Shown one piece after another: positions 1-51,887 of a stretch of DNA of 51,887 bases (the first letter of the stretch is position 1; each line of letters opens with the position of its first letter). The position numbers and the translations under genes are program-made. Source of the stretch: Candidatus Tayloriibacteriota bacterium (GTDB taxonomy: Bacteria > Patescibacteriota > Minisyncoccia > Phycocordibacterales > PALSA-1337); assembly GCA_903839695.1 (NCBI GenBank), contig CAIMDI010000017.1, positions 1 through 51,887 of the forward strand, in the 5' to 3' direction. Below the pieces are notes generated by a model. The model saw only the letters and a list, made by a program, of their open reading frames with translations, ran no database searches and was not told where the DNA came from.

Positions 1-81
1 GCTGTTATGAAAAAAGAGATTGATAGATTGAAGACAGTCCTATATGATATTCAGAGGAAACACGGGAAAAACCAAAAATAG
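1..81 (+). CDS. 3' end of an unidentified CDS (partial)
   Basis: Open frame 1 AVMKKEIDRLKTVLYDIQRKHGKNQK ending in TAG at 79-81; runs off the window edge. Confidence 0.5.
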   Translation, partial: AVMKKEIDRLKTVLYDIQRKHGKNQK

Positions 82-146
82 TCGAAAAATTAACAAAAAT
101 TCTAGTATGATTTGGGTATCATTTTATTATTAGCTATTACGGAAAA

Positions 147-221
147 TGGTGCGCCCGGAGGGATTCGAACCCCCAACAACGGTTCCGAAGACCGGTATGA
201 TATCCATTTCACTACGGGCGC
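147..221 (-). tRNA. tRNA-Arg (anticodon UCG), CCA encoded
   Basis: Reverse complement GCGCCCG...CCGGT-CTTCGGA-ACCGT...GGTTCGAATCC...CGGGCGCACCA folds as a cloverleaf; T-loop GTTCGAA. Confidence 0.93.
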
Positions 222-232
222 ATTATGCTTTA

Positions 233-790
233 TTACACTTCCCCACTAACAATATCATAATACTGTATTAATAGCTTTTGCCAAGCTATCACTTTCCTCA
301 ATATATTTACACCTGATATTGTTATTCTTGAATATGAATCATATTTTGATAACTTTATACTATCTAAGCCGATATTTAGATACTTTGTAGCCCATAACTT
401 CATTATTCTAATTATAGATGGGTTTGAACTTGAAAATTGAAATGAATTCCCTACCTTTGAACCCTTTGCTAAATACAGCGATAAACCACATACAAAAAAT
501 GAATCCTTTACTAAAACTGGAAATTCTCTTATAGCATCATCATATATCTTTTTACTTCTGAATACCTTATTTGATTTCAAAATAACCAATGCATTTAATC
601 TCCCCCTTTTTGCACTAATACTCGTTCTTTCCTTCAATTCCAAAATTTGTTTTTCACTTAAAACTATGTCACGAAGCCATAATGACAATGTACTTTTTGA
701 TATATCGATAACTTTTGAGATTTCTGACAGTGAACGACCAGAAAGGCGCATTTCTCTAGCTTTTTTTACATTCTGTATATTAGATATCAT
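233..790 (-). CDS. HTH-domain protein with possible degenerate LAGLIDADG-like C-terminal domain
   Basis: N-terminal HTH (GRSLSEISKVIDISKSTLSLWLRD); C-terminal GLSLYLAKGSK...FSSSNP motif; ends 11 nt before tRNA-Arg on the same strand; start 790 or 802. Confidence 0.65.
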   Translation of the reverse strand: MISNIQNVKKAREMRLSGRSLSEISKVIDISKSTLSLWLRDIVLSEKQILELKERTSISAKRGRLNALVILKSNKVFRSKKIYDDAIREFPVLVKDSFFVCGLSLYLAKGSKVGNSFQFSSSNPSIIRIMKLWATKYLNIGLDSIKLSKYDSYSRITISGVNILRKVIAWQKLLIQYYDIVSGEV

Positions 791-857
791 ATTGTACAAC
801 ATTATATCACATATTTAATATATGAAAAATACTAAATAGATGCTAACATTGTATACA

Positions 858-2336
858 ATGAAAAACAGTGTAATACCCAAAGAAATAGTAGACATTGTTG
901 AGACGCTAGAGAAAGCTGGTTTCGAGGCATTTCTCGTTGGTGGATGTACTAGAGATATTCTGCTTGGAAGAACTCCCAAAGACTGGGACATAACCACAAA
1001 TGCTACCCCGGAACAAATAATCCCTCTTTTTGAAAAAACATTTTATGAAAACTCTTACGGTACTGTTGGTGTGGTAAATGAAAAAACAGAGGATGAGAAA
1101 TTGAGAATAGTAGAAGTTACTCCATACCGTCTTGAAAGCTCCTATACCGACCGCAGACACCCTGACGATATAAAATTTAGTAAAAGTATTAATGACGATC
1201 TTAAACGTCGGGATTTTACAATTAACGCGATTGCGGTGAGTTTATCTAAAGGGGCAATAAAAGATATAATTGACTTATTCGATGGCTTAAAGGACATAAA
1301 GGACAAAGTAATAAAAGCTGTTGGAAATGCTGACGATCGCTTCAGTGAAGATGCTTTGAGAATGATTAGGGCCGTAAGACTAGCTTCAGAAATAGGTTTC
1401 ACGATTAACATCGATACTGAAAGGGCTATAATTAGCCATTCTTCATTGATTAAGGAAATTTCTATTGAAAGAGTAAGGGATGAATTCTCAAGGATACTGA
1501 TGTCTAAAGATCCAAAGATAGGAATAGAAACCTTGGATAGGCTAAATATCCTTATAAACATCATTCCTGAACTAGTATCTGCAAAGGGTGTAGAACAAAA
1601 CCAAGCCCATTCGTATGACGTTTGGGAGCATTTGCTTAGAACACTTCAACATTCAGCAGATAAGAACTGGCCACTAGAAATACGCCTTTCTTCCCTTTTC
1701 CATGATATTTCAAAGCCAGAAACAAGAAGAATTTCACGTGAAACAAATCAATTCACCTTTTATGGACATGAAGTCGTTGGTTCACGTGTAACAAAAAAGA
1801 TTCTTGAAAGATTAAAATACCCGACAAAAACAGTAGAAAAGGTTTGTAAACTTATACGTTGGCATATGTTTTTCTCAGACACCGAGATGATTACCCTTTC
1901 TGCTGTAAGAAGAATGATAGCAAATGTTGGCAAGGAAAATATTTGGGATTTAGTAAATATTAGAATTTGCGACAGAATCGGCACCGGAAGACCCAAAGAA
2001 AGCCCTTATAGATTAAGAAAGTATGAATCAATGATAGAAGAAGCGATGATGGATCCAATATCCGTTTGTATGCTTAAAATCGATGGTAATCGCATAATGG
2101 AGGTTACACGTGTAACACCTGGACCTAAAATAGGCCTTATTTTGAATGCTTTACTTGAAGAAGTACTAGAGAATCCTAGTCTAAATACGACTGAATATCT
2201 AGAAAAAAGGGCTGTAGAATTGATGGAAATGCCGCTAGCTGACTTAGAAAAAATGGCAAATATGGGTAAAATGATGAAAAACAAATTGGAAAGTGAAAAT
2301 ATAGAGGAAATACACAAAAAATACCATGTTTCATAA
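858..2336 (+). CDS. cca: CCA tRNA nucleotidyltransferase with HD domain
   Basis: VGGCTRD...DWDITT, DLKRRDFTINA, RFSEDALRMIRA motifs; HD motifs (WEH...LFHDISK); start 858 (840 possible). Confidence 0.9.
   Translation: MKNSVIPKEIVDIVETLEKAGFEAFLVGGCTRDILLGRTPKDWDITTNATPEQIIPLFEKTFYENSYGTVGVVNEKTEDEKLRIVEVTPYRLESSYTDRRHPDDIKFSKSINDDLKRRDFTINAIAVSLSKGAIKDIIDLFDGLKDIKDKVIKAVGNADDRFSEDALRMIRAVRLASEIGFTINIDTERAIISHSSLIKEISIERVRDEFSRILMSKDPKIGIETLDRLNILINIIPELVSAKGVEQNQAHSYDVWEHLLRTLQHSADKNWPLEIRLSSLFHDISKPETRRISRETNQFTFYGHEVVGSRVTKKILERLKYPTKTVEKVCKLIRWHMFFSDTEMITLSAVRRMIANVGKENIWDLVNIRICDRIGTGRPKESPYRLRKYESMIEEAMMDPISVCMLKIDGNRIMEVTRVTPGPKIGLILNALLEEVLENPSLNTTEYLEKRAVELMEMPLADLEKMANMGKMMKNKLESENIEEIHKKYHVS
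1730..1745. promoter_or_regulatory. parS-like site 1 (AATTTCACGTGAAACA) inside cca
   Basis: 14/16 match to TGTTTCACGTGAAACA. Confidence 0.7.
1778..1793. promoter_or_regulatory. parS-like site 2 (TGGTTCACGTGTAACA) inside cca
   Basis: 14/16 match to the parS palindrome. Confidence 0.65.
2102..2117. promoter_or_regulatory. parS-like site 3 (GGTTACACGTGTAACA) inside cca
   Basis: 14-bp perfect palindrome GTTACACGTGTAAC of the TGTTNCACGTGNAACA type. Confidence 0.7.
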
Positions 2337-2342
2337 GAAACA
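2327..2342. promoter_or_regulatory. degenerate parS-like site 4 (TGTTTCATAAGAAACA) over the cca stop codon
   Basis: Perfect outer arms TGTTTC/GAAACA, 13/16 overall. Confidence 0.45.
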
Positions 2343-2356
2343 TAGTCTGCTATTGG

Positions 2357-2388
2357 TTATTCTGTTATAGGTATTTATTCTGTTATAG
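2357..2388. repeat. 14-bp direct repeat TTATTCTGTTATAG x2
   Basis: Copies at 2357-2370 and 2375-2388. Confidence 0.7.
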
Positions 2389-2404
2389 ATAATCATATTC
2401 ATAA

Positions 2405-2802
2405 ACAAAACAACCGCGCCAAGAATGAAAGGTTGCCTCGAGGTTAGTTGAGACTTCCTACAAACTGTACGCAGTTGTGTAAAATTCCACTACAAGGAAT
2501 CATTTGGGTCCACAGACCCGATTCAACGAAGGCTGACCTAACAAATTCCACAAAAGGGAGCGTTGCGTAATACTTTTAAATTAACATGATCCGGCGAGCG
2601 CCAGATATAAATTGTTTTGATGTAAAGTTATGCAATTGCTCAACTTAAGCAAAATAGGGGTTGTCTTCTCCTGTGAGAATTTCAATACCTACTTATTACT
2701 TACTACCTATTACTTATTTACTTATTACTATTACTACCCTAAATTTTGGAAGAGCTGTGATGCGACTACCCTCGGTTGAAGCCTCATCTGATCTGGTATC
2801 AT
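2405..2802. ncRNA. candidate structured ncRNA (two domains), family unknown, strand unresolved
   Basis: GC-richer than its flanks, no long ORF; multibranch domain 2410-2566 with three hairpins; nested rod domain 2586-2802 enclosing a low-complexity loop. Confidence 0.6.
2689..2736 (-). repeat. array of 14 TAA/TAG triplets
   Basis: Minus strand reads TAG TAA TAG TAA TAA G TAA A TAA G TAA TAG G TAG TAA G TAA TAA G TAG. Confidence 0.85.
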
Positions 2803-2847
2803 TGTATCAATTATAAAAGACATGTAAAGGACATTAACAATAAAAAC

Positions 2848-2856
2848 TGTGGATAA
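2848..2856 (-). promoter_or_regulatory. perfect DnaA box (TTATCCACA)
   Basis: TGTGGATAA on the plus strand, intergenic. Confidence 0.65.
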
Positions 2857-2904
2857 CTCATTTTCTTTTGTCCTTTATAAAATATATTTAAAAAATATTT
2901 TAAA

Positions 2905-3693
2905 TTAATCTAAAATTAATTCTATAGGACAATGATCTGAACCCATAATAGTGTTGAGAATACTGGCTTTTTTTGCTTTATTCAAAAGGGCAGGGGATAT
3001 GAAAAAATAATCAATTCTCCAACCAACATTTCTTTCTCTTGCAAATGTTTTCATATCCCACCATGTATATGCAGCTATTTTTTTAGGATTTGTATGTCTA
3101 AAAATATCTATATACCCATCATTAATCACTTGATCAATCCATTCTCTTTCTTGTGGTAAAAATCCTGTATGATTTTCATTTGCTTTTGGTCGTGCCAAAT
3201 CTATTTCATTATGAGCTGTATTAACATCGCCACAGAAAATAATTTCGTAACCATTTTTTCTCTGTTTATTTATATATTTTAAGAACTCATCATAAAAATT
3301 CATTTTGAAAACCAATCTTTCTGGGTCAGTACCCGCATTAGGAAAATAACAGTTAATCAGCACAAATTTGACCCCCAGTATCTTTTTATCATCGAAAAAT
3401 AGGGCTATAAATCGTCCCTCTTTATCATATTCTTCAATTCCAAAGCCGTATTCCACGTTACTTGCCTTATTTTTGGAGTAAATCGCAACACCACTATAAC
3501 CCTTCTTTTCCTTTGAATGATCAAAATATGAATGATAACCAAGTGGATTCCTGACACCAGCGTCTAATTGTTCTGGATGCGCCTTTGTCTCTTGATAGCA
3601 CATAAAATCAGGTGATTTCTGCAAAAACCAATCAAATCCACCCTTTTTTACATTTGCCCGCAATCCATTTACATTCCAAGAAATGATATTCAT
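2905..3693 (-). CDS. xth: exodeoxyribonuclease III / AP endonuclease
   Basis: SWNVNGLRA, QETK, GDVNTAH, GWRIDYF, GSDHCP motifs. Confidence 0.95.
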   Translation of the reverse strand: MNIISWNVNGLRANVKKGGFDWFLQKSPDFMCYQETKAHPEQLDAGVRNPLGYHSYFDHSKEKKGYSGVAIYSKNKASNVEYGFGIEEYDKEGRFIALFFDDKKILGVKFVLINCYFPNAGTDPERLVFKMNFYDEFLKYINKQRKNGYEIIFCGDVNTAHNEIDLARPKANENHTGFLPQEREWIDQVINDGYIDIFRHTNPKKIAAYTWWDMKTFARERNVGWRIDYFFISPALLNKAKKASILNTIMGSDHCPIELILD

Positions 3694-3730
3694 ATATGAA
3701 TTATAGCAGAAATTGTATTAATATAAGTAT

Positions 3731-4669
3731 TTATTCACTTTTTCTGTGAAACTTTTTGTGTATTTTTCTTAATTCAGTGTCAGTAACATGTGTATAAATC
3801 TGAGTTGTATTGATATTTGCATGTCCAAGAAGCATTTGAACAGAACGTAAATCAGCCCCATTTCTCAATAAATCAGTAGCAAAAGAGTGACGAATAACAT
3901 GGGGAGTTACTTTTTTTGAAATTCCACACATAGAAGCATAGTGTTTTATTATTCTCTCAACTGAACGTGGTGTTAATCTTAGGGAATCCTTATTTTTAGC
4001 CAGTTTATCGTTTTTCTTTGCTGTAATTTGCACAAACAATGCATCGTCCATATCATCTCTTTTGTCTAAATATCTTTGAACTGCGTTTTTGGCATTTTCT
4101 GATATAAAAACCACCCGAACTTTTTCGCCTTTCCCTCGAACCGACATTTCCTCCAATTTTAAATTAATATCCCTGGGTAAAGCGCAAAGCTCAGAAACAC
4201 GAAGACCTGTGGAGAAAAATAGCTCTAACATTGCCTTATCTCGAAGACCCTTCAGGGTTTTCAAATCTGGAATATTTAGTAATCTCTCCAATTCTTCTAT
4301 TGTAATCAAGTCCAAAGACCTTTCTGGTACCTTTGCCAATTCTATTCTATCTGGAGCAAGGGAAACTATGTTTTGTCTAGCTAAATACTTCAAAAATGCC
4401 CTTAATGCTATCAAATAGTAATTCTGTGTTCTCTTTTTTAATGTAGTCGCAGCCATACCTTTTTCATTTTTTGTCTCTTGTCTGTTAAGCCAAATACGAA
4501 AATCACGCACAACTAAATCAGTTATATCCTTTGGATCTTTTATTTTGGTATGGTCAATAAAACGGCTAAGATATTGGTCATAATTCCTTACAGTATTAAG
4601 GCTTCGTCCTTTTTCAATCTCAATATACTGTAAAAATTCAGTCTTTAAAGTAGAAATATTTTGCGACAT
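3731..4669 (-). CDS. XerC/XerD-family tyrosine recombinase
   Basis: N-terminal SAM-like domain; TGLRVSEL, HVIRHSFAT, LGH...TTQIYTH catalytic residues. Confidence 0.9.
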   Translation of the reverse strand: MSQNISTLKTEFLQYIEIEKGRSLNTVRNYDQYLSRFIDHTKIKDPKDITDLVVRDFRIWLNRQETKNEKGMAATTLKKRTQNYYLIALRAFLKYLARQNIVSLAPDRIELAKVPERSLDLITIEELERLLNIPDLKTLKGLRDKAMLELFFSTGLRVSELCALPRDINLKLEEMSVRGKGEKVRVVFISENAKNAVQRYLDKRDDMDDALFVQITAKKNDKLAKNKDSLRLTPRSVERIIKHYASMCGISKKVTPHVIRHSFATDLLRNGADLRSVQMLLGHANINTTQIYTHVTDTELRKIHKKFHRKSE

Positions 4670-4736
4670 ACATTAATTATCTGCTATTTAGCGTCCACTT
4701 GCAATATAAAGCAATTGATGCTAGTATGTTCAAATC

Positions 4737-5006
4737 ATGTTAACAACACGACAGAAATCAAATATTATAAAAAACGTAGCAATACACGACAAGGACACTG
4801 GCTCTCCAGAGGTTCAAATTTCAATATTAACAAAGAGAATTGAAGAATTAGCTGGTCATTTGAAAAAGCATAAGAAAGACAATCACTCAAGACGTGGTCT
4901 TCTAGCAATGGTAGCTGATAGACAAACACATATGAACTATTTGAAAAAAAAGAGCACCAAGCGTTATAACAGTATTGCAAAGAAATTAGACATAAAGGCA
5001 AAATAA
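4737..5006 (+). CDS. rpsO: 30S ribosomal protein S15
   Basis: DTGSPEVQI...HKKDNHSRRGL signature. Confidence 0.97.
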   Translation: MLTTRQKSNIIKNVAIHDKDTGSPEVQISILTKRIEELAGHLKKHKKDNHSRRGLLAMVADRQTHMNYLKKKSTKRYNSIAKKLDIKAK

Positions 5007-5015
5007 TTCAAACAA

Positions 5016-5044
5016 GCCACCGCCATCAGGCGGTTTGTGCTTTT
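5016..5044 (+). terminator. probable intrinsic terminator after rpsO
   Basis: CCGCC-ATCA-GGCGG hairpin followed by TTTGTGCTTTT. Confidence 0.6.
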
Positions 5045-5125
5045 AATGATATACTTTAGTCTAGTAGGTAATTTTAATAATCGTGTTATTAATTTTAATA
5101 AGTAATTAATAAGAAATAATTTTAT

Positions 5126-5770
5126 ATGTCAGTAATAAAACATAAAGAGCAACGTGTTGGAGTTTTTATAGATACTCAAAATATTTATCATAGTGCAAAA
5201 ATGCTATATCATTCAAGAGTAAATTTTGGAGCTATAGTAAAGGACTCTGTGGGTGATAGATCACTTATAAGAGCAATCGCATACGTAATAACAACAGAAG
5301 CAGGGGACGAGAAGGCCTTTTTTGAAGCATTAACAAAAATGGGCATAGAAACAAAGACAAAAGATCTTCAAATATTCAGCAGTGGAGCAAAGAAAGCTGA
5401 TTGGGACGTAGGAATGGCAATAGATGCAGTAAAGTTAGCACCAAAACTTGATGCAGTAATATTAATAACAGGGGATGGAGATCATGTTCCTTTGGTAGAA
5501 TATTTACAAGTAAATCAAGGTTGCCAAGTAGAAGTAGTTTCATTTGGAAAATCAACTTCAACAAAGCTACGCGAGGTAGCTGATGATTTTATTGATTTAG
5601 ATGAAAATGTACAGAAATACCTGATTGGAGGTGCTCATCAAAATAGATTTCAAGGAAATGTGAAAGGGAAGCCAAATATTAAGCATTTCAATAAAAGAAA
5701 AGGAGGACCAAAAGATGCAACATTGGGAAATGTAGCAGATGAAATAGCAGATTTAAGTGGGCAAGAGTAA
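5126..5770 (+). CDS. NYN domain protein (LabA/DUF88 family, PIN-like nuclease fold)
   Basis: VFIDTQN, KKADWDVGMAIDA, TGDGD, L...ADDFIDL motifs. Confidence 0.9.
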   Translation: MSVIKHKEQRVGVFIDTQNIYHSAKMLYHSRVNFGAIVKDSVGDRSLIRAIAYVITTEAGDEKAFFEALTKMGIETKTKDLQIFSSGAKKADWDVGMAIDAVKLAPKLDAVILITGDGDHVPLVEYLQVNQGCQVEVVSFGKSTSTKLREVADDFIDLDENVQKYLIGGAHQNRFQGNVKGKPNIKHFNKRKGGPKDATLGNVADEIADLSGQE

Positions 5771-5788
5771 AAATCAGTGTCGAATTTG

Positions 5789-6763
5789 CTACACCTCACT
5801 AATTACATCGAAGCCCTTAAAACTACCAGTAATTGCAAGGCCAATTATCTTACCCCTGCAAATACCTTTCGCTCTGATCTGAAGCGCTGTCTCATTTAAT
5901 GTGGCTCCAGAGCCTACAGCATCATCAATTAGCAGAATATTATTATAAATTTTATTTTCATTAATAATAATAGATTTCTTTGCATTTTCAATTCTATCTT
6001 CAATTTTATTCAAGGTTTTTTGCGGTACAGCAATATCTCCCGAGATTTTAATTAAATTGATTCTGGGAATAGATAGATTGAGAGACTTTTCAAGTTCTTT
6101 CATTAATTGAATCTCTCTTTTTACAGTTGGTGGTATAAAACCTATAGCATTAATATTATTTTTCTTAATTATATCCATAATACTAGGCCTTATGGCTTCT
6201 CCAATTTGACCTATCAAATTTCTATCCTGACTTTGCTTTGCATAAAGAAGAATTTGACCCAATTTTGTCTTTCCAAATCTTTCAACACTATAAAAATCCT
6301 TATAATATAGCTTATTGAGTCCAGCTTCTTTAAAACTATCTTTAATTTTAGTAGTTGCGTCAATATATCCATCTTTTTTATATTTATTGTATTTTTCAAG
6401 AGTTTTTATATATTCAATCGCAGTTTTTTCCAAAGGTAAATTCTGCTTATTACACCAATATTCAAAACCAACAATTCCATCAAGTTTTTTACCATCTGGT
6501 GTGATTATTAAATAATTTTCCTCAATTATTTTCTTATTTTCAACTGAAATATTGTTTTTAACCGCTTCTATGATTATCTTTGGAAAATAGAAGACAGTGG
6601 GGGGCTTACCAACTTTATATATTAAATTTTCTCTCTGCAATCTGTTTATATGTTTAAAAATAGCTTGTCTTGAAATTTTGAAATGATTAAAAAGCTGAAC
6701 AATGGAAGCTTGGCCATTTTTAACAATAAATTGATATATTTCATTATATGTCTCGGTTGTCAT
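5789..6763 (-). CDS. winged-HTH plus type I phosphoribosyltransferase (ComF-like) fusion
   Basis: N-terminal HTH (ISRQAIFKHINRL); PRPP-binding motif ILLIDDAVGSGATL; QK...R..N motif. Confidence 0.8.
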   Translation of the reverse strand: MTTETYNEIYQFIVKNGQASIVQLFNHFKISRQAIFKHINRLQRENLIYKVGKPPTVFYFPKIIIEAVKNNISVENKKIIEENYLIITPDGKKLDGIVGFEYWCNKQNLPLEKTAIEYIKTLEKYNKYKKDGYIDATTKIKDSFKEAGLNKLYYKDFYSVERFGKTKLGQILLYAKQSQDRNLIGQIGEAIRPSIMDIIKKNNINAIGFIPPTVKREIQLMKELEKSLNLSIPRINLIKISGDIAVPQKTLNKIEDRIENAKKSIIINENKIYNNILLIDDAVGSGATLNETALQIRAKGICRGKIIGLAITGSFKGFDVISEV

Positions 6764-6769
6764 GGGGTA

Positions 6770-6809
6770 ATACTATCATAGTTGATAGTTTACTGTCAAC
6801 TATCAACTA
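6770..6809 (-). promoter_or_regulatory. sigma70 promoter overlapped by a 12-bp inverted-repeat operator
   Basis: Minus strand TTGACA-N18-TAGTAT-N6-ATG; IR TAGTTGATAGTT (6779-6790) / AACTATCAACTA (6798-6809). Confidence 0.7.
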
Positions 6810-6896
6810 ACAACCTTTAATAAAAACTTGGTCCAGCCTGGCTTGTTGTGGTAGTCGAAGTTGTTGATAGAGTAGACATAATGTTATAGTTAACCC

Positions 6897-9056
6897 ATGA
6901 AATCTAAACAATACACCCTTGAGGTCGGTGGCAAGACTCTCACAGCAGAATTTAATGACTTAGCAGAACAAGCAAATGGCTCTGTTATGCTTCGATACGG
7001 TAATACCATAGTACTTGCTACGGCAGTTATGGGTAAAGAAGAAAAAAAGGGCGATTTTTTTCCATTAACAGTTGATTATGAAGAAAGATTTTATGCTTCT
7101 GGAAAAATTCTTGGTAGCCGTTTTATAAGAAGAGAAGGAAGACCTAGTGATGAAGCTATTCTTTCTGGAAGAATTGTTGATAGAACTATTCGTCCACTTT
7201 TTGAACAACATATTCGTTTTGAAGTACAAGTTGTATTGACTGTGCTTTCTATAGACGAAGATGATCCTGATGTTATTTCAGTTATTGCCGCTTCTCTTGC
7301 TCTAGGAACTTCAAATATCCCTTGGAATGGACCTGCTTCTGCAATACGAATAGCAAAGAATGAAGGATTTCATGTAAATCCAAATTACAAACAACGCGAA
7401 GAAGCCGGCATTTCTTTTGACCTAGTCGCTTGTGGTAAAGACGGACTTATAAATATGATTGAAGTTGGTGGAAAGGAAGTAAGTGAAGATGATGTAAATA
7501 CAGCTTTAGCAAAAGCAAGCGAAGAAATAGAAAAAATACAAAATTGGCAAAACAAAATAATTGCAGAAATTACAAAAGAAAGAAATATTGTAAAAATAAT
7601 AATACCAAAGCCAGAACTAACTCCAGGAACAAAAGAACTTTTTGATACAAATATAAAACCAAAATTAGCAGAATATGTTTTCAGTGGCCCAGGAAAAGAA
7701 AAGATGTCAGAAATAGCCAGTATTTGGACAAAGCTTTTTTCAGAAAAATTACCAGAAGGAAATATTGCTCTTGCACAAGAACTTCTTGACGGCGAGATAA
7801 ATGATTTAATACACAAAGAAGCAATTGAGAATGAAAAACGACCAGATGGCAGAAAGATGGATGAGATAAGAACACTTTTTGTAAAAGCTGGAGGTATTTC
7901 TCCAATACTTCATGGTTCAGGCATATTCTACAGAGGAGCTACGCATGTTATGTCAGTACTTACTCTTGGTGGACCAGGTGATGCCCAAGAAATAGACGGA
8001 ATGGAAGAATCAAAAAAGGGAGGCGAGGGAAAACGCTTTATGCATCATTACAATTTTCCTCCATTCTCAACAGGCGAAACAGGAAGAGTTGGCGGAACAA
8101 ATCGCAGAATGATTGGCCACGGTGCTTTGGCAGAAAAGGCATTGCTTCCTATTATCCCAGCAAAAGAAGTTTTTCCTTACACAATACGTATAGTATCAGA
8201 GGCATTTTCTTCAAATGGCTCTACTTCTATGGGCTCAGTATGTGGATCAACACTTGCACTTATGGACGGAGGAATTCCAATAAAATCACCAGTTGCAGGT
8301 ATAGCCTCAGGACTTATGATGCGTGAAGCGAAGGCAGGAGTGATTGGTAAACTTTTTGGTAAGAAAAATTATGAATACAAAGTCCTAACAGATATTCAAG
8401 GACCGGAAGATCATCATGGAGATATGGATTTTAAAGTTGCTGGAACAAGACAGGGTATTACTGCAATACAAATGGATGTAAAAGTTGATGGTATCCCATT
8501 GGAAATACTAAAAGAGGCATTTGAAAAGGCAAAGATTGCTCGTTTCCAAATTCTTGATCTAATAGAAAAGGAAATTGCTAAACCAAGAGAAAAAATATCT
8601 CCAAATGCACCTGAAATAGTTATTACAGCAGTAAAACAAGATCAAATAGGATTGGTTATTGGTACTGGTGGAAAAACTATAAAAGAAATAAAAGAAAAAA
8701 CTGGTGTAGATGATATTACAATAGAAGATGATGGAACTATATTCATTACAGGTAAAAATGGTACAGCAGAAAAAGCAAAATCAGTCATTTACAATATGAC
8801 ACGTGAGTACAAAGCAGGTGAAAAATTTGATGGTGAAGTAACAAAGATAACAGACTTCGGTGCATTTGTAAGAATTGCTGGATCAACAGAAGGCCTTGTA
8901 CATGTTTCAGAAATAGCAACATTCCGAGTTGATAAAGTTTCTGATTATTTGAAAGAAGGAATGAAAGTTCCAGTTATTATACGTGAAGTAGATGAAAGGG
9001 GTAGATTGAGTTTATCTATTAAACAAATTGATCCAAACTTCATTAAGAAAAAATAA
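6897..9056 (+). CDS. pnp: polyribonucleotide nucleotidyltransferase
   Basis: FFPLTVDYEER, HYNFPPFSTGE, SNGSTSMGS, GDMDFKVAGT; KH and S1 domains. Confidence 0.97.
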   Translation: MKSKQYTLEVGGKTLTAEFNDLAEQANGSVMLRYGNTIVLATAVMGKEEKKGDFFPLTVDYEERFYASGKILGSRFIRREGRPSDEAILSGRIVDRTIRPLFEQHIRFEVQVVLTVLSIDEDDPDVISVIAASLALGTSNIPWNGPASAIRIAKNEGFHVNPNYKQREEAGISFDLVACGKDGLINMIEVGGKEVSEDDVNTALAKASEEIEKIQNWQNKIIAEITKERNIVKIIIPKPELTPGTKELFDTNIKPKLAEYVFSGPGKEKMSEIASIWTKLFSEKLPEGNIALAQELLDGEINDLIHKEAIENEKRPDGRKMDEIRTLFVKAGGISPILHGSGIFYRGATHVMSVLTLGGPGDAQEIDGMEESKKGGEGKRFMHHYNFPPFSTGETGRVGGTNRRMIGHGALAEKALLPIIPAKEVFPYTIRIVSEAFSSNGSTSMGSVCGSTLALMDGGIPIKSPVAGIASGLMMREAKAGVIGKLFGKKNYEYKVLTDIQGPEDHHGDMDFKVAGTRQGITAIQMDVKVDGIPLEILKEAFEKAKIARFQILDLIEKEIAKPREKISPNAPEIVITAVKQDQIGLVIGTGGKTIKEIKEKTGVDDITIEDDGTIFITGKNGTAEKAKSVIYNMTREYKAGEKFDGEVTKITDFGAFVRIAGSTEGLVHVSEIATFRVDKVSDYLKEGMKVPVIIREVDERGRLSLSIKQIDPNFIKKK

Positions 9057-9088
9057 ATAAAAAGTTGTAGTGTTGTGTTATAATAATT

Positions 9089-10156
9089 ATGATGAACGAA
9101 GAAAAACCAACTCTACAGAGCGTTTTGGCTCCGAATTTAGATGTAGGCTCACCAGTACCCGGAGCGCATCCATTGCACATGCTTGATAATCAAGCTGATC
9201 CTCAGACAAAACCTAAAATAGTATTACAAAAACCAATTCGCACCTATGAAAGCGATATGGCTGAATTGTTGGCAAAAAAGAATGTATCTGTGACTACTAT
9301 GGCCATTGCTGAACAACAAAAGAGAGTTGTAAATATACCAGCGACAAACACAACCCCAAGTGCCACCAAAAATTATTCTGAAGATGATGTACCAAAAGGA
9401 AACTTTAGTAAAAAACTCTTTATGTTTATATTGAGTCTCATTTTTATTATAAGTGGAATAGGTGGGGGTTATTATCTTTATTTAAAAAGTCCTTTGGCAA
9501 TAGTAGTTCCTGATGTACCTGTAGAGAAATTTTCAGGATTATTAAAAGCTAATTCTCAAAAATCTATACCCATAGGTAGTCTTAGAAATGACTTATTGGC
9601 AAACAAAATACAAGTAGCCATGACAACCAATTCTTCAAGTCAACAAAAAATATCAGAATTTGTACTTACAGATAATCAAGGATCCACAACAATAAAATTA
9701 TCTTCTTCTAAATTTATTGAAGTAATGGGCTATAGTTCACAAGATATGTTCAATAGATCACTATTGGATAGCTGGATGCTTGGTACTTATGCCGAAAATG
9801 AAATAAAAACTCCTTTTATTATTCTTAAAACTGATTTTTTCCAAAATGCTTTCGCAGGAATATTAAGATGGGAGCAAGCAATGCCTGACGAATTGGCAAC
9901 ACTTTTAAATTATAAAGAAAAAATACGTCAATTAAGTAGTACTGGTACTAGCAGCGTAACTTCATATTTCTCAGTTAAAGGTAAATTTGAGGATAGGGTA
10001 ATACTCAATCGAGATGTGAGGGAATTTATAACAGAAAATAGAACAACATTACTTGTTTATTCATTTGTGGACAAAGATACTATAGTTATTACAACATCAG
10101 AAAGCATTTTAAAAAGTCTTATTTTAGAGCTTGAAAAACAAACCTATATAAGATAG
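9089..10156 (+). CDS. hypothetical single-pass membrane protein
   Basis: 355-aa ORF, one TM helix around residues 110-132, IRTYESD motif in the N-terminal part. Confidence 0.75.
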   Translation: MMNEEKPTLQSVLAPNLDVGSPVPGAHPLHMLDNQADPQTKPKIVLQKPIRTYESDMAELLAKKNVSVTTMAIAEQQKRVVNIPATNTTPSATKNYSEDDVPKGNFSKKLFMFILSLIFIISGIGGGYYLYLKSPLAIVVPDVPVEKFSGLLKANSQKSIPIGSLRNDLLANKIQVAMTTNSSSQQKISEFVLTDNQGSTTIKLSSSKFIEVMGYSSQDMFNRSLLDSWMLGTYAENEIKTPFIILKTDFFQNAFAGILRWEQAMPDELATLLNYKEKIRQLSSTGTSSVTSYFSVKGKFEDRVILNRDVREFITENRTTLLVYSFVDKDTIVITTSESILKSLILELEKQTYIR

Positions 10157-10166
10157 AATTACGTAT

Positions 10167-10538
10167 ATGAATAAAACTGATTTACTACATTTTAAGGAGA
10201 AGCTAAACAAAGAAAAAACTTTATTGGAAGAAGAGTTAAGTACTGTAAGCCGTGTTAATCCCAGTAATGCAAATGATTGGGAGGCAACAACAACAGACAT
10301 TGAAGTTGATTCTGCGGATGAAAATGAGGTTGCAGACAAAATGGAGGAACTAGATGAAAATAAAGCTATTCTAGATCAATTAGAACCACAATTAAACGAG
10401 GTTAGGGCAGCATTAGAAAGAATAGAAGCAGGAACTTACGGTATTTGTGAAGCTCACGGTGAACACATAGAAAAAGAAAGGCTTGAAGCAAATCCCTCTG
10501 CAAGAACTTGTATGGCTCATATGAACACAAAAAAATAG
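10167..10538 (+). CDS. TraR/DksA-family transcription factor
   Basis: Coiled coil with acidic tip; ALERIEAGTYGIC...ERLEANPSARTC. Confidence 0.88.
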   Translation: MNKTDLLHFKEKLNKEKTLLEEELSTVSRVNPSNANDWEATTTDIEVDSADENEVADKMEELDENKAILDQLEPQLNEVRAALERIEAGTYGICEAHGEHIEKERLEANPSARTCMAHMNTKK

Positions 10539-10553
10539 GCTTAGCCTATTTTT
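10531..10553 (+). terminator. intrinsic terminator
   Basis: AAAAATAGGC-TTA-GCCTATTTTT hairpin with T-run. Confidence 0.7.
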
Positions 10554-10655
10554 TCTTTATGGACTTTTATTAGATATTATTTTCTAATGCAAATCTTTAT
10601 CATTTCTTAAGTTTCTCTTTAGAACTTCTTAATAACTTTATTATAAATTGTGCAT

Positions 10656-12185
10656 ATGAGTATATCAAAAACTTATAGCGCACAACTTTCAGGTTTACAA
10701 ACTAATATTATTAATATCGAGGTAGATTTATCAAATGGTTTACACGCCTTTGCGATTATTGGATTGGGTGACAAAGCCGTTGAGGAATCGAGGGACAGAA
10801 TATCAGCAGCAATAAAAAACACCGGCTACACATCACCAAAACAAAAAAATCAAAAAGTTGTTATCTCTCTTGCTCCTGCTGATATAAGAAAAGAAGGTCC
10901 ATCTTTTGATTTAGGTATGGCTCTTGCATATTTGAGTGCTAGCGGGGACATATTTTTCAATCCTGATGGGAAAATTTTTCTTGGTGAATTATCTTTAGAG
11001 GGAAATATAAGAAAAATCAGTGGTGTATTACCATTGGTGAACGGTGCGCACAAACATGGTTTCAAAGAAATATTTATACCAAAGGAAAATGCCGAGGAAG
11101 CTGCTTTGGTCAGTGGAATTAAAATATATCCAGTGAGTACATTAGATGAAATAATAAGCCATTTAATATCAAAAAACGGCTATAAAATAAAAACGCAAAA
11201 AAGGACAAAAATAAAATTTGATAATTATAAATTTGATATTGATTTCAATAATGTACACGGTCAAGAAACAGCAAAAAGGGCACTCGAAATAGCCGCAGCG
11301 GGTGGCCATAACATAGCAATGTACGGTCCACCTGGTACTGGCAAAACAATGTTAGCAAAAGCATTTCAAACAATTCTCACACCACTAGACAAAGATGAAA
11401 TCCTTGAAGTCACCAGTATTCACTCTATTGCCAAAATTTTAGAAAAACCATTTATTACGAAACCTCCATTTAGATCTCCTCATCACACATCTTCTTATGC
11501 TTCCCTTATCGGAGGTGGGCCTTTTCCAAAACCTGGGGAAGTTACTTTAGCTCACAAAGGGGTTCTTTTTCTTGACGAATTTCCAGAGTTTGATAGAAAA
11601 GTCATTGAGTCTTTGCGCCAACCATTAGAAGACCGTTCGGTTACTATTTCCAGAGCAAGAGGAACACTGAGTTTTCCGGCTCATTGCATTCTTATTGCCT
11701 CAATGAATCCGTGCCCATGTGGTTATGGAAAGGGTAATAAATGTAAATGCACAAACTATGACATCAACAATTATAAAAAACGTATTTCTGGACCAATAGT
11801 TGATAGAATTGATATTTGGGTATCAGTATCAAAAATTGAATATGCAAAATTAGCAGAAAAATCATCTTCAAATGAAAGCTCGGAAGATATAAGGAAAAGG
11901 GTATTTGAAGCACAGAAAACACAGAAAAAACGTTTCTTAAACAATAAAATAGTAAATAAAAAATATAATAGCGAAATGACTGTTTCAAATATAGAAAAAT
12001 TAATAAAACTAGATAAAGAAGTTAGTGAATTATTGGCAAAATCTTCGGAAACATTAGGATTATCAGCAAGGGCGTATCACAAAATAATAAAATTATCACG
12101 AACAATTGCAGATTTAGATAAATCAACAAATATAAAAACCAATCATTTACTTGAAGCTATTCAATATAGACAGAGAGATCTTTAA
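10656..12185 (+). CDS. comM: YifB/ComM family Mg-chelatase-like AAA+ ATPase
   Basis: LAPADIRKEG, GPPGTGKT, PFRSPHH, LFLDEFPEF, MNPCPCG motifs. Confidence 0.92.
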   Translation: MSISKTYSAQLSGLQTNIINIEVDLSNGLHAFAIIGLGDKAVEESRDRISAAIKNTGYTSPKQKNQKVVISLAPADIRKEGPSFDLGMALAYLSASGDIFFNPDGKIFLGELSLEGNIRKISGVLPLVNGAHKHGFKEIFIPKENAEEAALVSGIKIYPVSTLDEIISHLISKNGYKIKTQKRTKIKFDNYKFDIDFNNVHGQETAKRALEIAAAGGHNIAMYGPPGTGKTMLAKAFQTILTPLDKDEILEVTSIHSIAKILEKPFITKPPFRSPHHTSSYASLIGGGPFPKPGEVTLAHKGVLFLDEFPEFDRKVIESLRQPLEDRSVTISRARGTLSFPAHCILIASMNPCPCGYGKGNKCKCTNYDINNYKKRISGPIVDRIDIWVSVSKIEYAKLAEKSSSNESSEDIRKRVFEAQKTQKKRFLNNKIVNKKYNSEMTVSNIEKLIKLDKEVSELLAKSSETLGLSARAYHKIIKLSRTIADLDKSTNIKTNHLLEAIQYRQRDL

Positions 12186-12187
12186 AA

Positions 12188-13279
12188 CTAGAGAGGATTT
12201 TTTGCTCCTCTAAATTCTATATGTAGATGTGGACCTGTAGAATTACCAGTTGATCCGCTTTTAGCTATCATTTGTCCTTGTTCTACATGATCTCCAACAC
12301 TAACAAAGTTCTTTTGTGTATGAGCGTATAATGTTTGTGAACCATTTGGATGAGAAATAATAACATAACTACCATATCCTCCGTGCCATCCACCCATTAC
12401 ACTGGCAATTACAGTACCTTCTGCCACAGCGTGTATTGGTGTTCCCAATGGAACAGCTATATCTACTGCATTATAACCATGTAAACCTTGTGATTTATAG
12501 CCACCATCTACAGGACGAATATAATAACCAGGATAATATGGTCCATCTGTACCGTGCAGGGAAGGATTTATTGGAATCTTTTTCATAGAAAAGAGGCCTG
12601 TTGTCTGAATGGAAACTGGTTCTGCATCTGGTATTACTATAATATCTCCAACTTTTAGATTAGAAGATAGGCTAAGATCGTTAAACTGCAATACTTCATT
12701 TAAATCAGTTTTATATCTAGTAACTATGTTTTTTATGGTATCACCCTTCTTAACAGTGTATTTTACGCCTGAAATAGGCAATATAATCAATTTTTGACCC
12801 TCAACTAACGGTGCGCCATTTGATAAATCATTGGCCCATTCAATAGTATTTACACTAACCTTAAACATATTAGCGATTTTTGATAATGTGTCGCCATTAT
12901 GTACTATGTATAAACTAATCTGAGTATTTGTTGATTCTTTATCAACATCAGTAGGAGTTCCATATGGTCCGATTTCTGCAATCAAGGCATTTCCAGAAAC
13001 CAAAGGAGTTTCGTCTGAAACCTTATTTGGGGTTGGATCTGTATTTGTGACTGCCTGTAAGACAAGCATGTTTTGAGAATTTATAGATGAAGTATCATCT
13101 GGAACCTTAGCTGATACATTGTCAGTTGTTGCTCCCGCTAAAAATGAAAAAAAGCCCGCATGCGTAGTGTTTGGGCTCAATAAACTTATATAAGTAATGG
13201 CAAGAGAAATAACAATTCCTTTATAAATCGGGGTAAAAAAGATAGTTAACTTTTTATTTTTTTCTGATATAAATTGCAT
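12188..13279 (-). CDS. LysM-domain M23 family peptidase
   Basis: Signal/TM segment, two LysM repeats, HGYNAVD, YAH, STGPHLHIE. Confidence 0.92.
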   Translation of the reverse strand: MQFISEKNKKLTIFFTPIYKGIVISLAITYISLLSPNTTHAGFFSFLAGATTDNVSAKVPDDTSSINSQNMLVLQAVTNTDPTPNKVSDETPLVSGNALIAEIGPYGTPTDVDKESTNTQISLYIVHNGDTLSKIANMFKVSVNTIEWANDLSNGAPLVEGQKLIILPISGVKYTVKKGDTIKNIVTRYKTDLNEVLQFNDLSLSSNLKVGDIIVIPDAEPVSIQTTGLFSMKKIPINPSLHGTDGPYYPGYYIRPVDGGYKSQGLHGYNAVDIAVPLGTPIHAVAEGTVIASVMGGWHGGYGSYVIISHPNGSQTLYAHTQKNFVSVGDHVEQGQMIAKSGSTGNSTGPHLHIEFRGAKNPL

Positions 13280-13557
13280 AAGATAAATAGTCTTTCGTCA
13301 ATATCTGCAATGTATCTTTTACGATACTTTCTGTCTATCTGTAATATCAGTAAATGGCTTTGTAGAGCCACCTTTGTACATATATTTAATAGGTACCTAT
13401 ATAGCGTACGTGACATGATATTTAAAGTCAATAGGTATTGTGGATAGACTGTTTACAACGATAATTATGAGATTTTGTCAAATTTTGATTTGAATGAGCT
13501 AAAAAAAAGTTGCATAATATTTTTAAATAATTAGCTCATACGTGCTATAGTGATGAC

Positions 13558-15501
13558 ATGTCATTAGACAATTTAAATCAAAGACAAAAAGAGGCGGTGG
13601 AGACCCTAAAAGGACCTCTACTTATAATTGCTGGTGCTGGTGCAGGGAAGACAAACACAGTAACTCACAGAATCCTTAACCTCATCAAAACAGGAATTCA
13701 ACCATCAAAAATTCTTGCTATTACTTTTACAAATAAAGCCGCGAAGGAAATGCGTGAGCGTGTTTTTGATATGATCGAGCAAGACAAAAGCTTAAACATA
13801 CCGATTTCCTTTTCAGAAAGACCATTTATAAGCACTTTTCATGCTATGGGTGTGCATATTATTAAGGAAAATAGCGCCATATTGGGAATTCCAAGGCATT
13901 TCACCATATATGACAGATCCGATTCTAAAAGGGCAGTAAAAGATGCATTGGAGGAAATAGGGCTGGATCCAAAACAACATGATCCCGGGGCTATTTTAAA
14001 TGCCATTTCAAGAGAAAAGGGTGATGGAGTTACACTTTCGGAATACAAAAGTAGAAATCTAAAGGCATTTTTTCAAAAAAATATTGCTCAAGTTTGGGAA
14101 AAGTATGAAATAACCTTAAATAAAGAGAAATCTTTAGATTTTGATGATTTATTGCTTAAAACAGCTACATTACTCAGAGAAAATGAAATTGTAAGAAATC
14201 ACTATCAAAAAATATGGGAATATATTCATGTTGATGAATATCAAGATACAAACAATGTACAATACGAAATCGTAAAACTACTAGGCGGACACAATAATGT
14301 TTGTGTTGTGGGTGATGGTGATCAAAATATTTACAGTTTTCGTGGTGCTAGTGTAAAAAATATTTTAGACTTTGAAAAAGATTTTGCTAATGCAAAGGTA
14401 ATTACACTTGAGGAAAATTATCGCTCAACGCAAACAATACTTACTGCCGCAAACAATGTAATAAAGAAAAATACCATGCGCAGAGACAAGAATTTATTTA
14501 CAAAAAATGAAGAGGGAGAGAAAATTGAATTACTAATTTCATATACAGAACAAGAAGAGGCGAGAGTGGTAGCTGACAATGCTAGAGAATTAATAGAAGG
14601 TGGTGCAGATCCGAAAGAGATTGCAGTTTTGTACAGAGCAAATTTTCAATCACGTACTTTAGAGGAGGCATTCTTAAATAAAAATGTTCCTTATCAAGTT
14701 TTGGGAGTACGATTTTTTGAAAGAAAAGAAGTTAAAGATATATTATCTTTTATAAAAGCATCTCTAAATAGAGATAGTACAAATGACCTCGTAAGAATAG
14801 TAAATGTACCTCCGAGAGGTATTGGAAAAGCGACTATATTAAAAGTAATTACCAAACAAGAAAATACTTTAGGTCCATCTCTAAAAAATAAAGTAATGGA
14901 GTTTTTGAATTTACTTGATGGTATAAAAAACATTGCCATAAATCAAAAACCTTCCCAATTAATCAAATATATTATAAGAGAAACTGGTATAGAAAATGCA
15001 TACAGAAATGGTACGGCAGAAGAGCAAGAAAAGCTTGAAAACCTTAGGGAATTGGTCACTGTTGCATCACAATACGATTCACTTCCACCAGAAGAAGCAA
15101 TAGAAAAATTACTCGAAAATGCTGCACTAGCAACTGATCAAGATGAAATGGAAAAAGACAATAATGCTGTAAGACTTATGACAGTACACGCTTCAAAGGG
15201 TTTGGAATTCAACTATGTATTTATTGTTGGACTTGAAGAAGATTTATTTCCTCATCAACGCTTGGGAAAAGAAGAAATAAGTCAAAGTGAAGCCGAAGAA
15301 GAGCGTAGACTTTTTTATGTTGCATTGACACGCGCAAGAAAAAAAGTATTTTTAAGCTATGCACAATTACGAACAATTTATGGAGCTCAAAAAGTAAATA
15401 CTCCATCAAATTTTATTTCCGACATAGGAGATGAGTATATAAATTCAATTGGTGATGTTGAAGCTCCTAGAGGAATGAAAGCTATTTTTATTGATTTTTA
15501 A
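13558..15501 (+). CDS. pcrA: UvrD/PcrA-family ATP-dependent DNA helicase
   Basis: AGAGAGKT, TFTNKAA, VDEYQD, NYRST, TVHASKGLEF, EERRLFYVALTRA. Confidence 0.93.
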   Translation: MSLDNLNQRQKEAVETLKGPLLIIAGAGAGKTNTVTHRILNLIKTGIQPSKILAITFTNKAAKEMRERVFDMIEQDKSLNIPISFSERPFISTFHAMGVHIIKENSAILGIPRHFTIYDRSDSKRAVKDALEEIGLDPKQHDPGAILNAISREKGDGVTLSEYKSRNLKAFFQKNIAQVWEKYEITLNKEKSLDFDDLLLKTATLLRENEIVRNHYQKIWEYIHVDEYQDTNNVQYEIVKLLGGHNNVCVVGDGDQNIYSFRGASVKNILDFEKDFANAKVITLEENYRSTQTILTAANNVIKKNTMRRDKNLFTKNEEGEKIELLISYTEQEEARVVADNARELIEGGADPKEIAVLYRANFQSRTLEEAFLNKNVPYQVLGVRFFERKEVKDILSFIKASLNRDSTNDLVRIVNVPPRGIGKATILKVITKQENTLGPSLKNKVMEFLNLLDGIKNIAINQKPSQLIKYIIRETGIENAYRNGTAEEQEKLENLRELVTVASQYDSLPPEEAIEKLLENAALATDQDEMEKDNNAVRLMTVHASKGLEFNYVFIVGLEEDLFPHQRLGKEEISQSEAEEERRLFYVALTRARKKVFLSYAQLRTIYGAQKVNTPSNFISDIGDEYINSIGDVEAPRGMKAIFIDF

Positions 15502-15511
15502 AAAAAATATT

Positions 15512-16354
15512 ATGAATAATTTTATAGAAGAAGATAACACAACAGAAGAAAATAATTTCCCAGAAAATAAAAACTTTGTTGCCAAAAAATCATTAGGGCA
15601 AAATTTTTTACATGCACCAAATGTAATTTCTGCAATGGTTCATGCTGGAAAAGTATCTGCTGAAAGCACTGTGTTGGAAGTTGGTCCGGGGAAGGGTGCA
15701 TTAACTATAAAATTATTAGAAACTGGTGCAAAAGTCATTGCTATAGAAAAAGACGATAGAGCAATTCCATTTTTACAAGAAAAATTTGCAAATGAAATAA
15801 AAGAGGGTAAATTGAAGCTAATTCATGATGATGTTTTAAAATTTAATGAACAAAATTTAGCAAATTACATACTAATTGCAAATATTCCGTATTATATTAC
15901 CGGTGAATTCATCAGAAAATTCCTAGAAACCAAGAATCCACCGCTAAGAATGGTTATTATGCTTCAAAAAGAGGTTGCGAAGAGAATAACCGACAAAAAA
16001 GAGAGTATTTTGTCATTATCTGTAAAGGCCTATGGTGAACCAAAATATTTAGTAACAGTACCCAGAAAATTCTTTAGACCCATGCCAAATGTCGATTCTG
16101 CAGTGTTAATTATAGAAAATATATCCAAAAGATTCTTTGAGGATTCAAGAATAGATGAAAAATACTATTTTGAACTAATAAAAACAGCTTTTTCGCATAA
16201 AAGAAAGGTTGTAATAAAAAATCTTGAGACCAAAATTACCAAAGAAGCACTTACGGCCATCTGGGAAAAGGAAAAAATATCAAGAAATACTAGGGCAGAG
16301 GACTTATCCCCTGAAATGTGGAAAAAAATCATAGGAAATATATTAATTAGCTGA
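15512..16354 (+). CDS. rsmA: 16S rRNA m6,2A dimethyltransferase
   Basis: AKKSLGQNFL, LEVGPGKGALT, ANIPYYIT. Confidence 0.95.
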   Translation: MNNFIEEDNTTEENNFPENKNFVAKKSLGQNFLHAPNVISAMVHAGKVSAESTVLEVGPGKGALTIKLLETGAKVIAIEKDDRAIPFLQEKFANEIKEGKLKLIHDDVLKFNEQNLANYILIANIPYYITGEFIRKFLETKNPPLRMVIMLQKEVAKRITDKKESILSLSVKAYGEPKYLVTVPRKFFRPMPNVDSAVLIIENISKRFFEDSRIDEKYYFELIKTAFSHKRKVVIKNLETKITKEALTAIWEKEKISRNTRAEDLSPEMWKKIIGNILIS

Positions 16355-16386
16355 TATAATTTCATCAGTATTTTTAATACTGCCCT

Positions 16387-17259
16387 GTGAAGTATCCAAA
16401 CACAAAAAATGTGTTCATGATTCTTATCTCAATCATCCTAGTGGGTGGTGCTTTCTTATTTGCTGAGTACAGAAATAAAAATGGCAAGGAAGTATATATA
16501 AAAAATGATGTTTCACTAGAAAAGACCTCAACATCAAGCTTAAAATACTCTGATAATAATACTGATTGGAAAAAAGTTCTATTAACAAACGAAATGTTCG
16601 GTTCAACTACCATAACCGACCTAACAAAAAAAGCGGAGAAATTAGAACAAATCGACTCTGTTAGTAGGCAATTTTTTGCTCAATACATGGAGTTAAGACA
16701 AATGGGTAATTCTGGTGTCAAATTAAGCCAACAAGAACTTATAGATAAAACTATTGGAAATATAACTTTTTCAAGCCCAGTAGACTATACTTTAAATAAA
16801 ATTGTTACAAAAAAAGATTCCACCTTTGACTCCATAAAGAAATATGGTAACGATGTTGGAGACATATTTAATAAATATTCAGTAAAATCTAGAAATGAAG
16901 GCGTTATTGTCAGAGATTATCAATTAAAAGATGACGAGAGCGTTCTAAATGAGCTTGATCCTATTATTAAAAGTTACAAAAATATAATTAATGCCTTATT
17001 AAAATTGGAAACGCCTTTAGAATTAAATAAAATTCATCTTGATATAATAAACTCCACAAATAAATGTCTTTTTATTGCTGAATTATTTAAAAAAGCTGCG
17101 GTAGATCCATTATCAGGATTACAAGCAGCTTCTCAATATAAAACTGTATCTTCCGGCCTTTTTTCATCAGTTGTTGCGCTTAAAACATATCTATTATCAC
17201 AAAATATTAAATATCTTCCGAATGAAGGGGGTTATATATTTACAAAACAACAAATATGA
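16387..17259 (+). CDS. hypothetical membrane-anchored protein, first gene of the T4SS-like operon
   Basis: N-terminal TM helix; ATGA overlap with the next gene. Confidence 0.75.
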   Translation: MKYPNTKNVFMILISIILVGGAFLFAEYRNKNGKEVYIKNDVSLEKTSTSSLKYSDNNTDWKKVLLTNEMFGSTTITDLTKKAEKLEQIDSVSRQFFAQYMELRQMGNSGVKLSQQELIDKTIGNITFSSPVDYTLNKIVTKKDSTFDSIKKYGNDVGDIFNKYSVKSRNEGVIVRDYQLKDDESVLNELDPIIKSYKNIINALLKLETPLELNKIHLDIINSTNKCLFIAELFKKAAVDPLSGLQAASQYKTVSSGLFSSVVALKTYLLSQNIKYLPNEGGYIFTKQQI

Positions 17260-18881
17260 AAAAAATAATCTCTTTTACACTTATATTGTCAATAATTTTT
17301 AGTTATTTAACCTTTCCAGTAAACAAAGCTAATGCCACCATGGTTACAGACCTTGGAAATATATTTCAGAGTACAATATCTGCAATTAGTAATGTAGCTC
17401 AAGAAGCCTTAGATCTTTCTGATAATTATAAAGAAATGGTTCTGGATCCAATGGTTAATGGTTTAGCGAAAATGATAGTTCAACAAATCACAGCTAGTAT
17501 AGTGCAATGGATAAACTCTGGTTTTGAGGGAAGTCCATCATTTATGCAAGATCCTGGTTCATTTTTTCTTGATATAGCTGATCAAGCAACGGGCCGATTT
17601 ATAACAGGAGATATACTAAAAAGCATGTGTTCTCCTTTTAGTATAAACATCAAACTTGCACTTCTTCTTACATATCGTCCACGCACACTTAAGAGATATA
17701 CTTGTACAATAGGAACTATAATAAAAAATAGTAAAAATGCAATAAAAAATGCGTCTATAAATGGTTTTACGGCAGGAGATTTTAAACAAGGAGGTTGGCC
17801 AGCGTTTGTTTCTCTAACGACAGAACCACAAAATAATATATATGGGTCTTATCTACAAGCAAAATACGATTTAGCTGTTCAAATAGCTGATCAAAAAGAC
17901 AAGAAAAATGATGAAATAAATCGAGGAAGAGGTTTTCTATCTTGGAGGGATCCAAAATGTAAAAAAGAAATAGCTGCTGCTAAAAAGATAGAGGCTCAAA
18001 ATAATTCAGCTGTTTATGATCCAAAAACAGATACTTACATAAACAATCCATCAGGATCGATAAGTAGTACAGGAGGGGAAGTTACCTCTAAGGCATCCAT
18101 GAGTCCTGATGATTGCCCGATACAAACACCTGGATCTGTTATTGCTGGTGCATTAGACAAACAACTTGGTTCCGGAACAGATCAACTTAACCTTGCTGAT
18201 GAGTTTGGTGAAATCGTTAATGCATTATTCGCTCAACTTGTTTCAGTGGTAATTGGAGGCTCAGGACTTGGTGGTTCATCTCAAAGAAATTCATCAGGTA
18301 ATTCATATATAAGTACCATGAACGAAGATCTTGGTAGAGGGGCTACTGAACTTAATGGTCAGAAGAAATCATTAATAGATGCTGTTAAATTATCAAAAAC
18401 TAAAACAATTATCTACAGAAACTTTAGGGAGGAAGCATTCCAAGTGGTAGCAAATGTTATAAAGGAATATAATTCAGTAAAGAGTTGTTATTCAGAAAAA
18501 ATAAATGCAAACCCAAATACACTAACACAGGCACAAATAAGTGTAGCGCAATCAAGAATAGGAGAGGTGACTTCTATACTTTCTGATGAAATAAATACAA
18601 CAGCTGCCAAATTACTTGATTTAGTAAAAGACGCTGATGAAAGATTAAATAAACTTAAAGACATAGAGTCTACGGCATCTTCATCAACATCGCTAATAGA
18701 CATCAGTACACCTATATCAAATTATAATAGCATGCTTCAAAGTGGTGAATTAATTAATACTATTAACACAAACAATGCAGAAGCCGATTTAACAAATATA
18801 AAAACTATCTATGAGGGCAAATCTAGTGATGCAAAAAGAAAACTTCAAACATGCCAGATATTCCCAGCTGGTATATATTAA
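17256..18881 (+). CDS. hypothetical secreted protein (helical; T4SS-like operon)
   Basis: Signal peptide ending ANA; WINSGFEGSPSF, CSPF, TPGSVI segments; Cys pairs. Confidence 0.75.
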   Translation: MKKIISFTLILSIIFSYLTFPVNKANATMVTDLGNIFQSTISAISNVAQEALDLSDNYKEMVLDPMVNGLAKMIVQQITASIVQWINSGFEGSPSFMQDPGSFFLDIADQATGRFITGDILKSMCSPFSINIKLALLLTYRPRTLKRYTCTIGTIIKNSKNAIKNASINGFTAGDFKQGGWPAFVSLTTEPQNNIYGSYLQAKYDLAVQIADQKDKKNDEINRGRGFLSWRDPKCKKEIAAAKKIEAQNNSAVYDPKTDTYINNPSGSISSTGGEVTSKASMSPDDCPIQTPGSVIAGALDKQLGSGTDQLNLADEFGEIVNALFAQLVSVVIGGSGLGGSSQRNSSGNSYISTMNEDLGRGATELNGQKKSLIDAVKLSKTKTIIYRNFREEAFQVVANVIKEYNSVKSCYSEKINANPNTLTQAQISVAQSRIGEVTSILSDEINTTAAKLLDLVKDADERLNKLKDIESTASSSTSLIDISTPISNYNSMLQSGELINTINTNNAEADLTNIKTIYEGKSSDAKRKLQTCQIFPAGIY

Positions 18882-18887
18882 AAACAA

Positions 18888-20702
18888 ATGAAGAAAAAAT
18901 ACATTACAATTTTTCTTACAATCACACTGATAATAGTCGGTTTTGCATTGATACCAAATAAGGCTGATGCTGCTTGTATAAGTTTTACGTATTTTCATCC
19001 AACAGAATGCGCTAGTGAAATTGCTGCTGTTGTCGGTAATCTTGTATTGTCGATTTTTGGAACTGTTGTCACGTTCACCGGTGCATTACTTAATTTTTCA
19101 ATTAAATTAACACTTAATATAGGTGAAATTTATAATGCTACACCAGCCATAAGAAATGTGTGGATTATTATTAGAAATATTTCAAGTATATTAATAATAT
19201 TCTTTTTACTTTACTCCTCTATTAAAACTATTATTGGTTCATCAGGTAATGATACGAAAAGTTTAATTGGAAAAATAATTATGGCTGGTTTATTAATAAA
19301 TTTTAGTCTATTCTTTACAAAAACAGCCATAGACGCATCAAATCTTATTTCAATGCAATTCTATAGAGCAATAACAACTGATTCAACTGATTCAGCAACC
19401 TGGAGATCAAGTCTGGATGGTGGACTATCTGATGTTTTTATGGGTAGTTTGAAAATTCAAAAAATATACCATCCGCTGGACGCTGAAATCGCAAAAGTTA
19501 ACAATATAACTACTGAGCCCACCCTAGTTTTCTCTATAATAGTAGCGACCTACTGTGGTATTGCGCTAATGCTTTTTGCATCAATAAGTTTTCTAGGTGC
19601 AGCTATTGCCATTTCCATAAGAACGGGTATGTTATTACTGCTCATGATATTCTCACCATTATATTTTATGGGGGCAATATTTCCTAAAATCAAAAGTGAA
19701 GTGTCGGACACATGGCTTAAGAATCTTAAGAGTCAATTGTTATTCATGCCTTTATATCTTCTGCTGTTGTATGTGGCATTGTCTATAATTAGCGATCCTA
19801 AATTTTTGTCTTTTGTAAATGCTCCGTTAGCTAATGGACCACAACAAAGTCAGATGCAGATATTAATAGGGGTAGTTATTCAATACATGATTGCTATTTT
19901 ATTCATTAACTTTCCACTATTTGCTGCAATAAAATTTGGAGCAATGGGAGCAGGATTTGCAGAAAACATGACGAAGTCATTGAAACAGAGAATATATAGT
20001 CAGCCAAAAGCATTGTGGACAAATACAGGTGGTAGATTTGCAAGTAAAATTGCAGAGAGTGAAAGATTAAAAAATTATGCTTCAAAATCAGTAATTGGTG
20101 AAATGGCATTAAAAGGTGTTCGTGGCCAAGCAGTAGACTACAACAAAAAACTAGAAGAACAAGTATCTGCACGAACAAAGTTTGGAGAGTCACTAGGACA
20201 TGACCGCGGCCAAATGAATATAGCGCAAGGCGAATTAAGAAAACTAAATTCCGATCTCGTACAAGCACAAGCGAAAGGAGAACCAACAGACGAACTCAAG
20301 AAAAAAATAGGTCAGGCCAAGAAAGCTATAACAAAACTAGAAGATCGCCGAAAGATTGACTACGCAACAAAGACCAACACCAGGTCAGTTGATACACTGT
20401 ATTCAATGGTTGCTAGAAAAGACAAGGTTGCAGCAGCAAAACTTAAAATACCGATAGAAGAGGCCAAGTTATCACGCCACAAAGATGATCTAAAATCAAC
20501 AAAGGATGAGATTAAGCAACTTCAACAAGCAATCACTAATAATCCAAAAGAAACTGGAAATAAAACCATAACTGGAGTAAATGGCTTAGCAACAGCAACA
20601 CAAGAAACAAGATATAAGCAACTATTAGATGACCAGGTGACACATACAAACGACATAAATACGCAGGAGGCTTTATTAGATAACTTAAAATTAATTAATT
20701 AA
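18888..20702 (+). CDS. VirB6/TrbL-like polytopic membrane protein with C-terminal coiled coil
   Basis: W..IRNI, LLINFSLFF..AIDASN, R...L.LL.IFSPL.F...FP, W...L motifs; several TM helices. Confidence 0.72.
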   Translation: MKKKYITIFLTITLIIVGFALIPNKADAACISFTYFHPTECASEIAAVVGNLVLSIFGTVVTFTGALLNFSIKLTLNIGEIYNATPAIRNVWIIIRNISSILIIFFLLYSSIKTIIGSSGNDTKSLIGKIIMAGLLINFSLFFTKTAIDASNLISMQFYRAITTDSTDSATWRSSLDGGLSDVFMGSLKIQKIYHPLDAEIAKVNNITTEPTLVFSIIVATYCGIALMLFASISFLGAAIAISIRTGMLLLLMIFSPLYFMGAIFPKIKSEVSDTWLKNLKSQLLFMPLYLLLLYVALSIISDPKFLSFVNAPLANGPQQSQMQILIGVVIQYMIAILFINFPLFAAIKFGAMGAGFAENMTKSLKQRIYSQPKALWTNTGGRFASKIAESERLKNYASKSVIGEMALKGVRGQAVDYNKKLEEQVSARTKFGESLGHDRGQMNIAQGELRKLNSDLVQAQAKGEPTDELKKKIGQAKKAITKLEDRRKIDYATKTNTRSVDTLYSMVARKDKVAAAKLKIPIEEAKLSRHKDDLKSTKDEIKQLQQAITNNPKETGNKTITGVNGLATATQETRYKQLLDDQVTHTNDINTQEALLDNLKLIN

Positions 20703-20703
20703 C

Positions 20704-21345
20704 ATGGACTATGATAATAATATATTAGATGAAAAAATGCGATCTTTGCCAGAAGACCTCCAGTCAGCAATGAATTCTGTTGATTTGATAAATAATATTA
20801 AAGAAATAGCAAATTCTTACTCATTGAATATTGATCAAACTGGTCAACTGGAAGACGTCATAAGCTCAACAATATTAGGATTAACAAAATCTGAAAACTT
20901 TGTGAGTGAATTAGTTAAAAAAGCTGAAATAAAATCAGAAATTGCTATGCAAATAGCTAAGGATGTAAATAAAAGAATTTTTGACAGTGTTCGTGATTCA
21001 CTTAGAAAAATCCAATCTCAAGCTGAATCTGAAAGTCAAAACCAAACACCTGTTGAAGAAGAGGTTGCCGCTGTAGAGCCAACCTTAAACAAAGAGGAAA
21101 CTGTTGCATCTATTGAACATGCTGGTGATTTTAAAATAGAAAATACACAACCACAATCCTCATCTCCTCAATACAAAGAAACAGATATAAACAGGGAGGC
21201 ATTACTGAAGGGAATAGAGGATGCTCCTGTTCCTCTTGTTGACCATTTACTAACTACTCCCATAAGTAATGAGAAAGTTGTAGAAGTAAAAGATGTTACG
21301 GACACAAAAGCAGACGCATTAGATCCTTACAGAGAAAAGATATAG
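20704..21345 (+). CDS. hypothetical acidic protein
   Basis: LPEDLQ...L.IDQ.G.L N-terminal domain and DPYRE C-terminal motif. Confidence 0.7.
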   Translation: MDYDNNILDEKMRSLPEDLQSAMNSVDLINNIKEIANSYSLNIDQTGQLEDVISSTILGLTKSENFVSELVKKAEIKSEIAMQIAKDVNKRIFDSVRDSLRKIQSQAESESQNQTPVEEEVAAVEPTLNKEETVASIEHAGDFKIENTQPQSSSPQYKETDINREALLKGIEDAPVPLVDHLLTTPISNEKVVEVKDVTDTKADALDPYREKI

Positions 21346-21367
21346 ATAAGTGTGTTAAAATATAATA

Positions 21368-21796
21368 ATGCAATACCAAGTTCCACAATTCATAGAAGTT
21401 GAGGACAAGATATTTGGACAATTAACGTTCAAGCAATTTATCTATATTGCGGGAGGAGCAGGATTATCTTTTCTTATTTACAAAACTCTTTCTTCTCTTT
21501 TATTATCCGCAATTCCTATATTGTTAGTAATGGGATTTTCATTGGCATTGGCTTGGGGTAAACTTTACAAACGCTTTCCTCTTATACAAGTCCTTGAGTG
21601 GGCATTCAAATACGTGACATCTGCAAAATTATATATATGGAAAAAGGTGGACAGAGTACCCACAGATAATCCCATACAAGAAGCTAAACAATATGCTTCA
21701 ATAATGGTTCCTAAAATATCAGATAGTAAATTAAAAGATTTAACATGGAGTTTAGATATCAAGGAAAGCATGTATACAAACAAGAATCAAAAATAA
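21368..21796 (+). CDS. PrgI-family (VirB3-like) membrane protein
   Basis: MQYQVPQFIEVEDKIFGQLTFKQFIY followed by two TM helices. Confidence 0.85.
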   Translation: MQYQVPQFIEVEDKIFGQLTFKQFIYIAGGAGLSFLIYKTLSSLLLSAIPILLVMGFSLALAWGKLYKRFPLIQVLEWAFKYVTSAKLYIWKKVDRVPTDNPIQEAKQYASIMVPKISDSKLKDLTWSLDIKESMYTNKNQK

Positions 21797-21797
21797 T

Positions 21798-22430
21798 ATG
21801 TCTCAGACATCAAAAACAACTCAAGACTTTGTACCAATACAGGAAATACGAGATGGTATTGTAGTACTTAAAGATGGATCCTTAAGGTCTCTAGTTTTGG
21901 CTTCATCATTAAACTTTGCTTTAAAATCATCAGACGAACAAGGCGCTATTATTTCACAATTCCAAAATTTCTTGAATTCATTAGATTTTGCTGTACAGAT
22001 TTTTATTCAATCAAAAAGACTAGATATTAGGCCGTATATTGCACTTCTTGAAGAAAGATACAAAGAACAGGTCACAGAATTAATGAAAATACAAACAAGG
22101 GAATATATTGAATTCATTAAAACTTTTGTTGATAATTCTAGTATAATGACAAAGAGTTTTTTCATAGTAATACCATATAGCCCGGCATCAATATCAAGTA
22201 CAAAAAATCCGATTAGTAATTATATGCGGAGGGATGAGTCAGAAAAAGTACTTGCAAATGAGCAATTTGAAGAATATAGAAGTCAGCTAGAACAGAGAAC
22301 TGGTGTTGTAGAGCAGGGATTAGTGCGTTGTGGTATAAGAGTTGCAGAACTTGGTACTGAGGAGGTTGTTGAATTGTATTATAAAATATTTAATCCAGGA
22401 GAAACTGAGAAACCAATTCAAATTAATTAA
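21798..22430 (+). CDS. VirB4-associated protein (TraC/VirB4 N-terminal-like)
   Basis: TQDFVPI.EI.DG, NFALKS.DEQ, FLNSLDF; sits between PrgI and VirB4. Confidence 0.7.
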   Translation: MSQTSKTTQDFVPIQEIRDGIVVLKDGSLRSLVLASSLNFALKSSDEQGAIISQFQNFLNSLDFAVQIFIQSKRLDIRPYIALLEERYKEQVTELMKIQTREYIEFIKTFVDNSSIMTKSFFIVIPYSPASISSTKNPISNYMRRDESEKVLANEQFEEYRSQLEQRTGVVEQGLVRCGIRVAELGTEEVVELYYKIFNPGETEKPIQIN

Positions 22431-22438
22431 AGAAAAAA

Positions 22439-24265
22439 ATGAGTATATTTTCAAATTTATTTAAAAAGAAAGAAGCATCACCAATAGTATCCTTAATGCC
22501 TCAAGAAATATATGAGGCCGGTATTCTTGAATTAAAGGATGTTATTGCTCCTTCTGCATTAAAAATAACACCAAAAGAAATCAATCTTGGAGAAAAGGTT
22601 GCCAGAACTTTCTTTGTCATTTCATATCCTAGATTTTTAACTGATAGTTGGTTTGCGCCTATAATAAATTTAGATAAAATTTTTAATATTTCTATATTTA
22701 TACATCCTATAGATACAGCAAAAATCTTGAGACATTTTCAAAAGAAAGTAGCTGAAGTCCAAAGCCAAATATCAACAAGAGAGGACAAGGGCCTAGTCCG
22801 TGACCCGATGCTCGATACAGCATACCAAGACTTAGAAGCCTTGAGAGACAACCTGATGCAGGCACAAGAAAAACTTTTTGATGTTGGAGTTTACATTACA
22901 ATTTTTGGTGACAATACTGCTGATTTAGACAAAATGGAATCTGAAATAAAATCAATACTTGAATCCAAACTAATATACGTAAAACCAGCATTATTCCAAC
23001 AGGAAAGTGGTTACAAAAGTGTTTTGCCTATAGGTGATGATCAATTAATGGTCCATTCTAAGCTTAATTCTTCTCCACTCTCAAGCCTATTTCCTTTTGT
23101 GTCTTTTGACCTTACCTCTAATAAAGGGATACTGTACGGCATAAATAGACACAATTCCTCTCTTGTTCTGTTTGATAGATACGATTTGGAAAACTACAAT
23201 TCTGTGACATTCGCCAAGGCGGGTTCTGGAAAATCTTATTGTACAAAATTAGAAATACTTAGGACATTAATGTTTGAAACTGAAGTTATTGTTATTGACC
23301 CAGAAAAAGAATACGAGTACATGGCTGAAGCGACAGGAGGTAAATATTTCAATATTTCACTAAATTCTGAACATCATATAAATCCATTTGACCTACCCAT
23401 ACCTGGTCCAGATGAATCTGCAGCTGATATATTACGTTCCAACATTATAAATCTCGTTGGATTATTTAGAATAATGCTTGGTGGACTATCTCAAGAAGAA
23501 GATGCAATTATCGACAGGGCAATAACCGAAACATATGCATTAAAAGATATTTCTGCAGAATCTGATTTTAGAAATGTTGAACCACCACTTCTTTCTGACT
23601 TTGAACTCGTCCTTGCTGGAATGGAGGGTGCAGAATCACTTGTTGAAAGATTAACAAAATATACAAAAGGAACATGGTCTGGATTCATAAACCGCCCATC
23701 AAACGTTGATATAAACAAAAAATTCGTAGTATTTTCATTAAGAGACATGGAAGATGAATTAAAACCTGTAGCAATGTATATAGTTACACATTATATATGG
23801 AATGCTATTAGAAAAAATCTTAAAAAGAGACTGTTGGTTATAGATGAGGCTTGGTGGATGATGAAATCAGAGGATACGGCCTCATTCCTACTTGGTTTAG
23901 CCAAAAGAGGTAGAAAATACTATCTCGGTTTAGCTACAATAACCCAAGACGTCGACGATTTTCTAAAATCTCCTTATGGTTTACCGATTATTACAAACTC
24001 TTCAATTCAAATTCTCCTTAAACAATCTCCATCTTCTATAGATAATGTACAAAAAACATTCAACTTAACAGATGAGGAAAAATATCTTCTATTAGAATCA
24101 GATGTAGGAGAAGGTATATTCTTTGTGGGATTAAAACACGTAGCCTTGAAAGTTATAGCTTCGTATACAGAAGATCAAATCATAACCACAAACCCTGCCC
24201 AAGTTCTTTCAATAAGAAAAGCAAAAATGGACCTAGACGCGTCCCAGCAGGGAGGTGTACAATAA
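22439..24265 (+). CDS. VirB4-family ATPase
   Basis: Walker A AKAGSGKS, IDPEKEY, INPFDL, Walker B VIDEAW, KRGRKY...ITQD. Confidence 0.9.
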   Translation: MSIFSNLFKKKEASPIVSLMPQEIYEAGILELKDVIAPSALKITPKEINLGEKVARTFFVISYPRFLTDSWFAPIINLDKIFNISIFIHPIDTAKILRHFQKKVAEVQSQISTREDKGLVRDPMLDTAYQDLEALRDNLMQAQEKLFDVGVYITIFGDNTADLDKMESEIKSILESKLIYVKPALFQQESGYKSVLPIGDDQLMVHSKLNSSPLSSLFPFVSFDLTSNKGILYGINRHNSSLVLFDRYDLENYNSVTFAKAGSGKSYCTKLEILRTLMFETEVIVIDPEKEYEYMAEATGGKYFNISLNSEHHINPFDLPIPGPDESAADILRSNIINLVGLFRIMLGGLSQEEDAIIDRAITETYALKDISAESDFRNVEPPLLSDFELVLAGMEGAESLVERLTKYTKGTWSGFINRPSNVDINKKFVVFSLRDMEDELKPVAMYIVTHYIWNAIRKNLKKRLLVIDEAWWMMKSEDTASFLLGLAKRGRKYYLGLATITQDVDDFLKSPYGLPIITNSSIQILLKQSPSSIDNVQKTFNLTDEEKYLLLESDVGEGIFFVGLKHVALKVIASYTEDQIITTNPAQVLSIRKAKMDLDASQQGGVQ

Positions 24266-24272
24266 AACAACA

Positions 24273-24725
24273 ATGGGTGAAAAACCAAAATACAGACTAA
24301 GCACTAGCACATCAATAATACTGGTGATATTTGCTACAATAGCAGACTTAATTTCACTTATCCCTTTTGCAGGTGATATTGTAGGCTGGCTATTTTGGTC
24401 AATAATGGCTGTGGTATTTTGGAAACTTGGACTGGGATTAATAAACTACAGGAGATTTTTACCATTAATCATGTCTACTGTCGCAGAATTTATACCATTT
24501 ATACAAGAATTCCCTACTATTATGGCAGGAATGATAGCTGTAATAATACTTAGCAGAATCGAAGATAAAACAGGTATTAAAATGTTACCATCAAAAGGAA
24601 AGGGTGGTGTTAGAATGCCACAAAAAACAAGAGAGCCTGTAAATTTACAAGAGGGGGTGAGACAACCCAGAACACCGATTAGAGAATTAGAATTGGAGGC
24701 GGTAAAAGACAGCAAATCTGCATAA
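24273..24725 (+). CDS. hypothetical membrane protein
   Basis: Several TM helices with IPF/EFIP motifs; alternative GTG start at 24255. Confidence 0.7.
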   Translation: MGEKPKYRLSTSTSIILVIFATIADLISLIPFAGDIVGWLFWSIMAVVFWKLGLGLINYRRFLPLIMSTVAEFIPFIQEFPTIMAGMIAVIILSRIEDKTGIKMLPSKGKGGVRMPQKTREPVNLQEGVRQPRTPIRELELEAVKDSKSA

Positions 24726-24778
24726 GTGGGGAAATGTATTAAGCGTATTGTTATAAAAAATATGTTAAAATAAGTTAA

Positions 24779-25774
24779 ATGAAAAAGATCTCAATAATAA
24801 TTTCAATATTTACTTTTCTTTTATTCTCAGCATATGCAAATGCTCAAATGCAAACATCAATTGATGGGGTAAATATTTCTTCTTTTCCAGACTTTCCAGC
24901 TGAAGGAACAAATGTGTCAATCTCAATTGAAAGTTATTTAATTGACCTAGATTCTGCGTCTATAGTTTGGATGGTTAATGAAAAAACAAAAGCTCATGGT
25001 GTGGGAATGAAAGAATTTCAAGTACCAGCTCCAAAAATAGGAAGTATTTTAAATGTGAAAGCTATTATAAAAGCGAGCAATGGTAGAGAAGTAATTAAAA
25101 CAACAGCAATAAAATCTGGAACAGTTGAAATCATTTGGGAAAGCAAGGGTTACTACCCACCATTTTTTAAAGGAAAAAACTTATTTTCATATCAAAACAC
25201 TATACACCTGGTAGCCTTTCCGCACCTAGCATCAACAGTTTCAAACGAAATAAACCCAAAAAACATAATATATAAATGGAAGCTTGGTGGAAAGTACATA
25301 GAAAATGGAAGCGGGCAGGGTAGGCAAAGTATTGATATACAAGGAGATTTGCTTCCTAAAAATCTTGAAATTTCTGTAGAGGCATACTCACAAGATCAGA
25401 AAGAATTTGCAATGGGCTCGATTGAGATTTCTCCAACCGAACCGTCAATTGTTTTTTATGAAATGAATCCTCTTTATGGAATAATGTACAATAAGGCTAT
25501 ATATGATAGTTTTTCTTTATATAAAACAGAAGTAAGTTTAATCGCAAGTCCATATGGATTTAATTCAAACAAAAAGGGCGACAATCTTGAATACACATGG
25601 TCAATAAACGATGTAGAACAACCAGATTTATCAAAAAATCAGAGTATTACCCTAAAGAGAGACGTCAAAATAACAGGAGTTTCAAATATAAATTTGGTTA
25701 TTACTAATGCCCAAGAGATTATGCAGAGGGCTATTTCTTCATTAAGTGTAGATTATAGAGAAGATGTACAATAA
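24779..25774 (+). CDS. secreted protein with repeated Ig-like beta-sandwich domains
   Basis: Signal peptide (ANA); repeated Y.W..(N/G) motifs; Y.PPF.KGK. Confidence 0.7.
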   Translation: MKKISIIISIFTFLLFSAYANAQMQTSIDGVNISSFPDFPAEGTNVSISIESYLIDLDSASIVWMVNEKTKAHGVGMKEFQVPAPKIGSILNVKAIIKASNGREVIKTTAIKSGTVEIIWESKGYYPPFFKGKNLFSYQNTIHLVAFPHLASTVSNEINPKNIIYKWKLGGKYIENGSGQGRQSIDIQGDLLPKNLEISVEAYSQDQKEFAMGSIEISPTEPSIVFYEMNPLYGIMYNKAIYDSFSLYKTEVSLIASPYGFNSNKKGDNLEYTWSINDVEQPDLSKNQSITLKRDVKITGVSNINLVITNAQEIMQRAISSLSVDYREDVQ

Positions 25775-25793
25775 AATAATAACAAAGAATAAC

Positions 25794-26969
25794 ATGAAAA
25801 AACTATTTATTTATTTTGCCATAATAATGCTAGTCATGCCCTTATTATCTAAGGCACAAGCAACAACTTCAGACTCATATAAACTACTCGAGCCACTTCC
25901 ATGTATTCCTGGTACATCTTCTGATGTATCATGCGATAAAAAAATGGTAACAGAAATGAAATTTACCGACTATCTTGGTTATGTTTTCAAATTTGCAATT
26001 GCAATATCTGCTTTTTTGGCTGTTGTTATGATAATTTGGGGAGGTTTTGAAATAATGCTTAGCGAAGCGATACCGTCAAAAATGGATGGTAAGAAAAAAA
26101 TTATTGATGCTATCACAGGCTTATTGATGGTACTATCTTCCTACCTTATTTTAAGAACAATAGATCCTAGACTTGTGCAAATAAATTTAACACTTAAAAA
26201 AGTTGATACTACAAACTTGATTAAAGGTATATCAACTTTCAAGAATTCGGTTGATTCAAAGCTTGTTGCATATAGCACAATCCAACAAAATGAATTGGGT
26301 CAATTAGACATTGATATTTCAAAAAAACAATCAGAAATTGATGATGTTGAAAAAAGACTTAAAGACACAAACTTATCTGAACAAGAAACAAATAACCTTA
26401 AAGAGAGATTAGAAACAGCTAAAGTTTCGAAGAAAGATTTGCTTGCTAAAAAAACAACAAAATCCTTAGAATATGCCTCGACAATATCTTTTAAAAAGAC
26501 ACGTGAACTTATAAACAGCACGGATAATGACTCAAATAATCAGTCGAATATTGATTCAAATATAGAAAACATAACTAAGCAATACGACATACAAATATTT
26601 GAGGCTATGGGAAAAGCCACAAATACAACCCCAGACACAGGGTTAGTTGTCAAACTCAAAAAGCAAAAGGAATATTTTTTGAAACAGATAGATGAGGAGG
26701 TAAAATTAAATGACATTAAAAAAGGTTGTTTAACTAATGATATAGACAGATCTATACCAATACTTGAAAACACAATAGGGGAGATAAACAAAAACAGACT
26801 AACAGAAAACTATTTAGATGGTATAGGTATTGATTCTGATATTTATAATGCGGTCGTTGAGGATAGAATAAACACAATACAGCTAGAAATAAATTTTATC
26901 AGGACTGGAGAGGAAAATTCTAATAACACTGGACAAGACTTAAATAATTATGACCAAGGCATTTTCTAA
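25794..26969 (+). CDS. VirB2/TrbC-like pilin domain fused to a long coiled-coil tail
   Basis: Signal peptide, Y.LLEPLP, AV.MIIWGG...GK..I..AI.GL...L.SY.IL.TIDP.LV. Confidence 0.7.
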   Translation: MKKLFIYFAIIMLVMPLLSKAQATTSDSYKLLEPLPCIPGTSSDVSCDKKMVTEMKFTDYLGYVFKFAIAISAFLAVVMIIWGGFEIMLSEAIPSKMDGKKKIIDAITGLLMVLSSYLILRTIDPRLVQINLTLKKVDTTNLIKGISTFKNSVDSKLVAYSTIQQNELGQLDIDISKKQSEIDDVEKRLKDTNLSEQETNNLKERLETAKVSKKDLLAKKTTKSLEYASTISFKKTRELINSTDNDSNNQSNIDSNIENITKQYDIQIFEAMGKATNTTPDTGLVVKLKKQKEYFLKQIDEEVKLNDIKKGCLTNDIDRSIPILENTIGEINKNRLTENYLDGIGIDSDIYNAVVEDRINTIQLEINFIRTGEENSNNTGQDLNNYDQGIF

Positions 26970-26984
26970 AATATAATCAAAAAA

Positions 26985-28286
26985 ATGCGAAAATCTACAC
27001 TTACAATCATCATAATAATATCAGTAGCTGTTATAGCTGCAGGCATGTATTGGTTTTTCTTTTATAATAAAACTGTTACACCAGTAACACCTGTAGCTGG
27101 GGATCAAGGTTTTACTACAATTAACAGAAATCCACCTACATCAAAAGGCGCAACCTCCACCACAACCTCAACAACCACTACAGGTATTACAAAAACAAGC
27201 ACGACCACATCACAATACGGCACAAAGATGAGATTACCAAAACTTCGTCAATTAAGCACAACACCTGTTGCTGGTATGTTTGCAAGTACAACAAAAATAA
27301 AATCATCCGCATTGGCAAGCACAACAATAGACGAAACAATAGTTAGGTTTATTGATAGGGGTGCGGGACATATTTTTCAAGCAAATGATTTGAATTTAGA
27401 TATTGAAAAAATTTCAAATACCACTTTACCTAAAATATATGAAGGGTATTGGAATAAAAATCTCACGGCCATGGTGCTTAGATATCTAAAGGATGATACC
27501 GACTACGTTACAAATTTTTATGCTGAATTACGCAAACCTGCAACATCTACAAACCTTTCAACAACACAGTACGAAATTAAAGGTAAATATCTTTTACAGA
27601 GTATAGATCAGGTTGTTGTATCACCACTTGGAGATAAAATCTTTACTTGGAATATCGAGGGTGGAAATGGTGTTGGTTACTTGTCTTCATTTGATGATAA
27701 AAGTAAAGTAAAACTAATAGACACACCACTTACTCAAATGAATATTGATTGGCAAGATCCATTAAATGTTTCTATGACAACAAAAGGTTCTGGGCTATCG
27801 TCAGGATATTCTTATTTAGTAAATACAAAAACTGGCTCAATAACAAAATTTCTTAGTGGTATAAAAGGTTTATCAGCAAAATACAGCAAAGATTCAAAGA
27901 ATATCATATATTCTAGTGGTGGAAGCACAATAAAAACAAGTGTTTTGGGTACACAAAATTCTACATCTACAGAGGTTATTTTTGGTACCATTGTAGACAA
28001 ATGTGTATGGAGTTCATTAAGAAAAAATGAAGTTTATTGTGCTGTGCCAAATGAAATACCAGAGGGTCTATATCCTGATGATTGGTATAAAGGTAAAGTA
28101 TCCTTTGTAGACAAAATATGGCACCTCGATACAGTAACAGGAGAGGTGCACTTAATCGCCAATCTATCATTGCTTTCTAAAGATCTCATTGACGCAACAC
28201 AACTCACACTAGACCCTAAAGAGAATTATCTGTATTTCATAAACAAACAAGATCTTACACTTTGGTCTCTTGATTTAAATCAGTAA
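26985..28286 (+). CDS. membrane-anchored protein with Thr-rich linker and beta-propeller-like domain
   Basis: N-terminal TM, poly-Thr stalk, KCVW...YCAVP...PDDWY.G..SF.D motif. Confidence 0.7.
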   Translation: MRKSTLTIIIIISVAVIAAGMYWFFFYNKTVTPVTPVAGDQGFTTINRNPPTSKGATSTTTSTTTTGITKTSTTTSQYGTKMRLPKLRQLSTTPVAGMFASTTKIKSSALASTTIDETIVRFIDRGAGHIFQANDLNLDIEKISNTTLPKIYEGYWNKNLTAMVLRYLKDDTDYVTNFYAELRKPATSTNLSTTQYEIKGKYLLQSIDQVVVSPLGDKIFTWNIEGGNGVGYLSSFDDKSKVKLIDTPLTQMNIDWQDPLNVSMTTKGSGLSSGYSYLVNTKTGSITKFLSGIKGLSAKYSKDSKNIIYSSGGSTIKTSVLGTQNSTSTEVIFGTIVDKCVWSSLRKNEVYCAVPNEIPEGLYPDDWYKGKVSFVDKIWHLDTVTGEVHLIANLSLLSKDLIDATQLTLDPKENYLYFINKQDLTLWSLDLNQ

Positions 28287-28306
28287 TAGATTTCGATAAT
28301 AAGTTA

Positions 28307-29029
28307 TTATAGTGGTTGATGTTTACTAATATGTCTTCTTACAACAAGCTCTTGGGCTAGAGTAAATAGACTTCCAACTGTCCAATACAGTGCAACAACG
28401 GCTGCAATTTTGTATGTAAACATAAACACCATAACAGGGAGTACATATTTCATGCTTTTCATCATGTTTTGAGTCATATCTGCCTGTGGAGACGAAGATT
28501 TTTGATTACTACCTGCAGATGCAACAGAAAAATGTAATTGTACATACTGAGCGATAGAGGCAATAATGGCTAAATATATATTTGGTGATCCAACATCTAT
28601 AATACCCAAAAAGTGCATACTAATAGTTGGTACAGAAACAAAGCTGTAAAGTAAGGTTGTTTTTACTACTGGCAAACCAGACCTTATAAAAATAGAGTAC
28701 AGAGCAAAGATAATTGGTATTTGAATAAACAACATAAAGAAGCTTGAAAATGGATTTACTCCTCTTTCTTTATATAAAGCCATTATTTTTAAGGTCTGTT
28801 GTTGTTTGTCTGTAACAGTATTCTTTATTTTATTTAATTCTGGCTCTATTTCTTTCATTCTGACTTGAGTAACAATAGACTTTTTTGAAAGGGGGAAGAG
28901 TATAAGTCTAACAACTATAGTTAAGATAATAACCGCCATACCAGCGTCTACCCAAGGAAAAACATCCATCAAGTAAATAAGACTGTTATAAAGTGGGTTA
29001 AAGACAAAAACATTGTATAAATATGACAT
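28307..29029 (-). CDS. yidC: membrane protein insertase YidC
   Basis: AVIILTIVVRLIL.PL, ALYKE.GVNP, IQIPI, ALYW; synteny with rnpA and rpmH. Confidence 0.93.
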   Translation of the reverse strand: MSYLYNVFVFNPLYNSLIYLMDVFPWVDAGMAVIILTIVVRLILFPLSKKSIVTQVRMKEIEPELNKIKNTVTDKQQQTLKIMALYKERGVNPFSSFFMLFIQIPIIFALYSIFIRSGLPVVKTTLLYSFVSVPTISMHFLGIIDVGSPNIYLAIIASIAQYVQLHFSVASAGSNQKSSSPQADMTQNMMKSMKYVLPVMVFMFTYKIAAVVALYWTVGSLFTLAQELVVRRHISKHQPL

Positions 29030-29039
29030 ATACAATATT

Positions 29040-29375
29040 CTACTTTAAAAGACCACATTTAACAAAGGCATTTTCTATTTCTTTTTTCAATTCTATTTGC
29101 TTTAATTTCAAGGTTTCTGCTTTTACTACAATAACCACCTTTTGATTTGATATTATATTTGGAATCAAAGCCTCAATAATTGAATAAACTCTTCTTTTCG
29201 TCTTATTCCTTAAAACTGCAGTATTTGCAACCTTTTTTGAAATAGAAATAGCAAAACGACTATGTGTATCACTCATCGACTTACGTATAACAAAATAAGG
29301 TGAATGTGAAATTTCACCTTTTTTTATTATATCCTTAAACAGACGCACCGAAATCCTCTTTGAGCGAGGTAGCAT
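29040..29375 (-). CDS. rnpA: ribonuclease P protein component
   Basis: RFAISISKKVANTAVLRNKTKRR (RNR motif). Confidence 0.93.
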   Translation of the reverse strand: MLPRSKRISVRLFKDIIKKGEISHSPYFVIRKSMSDTHSRFAISISKKVANTAVLRNKTKRRVYSIIEALIPNIISNQKVVIVVKAETLKLKQIELKKEIENAFVKCGLLK

Positions 29376-29380
29376 ATGTG

Positions 29381-29515
29381 TTATACAGCTATTTTCTTGC
29401 GTCCTTTTGTTCGACGGCGTCTCAGAACGTTTCTTCCTGTAGAAGATTTTGAACGAACTAGGAAACCATGTGTCTTTGCTCTCTTTCTTTTCTTTGGTTG
29501 ATATGTAAATGACAT
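29381..29515 (-). CDS. rpmH: 50S ribosomal protein L34 (not in the ORF track)
   Basis: Manual translation [44 protein letters not shown]. Confidence 0.96.
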
Positions 29516-29572
29516 AGTTAGAATACTATACATCACGAGGAGAAAAAATTCAAGGACTCAAAGAAAAATTAC

Positions 29573-29648
29573 TATTCCACAGCTTATCAACATGTTTATC
29601 AAGGTTCCACAAGTTTGCTAATTTATAAACAGGTATATAATTGCTTGC
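29573..29648 (+). promoter_or_regulatory. dnaA promoter region with degenerate DnaA boxes
   Basis: TATTCCACA 29573, TTATCAACA 29584, GGTTCCACA 29603; TATAAT 7 nt before the ATG. Confidence 0.65.
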
Positions 29649-30995
29649 ATGAAAGATTATTCAGAATTATGGACACAAGCATTAACAGAAATAGAATTGG
29701 CGGTATCTAAAGCTAATTTCTCTACATGGTTCAATGATACATATATAGTCAAATCAGAAGAGGGGGTTATATTCCTTGGAGTACCAAATTCTTTTATACA
29801 ACAATGGTTATATAAGAAGTTTCACAACACAATTTTAAAATCATTAAGACAGTTAGATGAAAGTGTTAGGGCGTTGGAATACATAATCACAAAAGATTCA
29901 GACAAGAAGCGCTTGGTTGAGAAGAAGGTTCAACAAGTAAGCCCTACTATTTCTATGCCTCTTCATGATTTTTATATAGACAAAGATGACAACCTAAATC
30001 CTAGATATCTCTTTGATTCATTTGTTGTAGGGCCATTCAATGAACTTGCTCATGCAGCCTCAAAAGCTGTAGTAAAGAATCCTGGTTCAACATACAATCC
30101 ATTATTTATATATGGAAACACTGGATTAGGAAAAACCCATCTTATTCAAGCTATCGGTAATCATATAAAAAAAGATTTTCCTCAAAAGAAAGTTTTTTAT
30201 TTAACATCGGAACGTTTTGGTTCAGAATACTTTTCATCTTTGCAAACAAATAGCGCTCAGAAGTTTAAGGAGAAATATAGAAAATATGATGTTATTATCA
30301 TGGACGATGTTCAATTCTTTGCTAGTAAGGAGAAATTTCAAGAAGAGCTTTTTCACTTATTTGAAACTTTCTATCAATCAAATCGTCAATTGGTTTTTTC
30401 TTCTGATAAACATCCCAATTTCATACCAGGCCTTGAAAACAGACTAAAATCTCGTTTTGTTGCTGGAATGATTATAGATATACCAACCCCAGACCAAGAA
30501 TCAAAATTAGCCATAATTAGGGCTAAAAGCTTAAATAATAATATCGAATTAAACGAGGAAATACTTAATTTTCTTACCTTAAGTATTGAAAGTAATGTTA
30601 GAGAGATAGAGGGTACAATAAACGCAATCGCCTGCCAAACACAATTAAAAAATAGACCTTTATCTCTATTAGAAATTAAAAGTCTTATCAAAAACAATAC
30701 CAAACCTAAGAAAAATATTTCAGTTAAAGATGTTATTAAACTTATTACAGGATTTTATAATATTTCTGAAGATAGTATTTTTGATAAAACAAGAAAAAAA
30801 GAAGTTGTTAGGCCAAGGCAAATCATAATGTACATACTTCGTGAAGATTTTAATTTATCATTTCCTTCAATTGGAGAGAAGTTGGGTGGTAGGGATCATA
30901 CAACAGTTATTCATTCATGTGAAAAGGTTAAAGAGGATTTAAAAACAAATCCTATATTAATAGGGGAGATATCACAAATAAGAGCTATGTTATAA
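29649..30995 (+). CDS. dnaA: chromosomal replication initiator DnaA
   Basis: YNPLFIYGNTGLGKTHL, MDDVQF, RLKSRF, GGRDHTTVIH. Confidence 0.98.
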   Translation: MKDYSELWTQALTEIELAVSKANFSTWFNDTYIVKSEEGVIFLGVPNSFIQQWLYKKFHNTILKSLRQLDESVRALEYIITKDSDKKRLVEKKVQQVSPTISMPLHDFYIDKDDNLNPRYLFDSFVVGPFNELAHAASKAVVKNPGSTYNPLFIYGNTGLGKTHLIQAIGNHIKKDFPQKKVFYLTSERFGSEYFSSLQTNSAQKFKEKYRKYDVIIMDDVQFFASKEKFQEELFHLFETFYQSNRQLVFSSDKHPNFIPGLENRLKSRFVAGMIIDIPTPDQESKLAIIRAKSLNNNIELNEEILNFLTLSIESNVREIEGTINAIACQTQLKNRPLSLLEIKSLIKNNTKPKKNISVKDVIKLITGFYNISEDSIFDKTRKKEVVRPRQIIMYILREDFNLSFPSIGEKLGGRDHTTVIHSCEKVKEDLKTNPILIGEISQIRAML

Positions 30996-31233
30996 AACTG
31001 TTAATAATTGTGGGAAAACTGTGAAGAAAATTGTTTATCCTGTTAATAAAAAACACTAAAACAAAACAAATTAACAAAAAATTTAAATTAAAAAATACTT
31101 ATTAAATACTATGAGAATTTTATCCACAAAATCACATCAAATAATAAGCCTTAATATAAGGATATAAAATAGTTATCACCATATCCACAGGACTAATAGT
31201 AATAATAAATTATTTATATAATAATCAAACAAA
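30996..31233. other. probable replication origin oriC (dnaA-dnaN intergenic)
   Basis: DnaA boxes at 30999, 31009, 31020, 31041 (reverse), 31120 (perfect TTATCCACA), tandem 31173/31181 followed by trio-like CTA ATA GTA ATA ATA and an AT-rich tract. Confidence 0.8.
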
Positions 31234-32340
31234 ATGAAAATTGAATGTGTACAAGAAAAAATAAAAGAAGCAGTAGGGTTAGCTGAAAGGGTAGCTGGCA
31301 AGCATATGACTCTTCCAGTACTTTCTTGTTTACTTTTAGATGCAACATCAAAAAATAATTTAATAATAAAATCAACAAATCTTGATTTGGGTATTGAAAT
31401 TTCTATACCAGCAAAAATAGACGAGGTTGGTATGGTTGCAGTTCCATCACAAATACTAAAATCTTTTATTGAAAGCGTCACAGCTGAAGATAAAAGTATA
31501 AAACTAGTAACTGATCAAAATAATTTAAAAGTAGTCACTGCGCGCAGTTCTGGGTCAATCAAGACTATAATAGCTGACGACTTCCCAAGTATTCCTAGAA
31601 TCACAGATGGTAATAAATTCTATTTAAATGGAAGTGATTTTGCTAGAGGATTGAAATCGGTTTGGTATAGTTCATCTGTTTCTAGTATTAAACCTGAGCT
31701 TTCAAGTGTTTATGTGTATTGCGACGGTGATTTTGTTGTTTTTGTTGCTACAGATGCATTTAGATTGGCCGAAAAAAGAATAAAAATTAAAAAAACAAAA
31801 GATTTTGGACAAATACTTATTCCTTTTAAGAATGTTCCTGAAATTATAAGGATACTAGAGAATATAAATGATGAAATTGAAGTTAATTTAGATAAAAACC
31901 AAATTTCCTTTACCTATAAAGGTATATTTCTTGTTTCTAGAGTAGTAGATGGTGTTTTTCCTGATTATAAACAGATTATCCCCAAGAGTAGTAGTACAGA
32001 AGTTATTGTTCTTAAACAAGACTTATTAAACGCACTTAAAATATCAAATATATTTTCTGATAAATTTAATCAAATTAATTTTAAAATAAATCCAAGTGGT
32101 AAGATTTGTGAAATAAAAACGAAAAATAATGATGTTGGGGAAAACAATACGAGTTTAGACTCCACGATAACAGGGGAGCCAATAGAGATAAATTTTAATT
32201 ATAAATATATAGTTGATTGTTTTCAGTCTATAGAATCCGATAGTCTTACTATTTACTTCAATGGAATGACTAAACCTATGATTATTTCTCCTATTTCAGA
32301 CAGCACATTTAGATATTTAGTTATGCCAATGAATAAATAA
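31234..32340 (+). CDS. dnaN: DNA polymerase III beta clamp
   Basis: LPVLS, STNLD, ATDAFRLAE, G.FPDY, YLVMPM. Confidence 0.97.
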   Translation: MKIECVQEKIKEAVGLAERVAGKHMTLPVLSCLLLDATSKNNLIIKSTNLDLGIEISIPAKIDEVGMVAVPSQILKSFIESVTAEDKSIKLVTDQNNLKVVTARSSGSIKTIIADDFPSIPRITDGNKFYLNGSDFARGLKSVWYSSSVSSIKPELSSVYVYCDGDFVVFVATDAFRLAEKRIKIKKTKDFGQILIPFKNVPEIIRILENINDEIEVNLDKNQISFTYKGIFLVSRVVDGVFPDYKQIIPKSSSTEVIVLKQDLLNALKISNIFSDKFNQINFKINPSGKICEIKTKNNDVGENNTSLDSTITGEPIEINFNYKYIVDCFQSIESDSLTIYFNGMTKPMIISPISDSTFRYLVMPMNK

Positions 32341-32342
32341 TT

Positions 32343-32591
32343 ATGAAAGGAATAGGAAATTTACTAGATAAATTCAAATCCATTGCCGTTCAAGAAATAA
32401 ATAAAAGAGTTTTTATTGTAGAAATAATAAAAAATAAAATTGGCGTTGATATAAAAATGGAGGACATTTCTATTAAAGACGGAATTGTGAGTATTAAAGT
32501 AAAATCAATAGTTAAAAATCAGATTTTTATAAAAAAACAGGCCTTAATTAAGGAAATATCTAAAAAGATTAATATAATTGATATTAATTAA
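32343..32591 (+). CDS. small protein, possibly DciA/DUF721-like
   Basis: 82 aa directly after dnaN; pattern resembles the KH-like DciA domain (inference). Confidence 0.5.
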   Translation: MKGIGNLLDKFKSIAVQEINKRVFIVEIIKNKIGVDIKMEDISIKDGIVSIKVKSIVKNQIFIKKQALIKEISKKINIIDIN

Positions 32592-32607
32592 GTATTTTGT
32601 ATAAATT

Positions 32608-35154
32608 TTATTGAGAAATCATTATATCAACAGAAGCTTCTGTTCTATTGTAAACAGAGTCATAGGATATTATTTTTATAGAATTTCTATTTGGAAGAAT
32701 GTCACCAATATCAGTAGGTATAAAGCTTAAAGACGAAGGATCTCTTTCATTAGACAATACATATTTATTATTAATATATAATTCAGATTTTTTTAAAGGA
32801 TATTTTCCTGTGTATTCAAGTTTTATGGTTAATCTAGAATTAATACTTACAGATTCATCTTGAATAGGGGACTTTATGGATATTTTAGGCATATTTGCCT
32901 CTACGTGAATATCATCAGTTTCTTTTGGTATGGTATAAGTTGTTGTTTCTTTAAAATTAGGATTATTTTTTTGCCATTCATCAAACCATTTTCTAACACC
33001 ATATTCCCAGTATTCAAATTGACCTTCTTTTTTAGGATCAGATGGAATATCTCCAGTAGGATTGTCTTTATCTACCCAATTTAATATTGTGTGAACACTA
33101 GGAAATACAACTTCTTCTGTGGTTTGTTGAGGTGTAAGGTTTGTAGCAACTTTTTTTGATATAGAATCAATTTTATAAGAAACACCACCTTTCCATATTC
33201 CACGTAGCACAGGTTTTGTGTCAATATTTATTGGATCTGGTTTTTTGAATGATTCTTTTGGAAACATATCATTGATTTCTGTCATAAATGCACCCCATAC
33301 AGGAACAATTACTAGTCCGGCAACCTTTTTTATCATGGGTGTATTGTCGTTTTTACCAGCCCAAGCACCAACTACAATATTTGGTGTATAGCCTTCAACC
33401 CATACATCTCTATAGTCATTTGTTGTTCCTGTTTTTATTGCCACCTGCCTACCAAGACCGTTTATTATAGGGTTAAGGCTAGAGGTTCTTACAGAAGGAT
33501 CAGATAAAATGTCAGAAATTTGTCTTACTGGTTGTGGTGGAATAACCTGAACAGGGTTTATTGTTGGTTCTTCCAAAACAACACCTTTTGAATCTTCAAT
33601 TCTTAAAATAGAACGATAAGGATTTCTTATTCCATCATTTGCAAAAACACCATAAGCACTAGTTAAATCTAATAATGAAACCTCTCCACCCCCGAGAACA
33701 AGTGTTAAACCGTATTTATTGGGATCCTTAAGGCTGGTAATACCCATAGCTTCAGCGGTATTCATGGCTTCTTTTATCCCTACAAGATATAGTGCTTTAA
33801 CAGCTGGAATATTCCTAGATCTAGCTAGGGCCATTCTAATACTCTCCGGACCTTCATATAAACCATCAAAATCCTCGGGAGAATAACAAACCTTTTCCGG
33901 ATTAGCTTTTGGATCTTTGGGTTTACCCTCAACAGTGCAATTTGTTGAAAATTCGGTTTTTGTATCGAATAAAACAGTTTCAGGATTATATCCTTTCATA
34001 AAAGCAGTGGCATAGACGAATGGTTTGAATGTTGATCCTGGTTGTCTATATGCTGTTGAAATGTTGAAATTACCTTGAATTTTTTTATCAAAATAATCTC
34101 TTGATCCGACCATTGTTAATATATCACCAGTTTTAGGGTCAATAGCTATCATTGCTGTATTACTAGCGTTAAATGAAGATTCAAGTGTAGGAGCAAAGTT
34201 TGTTATTACCTTTTCTGCTTTTTCTTGCATTCTGTAATCGAGAGTTGTTATAACTTTTAGACCACCTTCTTCTACAACCGCTTCACCATATTTGCTTACT
34301 AAATAATCTTTCACATATAAGGAAAAATGGGGAGCCCTTATTCCTGTTGTGTTTTTCTCCAAAAAGACAACTTCCTGTTTTAATGCTGCCTGATACTCGT
34401 CCTCATTTATAAAGTTGTTTTCTTTCATCTTTAATAACACAAGTTTTTGTCTGGCATCTAGAGAGTTTTTGTTTTTTCCATATGGTGAGTAAAAGGTTGG
34501 GGCTTGAGGTATAGCACCGAGATATGCCGCCTCAGCCAAAGTTACATCTTTTGCAGATTTTCCAAAAAAAGTTTTACTAGCTTCTTCAACTCCGTAAACA
34601 CTTCCACCATATGGAGTATCGTTTAAATAGGTATCTAATATTTGATCTTTTGTAAGTACCTTTTCTAGTTTAATAGCCAAAACCCATTCTTTAAGTTTTC
34701 TTGTTATGGTTTGGTCTTTTGTAAGAATTGAGTTTTTTATTACTTGCTGAGTTATAGTCGAACCTCCTTGTTTTGGTCCTGATCCAGGTGTTATGTCGGC
34801 AAGAATCGCGCGAAATATTGCTGTTGGTTTTATTCCGATATGCTGATAAAACTCATTATCTTCTATTGCTATTGTTGCATTCTTAATGTCTTTAGAAATA
34901 TCATCAAAAGCAATAATCGTTCTTTTTGTGTCATTGTGAATATTATATAAAAGTATTTGTCCTGTTCTGTCAAAAATTTTTGTTGATTGAGATACCTTTC
35001 TGGCTTCAAATGCGCTTAAGTCTGGTATTTGTAGGGAAGAAAACCATAATATAGCGATACCAGAACAAAGAAAAAACCCTGAAAACATAACAAGCACAAA
35101 TATTTTTGTTAGTTTACCAAATGATGTGTTAAAAAATTTTCTTCTTTTTGGCAT
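32608..35154 (-). CDS. class A penicillin-binding protein (transglycosylase-transpeptidase)
   Basis: ED..FY.H.G, GGSTITQQ, RKLKE; STFK (SxxK), SRN, KTGT. Confidence 0.93.
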   Translation of the reverse strand: MPKRRKFFNTSFGKLTKIFVLVMFSGFFLCSGIAILWFSSLQIPDLSAFEARKVSQSTKIFDRTGQILLYNIHNDTKRTIIAFDDISKDIKNATIAIEDNEFYQHIGIKPTAIFRAILADITPGSGPKQGGSTITQQVIKNSILTKDQTITRKLKEWVLAIKLEKVLTKDQILDTYLNDTPYGGSVYGVEEASKTFFGKSAKDVTLAEAAYLGAIPQAPTFYSPYGKNKNSLDARQKLVLLKMKENNFINEDEYQAALKQEVVFLEKNTTGIRAPHFSLYVKDYLVSKYGEAVVEEGGLKVITTLDYRMQEKAEKVITNFAPTLESSFNASNTAMIAIDPKTGDILTMVGSRDYFDKKIQGNFNISTAYRQPGSTFKPFVYATAFMKGYNPETVLFDTKTEFSTNCTVEGKPKDPKANPEKVCYSPEDFDGLYEGPESIRMALARSRNIPAVKALYLVGIKEAMNTAEAMGITSLKDPNKYGLTLVLGGGEVSLLDLTSAYGVFANDGIRNPYRSILRIEDSKGVVLEEPTINPVQVIPPQPVRQISDILSDPSVRTSSLNPIINGLGRQVAIKTGTTNDYRDVWVEGYTPNIVVGAWAGKNDNTPMIKKVAGLVIVPVWGAFMTEINDMFPKESFKKPDPINIDTKPVLRGIWKGGVSYKIDSISKKVATNLTPQQTTEEVVFPSVHTILNWVDKDNPTGDIPSDPKKEGQFEYWEYGVRKWFDEWQKNNPNFKETTTYTIPKETDDIHVEANMPKISIKSPIQDESVSINSRLTIKLEYTGKYPLKKSELYINNKYVLSNERDPSSLSFIPTDIGDILPNRNSIKIISYDSVYNRTEASVDIMISQ

Positions 35155-35210
35155 TTAGAAATTTTATCATAAATATGTTACATTACATAGTAATAGATCA
35201 TATAAATTCA

Positions 35211-36437
35211 ATGAATAATTTAAATAATATACAAATGAATACAAATGAGGCAGACATAGAAAAAGTGCTTTCTCGCGGAATAGAGGCTCTTTTTCCAAAT
35301 AAAGATTTTTTAAAAAGTAAAATGATCAAGGGCGAAAGACTAACCCTTTATTTGGGGGTTGATCCTACAGGTCCAACGCTTCACCTTGGTCATGCTATAC
35401 CATTAAAGAAGTTAGGTGAATTTCAAAAACTCGGTCATCAAATCATATTATTGATAGGGGATTTTACTGCAATGATAGGAGATCCTTCAGATAAAACAGC
35501 AGCAAGAAAAAAACTTACTAGGGATCAAGTATTAGAAAATTGTAAAGAATATAAAAAACAAGTATCACCTTTTATTTCCTTCGAAGGATCAAACCCAGCA
35601 TTATTAAAATTTAATTCTGAATGGTTGTCTAAAATGAATTTTGGAGATGTTTTAGAACTTGCTTCACTTATGACTGTTGATCAAATGTTAAAAAGAGATA
35701 TGTTTGCGCGTCGTATTGAAGAGGGGAGGCCTATTTATATTCATGAATTTATGTATCCCTTAATGCAAGGCTATGACTCTGTTGCTATGAATGTAGACGG
35801 AGAAATAGGTGGAAATGACCAAACGTTTAACATGCTTACTGGCCGAGACCTTATAAAAACATTAAAAGGTAAAGAAAAATTTGTCGTTACAACAAAACTT
35901 CTCACAGACTCTTCTGGTAAAAAAATGGGAAAAACAGAGGGTAATATGGTAAGTTTAAATCAATCACCAGAAGATATTTTTGGAAAGATCATGAGTTGGT
36001 CAGATGAACTTATTTTGCCTGGACTTGAAATAGCAACATCGATACCCAATGAGGACATAGAGTCTATCAAAAAAATGCTTGAGTCCGGATCAAATCCAAA
36101 GGATTATAAAATGATACTAGCAAAAGAAATTGTTACCATGATACATGGAGCAGATTCTGCCGAAGTTGCACAAAAATCTTTTGAAAATACTTTTTCAAAA
36201 GGTGAAATACCAGAAGATATAAAAGAAATAGAAGCTAGTTCGGGTTCTTTGCTTAGAGATTTGTTGGTAAAGGGTGGTATTGTAAGTTCAAATGCTGATT
36301 GGAAAAGGTTGGTGGAGGGCAATGCTATATCATTTTTGGAAAAAGATGAAACAGTTTCCGATATACTTATTAAAATAGAGAAAGACTGCACAGTACGTGT
36401 TGGTAAAAAGAGATTTGCTAAAATAAAGATTAAGTAA
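35211..36437 (+). CDS. tyrS: tyrosine--tRNA ligase
   Basis: GVDPTGPTLHLGH, YPLMQGYD, GGNDQ, KMGKT; C-terminal S4-like domain; exact start uncertain. Confidence 0.96.
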   Translation: MNNLNNIQMNTNEADIEKVLSRGIEALFPNKDFLKSKMIKGERLTLYLGVDPTGPTLHLGHAIPLKKLGEFQKLGHQIILLIGDFTAMIGDPSDKTAARKKLTRDQVLENCKEYKKQVSPFISFEGSNPALLKFNSEWLSKMNFGDVLELASLMTVDQMLKRDMFARRIEEGRPIYIHEFMYPLMQGYDSVAMNVDGEIGGNDQTFNMLTGRDLIKTLKGKEKFVVTTKLLTDSSGKKMGKTEGNMVSLNQSPEDIFGKIMSWSDELILPGLEIATSIPNEDIESIKKMLESGSNPKDYKMILAKEIVTMIHGADSAEVAQKSFENTFSKGEIPEDIKEIEASSGSLLRDLLVKGGIVSSNADWKRLVEGNAISFLEKDETVSDILIKIEKDCTVRVGKKRFAKIKIK

Positions 36438-36505
36438 AATAAACAAACAAAATCAATTTAACTGGTTTGAAATATCTTGTATTTAAAACCAATGTCGGGT
36501 ATTTA

Positions 36506-36733
36506 TTATTGCTCCCACTTGTCTTTAAAAGGATCAACTTCGTCGTCATCAAGTATTCCTGATTCCTCGTCTTCATCCTCTTCGTCAATTTCTTCGATTA
36601 AGACAATAGCCTCGTCTTCTAATAGTAAATCTGGGTCAAGGATTTTTTCTGTTTCTTTTTCTTCACCAACTACGGCCTTTTTTTTACCAACCTTTTTTTC
36701 TTCTGTTTTTGCTTTAACTTTTGCTTTTGGCAT
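36506..36733 (-). CDS. small protein with basic N-terminus and acidic C-terminus
   Basis: 75 aa; Lys-rich then Asp/Glu-rich, ends DPFKDKWEQ. Confidence 0.7.
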   Translation of the reverse strand: MPKAKVKAKTEEKKVGKKKAVVGEEKETEKILDPDLLLEDEAIVLIEEIDEEDEDEESGILDDDEVDPFKDKWEQ

Positions 36734-36825
36734 ATTTTTTATTTAATTTATTAAATAATCTTTAGGATTTCATATTTGTAACAAAACTAATTAACTTTTG
36801 CAAATTATTGAGGCTGTGGAAAACT

Positions 36826-37296
36826 TTAAATAGCCTTTTCTTTAACATGAGCCTGGCAGGTGAGTGCGACAGCTATGGCGTCATATTCGTCATCAAGCGC
36901 CTTTTTAGCCTTAATTTTTAACAATAATGGAATCATTTTGATTATTTGTGATTTATCACTAGCGCCATGACCAGTAACAGCCACCTTAATTTCTGGTGGA
37001 CTATATTCATATATTTTTATATTTTTTAAACTTGCTTCATAAGATATTACTCCACGTGCTTCTGCTACTCGCATGGCTGTTTTTTGATTTTTTGTAATAA
37101 AAAGTGATTCTAAAGCCATAACATCCGGAGAAAACTCTTTTATTATTTGACCTATTCTAATACCAATTTCCCTAAGCCTTTTGTGAAAATCATCTTTTGG
37201 TGAAGTAGAAAAACACTCTGAGTGAAGTAAAATATTTTTCTCCACAATGGCAATTCCAACTCTATCGTATCCAGGATCTATTCCTAGGATTCTCAT
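36826..37296 (-). CDS. ruvC: Holliday junction resolvase
   Basis: ILGIDPG, ALESLF, EARGV, IK.AVTG.G..DK, DD..DAIAVA. Confidence 0.95.
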   Translation of the reverse strand: MRILGIDPGYDRVGIAIVEKNILLHSECFSTSPKDDFHKRLREIGIRIGQIIKEFSPDVMALESLFITKNQKTAMRVAEARGVISYEASLKNIKIYEYSPPEIKVAVTGHGASDKSQIIKMIPLLLKIKAKKALDDEYDAIAVALTCQAHVKEKAI

Positions 37297-37298
37297 GA

Positions 37299-37832
37299 TT
37301 ATTCAGCGTTAGTGTACACTTCCTGAACCTCATCATTTTCTTCTAGAGCTTCAACAAGTGCATGTAATTTTTCTATATCTTCATCTTCAAGTGGCATTGT
37401 TGTTGTTGCTGTGATTATTCCATCTGAACCTTTTGAGAATGCCCAAGCAGCACTACCAGGGGAGGCGAGCTCTGCTCCATGTCTAGCTAGTATAGCTTTT
37501 ATTTCCTGAGCCGCTTTGTTTCTATTGTCTGTTAATGCCTCAATAAGAATAGCAATACCACCTGGTCCGTATGACTCATATTGAATATTCTCCATTTGAG
37601 CACTATTGTCTGTGGTAGCTTTCTTTATGGCTCTATCAATGGTGTCGTTTGGCATATTTGCTTTTCTTGCCTTTTCAATTGCCAAAGCTAATCCAGGAGA
37701 TTTTAAGTTTCCTCCAGCTTTCTTTGCCTCTACTGTGATAAAGCGAACAAGTTTACCAAATACATTACTTTTCTTTGCGTCATTCGCCGCCTTTTGATGC
37801 TTTATTTTTGAAAATTTATTATGTCCTGACAT
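37299..37832 (-). CDS. yebC: YebC/PmpR family protein (short form)
   Basis: MSGHNKFSKIKHQK, YESYGPGG, TDNRN, VQEVYTN; 177 aa. Confidence 0.92.
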   Translation of the reverse strand: MSGHNKFSKIKHQKAANDAKKSNVFGKLVRFITVEAKKAGGNLKSPGLALAIEKARKANMPNDTIDRAIKKATTDNSAQMENIQYESYGPGGIAILIEALTDNRNKAAQEIKAILARHGAELASPGSAAWAFSKGSDGIITATTTMPLEDEDIEKLHALVEALEENDEVQEVYTNAE

Positions 37833-37833
37833 A

Positions 37834-38700
37834 TTATTTATTTTTAATTAATTTTAATGCGTTTTTAATTTCTTCCTTTTGTTTTTTTTCCAATTCCTTC
37901 ATTTCTTTCTTGTGTCTCGCTTGCATTTTCTTTATATCCTCCGCGGGTGGTAGGGATTCTGGATAAATATTTGACTTAATTAACACACCCCTTACATTTC
38001 TGTTGTTTGCCACATGTTCATTAAGTATACTACCTTTACCCTGAAGATTTTTCTTTTTAGTGTTTTCTGTTGTTATTGCTGTGGCGAATTCTTTTGCGGA
38101 TATTGTTACTTTTGGTAATGCATCTGCTAGTGGTTTATCTTTCGAAACACCAAGTCCCTTCTTCATGTCATCAGTTGTTTTTCCACCAAACAAAGCCTTG
38201 TCGCCAAAACTGCGTATTTCAGATATACCTCGTCCATCAACACCTCTAGAAAATGCAACTACTACAAATTCTTTTTCTGCCAAAGTAAGTTTTTCCCTAG
38301 CACTAATCCTTTCAAATTCCTCAATCCTTTTTTCTATTAATTCCATTTTCCTTGTCTGTGTTATGAAATATGCCTGTGCGAACGCAATCTCAGTTTTTCT
38401 AGGATCTCCATTTAGGGCGATCAGATAACAGGCATATCTTGTAAGTTTTATATCTTTTATCTCTTTTTCCAAATTCATGCCCATTTTTACGATTTTCGTG
38501 ACCTCACGAAAATGGTCTGGAACCGAACCTTTTGATTTCTCACACGCCTCTTTTGCTCTTTGAACAGCTGTTTCAAAGTTTTCCCAACGCAAATATCCTA
38601 GTAGAGGATATAAATCTCTGGCATACCAATACTCTATACCATTTTCTCGACGGGCGTCATCAAAGGTTTTGTAAAGTGTTTGTAATTCTTTGTTCTCCAT
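37834..38700 (-). CDS. dinD: DNA-damage-inducible protein D (BRO-N-like)
   Basis: EYWYARDL..LLGY..WENF, LTRYACYLIA.NGDPRK.EIAFAQ.YF..QTR, PE.LPPAEDIKK. Confidence 0.88.
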   Translation of the reverse strand: MENKELQTLYKTFDDARRENGIEYWYARDLYPLLGYLRWENFETAVQRAKEACEKSKGSVPDHFREVTKIVKMGMNLEKEIKDIKLTRYACYLIALNGDPRKTEIAFAQAYFITQTRKMELIEKRIEEFERISAREKLTLAEKEFVVVAFSRGVDGRGISEIRSFGDKALFGGKTTDDMKKGLGVSKDKPLADALPKVTISAKEFATAITTENTKKKNLQGKGSILNEHVANNRNVRGVLIKSNIYPESLPPAEDIKKMQARHKKEMKELEKKQKEEIKNALKLIKNK

Positions 38701-38706
38701 TATCAC

Positions 38707-38878
38707 ATTCTACTCCTTGAAAGTGACTTGTAAACTTATCATCAACAAAGAATTGTTTTGTAATTATTTCCTTTGTAATGGGCACCTTTATTTTAAAATA
38801 CTCTACATTGACCTTTATTAATTTCCTCTCACTACCAGGTGTTTCAAACACCACCTTTCCTGCACCTATTCCATAATA
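38707..38878 (-). pseudogene. possible gene remnant between ruvB and dinD
   Basis: Protein-like open frame (YYGIGAGKVVFETPGSERKLIKVNVEYFKIKVP...) with no convincing start; also contains the dinD promoter TTTACA-N16-TAGAAT. Confidence 0.3.
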
Positions 38879-38880
38879 TT

Positions 38881-39879
38881 TTATTTTTTTAGTTCCAAAT
38901 GCCCATAAGCCTTTTCTGTAGCAGTTCTTCCGCGTGCCGTACGCTCTAGCAACCCTAATTGTATGAGATATGGTTCATACACCTCCTCTATCGTTGCCTG
39001 TTCTTCTGATAGGGCAGCAGCTATGGTATTCAATCCCACCGGACCACCTTTAAACTTCTCAATCATAACTTTTAATATATCTCGGTCGGCGCCATTTAAA
39101 CCTAGATTATCAATACCTAGCATTTTTAATGCTTTTTCTACAGACTCTTTTGTTAAAGAGGTTTTGTTTATTTGTGCATAATCTCTACATCTTTTTAAAA
39201 AGTAATTTGCTGTTCTTGGTGTGAAACGACTACGTAAAGAAATTTCCTTAACAGCTTCTGGATGAATGTTTATATCAAGGATTTTTGCCGATCTTTTGAT
39301 GATTTCACCTATCTCTGATTCTGTATAAAATTCAAGTTTAAAAACACCACCAGAAAATCTTGATCTAAGTGGAGAAGATATCATTGCTATACGAGTAGTA
39401 GCTGCGATAAGTGTAAAAGAGGGGAGCTCAAGTTGAATTGTTCTTGCCGAAGGACCTTTTCCTATAATAATATCCAAAACACCGCTTTCCATCGCGGGAT
39501 AAAGTACTTCCTCAATAGCTTTGTTTAGTCTGTGTATTTCATCAATAAAAAGTATATCGCCGTGTGATAGATTTGTGAGAATTGATGCAAGATCACCAAC
39601 CTTAAGAATGGCTGGGCCTGAAGTTACTTTCATTTGTGTGCCGGTTTCCTTTGCTATCAGGTGAGCAAGAGTGGTTTTTCCTAAACCAGGTGGGCCGTAA
39701 AATAAAATATGCTCAGGAGGATGCTTTCTTTCTTGTGCGGCTGTCAAAAGTATATGCAAATTGTCTTTTATTGATTGTTGTCCTATGTAATCAGCCCACT
39801 TAGAAGGACGGAGTGTCTGGTCTAAATACCCAGTCTCTTTTTCTTGTTCAGAATTATTTTTAGAAATATTACTTGACAT
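38881..39879 (-). CDS. ruvB: Holliday junction branch-migration ATPase
   Basis: LRP, GPPGLGKTTLA, FIDEIHR, LYPAME, EPYLIQ.G.L.RT.RGR. Confidence 0.97.
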   Translation of the reverse strand: MSSNISKNNSEQEKETGYLDQTLRPSKWADYIGQQSIKDNLHILLTAAQERKHPPEHILFYGPPGLGKTTLAHLIAKETGTQMKVTSGPAILKVGDLASILTNLSHGDILFIDEIHRLNKAIEEVLYPAMESGVLDIIIGKGPSARTIQLELPSFTLIAATTRIAMISSPLRSRFSGGVFKLEFYTESEIGEIIKRSAKILDINIHPEAVKEISLRSRFTPRTANYFLKRCRDYAQINKTSLTKESVEKALKMLGIDNLGLNGADRDILKVMIEKFKGGPVGLNTIAAALSEEQATIEEVYEPYLIQLGLLERTARGRTATEKAYGHLELKK

Positions 39880-39953
39880 AACTATTAATATATGCTAAGC
39901 TACTTGGGTAAGTGAATAGCGAAGCAATTATAGCATTTTTACAGGAATCCTTC

Positions 39954-40120
39954 GGATTCATAAATCTCTAAACAATATAGTCCGTTTACTCGAACTATCT
40001 GGTGTAGTTTTGAGGACGTTCTGGTTATAAACCTTGTGTTTATTTACTGGGATTATCCTTGAGGCTACGTTTAACTTTTGGTGATCGCATTGAAAGTATT
40101 GTTTAGAGATTCATGCACCC
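39954..40120 (+). ncRNA. candidate rod-shaped ncRNA (6S-like architecture)
   Basis: 15-bp perfect closing stem 39963-39977/40097-40111; inner helices pair fully only with G-U on the plus strand; upstream TTGACA-N17-TAAGCT at 39873-39901. Confidence 0.55.
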
Positions 40121-40234
40121 GATTTTCTTAAGAAGTTTATATAAGAAAGAAAATCAAAACTCTATCTGCAATCAATATTACCTACTCTCCACTAAAAATT
40201 CAATTGACAGTGGTTTTCTTTTGCTTCGTAACAA

Positions 40235-41905
40235 TTAGTCTACAATAGAAATCACTCTTTGTAGTTCGTCAAAGGATGTGGTGCCCTGCAGTATCTTTAT
40301 AATACCATCTTGTTTAAGTGTAAGTATTGCTTGAGGTGCTGCAGCCTTTTCTATTTGATCAGCACTAGGATTATTTTCCAGTGTAGCGTTTACTTCAGGG
40401 GTCATAAGTATTCCTTCATAAATACCTATTCTTCCTTTGTATCCAGTGTGATTACATTTTTCACATTCGCTGGCCACAAAAATATTTGCTGGTATAGGGG
40501 GTATATCATTTTTATCATATATTGTTGAAATGATTTGGTCTATCATTATTTTATTTTCTCCATCAATAGGGACTGGTTTTTTACAGAACTCACAAAGTTT
40601 TCTAACCAAACGTTGAGCAAGAACTATATTTATTGCCGAACTAATAATTTTAGGATTTACTTTTAGATCTATAAGTCGAGGAAATGAACCAGCGGCGCTA
40701 TTTGTGTGAAGGGTAGAGAACACCAAGTGACCTGTAAGTGCAGAGTTGATAGCTATTGCCGCTGTTTCTCCATCTCGGATCTCACCAACCATTATTATAT
40801 CTGGATCTTGTCTAAGAGCTGCACGCAATCCATCTAGAAATGTGTATCCTTTATCATTAACTTGTGTTTGCACAATACCTTGTAGATGGTATTCGATAGG
40901 ATCCTCAATGGTAATAATTTTTACAGTTGGATTGTGTGCTTTTTTTAAGAAGGCATAAAGGGTTGTCGTTTTTCCAGAGCCTGTTGGTCCTGTTGTTAAA
41001 AGCATTCCATTGGGTTTGTCTATTTCTTTTAAAATAATATCAAGTAATTTTGGTGGTATACCAAGCTCCTCTAATGGAACACCGATAGACTTTGGATTTA
41101 GAATACGCATAACAATGGACTCGTTGTACGCTCCAGGAAGTATAGATGTACGTATTTCTATGTCCATATCTTTTACATGCACACTGAATCTTCCGTCTTG
41201 AGAGTCTTTTTTAATATTTAATTTTAATCCAGATAATAGTTTTACTCTTGAAAGTAATAGCCCATAAGTGTCTGCATCAAAATCTAAAACTTTTACAAGC
41301 ACTCCGTCCAATCTATATCTAAGTCTTATATAGTCCTCCTCTGGCTCAATGTGTATATCGGATGCTCCGGTTGCTAGGGCACCGGCAAGTATTGTTTCAA
41401 GTATTCTAGAAACTCTGTAACTCTTTTTCATAGAGAGGGTGTTTTCTAGTATAGAAATAATTGTTGGCAATCCGTTTGCTTTTTCTATGATTTCAGATAT
41501 TTCATCGCTCGCTACTTCCAAAGAGCCGGCTTTACTTTCATATGCAAAAGAAAGGTCTTTATAAGAATTCCATGCTTTTTCTAAACTGACCGTAGAACAA
41601 ATATAAAGTACAGGCAATAAACCTTTTGCTTTTAGATTGTTTAAAATTTCTTGAACCTTTGGGTCTTCTGGTATTCTTGTTGCAATTTTGACTTTTTTAT
41701 CTATAAGAGCAAATGCAGCCATTTTGTTTTGTCTGGCAGTATTTTCTTCTATTAATCTTAATGCATCAGTGTTTATAGAATTTACAGTTAGGTCAATGTA
41801 TTCAATACCATATTTACCTGAAAGGAGTTGTACTAATTCTTCCTCCTCTCTTTTTAATAGATCACCAACTCTTCTATTTTGTTTATCTTCGTCAAATTGA
41901 ATCAT
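40235..41905 (-). CDS. pilB: type IV pilus assembly ATPase (PilB/GspE family)
   Basis: ASDIHIEP, GPTGSGKTTTLY, TIEDPIEY, LRQDPDIIMVGEIRD, TGHLVFSTLH, tetracysteine motif; probable start 41905. Confidence 0.9.
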   Translation of the reverse strand: MIQFDEDKQNRRVGDLLKREEEELVQLLSGKYGIEYIDLTVNSINTDALRLIEENTARQNKMAAFALIDKKVKIATRIPEDPKVQEILNNLKAKGLLPVLYICSTVSLEKAWNSYKDLSFAYESKAGSLEVASDEISEIIEKANGLPTIISILENTLSMKKSYRVSRILETILAGALATGASDIHIEPEEDYIRLRYRLDGVLVKVLDFDADTYGLLLSRVKLLSGLKLNIKKDSQDGRFSVHVKDMDIEIRTSILPGAYNESIVMRILNPKSIGVPLEELGIPPKLLDIILKEIDKPNGMLLTTGPTGSGKTTTLYAFLKKAHNPTVKIITIEDPIEYHLQGIVQTQVNDKGYTFLDGLRAALRQDPDIIMVGEIRDGETAAIAINSALTGHLVFSTLHTNSAAGSFPRLIDLKVNPKIISSAINIVLAQRLVRKLCEFCKKPVPIDGENKIMIDQIISTIYDKNDIPPIPANIFVASECEKCNHTGYKGRIGIYEGILMTPEVNATLENNPSADQIEKAAAPQAILTLKQDGIIKILQGTTSFDELQRVISIVD

Positions 41906-41958
41906 TTTGTTAATGTTATTTGTATTTATTATAACGTATAAGATGATTTTGCTATCTA

Positions 41959-41986
41959 TTGACATTGCCATCAAATATGATATAAT
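41959..41986 (+). promoter_or_regulatory. consensus sigma70 promoter
   Basis: TTGACA-N16-TATAAT with extended TG. Confidence 0.7.
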
Positions 41987-42036
41987 ATAGGTAAAGCTCA
42001 AATGTCTTGAGCTTGTGAAAGGAAAAAAGAGAAAAT

Positions 42037-42522
42037 ATGAGAAGTTCTTTTAAAATCTTGTTGGTAGCATTTGTGTTGGTTATGTTTGGTAGTATGGCAG
42101 GGCACGCTGAGACTTCGCTGAAAAAACTTTTCAGCCTTAAGAAAGCGGAGGGTGAAAGCCCTTATGTCCGTACACCACCGGCTCCACCAATGCCAACGGA
42201 AACGAACCCGAGCAGTGTCCAAGTGTTCGTACTCATGCCCAATGAGGCGATACCTTGGAGCCGGGTTGCACCAAAACCAGCCGACAGAACGGGTGAAACC
42301 GTTTTGTATAAAGACGGTTTAGAAATGGTCCGGTACTACTATGTGCGCGGCGACCAGTGGGTCGCCGAATACAGTGAAGTACGAAAGGGAAGATGGGTGA
42401 AAGTTGTGACAGTCACAACCACACTCTCTTGGTCCTATGGTGCATGGACCAACAAGGTGGTGGTCTCACCACCAGTCATGGTTCCAGACCGTGGAACCAA
42501 AAGCAGTAGAGGTAGACATTAA
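42037..42522 (+). CDS. hypothetical secreted protein, GC-rich relative to the window
   Basis: Signal peptide (..AGHA), Pro-rich linker, beta-rich domain; own promoter and terminator. Confidence 0.7.
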   Translation: MRSSFKILLVAFVLVMFGSMAGHAETSLKKLFSLKKAEGESPYVRTPPAPPMPTETNPSSVQVFVLMPNEAIPWSRVAPKPADRTGETVLYKDGLEMVRYYYVRGDQWVAEYSEVRKGRWVKVVTVTTTLSWSYGAWTNKVVVSPPVMVPDRGTKSSRGRH

Positions 42523-42538
42523 TTGCTACCTCTGCAAC

Positions 42539-42574
42539 CCAGCCCCTCTCAAATTGAGATGTGGGCTGGTTTTT
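42539..42574 (+). terminator. intrinsic terminator
   Basis: CCAGCCC...GGGCTGG stem followed by TTTTTG. Confidence 0.75.
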
Positions 42575-42642
42575 GTTTTATTTATATTAAATTTTCTTAT
42601 TTATGCTATATTTATTTTAATAAAATAATTTTGCCATATAAA

Positions 42643-43083
42643 ATGAAAAAAACATTTATTACACATTCTTTAGAGGAAACACAAAAATTTGCTAAAGATT
42701 GGTTGGCATCTTTGCCTTTTGAAAGTGATGAAGCAACAATAGTAGGACTTTATGGAAATCTCGGTTCAGGAAAAACAACTTTTACACAATCCGTAGCAAA
42801 GGAATTAGGTATTCATTCTTCAGTTACTAGTCCTACTTTTGTTATAGAAAAATTATATGAAACAAATCACTCACATTTTGCTAGACTTATTCACATTGAT
42901 GCATATAGATTAGAAAGCGGACGAGAATTACAAACACTTAATTTTGAGGATTTAGTTGATAATCCAAATAATTTAATAATTATAGAGTGGCCAGAAAATA
43001 TTAAAGAGATTTTACCAGAAAATCATTTGAAAATACTTTGTGAATTTGTCGATGAGAATTCTAGGAAATTTGAGGTACAATAG
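42643..43083 (+). CDS. tsaE: tRNA threonylcarbamoyladenosine biosynthesis ATPase
   Basis: G.LGSGKTTF, VTSPTF, HIDAYRL, IEW. Confidence 0.95.
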   Translation: MKKTFITHSLEETQKFAKDWLASLPFESDEATIVGLYGNLGSGKTTFTQSVAKELGIHSSVTSPTFVIEKLYETNHSHFARLIHIDAYRLESGRELQTLNFEDLVDNPNNLIIIEWPENIKEILPENHLKILCEFVDENSRKFEVQ

Positions 43084-43087
43084 GACT

Positions 43088-45499
43088 ATGAAAGAGGTAA
43101 TAGAAAAACAGAAAAAGACTGCAGGAACAGAGATAAAGCCAAAAATGAGTCCAAAGAGACTTGTGCTTCTTGATGCACACGCTATTTTACATAGGGCTTA
43201 TCATGCATTGCCAGATTTTATGTCTGCAAAAGGGGAACCAACAGGTGCTCTGTATGGCCTTACTACTATGCTCATAAAAATAATTGATGAACTTAAGCCA
43301 GATTATTTGGTTGCTTGCTACGATTTACCACAGCCAACATATAGACATGAAGCATATAAAGATTATAAAGCAGGAAGGGCAAAGGCGGACGATGAACTGG
43401 TTGCTCAAATGAAACGATCTAGAGATGTTTTTAAGGCTTTTGATATTCCTATATATGACATGCCAGGTTTTGAGGCCGATGATATGCTTGGTACTATCGT
43501 AGAACAATTAAAAGACAATTCAGAAATAGAAATAATTATTGCTTCTGGTGACATGGACACACTTCAACTTGTTACTGGAAAAAAAGTTCAAGTATATACA
43601 TTAAAAAAGGGTATAAAAGATACGATTATTTATGATGAAAGTGGTGTGAACGAACGTTATGGTTTTGGACCACTTCAGCTTCCTGATTACAAAGGGCTTC
43701 GTGGTGATCCATCAGATAATATTATAGGTATCGCCGGGATTGGAGAAAAAACCGCGACAACACTTATTTCTACTTTTGGGACAATAGAAAATATTTATAA
43801 AGAATTAGAGGATGGCAATGAAGCAAAATTTAGTAAAGCAGGCATTACCGCAAGAATTATAGGGCTTTTAAAAGAGGGCAAAGAAGACGCTGAATTTAGT
43901 AAAATGCTTGGAACTATACGCAGAGATGCTCCAATAAATTTCATATTGCCTAAAAATTTCAATGAAGGAATCGATTTCGATAAAATAATTTCTTTATTTA
44001 ATGAATTAGATTTTAGAACTTTAGCAAATAGACTACGAATGGTTCTTGGTGGAAAAGCTGAAGAAATTAAAAAAGAAGAAACCGAACAAAATATTTCAGA
44101 AAAAGATTTAACTGAGACAGGCATCGCTCTTTGGCTTATTAATTCCAATCTAACAAACCCTACTGTTGATGATGTTTTAGAATTTGCAAAGACAAAAGAT
44201 TTTTCAGATGCAAGAAAAATTATCTTTGCTGAGCTTGATAAAAGGGGATTAAAAAAGGTATATGAGGATATTGAATATCCCATAATTCCAATTATCAAAA
44301 ATATGGACGAAAAAGGTGTAAAAATTGATAAGGATTTTTTAAATGAATTATCAAAAACTTATCATACAGAACTTTCCAAATTAGAAAAGAAAATTTGGGA
44401 ACATGCTGGAGGAGAATTCAATATAAATTCACCAAAACAACTCGGCGAAATTCTTTTTGATAAAATGCTTTTAACAGCTAAAGGTCTAAAAAAGACTAGT
44501 GGCGGAGCTCGTTCAACAAGAGAGTCGGAGCTCGAAAAACTTAGAGATTCACATCCTATAGTTCCATTACTTTTTGAATATAGAGAACTTCAGAAATTAC
44601 TTTCTACATATATTGATACTATACCTACTCTTGTAGATGATAATAACCGCCTGCACGCTCATTTTTTGCAAACGGGCACTACAACCGGCAGAATGTCGTC
44701 TCAGGGTCCAAATCTTCAAAATATTCCAGTTAAGACAGAATTGGGAAGAGCGATAAGAAAAGCTTTTATCGCTGAAAAAGGATTTGTTCTTGCTTCTTTA
44801 GATTATTCACAAATCGAATTGCGCATAGCCGCTTTTCTTTCTGGTGATGAAAAACTAATTGAGATATTCACAAAAGGTGAAGACGTGCACACCGCAGTCG
44901 CCGCTGAGGTTTTTGAAGTTCCCTTAGATAAAGTTGATAGAGAAATGCGTAGAAAAGCCAAGGTTATAAATTTCGGAATACTTTATGGTATGGGTGTTAA
45001 TGCATTAAGACAAAATCTTGGAGAGGGAACAGAACGTGCTGAAGCCCAGAAATTTTATAATGATTATTTTCTAAAGTTTTCCGGTTTGGCATCATATCTA
45101 AATCAAGTAAAAGCTGATGCACAAAGAAAAGGCTATACTGAAACTTTTTTTGGAAGAAGAAGATATTTTGAAGGAATAAATTCAAAATTATCATTCATAA
45201 AGGCAATGGCAGAGAGAATGGCTATTAATGCTCCTATTCAAGGAACAAGCGCTGATATTGTTAAAATTGCGATGAAAAGAATAGATGAATATTTGATTAA
45301 AGAGAATTTACAAAGTGATGTACAACTTATTTTACAAGTTCATGATGAGCTTGTTTATGAAGTTAAAGAAAAGATGGCTGATAAAATAATTGAAAAAATA
45401 AAAAAGATAATGGAAACGGTTATTGATCCAAAAGATATTAAAGGTATAAAGTGTATAGCTAATGGAGTTATAGGAAAAAATTGGGGAGAATTGAAATAA
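43088..45499 (+). CDS. polA: DNA polymerase I (5'-3' exonuclease plus polymerase, 3'-5' exonuclease domain largely absent)
   Basis: EADD, GD.SDNI.G..GIG.KTA; TGRMSS..PNLQNIP, DYSQIELR, KVINFGILYG, QVHDEL. Confidence 0.95.
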   Translation: MKEVIEKQKKTAGTEIKPKMSPKRLVLLDAHAILHRAYHALPDFMSAKGEPTGALYGLTTMLIKIIDELKPDYLVACYDLPQPTYRHEAYKDYKAGRAKADDELVAQMKRSRDVFKAFDIPIYDMPGFEADDMLGTIVEQLKDNSEIEIIIASGDMDTLQLVTGKKVQVYTLKKGIKDTIIYDESGVNERYGFGPLQLPDYKGLRGDPSDNIIGIAGIGEKTATTLISTFGTIENIYKELEDGNEAKFSKAGITARIIGLLKEGKEDAEFSKMLGTIRRDAPINFILPKNFNEGIDFDKIISLFNELDFRTLANRLRMVLGGKAEEIKKEETEQNISEKDLTETGIALWLINSNLTNPTVDDVLEFAKTKDFSDARKIIFAELDKRGLKKVYEDIEYPIIPIIKNMDEKGVKIDKDFLNELSKTYHTELSKLEKKIWEHAGGEFNINSPKQLGEILFDKMLLTAKGLKKTSGGARSTRESELEKLRDSHPIVPLLFEYRELQKLLSTYIDTIPTLVDDNNRLHAHFLQTGTTTGRMSSQGPNLQNIPVKTELGRAIRKAFIAEKGFVLASLDYSQIELRIAAFLSGDEKLIEIFTKGEDVHTAVAAEVFEVPLDKVDREMRRKAKVINFGILYGMGVNALRQNLGEGTERAEAQKFYNDYFLKFSGLASYLNQVKADAQRKGYTETFFGRRRYFEGINSKLSFIKAMAERMAINAPIQGTSADIVKIAMKRIDEYLIKENLQSDVQLILQVHDELVYEVKEKMADKIIEKIKKIMETVIDPKDIKGIKCIANGVIGKNWGELK

Positions 45500-45503
45500 C
45501 AAA

Positions 45504-46184
45504 ATGATTTATTTTTTTCATGGAAATGATACGGAAAAGGCGAGAATTAAAGCAAATGAGCTTGCCAATTCTTTACATAAGAAAAAACCAGAAGCATCTT
45601 TTTTTAAAATGGATGTAGAAAATTTTGATATTACTACACTTCAAGAATACATAGGCGGGCAGGGACTTTTTTCAAATAAGTATATCGTTTTATTGGATAG
45701 GCTTTGTGAAAAGAAAGATATTAAAGAGTTAGTCACCGATTTACTAAAAGAGATTTCTGAATCAGAAAACATTTTTATTATTTTTGAAGCGAAGATAGAT
45801 AAAGCAACAGCCACAAAAATAGAAAAAAAGGCAGAAAAGACTGCAACTTTTGATTTGTCAGAAAAAGAAGAAAGAGAATTGAAAAGTAAAAAAGAAGAGG
45901 GGATGAATATTTTTGATATAGCAAATGCGCTTGGAGAAAAAAACAAGAAACATATTTGGATTATTTATCGTCAGCTTCTTGAAGAGGGGAAGGCGGTAGA
46001 GGAAATTCACGGTGTTATTTTTTGGAAAGCAAAAAGTATGTTGCTAGCAAATGATTTTAGGATATGGACAAGCGAGGAATTAATGAAATTAATTGAGGAT
46101 TTAATTAATGTTTATCATCAATCTAGAAGGGGTAATACTGATTTTGAATGTGGATTGGAAAAGCTATTGTTAAAAATTAAATAG
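45504..46184 (+). CDS. DNA polymerase III delta-subunit-like protein (short)
   Basis: MIYFFHG.D, GLF...IV.L, NIF...ALG motifs resemble HolA. Confidence 0.55.
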   Translation: MIYFFHGNDTEKARIKANELANSLHKKKPEASFFKMDVENFDITTLQEYIGGQGLFSNKYIVLLDRLCEKKDIKELVTDLLKEISESENIFIIFEAKIDKATATKIEKKAEKTATFDLSEKEERELKSKKEEGMNIFDIANALGEKNKKHIWIIYRQLLEEGKAVEEIHGVIFWKAKSMLLANDFRIWTSEELMKLIEDLINVYHQSRRGNTDFECGLEKLLLKIK

Positions 46185-46203
46185 CAATTTATTTCTGCTC
46201 TTT

Positions 46204-47781
46204 TTATTTGCTTCTTGCCAGAGGTAAAGAAAAGTAAAATGTACTACCTTGATCTATTCCATCAGATTCAACCCATATTTTTCCTTTATGATGTTTTATT
46301 ACTTCTTTTGAAATAAACATACCAATTCCCATACCCTCGGTATCTATGGTTCTTGCTTCTGTTGTTCTATAAAACTTTTCAAAAATAAAAGGAATTTCTT
46401 CTTTTGCTATACCAATACCTTTGTCCTGAACAGAGAAGACCGCATCATTTTTTACCTTTTTAATTTTTACCAAAATTATACCTCCGTCATTTGTATAGTG
46501 AATAGCATTTTCAATGAAAGATTGAATAACAAATTTTACCCTTGCTATATCACACATCACAAATAAATTTGGTTCAATATTTTTTACTAAATTTGTTCCT
46601 TTTGTTTGTATTTGTTTTGAAAGAGAATCTATTGCTTTAATTACTTCAGTAGATAAATTAGCTCTAACAGGACTATATCTATAATTAGAAGTCTCAGAGC
46701 TAGAAGTGTTAATTAATAAATCGGTTAATTCTACTAGTTTTTGACTTGAATTTTTTATATATTCTATTTGTTCTAAAGCTTTTGGGGGTAATTCCATAGA
46801 ATTAAGATTTTCTGTAGCCCATTTTATGCCAGTAAGAGGTGTGCGGAATTTGTGTGAAACTGTCGTAATGAATTCATACTTTACTAGATTTTTTCTTCTT
46901 ATAAAATCCCATGCTATTCCGCCAATTATTAATGCAATTATTGCTGAGATGATGGCTGTAATGCCAGAAGGATAACTAGGGAATACGTTCACTACCCAAA
47001 AATCAAAATAATTAAAAGTAATAATAATAACTGCCACAACGACTATACCTGTTGCGTATATTATAGCCTGTTTTGCTATTACTTTTATATTAAATAATTC
47101 ATATTTTATAGCACCATATATGAGCAGAATAGAAAACAAGACAGCAAATGACATTCCCCACAATGGGTCAATATCAATATTATAGATTAAGAAATTTGGT
47201 ATGAAACATAATAGATAAATAATGATAATAGCAAAAGTCACGTATGAGTATTTTTGTTTTTCGGATTCAATACTGGTAATAGATTGTGCTTTTGCTAAAA
47301 CATAAATCATATAGGGAAGAGCAATAATATAAAGAAAAATCAATCTTACCCAATTAAAAGCTCCTGGTACATAGTAATTTGGAAAATACATTTTATGCTC
47401 AGATTGAAGTAAAAAAAGATCGGGGTTTATTGAAAAAATAATAATTAGAGCAATACTAGAGAAATAGAAAAAAGATATAGAAAACAGATTCTTTTTATTC
47501 ATTCCAGTTAGTGTAAGTATTGCATGGACATTTGTAGCAACAACAAGAAACATTACTAGATTTAGCATTAATACAATTCTAGAGGCAGTAGGGTCGATAA
47601 TGTTTACACCAACGACATGAGATATGGCGAGAATTGTAGAAAAAAACATGGTTAAAGAGAGTATGCGACTACCATTTTTCTTTTCTCCTTTTAGAAAAAG
47701 AAATAAAGACATGCTGAGGGCGACAAGGGCAGAGAATATAGAGAGAATATTGTGAAGGATTAAGTTAATCTGATTATCCAT
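46204..47781 (-). CDS. multi-TM sensor histidine kinase
   Basis: About 9 TM helices; H-box SHKFRTPLT; N, D.G.G, F.KFYR and G.G.G boxes. Confidence 0.9.
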   Translation of the reverse strand: MDNQINLILHNILSIFSALVALSMSLFLFLKGEKKNGSRILSLTMFFSTILAISHVVGVNIIDPTASRIVLMLNLVMFLVVATNVHAILTLTGMNKKNLFSISFFYFSSIALIIIFSINPDLFLLQSEHKMYFPNYYVPGAFNWVRLIFLYIIALPYMIYVLAKAQSITSIESEKQKYSYVTFAIIIIYLLCFIPNFLIYNIDIDPLWGMSFAVLFSILLIYGAIKYELFNIKVIAKQAIIYATGIVVVAVIIITFNYFDFWVVNVFPSYPSGITAIISAIIALIIGGIAWDFIRRKNLVKYEFITTVSHKFRTPLTGIKWATENLNSMELPPKALEQIEYIKNSSQKLVELTDLLINTSSSETSNYRYSPVRANLSTEVIKAIDSLSKQIQTKGTNLVKNIEPNLFVMCDIARVKFVIQSFIENAIHYTNDGGIILVKIKKVKNDAVFSVQDKGIGIAKEEIPFIFEKFYRTTEARTIDTEGMGIGMFISKEVIKHHKGKIWVESDGIDQGSTFYFSLPLARSK

Positions 47782-47842
47782 AGCATTATTTTAACACATA
47801 ATAATGTGGGTGAGTATTTTTTTATACCTTTTTTCTACGTTG

Positions 47843-47915
47843 TGCGCCCAGTTGGAATCGAACCAACGACCCACTCCTTAAAAGGGAGTTGCTCTACCGA
47901 CTGAGCTATGGGCGC
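47843..47915 (-). tRNA. tRNA-Lys (anticodon UUU), CCA not encoded
   Basis: GCGCCCATAGCTCAGTCGGTAGAGCA-ACTCC-CTTTTAA-GGAGT...GGTTCGATTCC...TGGGCGCA. Confidence 0.95.
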
Positions 47916-47964
47916 ATGCAAGTAATAGCACGTAAAATGATATTACCACAAAAAAGATAATTGG

Positions 47965-48333
47965 CTAGAGGGGTAGATCAAAAGCAAATGAACCTGCCCC
48001 CATAAATACTATTGATATTGCCATAGCAAGTAATAGTAAATAATAGTTAATTCCATTTGAAAGGAACTCTTTTTTGGTGATTTTATGTCCAAGTTTGATA
48101 ATCAAAATTACGACATTTATTGCTGCGGCCACTTGGCTGAATAAACCTATTACTAGGAATAGGGCCACTACGATTTCTACCGCCCCGTAAAGTCTGCTAT
48201 TGCTTCCAGAACTCTGTCCTTTGTCTAGTGTTTTTTGATATCCGAAGTATGCAAGAGTAATACCCAAAGTAACACGTATAATAAAAGGTCCGAAACCTTC
48301 AAACATTAATAAAGTTGGAAAAATTGATAACAT
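47965..48333 (-). CDS. DoxX-family membrane protein
   Basis: R..LG...G..K, E......L.IGLF, G.G.F..D pattern; 4 TM helices. Confidence 0.75.
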   Translation of the reverse strand: MLSIFPTLLMFEGFGPFIIRVTLGITLAYFGYQKTLDKGQSSGSNSRLYGAVEIVVALFLVIGLFSQVAAAINVVILIIKLGHKITKKEFLSNGINYYLLLLAMAISIVFMGAGSFAFDLPL

Positions 48334-48368
48334 GTTGATATTTGATTAATTTAATATAGAGTAATGAT

Positions 48369-48872
48369 ATGATAACACAAAAAGCAGGGCACGAAAACAA
48401 TCAAACCTATTTGCTATTACACAATATACGCAGTGTTTATAATGTGGGGGCTATTTTTAGAACAGCAGATGCTGTGGGTGTATCTAAGATTTATGTTTCT
48501 GGCTATACTCCCGCACCAATAGATCGCTTTGGTAGGGAACGTAAGGATTTGGCAAAGGTTGCATTGGGAGCTGAAAAAACAATAGCATGGGAGTTTGTTG
48601 AAAATCCTATTATCTTGATTAAAAAATTAAAGAAAGAAAAAGTCGTAATCCTAGGTTTAGAACAAACAAAAAACTCTGTTGATTATAGAAAAATAAAAAA
48701 AGTCCCAAAAAGATTAGTTATTCTTGGTGAGGAAGTTTACGGAATAGAAGAAAAAATAATAAAATTATGTGATCAGATCGCAGAAATACCGATGCTGGGT
48801 AATAAAGAATCTCTAAATGTTTCAGTGGCTACAGGAATTTTATTATATAGTATTATCGATACAAAAAAATAA
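48369..48872 (+). CDS. TrmH/SpoU family RNA methyltransferase
   Basis: NVGAIFRTADA, LGEE..GI, IPM.G.KESLNVSVA. Confidence 0.92.
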   Translation: MITQKAGHENNQTYLLLHNIRSVYNVGAIFRTADAVGVSKIYVSGYTPAPIDRFGRERKDLAKVALGAEKTIAWEFVENPIILIKKLKKEKVVILGLEQTKNSVDYRKIKKVPKRLVILGEEVYGIEEKIIKLCDQIAEIPMLGNKESLNVSVATGILLYSIIDTKK

Positions 48873-48880
48873 AAATAGTA

Positions 48881-49750
48881 TTATATTTTTGCTTGATGAA
48901 CATTGCAATAATGAGTACCTCTTCCTCCTACGACGATTCTAATTATTTTTCCTTTGCAATTTCTTTTTAAACAATTTGTACCAGTTTTTCTGTATGCCAT
49001 GTGCTGTTCTTGAAAATTTCCTCTTTCACCATCAATATTTCTATAATCTGACATGGAGTCGCCACCCAAGTTAATTCCTTTTTTTAATGTTGATTTTATG
49101 GCTAAAAATAACCTCTTCTTATCCTTTTCAGATATATTTTTAACAATTTTTTCTGGATTAATTTCTGCTCGCCATAAACTTTCATCAGCATAAATATTTC
49201 CAATTCCTGCTATTACACTTTGATCCATTAAGACTAATTTTATTTTTTTATTTAACTCTTTTTGTATTTGTCTGTTGAAAACAGGGAAAGTAAAATCATC
49301 ATTAAGAGGCTCCGGACCAATTGGTTTTAAATGTTTAGTATCAAACATTGTTTTGGTTTCCAAAAGTGTTACTTTTGCAAACTTTCTCGAATCACATAAG
49401 TCCATTGTTTTGCCGTTTGATAAATAAAAGATTAGGCGAATGTGGCGATTGAAAGGATCTTTTTTGTTATAGTCTCCATACATAACATGACCTGTCATTT
49501 TCATATGTATAAGAATTGTATAACCATTTGATAAATTTATAAGAATATTTTTCGCACGACGTGTCACATTTGATATTTTTGCATTAATTATTTTTTTCTT
49601 GAAATATGCAAAATACTTAGGATCCTTAATGGTTTCTGATCCATAAAAATATGGGCTATTGTATTCTGTCCAAACATCAGTAATAGTTAGGTTTCTTATG
49701 CTATTATTAAGACCTGAGACTGTTGTTTGTACTTCTGGTAATTCTGGCAT
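48881..49750 (-). CDS. mutM: formamidopyrimidine-DNA glycosylase
   Basis: MPELPEV, RRAK, HMKMTG, GIGNIYADE, GRGT.YC. Confidence 0.95.
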   Translation of the reverse strand: MPELPEVQTTVSGLNNSIRNLTITDVWTEYNSPYFYGSETIKDPKYFAYFKKKIINAKISNVTRRAKNILINLSNGYTILIHMKMTGHVMYGDYNKKDPFNRHIRLIFYLSNGKTMDLCDSRKFAKVTLLETKTMFDTKHLKPIGPEPLNDDFTFPVFNRQIQKELNKKIKLVLMDQSVIAGIGNIYADESLWRAEINPEKIVKNISEKDKKRLFLAIKSTLKKGINLGGDSMSDYRNIDGERGNFQEQHMAYRKTGTNCLKRNCKGKIIRIVVGGRGTHYCNVHQAKI

Positions 49751-49786
49751 ACAATTCTTATATCATATTTTTATTAAATTTGCATA

Positions 49787-51055
49787 ATGAAAAATAATAA
49801 ATACATTTTAATTTCCTTTATTTCTTTGATGGTTTTTGGTGTACCATGGCTAGTAAATAATTATCCAAAAAGTGCAAATTTCATCGATGGGCTATTTACT
49901 TATGTTAATGAAAGTTACGCACTTGTGTTCATGAGAAATTCTATAACAGTGAATCAATTACAAGATAAATATGATTCGGTTAAAAATGCAAAACAAAAAA
50001 TTCGCATACTCATAGCTCCTGGTCATGAGCCGGGTTATGGTGGGGCAGAATATTCAAATTTAAAGGAGCGCGAATTAAACGTTGAAGTTTCTAAATATTT
50101 GAAGGATTTTTTTACTAGAGATAATCATTATGAGGTGATTATAACTAGAAATAATAATTCCTGGGATTCTGAAATTCAGAAATATTTTACAGATAATTGG
50201 AATGAAATTATTTCTTTCACAAAGAAAAATAAAGAAGATATGATTCATTTAGTAAATACTGGTTCGATTGTTAAGGTTGTTGATGGAGTAAAGCATAATG
50301 CAGCGGCAGCTAATGTTGCTTTAAGGCTTTTTGGTATAAACAAATGGGTAAACGAGAATAAAATAGATATAGCAATTCACATTCACTTCAATGATTATCC
50401 AAGAAGAAATTCATCAATACAGGGTGATTATTCTGGTTTTTCTATTTATGTTCCTGAAAAACAATATTCAAATAGCACAACAACAAAGATTATCGCTGAT
50501 GCTGTAATGAAAAGACTTTCTAAATATAATGCTATAAGTAATATGCCTAAAGAAAATTCGGGAGTTACAGAAGATCAGGACCTTATTGCTATCGGTACTT
50601 TCAACACTCTTGATGCTCCTAGTATGTTAATAGAATACGGATATATTTATGAAACTCAATTTGCTGATGTAAAATCAAGAGAAATGATTTTGAAAGATTT
50701 GGCATTTCAAACATATTTGGGTGTGCAAGATTTTTTTGATGCACCAGATAATCCAGCTATTGCATATGATACGGTGATGTTACCTCATTTATGGAAGGAT
50801 AGTTTTGATATTAAAAATTTTGATAGGGGTGATGTATTGTCATTGCAAACTGCGCTTACTGTAGAGGGTTTTTATCCCGGAGAAGGAAAGACAAAAAATG
50901 ATTGTCCGATAACTGGAAAATTTGGTCCATGCACTATTCAGGCTTTAAGTAATTTTCAAAAAAAGTATGGTATCAATGACGAAAAGGGAATGGTTGGTAA
51001 TAAAACTATAAATATTCTTAATACAACATATTCACCTAGTTTAAGGCAAATTTGA
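49787..51055 (+). CDS. N-acetylmuramoyl-L-alanine amidase (Amidase_3) with C-terminal peptidoglycan-binding domain
   Basis: APGH, KERELN, IHFN, LIEYGY; V..LQ..L...G.FG..T..AL..FQ. Confidence 0.85.
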   Translation: MKNNKYILISFISLMVFGVPWLVNNYPKSANFIDGLFTYVNESYALVFMRNSITVNQLQDKYDSVKNAKQKIRILIAPGHEPGYGGAEYSNLKERELNVEVSKYLKDFFTRDNHYEVIITRNNNSWDSEIQKYFTDNWNEIISFTKKNKEDMIHLVNTGSIVKVVDGVKHNAAAANVALRLFGINKWVNENKIDIAIHIHFNDYPRRNSSIQGDYSGFSIYVPEKQYSNSTTTKIIADAVMKRLSKYNAISNMPKENSGVTEDQDLIAIGTFNTLDAPSMLIEYGYIYETQFADVKSREMILKDLAFQTYLGVQDFFDAPDNPAIAYDTVMLPHLWKDSFDIKNFDRGDVLSLQTALTVEGFYPGEGKTKNDCPITGKFGPCTIQALSNFQKKYGINDEKGMVGNKTINILNTTYSPSLRQI

Positions 51056-51887
51056 TTTAATAATTACTTTTTTTAATTCCTCTCTAGCAACAGTAGCATC
51101 ATCCCATGGAATTTTTTCTCCATTTGCTATCATTATGTATGGATCGGTTCCTTTTCCAGTTATCAACAGGGTATCCCCAGTTTTTGCACATTTTATAGCC
51201 TCTGCTATAGCAAGCCTTCTGTCCATTATTATTTTAGGCTCTTGATCAACAATACCTTCTGCCACATTCGCAACTATTTTATCAGGATTTTCATCATAAG
51301 GGTCTTCATTTGTAAGAATAATTTCATCACAATACGCATCCGCGATACGGCCCATTTCCTTTCTTTTCCAATTATCTCTTCCTCCACCAGTTCCTCCAAG
51401 CACACATATATTCCTAGAGTTTTCAAATACCTGATATAGTTTTTCCAAAGAATCTGGAGTATGTGCGTAATCTACAATTACTGTAAAATCTTGACCTTCC
51501 AGTATCTTTTCAACTCTTCCTCTCACCCCGTTAAATTTCTCAACAGCACGTATAATGATTTCATCTGAAACTCCAAAATCTTTTGCGCATGTTATTCCGG
51601 AAAGGAGGTTGTATAGATTAAATAATCCAGAAAGTTTTGAATGCACGGTTTTTCCAGAAAAAGTAAAATCTATTCCATCACTTTTTATATTGAAAGGACT
51701 CAAGTCTTTTACACCGTAAGAAACTTTTTTATCAGAAGCGCATGCCAGGAAACGTGCTGATTCTTTGTCGTCCATATTAGCAATTATTGTCTTGTTCTTT
51801 TTGTTTGACTTGATCATTTCACAAGCAATTTTTACTTTTGCATTAATATAATTTTCATATGATCCATGCGAATCAAGATGTTCAGGA
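51041..51887 (-). CDS. murE: UDP-MurNAc-tripeptide ligase (partial, 5' end outside the window)
   Basis: EHLDSHG..ENY..AK, G.FN..N, GR.E, VDYAHTPDSL, GG.RD..KR..MG, GKG. Confidence 0.9.
   Translation of the reverse strand, partial: PEHLDSHGSYENYINAKVKIACEMIKSNKKNKTIIANMDDKESARFLACASDKKVSYGVKDLSPFNIKSDGIDFTFSGKTVHSKLSGLFNLYNLLSGITCAKDFGVSDEIIIRAVEKFNGVRGRVEKILEGQDFTVIVDYAHTPDSLEKLYQVFENSRNICVLGGTGGGRDNWKRKEMGRIADAYCDEIILTNEDPYDENPDKIVANVAEGIVDQEPKIIMDRRLAIAEAIKCAKTGDTLLITGKGTDPYIMIANGEKIPWDDATVAREELKKVIIKSNLP

Follow-up and report, generated by a model that had tools for sequence, protein, structure and literature searches.

What lies in the gap between the cca-type gene and the xth-type gene, close to one end of the 51,887-nucleotide stretch of Candidatus Tayloriibacteriota DNA analysed here (the window)? 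The first-pass annotation had pointed out a GC-richer, ORF-poor block at this place and proposed a structured RNA of no known family, with its strand left open. The block is located between the two genes as described; its GC content is 0.37-0.46 over 2401-2650 compared with 0.19-0.33 in the flanks (100-nt windows), and its longest ORF is at most 51 aa. In this gap we located a minus-strand ncRNA gene of ~390 nt, with the following arrangement.

840..2336, plus strand: cca-type gene (PolyA_pol head and HD).
2403..2795, minus strand: the RNA, 393 nt as delimited by its predicted start and end.
2905..3693, minus strand: xth-type gene (Exo_endo_phos).

The strand is the minus strand, as judged from the conserved promoter and terminator described below and from the covarying helices, which, read in the minus sense, contain 111 G-U against 28 A-C cells. 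The minus-strand signals noted earlier, a promoter-like site at 2828..2801 (-) and a GGTTG with a T-run at about 2403-2418, are real. From the spacing to the -10 element and an order-wide CAGA start, transcription is predicted to begin at A2794 or C2795, and from the terminator it is predicted to end within the U-tract at 2403-2410. Folding of the single sequence is weak evidence here: the plus strand has z = -1.45, with 10/100 shuffles folding as well, and the minus strand z = -2.47, with 0/100. The share of sampled words of 2200-3100 found in three metatranscriptome runs is 0.22-0.27, against 0.31 in the DNA run that accompanies them, which shows nothing either way. A small ORF is not indicated, as the stop-free stretch in this AT-rich 390-nt region has a median of 55 aa on the RNA strand and 49 aa on the other strand. 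The copies in the genus range from 327 to 426 nt, and their lengths vary irregularly.

We conclude that 2795-2403 (-) encodes, as a gene of its own, a structured ncRNA of ~390 nt, which belongs to an uncatalogued family. Rfam 15 gives nothing at gathering score in the whole window, and no credible match turns up at E <= 10 over 2250-2950 or at E <= 1 on 20 related loci. ARAGORN and Rfam find no tmRNA, RNase P RNA or 5S rRNA at the locus. All three are instead encoded elsewhere in the same genome, the tmRNA on contig C9 (107.5 bits), the RNase P RNA on C1 (116 bits) and the 5S rRNA on C20. No description of this RNA was found in the literature.

Comparison of the regions downstream of cca in related genomes reveals a conserved RNA. 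By blastn, it is found in 27/36 genomes of the same genus, and all 20 loci that were read are syntenic (20/20). At a larger distance, the 22-mer of the promoter (at most 3 mismatches) is present in 85/301 genomes of the order, covering 66/190 genera and mostly with one match per genome, and is missing at this threshold from the remaining 216/301; a reversed-pattern control has matches in 5 genomes. Only 1/117 genomes from the sister orders of the class contains the promoter block, i.e., the family is lineage-specific, as had been suggested. Among the 62 loci outside the genus, 49 have a DnaA box, 53 a -10-like hexamer, 36 a strict boxA-like 7-mer and 35 all three. Thirty loci had 1.5-kb flanks, and these contain 22 promoter units, of which 20/22 have cca downstream and 18/22 have xth upstream. 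Within one order of Paceibacteria (CPR), the family thus keeps its slot, after xth and convergent with cca. A mobile repeat is ruled out by the single copy per genome in a fixed slot.

The RNA bodies across the order are not alignable by sequence, as seen when the genus profile is searched with nhmmer against 22 order-level loci (nothing significant, best E = 0.14). Order-wide homology of the body is therefore proposed from position, promoter, leader and a few motifs recognised by eye. The body is ~185 to >400 nt long across the order, and the promoter block is far better conserved than the RNA body.

Within the genus, the structure can be followed by covariation. The alignment consists of 27 same-genus copies (this genome and 26 relatives) and contains four covarying helix sets: the hairpin at the 5' end, a central rod of ~30 bp, a hairpin in two tiers that is capped by a UGUG loop, and the terminator helix, which pairs over a long range. 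The elements are, in the order of transcription:

2759..2788, minus strand: P1, the 5' hairpin, at a boxB-like position, with the conserved loop CAACCGAGG (2770-2778).
2666..2679, minus strand: P2, a small putative hairpin UUCUC-ACAG-GAGAA, recognised by inspection of the genus alignment.
2528..2668, minus strand: the central rod, P3 to P5, identified from covariation.
2496..2524, minus strand: P6/P7, the two-tier hairpin, in which GAAUC/GAUUC encloses GGGUC-UGUG-GACCC (2506-2519).
2411..2477, minus strand: the terminator rod, closed by the long-range helix P8 (2470-2477 with 2411-2418) and with further helices inside it.
2435-2454, minus strand: P9, the apical hairpin, with the conserved loop CUAACCU (2441-2447).
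2403..2410, minus strand: the U-tract directly after P8, seen in the sequence and kept in 27/27 copies.

The eight pairs of P1 are paired in 75.7% of cases, compared with 50.5% after shuffling, and show compensatory change at 8/8 pairs; 0/500 shuffles reach the score. In the central rod, the closing helix is formed by GAAGAC-A-ACC with GGU-CA-GCCUUC and is followed by internal loops, the largest conserved one being ~9 by 8 nt. The inner helix P5 is formed by UGCAUAACUU with AAAGUAUUACGCA, and the tip hairpin (2591-2604) is variable or missing in 8/20 genus copies. The 30 pairs of this rod, in 9 helices, are 85.6% paired, against 74.1% when shuffled and 33-47% with slid partners; compensatory change is found at 22/30 pairs (105 cells), and again no shuffle out of 500 reaches the score. 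For P6/P7, RNAalifold on the MAFFT alignment predicted nothing and single-sequence folds were used instead. Both tiers are present in 21/21 folded genus copies with diverse helix sequences, and the UGUG loop is kept in 16/21. P8, with 8 pairs, is 96.7% paired (82.4% shuffled, 27-59% with slid partners) and shows compensatory change at 5/8 pairs in 37 cells, a score reached by 0/500 shuffles. These compensatory changes in four helix sets show that selection acts on the folded RNA itself. Inside the RNA, the loop motifs CCGAGG, UGUG and CUAACCU are kept.

P8 followed by the U-tract, present in 27/27 copies, is an intrinsic terminator. It is absent from a simple scan with loops of 3-8 nt because P8 closes a rod of ~60 nt; across the 27 copies its interior forms a single rod. 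Local pairing is an alternative for the 3' strand of P8, which raised the idea of a terminator/antiterminator switch; with the interior forming a single rod throughout and no gene downstream, we set this idea aside. For a possible kissing contact between the loops of P1 (CGAGG) and P9 (CCUCG), complementarity is 80.7%, compared with 80.3% in shuffled controls, and there is no compensatory change.

Upstream of the RNA, a promoter scan identifies TTTACA-16-TACAAT with an upstream TG at 2828..2801 (-), which matches the consensus at 10/12 positions. Its -10 element is TATAAT in most relatives according to the alignment. The following elements surround it.

2801..2809, minus strand: extended -10 element TGaTACAAT (promoter scan and alignment).
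2813..2834, minus strand: two tandem, operator-like 11-mers, ATGTCCTTTAC and ATGTCTTTTAT, containing the -35 hexamer TTTACA (2823-2828).
2848..2856, minus strand: a perfect DnaA box TTATCCACA (exact motif scan), 13 nt upstream of the promoter 22-mer.
2869..2877, plus strand: an inverted copy of the 9-mer TGTCCTTTA (AAAGGACA on the RNA strand), an upstream operator-like site (exact genome motif scan).

The tandem 11-bp repeats have the pattern ATGTCYTTTAY, and both the -35 hexamer and the spacer lie inside them. The 9-mer TTATCCACA corresponds to the DnaA box consensus. It adjoins the promoter and is kept in 20/20 aligned loci of the genus and, within 60 nt upstream and with at most one mismatch, in 49/62 order-level loci. 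The inverted 9-mer is conserved in 20 syntenic genus loci, and AAAGGACA is found upstream in many order-level loci. DnaA itself is encoded in the window, where dnaA and the likely origin lie 27 kb from the locus. The locus itself, with its one DnaA box and with dnaA 27 kb away, was rejected as a replication origin.

DnaA-regulated promoters are found at dnaA, mioC and nrdAB in E. coli and at sda and dnaA in B. subtilis. As in these cases, a consensus DnaA box here abuts a sigma-70 promoter. However, the product here is an ncRNA, the box is joined with three copies of a second 9-11-mer, and the arrangement is kept across an order.

The first part of the transcript resembles the leader of an rRNA operon (rrn). 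Directly downstream of the strong promoter, the hairpin P1 is followed by two elements that are probably single-stranded:

2745..2755, minus strand: boxA-like element GCUCUUCCAAA (GUUCUUUGAA in most relatives), from the alignment.
2686..2739, minus strand: GUA-rich single-stranded stretch at a boxC-like position, with two copies of a conserved GG(G)UAGUA motif, from alignments.

The published boxA consensus is GYTCTTTAANA (PMC5725501); the element in the RNA fits its core, and the variable position 3 (C or U) corresponds to the Y. The critical bases G2, C5 and U6 (PMC3177189) are retained. The copy in this genome, GCUCUUCC, has a C at position 8, as do 8/27 of the genus copies; a U at this position stacks on F122 of NusB (PMC3177189). 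In the genus, G[CU]UCUU[UC] is found at the aligned columns in 25/27 copies and the 7-mer starts at median nucleotide 42, with GGGU at a median of 20 nt after the G of boxA. The strict form G[CU]UC[CU]UU is found at most 175 nt from the promoter in 36/62 order-level loci. In some order-level copies, the hairpin at the P1 position is missing. The G/U-rich motif after the boxA-like element is GGGUAGUA, and the stretch that contains it is expanded by ~40 nt in this genome only.

Hairpin, boxA-like element and GGGU(AGUA) thus follow each other just downstream of the promoter in the order boxB-boxA-boxC, which is that of rrn leaders, where boxA is the sufficient element (PMC10250234). The reading of the element as a boxA is inferred from a likeness over 7-11 nt together with the order of elements. 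In rrn operons, such leaders act with NusB-NusE (S10), NusA, NusG and SuhB. A long untranslated and highly structured RNA lies downstream here as well, and NusB is encoded in this genome (C10:32810-33199, 120.9 bits). However, the binding of Nus factors here is putative and the spacing differs: the boxA-boxC gap is 18-19 nt in Enterobacteriaceae (PMC10250234), and the distance from the boxA-like to the G/U-rich element is shorter in the RNA. Nor does the G/U-rich motif have a demonstrable leader-trailer helix: with GGGUAGUA, each of the two candidate partner strands (CCCUU elements) reaches 83.7% pairing, and their shuffled controls reach 82.6% and 81.7%. The 16S leaders of the genus have another promoter, which differs from that of the RNA with its DnaA box and tandem repeats, and another boxA-like sequence, AGUUUUUUGACAA.

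At most, the RNA may work like an rrn leader. It is not itself one, because the unit stops at its intrinsic terminator after ~390 nt, no rRNA model matches and the 16S and 5S genes are on contig C20. Parallels are also found in boxA elements outside rRNA operons, in the 5' UTR of E. coli suhB and in CRISPR array leaders. There too, boxA lies near the start of a non-rRNA transcript and is thought to modify the elongation complex on RNA that is not translated. However, the suhB and CRISPR elements control a downstream gene or array, while here the boxA-led RNA is the whole product.

We suggest, with a probability of about 0.6, that the locus encodes a DnaA-gated stable RNA with an rrn-like leader and a covarying body, which would be transcribed with Nus factors. 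Judging from the sequence, transcription starts at a near-consensus sigma-70 promoter. DnaA and a putative repeat-binding protein probably gate initiation, since the -35 element and the spacer lie in the tandem repeats and the DnaA box and the inverted repeat copy are just upstream. One candidate for this protein is a 237-aa winged-helix ORF on contig C3, which lies next to the only other cluster of the repeats. The nascent RNA would expose the hairpin, then the boxA-like G[CU]UCUUU and then GGGUAGUA. Because this order is that of boxB-boxA-boxC in rrn leaders, it would load NusB/NusE (S10) and other Nus factors onto RNA polymerase, which would protect the untranslated transcript and aid its folding. 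The body, as its covariation shows, forms the central rod, the two-tier UGUG hairpin and the long terminator rod, whose closing helix lies directly before the U-tract. The mature RNA could be a stable RNA-protein scaffold or a decoy tied to ribosome synthesis or transcription, but our confidence in this role is low. We do not regard it as a small RNA that base-pairs with a single mRNA.

A more far-reaching version can be imagined, although it is unlikely. The locus would be a miniature rRNA-free "rrn" unit, gated by DnaA and the repeat protein, loading Nus factors and carrying stems that mimic the pre-rRNA stalk. Its RNA would tie ribosome production to the state of chromosome replication, with Nus factors, RNase III or the pre-16S leader as the targets of a decoy or chaperone. 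Two observations touch on it: one stem carries the exact complement of a conserved 10-mer of the 16S leader, and the ultra-small host is apparently without an SRP system.

The RNA could also fill the role of 6S RNA, or of the mycobacterial Ms1 RNA, in this lineage, i.e., be an abundant rod-shaped RNA that binds and stores RNA polymerase. No 6S RNA is detectable in this genome, and 0/101 genomes of the order are above the cut-off. The strong promoter, a body built largely from long irregular rods that hold their shape while the sequence drifts, and the conserved ~9 by 8 nt internal loop of the central rod would all fit such an abundant-looking, mostly double-stranded molecule. However, RF00013 has no match even at E <= 10 in 2250-2950, although this model is insensitive and finds 6S RNA in 5/14 control genomes. 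The RNA is also about twice the size of 6S RNA and has no large central bubble. There is no pairing between its two ends, as the 5' end consists of a hairpin and a single-stranded leader and the 3' end of its own terminator rod; the molecule is divided into distinct domains (5' hairpin, central rod, UGUG hairpin, terminator rod). Taken together, we consider a 6S counterpart distinctly unlikely.

Equally doubtful is the idea that the act of transcription or a DNA site matters rather than the RNA, either as a DnaA-box control site (datA/DARS-like or mioC-like) or as the leftover leader and trailer of an rRNA operon without its rRNA. It would explain why the promoter block is so much better conserved than a body of such variable length, and it accounts for the perfect DnaA box and the rrn-like leader. 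But a DNA site would not be expected to show compensatory changes in four helix sets or conserved RNA loop motifs, and the locus has a single DnaA box, far from dnaA and the likely origin.

It is quite improbable that the RNA regulates 16S rRNA maturation in trans, by pairing with the pre-16S leader or mimicking it. The 5' strand of P5, UGCAUAACUU (2625-2634), is the exact complement of AAGUUAUGCA, found 181-217 nt before the start of the 16S gene in 15/18 of the 16S leaders in the genus, and the opposite (3') strand of P5 is similar to this part of the leader. In addition, both transcripts have a hairpin followed by a boxA-like element. However, a 10-nt match in AT-rich RNA is possible by chance, the complementary strand is already paired within P5 and has 1-2 changes in several genus copies, and the 16S leader of this genome itself is without the exact 10-mer. 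In six pieces downstream of 16S genes of the genus, neither the motif of the 16S 3' end nor the complement of the 10-mer was found.

The picture drawn in the first-pass annotation, of an RNA, possibly plus-strand, with two domains and a nested rod from which a 55-nt repeat loop is offered to a partner, is very improbable. Every complementary segment that it listed is found in the window, these segments do pair in this one sequence, and the GUA-rich stretch is probably single-stranded. However, in the 27 same-genus copies the 62 proposed pairs are 60.6% paired, against 58.7% when shuffled. Of nine helices, GGGTC/GACCC (2506-2519) stands, with 80.2% paired and compensatory change at 3/4 pairs, and the other eight are not upheld. 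Two of them overlap one strand of a helix that does covary: ATTCC/GGAAT that of GAAUC/GAUUC, and AACTG/CAGTT that of the long-range helix ACAACUGCG/CGCGGUUGU. The ~55-nt loop (2686-2739) is the GUA-rich expansion; it does not occur at this length in 26/26 relatives, and a short version is seen in only one of them. Since the loop is private to this genome, presenting it cannot be what the RNA exists for. Promoter, terminator and G-U excess all indicate the minus strand.

The chance of a very divergent SRP RNA is next to negligible: neither the small nor the large bacterial model (RF00169, RF01854) detects one in the genome, but the protein partners are not found either, as the profile matches of the genome lack SRP_SPB and the SRP54 GTPase domain, no Ffh with an M domain was found, no ORF has DTAGR or GxxGxGKTT/TKxD motifs, matches in 40 relatives and in 120 phylum genomes stay at the P-loop level (<=26 bits), and the RNA has no conserved apical loop like that of domain IV, the tip of its main rod being variable.

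A DnaA-gated, boxA-led stable RNA would join the large structured bacterial RNAs in Rfam such as OLE, ROOL, GOLLD and raiA. Like these, it is several hundred nucleotides long, has many helices supported by covariation, is restricted to a lineage and was met without a known function. It has no match to them, however, and differs in being single-copy and chromosomal in a fixed slot, with an rrn-like leader and a DnaA-box promoter.

Genomes of CPR/Patescibacteria are 0.6-0.8 Mb and contain very little non-coding DNA. Given this, the one slot and the promoter that is near-invariant across the order, the RNA likely does something basic. As a large bacterial ncRNA it would represent a new class, in a lineage in which almost none have been described. 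It is a candidate for the first case of an rrn-type boxA leader ahead of a stable non-rRNA RNA, and a rare case of an ncRNA behind a DnaA-box promoter. The family is worth adding to RNA annotation, where the gene is currently invisible. It also opens direct tests of a link between replication, elongation control and ribosome biogenesis in uncultured cells.

The candidate RNA lies in a block between two convergent genes, followed on the xth side by a recombinase gene (window 2905-4669):

840..2336, plus strand: cca-type ORF of 498 aa, with PolyA_pol head, RNA-binding and HD domains
2905..3693, minus strand: xth-type ORF of 262 aa (Exo_endo_phos, exonuclease III type)
3731..4669, same strand as xth and after it: Xer-type tyrosine recombinase (domain search)

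The three domains identify the 498-aa ORF as a CCA-adding enzyme. The genome (G000) comprises 732 kb on 36 contigs, and the window is its contig C17. The intergenic block holds no ORF longer than 51 aa and its G+C exceeds that of its flanks. At 2323-2346, a 10-bp palindromic hairpin covers the stop codon of cca, with a T-run behind it on the minus strand; should transcription run past the end of the RNA gene towards cca, this hairpin would act as a back-up stop.

In a blastn search with 2380-2830, 27 of the 36 genomes of the genus give a match, strongest at the right-hand end of the query. All 20 returned loci are syntenic, each lying between the end of cca and the end of xth. In the alignment of the genus loci, the best-kept part is the promoter region, read on the minus strand. 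Its elements are, from 5' to 3':

Minus strand: AAAGGACA, the most upstream element
2848-2856, minus strand: perfect DnaA box TTATCCACA (motif match, genus alignment)
2834-2813, minus strand: 22-mer ATGTCCTTTACATGTCTTTTAT, two tandem 11-mers with the -35 TTTACA inside
Minus strand: -10 TACAAT with an upstream TG, after a 16-nt spacer from TTTACA; TATAAT in most relatives

A promoter scan gives a single promoter-like site on the minus strand (10/12 matches), and the predicted 5' end of the transcript, CAGAUC, is at A2794 or C2795. A helix and then a U-tract at the 3' end are kept in 27/27 copies, and the covarying helices, read in the minus sense, contain 111 G-U cells vs 28 A-C cells. Promoter, kept helix with U-tract and G-U excess together argue, at the level of sequence, that the RNA is on the minus strand; the first-pass annotation had left the strand ambiguous, and its minus-strand clues were right. 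As delimited here the RNA is 393 nt long (genus range 327-426 nt). It is from the promoter, the terminator and the covariation alone that we infer its transcription. A read-archive search gave 20 runs; three freshwater metatranscriptome runs contain 0.22-0.27 of the words sampled from 2200-3100, about the share in the DNA run of the same study (0.31), which speaks neither for nor against expression.

The 27 genus copies were aligned at full length (A1) and in sub-regions (A2-A4). Three elements covary:

2759-2788, minus strand: P1, the 5' hairpin; 8 pairs, 75.7% paired vs 50.5% shuffled and 33-47% with slid partners; compensatory change in 8/8 pairs
2528-2668, minus strand: central rod; 30 pairs in 9 helices, 85.6% paired vs 74.1% shuffled and 33-47% slid, the slid control being somewhat flattering because the structure is a majority vote of single-sequence folds
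2470-2477 with 2411-2418, minus strand: P8; 8 pairs, 96.7% paired vs 82.4% shuffled and 27-59% slid

For each of them the observed covariation score is reached by 0/500 shuffles. Compensatory change is seen in 22/30 pairs of the central rod (105 cells) and in 5/8 pairs of P8 (37 cells). P6/P7 (2496-2524) is a two-tier hairpin in 21/21 copies, with highly varied helix sequences and a UGUG loop in 16 of them. In 27/27 copies the sequence enclosed by P8 forms a single long rod, tipped by hairpin P9; thus, the terminator is a rod of ~60 nt, closed by P8 right before the U-tract. The conserved loop or single-stranded motifs are CCGAGG (P1 loop), G[CU]UCUUU, the G/U-rich GGGUAGUA, GGUCAG, UGUG and CUAACCU, the last in the P9 loop. 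The loops of P1 and P9 are complementary in 80.7% of cells, without covariation.

The fold proposed in the first-pass annotation had nine helices, which all pair in this sequence, but in the relatives they are 60.6% paired vs 58.7% shuffled. Only GGGTC/GACCC, our P7, is kept there, while two further proposed helices compete with covarying ones. The supposed 55-nt repeat loop corresponds to an expansion of the GGGUAGUA motif at 2686-2739, rich in GUA, which reaches that length in this genome only.

At gathering score, Rfam 15 finds two tRNAs and nothing else in the whole window, and at E <= 10 over 2250-2950 it returns two chance-level matches only. ARAGORN finds no tmRNA there; in G000 the tmRNA is encoded on C9 (107.5 bits) and the RNase P RNA on C1 (116 bits), and 5S rRNA shares C20 with the 16S gene, which begins at C20:14669. 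A 6S-like RNA is possible and not favoured, as architecture and size are unlike and a model match is absent, 6S RNA being found nowhere in G000. SRP RNA was set aside because, besides the absence of any match to the small and large models in G000, its protein partners are missing too. The SRP_SPB and SRP54 GTPase domains (Ffh, FtsY) were not found in this 100%-complete genome, and no ORF in its six frames carries the DTAGR or the GxxGxGKTT/TKxD motifs. An SRP54-type search of 40 relatives and 120 phylum genomes gave P-loop-level matches only (<=26 bits), while 14/14 control genomes were positive. If this holds up, the lineage would be without an SRP pathway. No description of the RNA was found among the listed records of the CPR/Patescibacteria literature on noncoding or structured RNA, 6S and SRP. 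A preprint of 2026 that maps the noncoding space of prokaryotes (10.64898/2026.10.21.760802) might contain it.

The 22-mer (<=3 mismatches) occurs in 85/301 genomes and 66/190 genera of the order, mostly once per genome, and in 1/117 genomes from other orders of the class; its reversed control pattern matches 5 genomes by our count. We read 62 non-genus loci, 30 returned by the 22-mer search and 32 fetched from the remaining matches. A DnaA box lies within 60 nt upstream in 49 of the 62, a -10-like hexamer is present in 53, and a strict G[CU]UC[CU]UU follows within 175 nt in 36, vs ~3/62 expected by chance (175-nt stretches; base composition taken as the basis of a rough calculation by hand); all three occur together in 35. 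Among the 30 loci having 1.5-kb flanks, 22 are promoter units and 8 something else; cca is downstream and convergent in 20/22 units and xth upstream in 18/22. Outside the genus the RNA bodies measure about 185 to >400 nt and fold into rods and a terminator. The genus profile gave no significant match to RNA bodies at 22 order-level loci (best E 0.14), and past promoter and leader, homology beyond the genus is suggested by position and by motifs seen by eye. The tandem 11-mer motif also precedes a tRNA gene in 2/62 loci, from two other families:

L057, G052:C1 about 238215
L098, G214:C2 about 126554

Promoters of stable RNAs in general may thus be marked by this motif.

G000 has just one further cluster of the TGTCYTTWA 9-mer (C3:11050-11400, L125), which includes a near-consensus DnaA box and lies between a 237-aa ORF (C3:10558-11271, minus) and ftsK, with recA further on. 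This ORF has a sub-threshold, C-terminal DeoR-like winged helix and is a candidate repeat-binding regulator. Together, xth, ftsK and recA are suggestive of a regulon for DNA damage or replication. In the window, dnaA is found at about 29.6-31 kb. Immediately upstream of it is TGTCATTTACATATC (29500-29514, minus), which is related to the promoter motif, and 31120-31128 is a perfect DnaA box; this stretch (29500-31130), at a distance of 27 kb from the RNA gene, probably represents the origin region.

The 5' end of the RNA carries, after P1, a boxA-like G[CU]UCUU[UC] in 25/27 genus copies, starting at median nt 42:

GUUCUUU, 13 copies
GCUCUUU, 4 copies
GUUCUUC, 4 copies
GCUCUUC, 4 copies
Other 7-mers at this position, 2 copies

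The GGGU of the G/U-rich motif comes a median of 20 nt past this element, e.g. GUGUGUGGGUAAU in the L014 locus. A passage of PMC5725501 gives the boxA consensus as GYTCTTTAANA. In passages of PMC10250234, the rrn elements just after the promoter are ordered boxB, boxA, boxC; boxA is the necessary and sufficient one, and boxC (UCUGUGUGGG) belongs to the leader side of the leader-trailer helix and, in Enterobacteriaceae, comes 18-19 nt behind boxA. NusB-NusE reads 8 nt, with G2, C5 and U6 critical and U8 stacking on NusB F122 (in a passage of PMC3177189). G2, C5 and U6 are retained in the boxA-like element, whose Y position is variable; however, position 8 is C in 8/27 genus copies, including that of this genome, where boxA has U8. 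NusB is encoded in G000. By analogy, we infer that the 5' end may work like an rrn leader. Membership in the rrn leader class itself is ruled out because no rRNA follows. The 16S leaders of the genus (L106-L123; G000 C20:14400-14668) start from a separate promoter, TTGACT-17-TAGAAT, and contain the hairpin ACGCCUUAAGUAAGGCG and AGUUUUUUGACAA as their boxA-like element, so the RNA is no copy of these leaders. Elsewhere in G000, a hammerhead-like core (CUGAUGA ... GAAAC) is directly followed by a boxA-like GUUCUUUGAUA (C36, about 14995-15070, minus, L126), a site at which Rfam gives no family at gathering score.

In G000 the 5S rRNA gene shares its strand with 16S and is 9.5 kb upstream of it, which departs from the usual order of rRNA genes. 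The 16S trailers were not found in 6 pieces downstream of genus 16S genes. The 5' strand of P5, UGCAUAACUU (2625-2634), is the exact complement of a 10-mer, AAGUUAUGCA, conserved in 15/18 genus leaders at 181-217 nt upstream of the 16S start. We suggest this complementarity as a lead, a candidate link between the RNA and the 16S leader.
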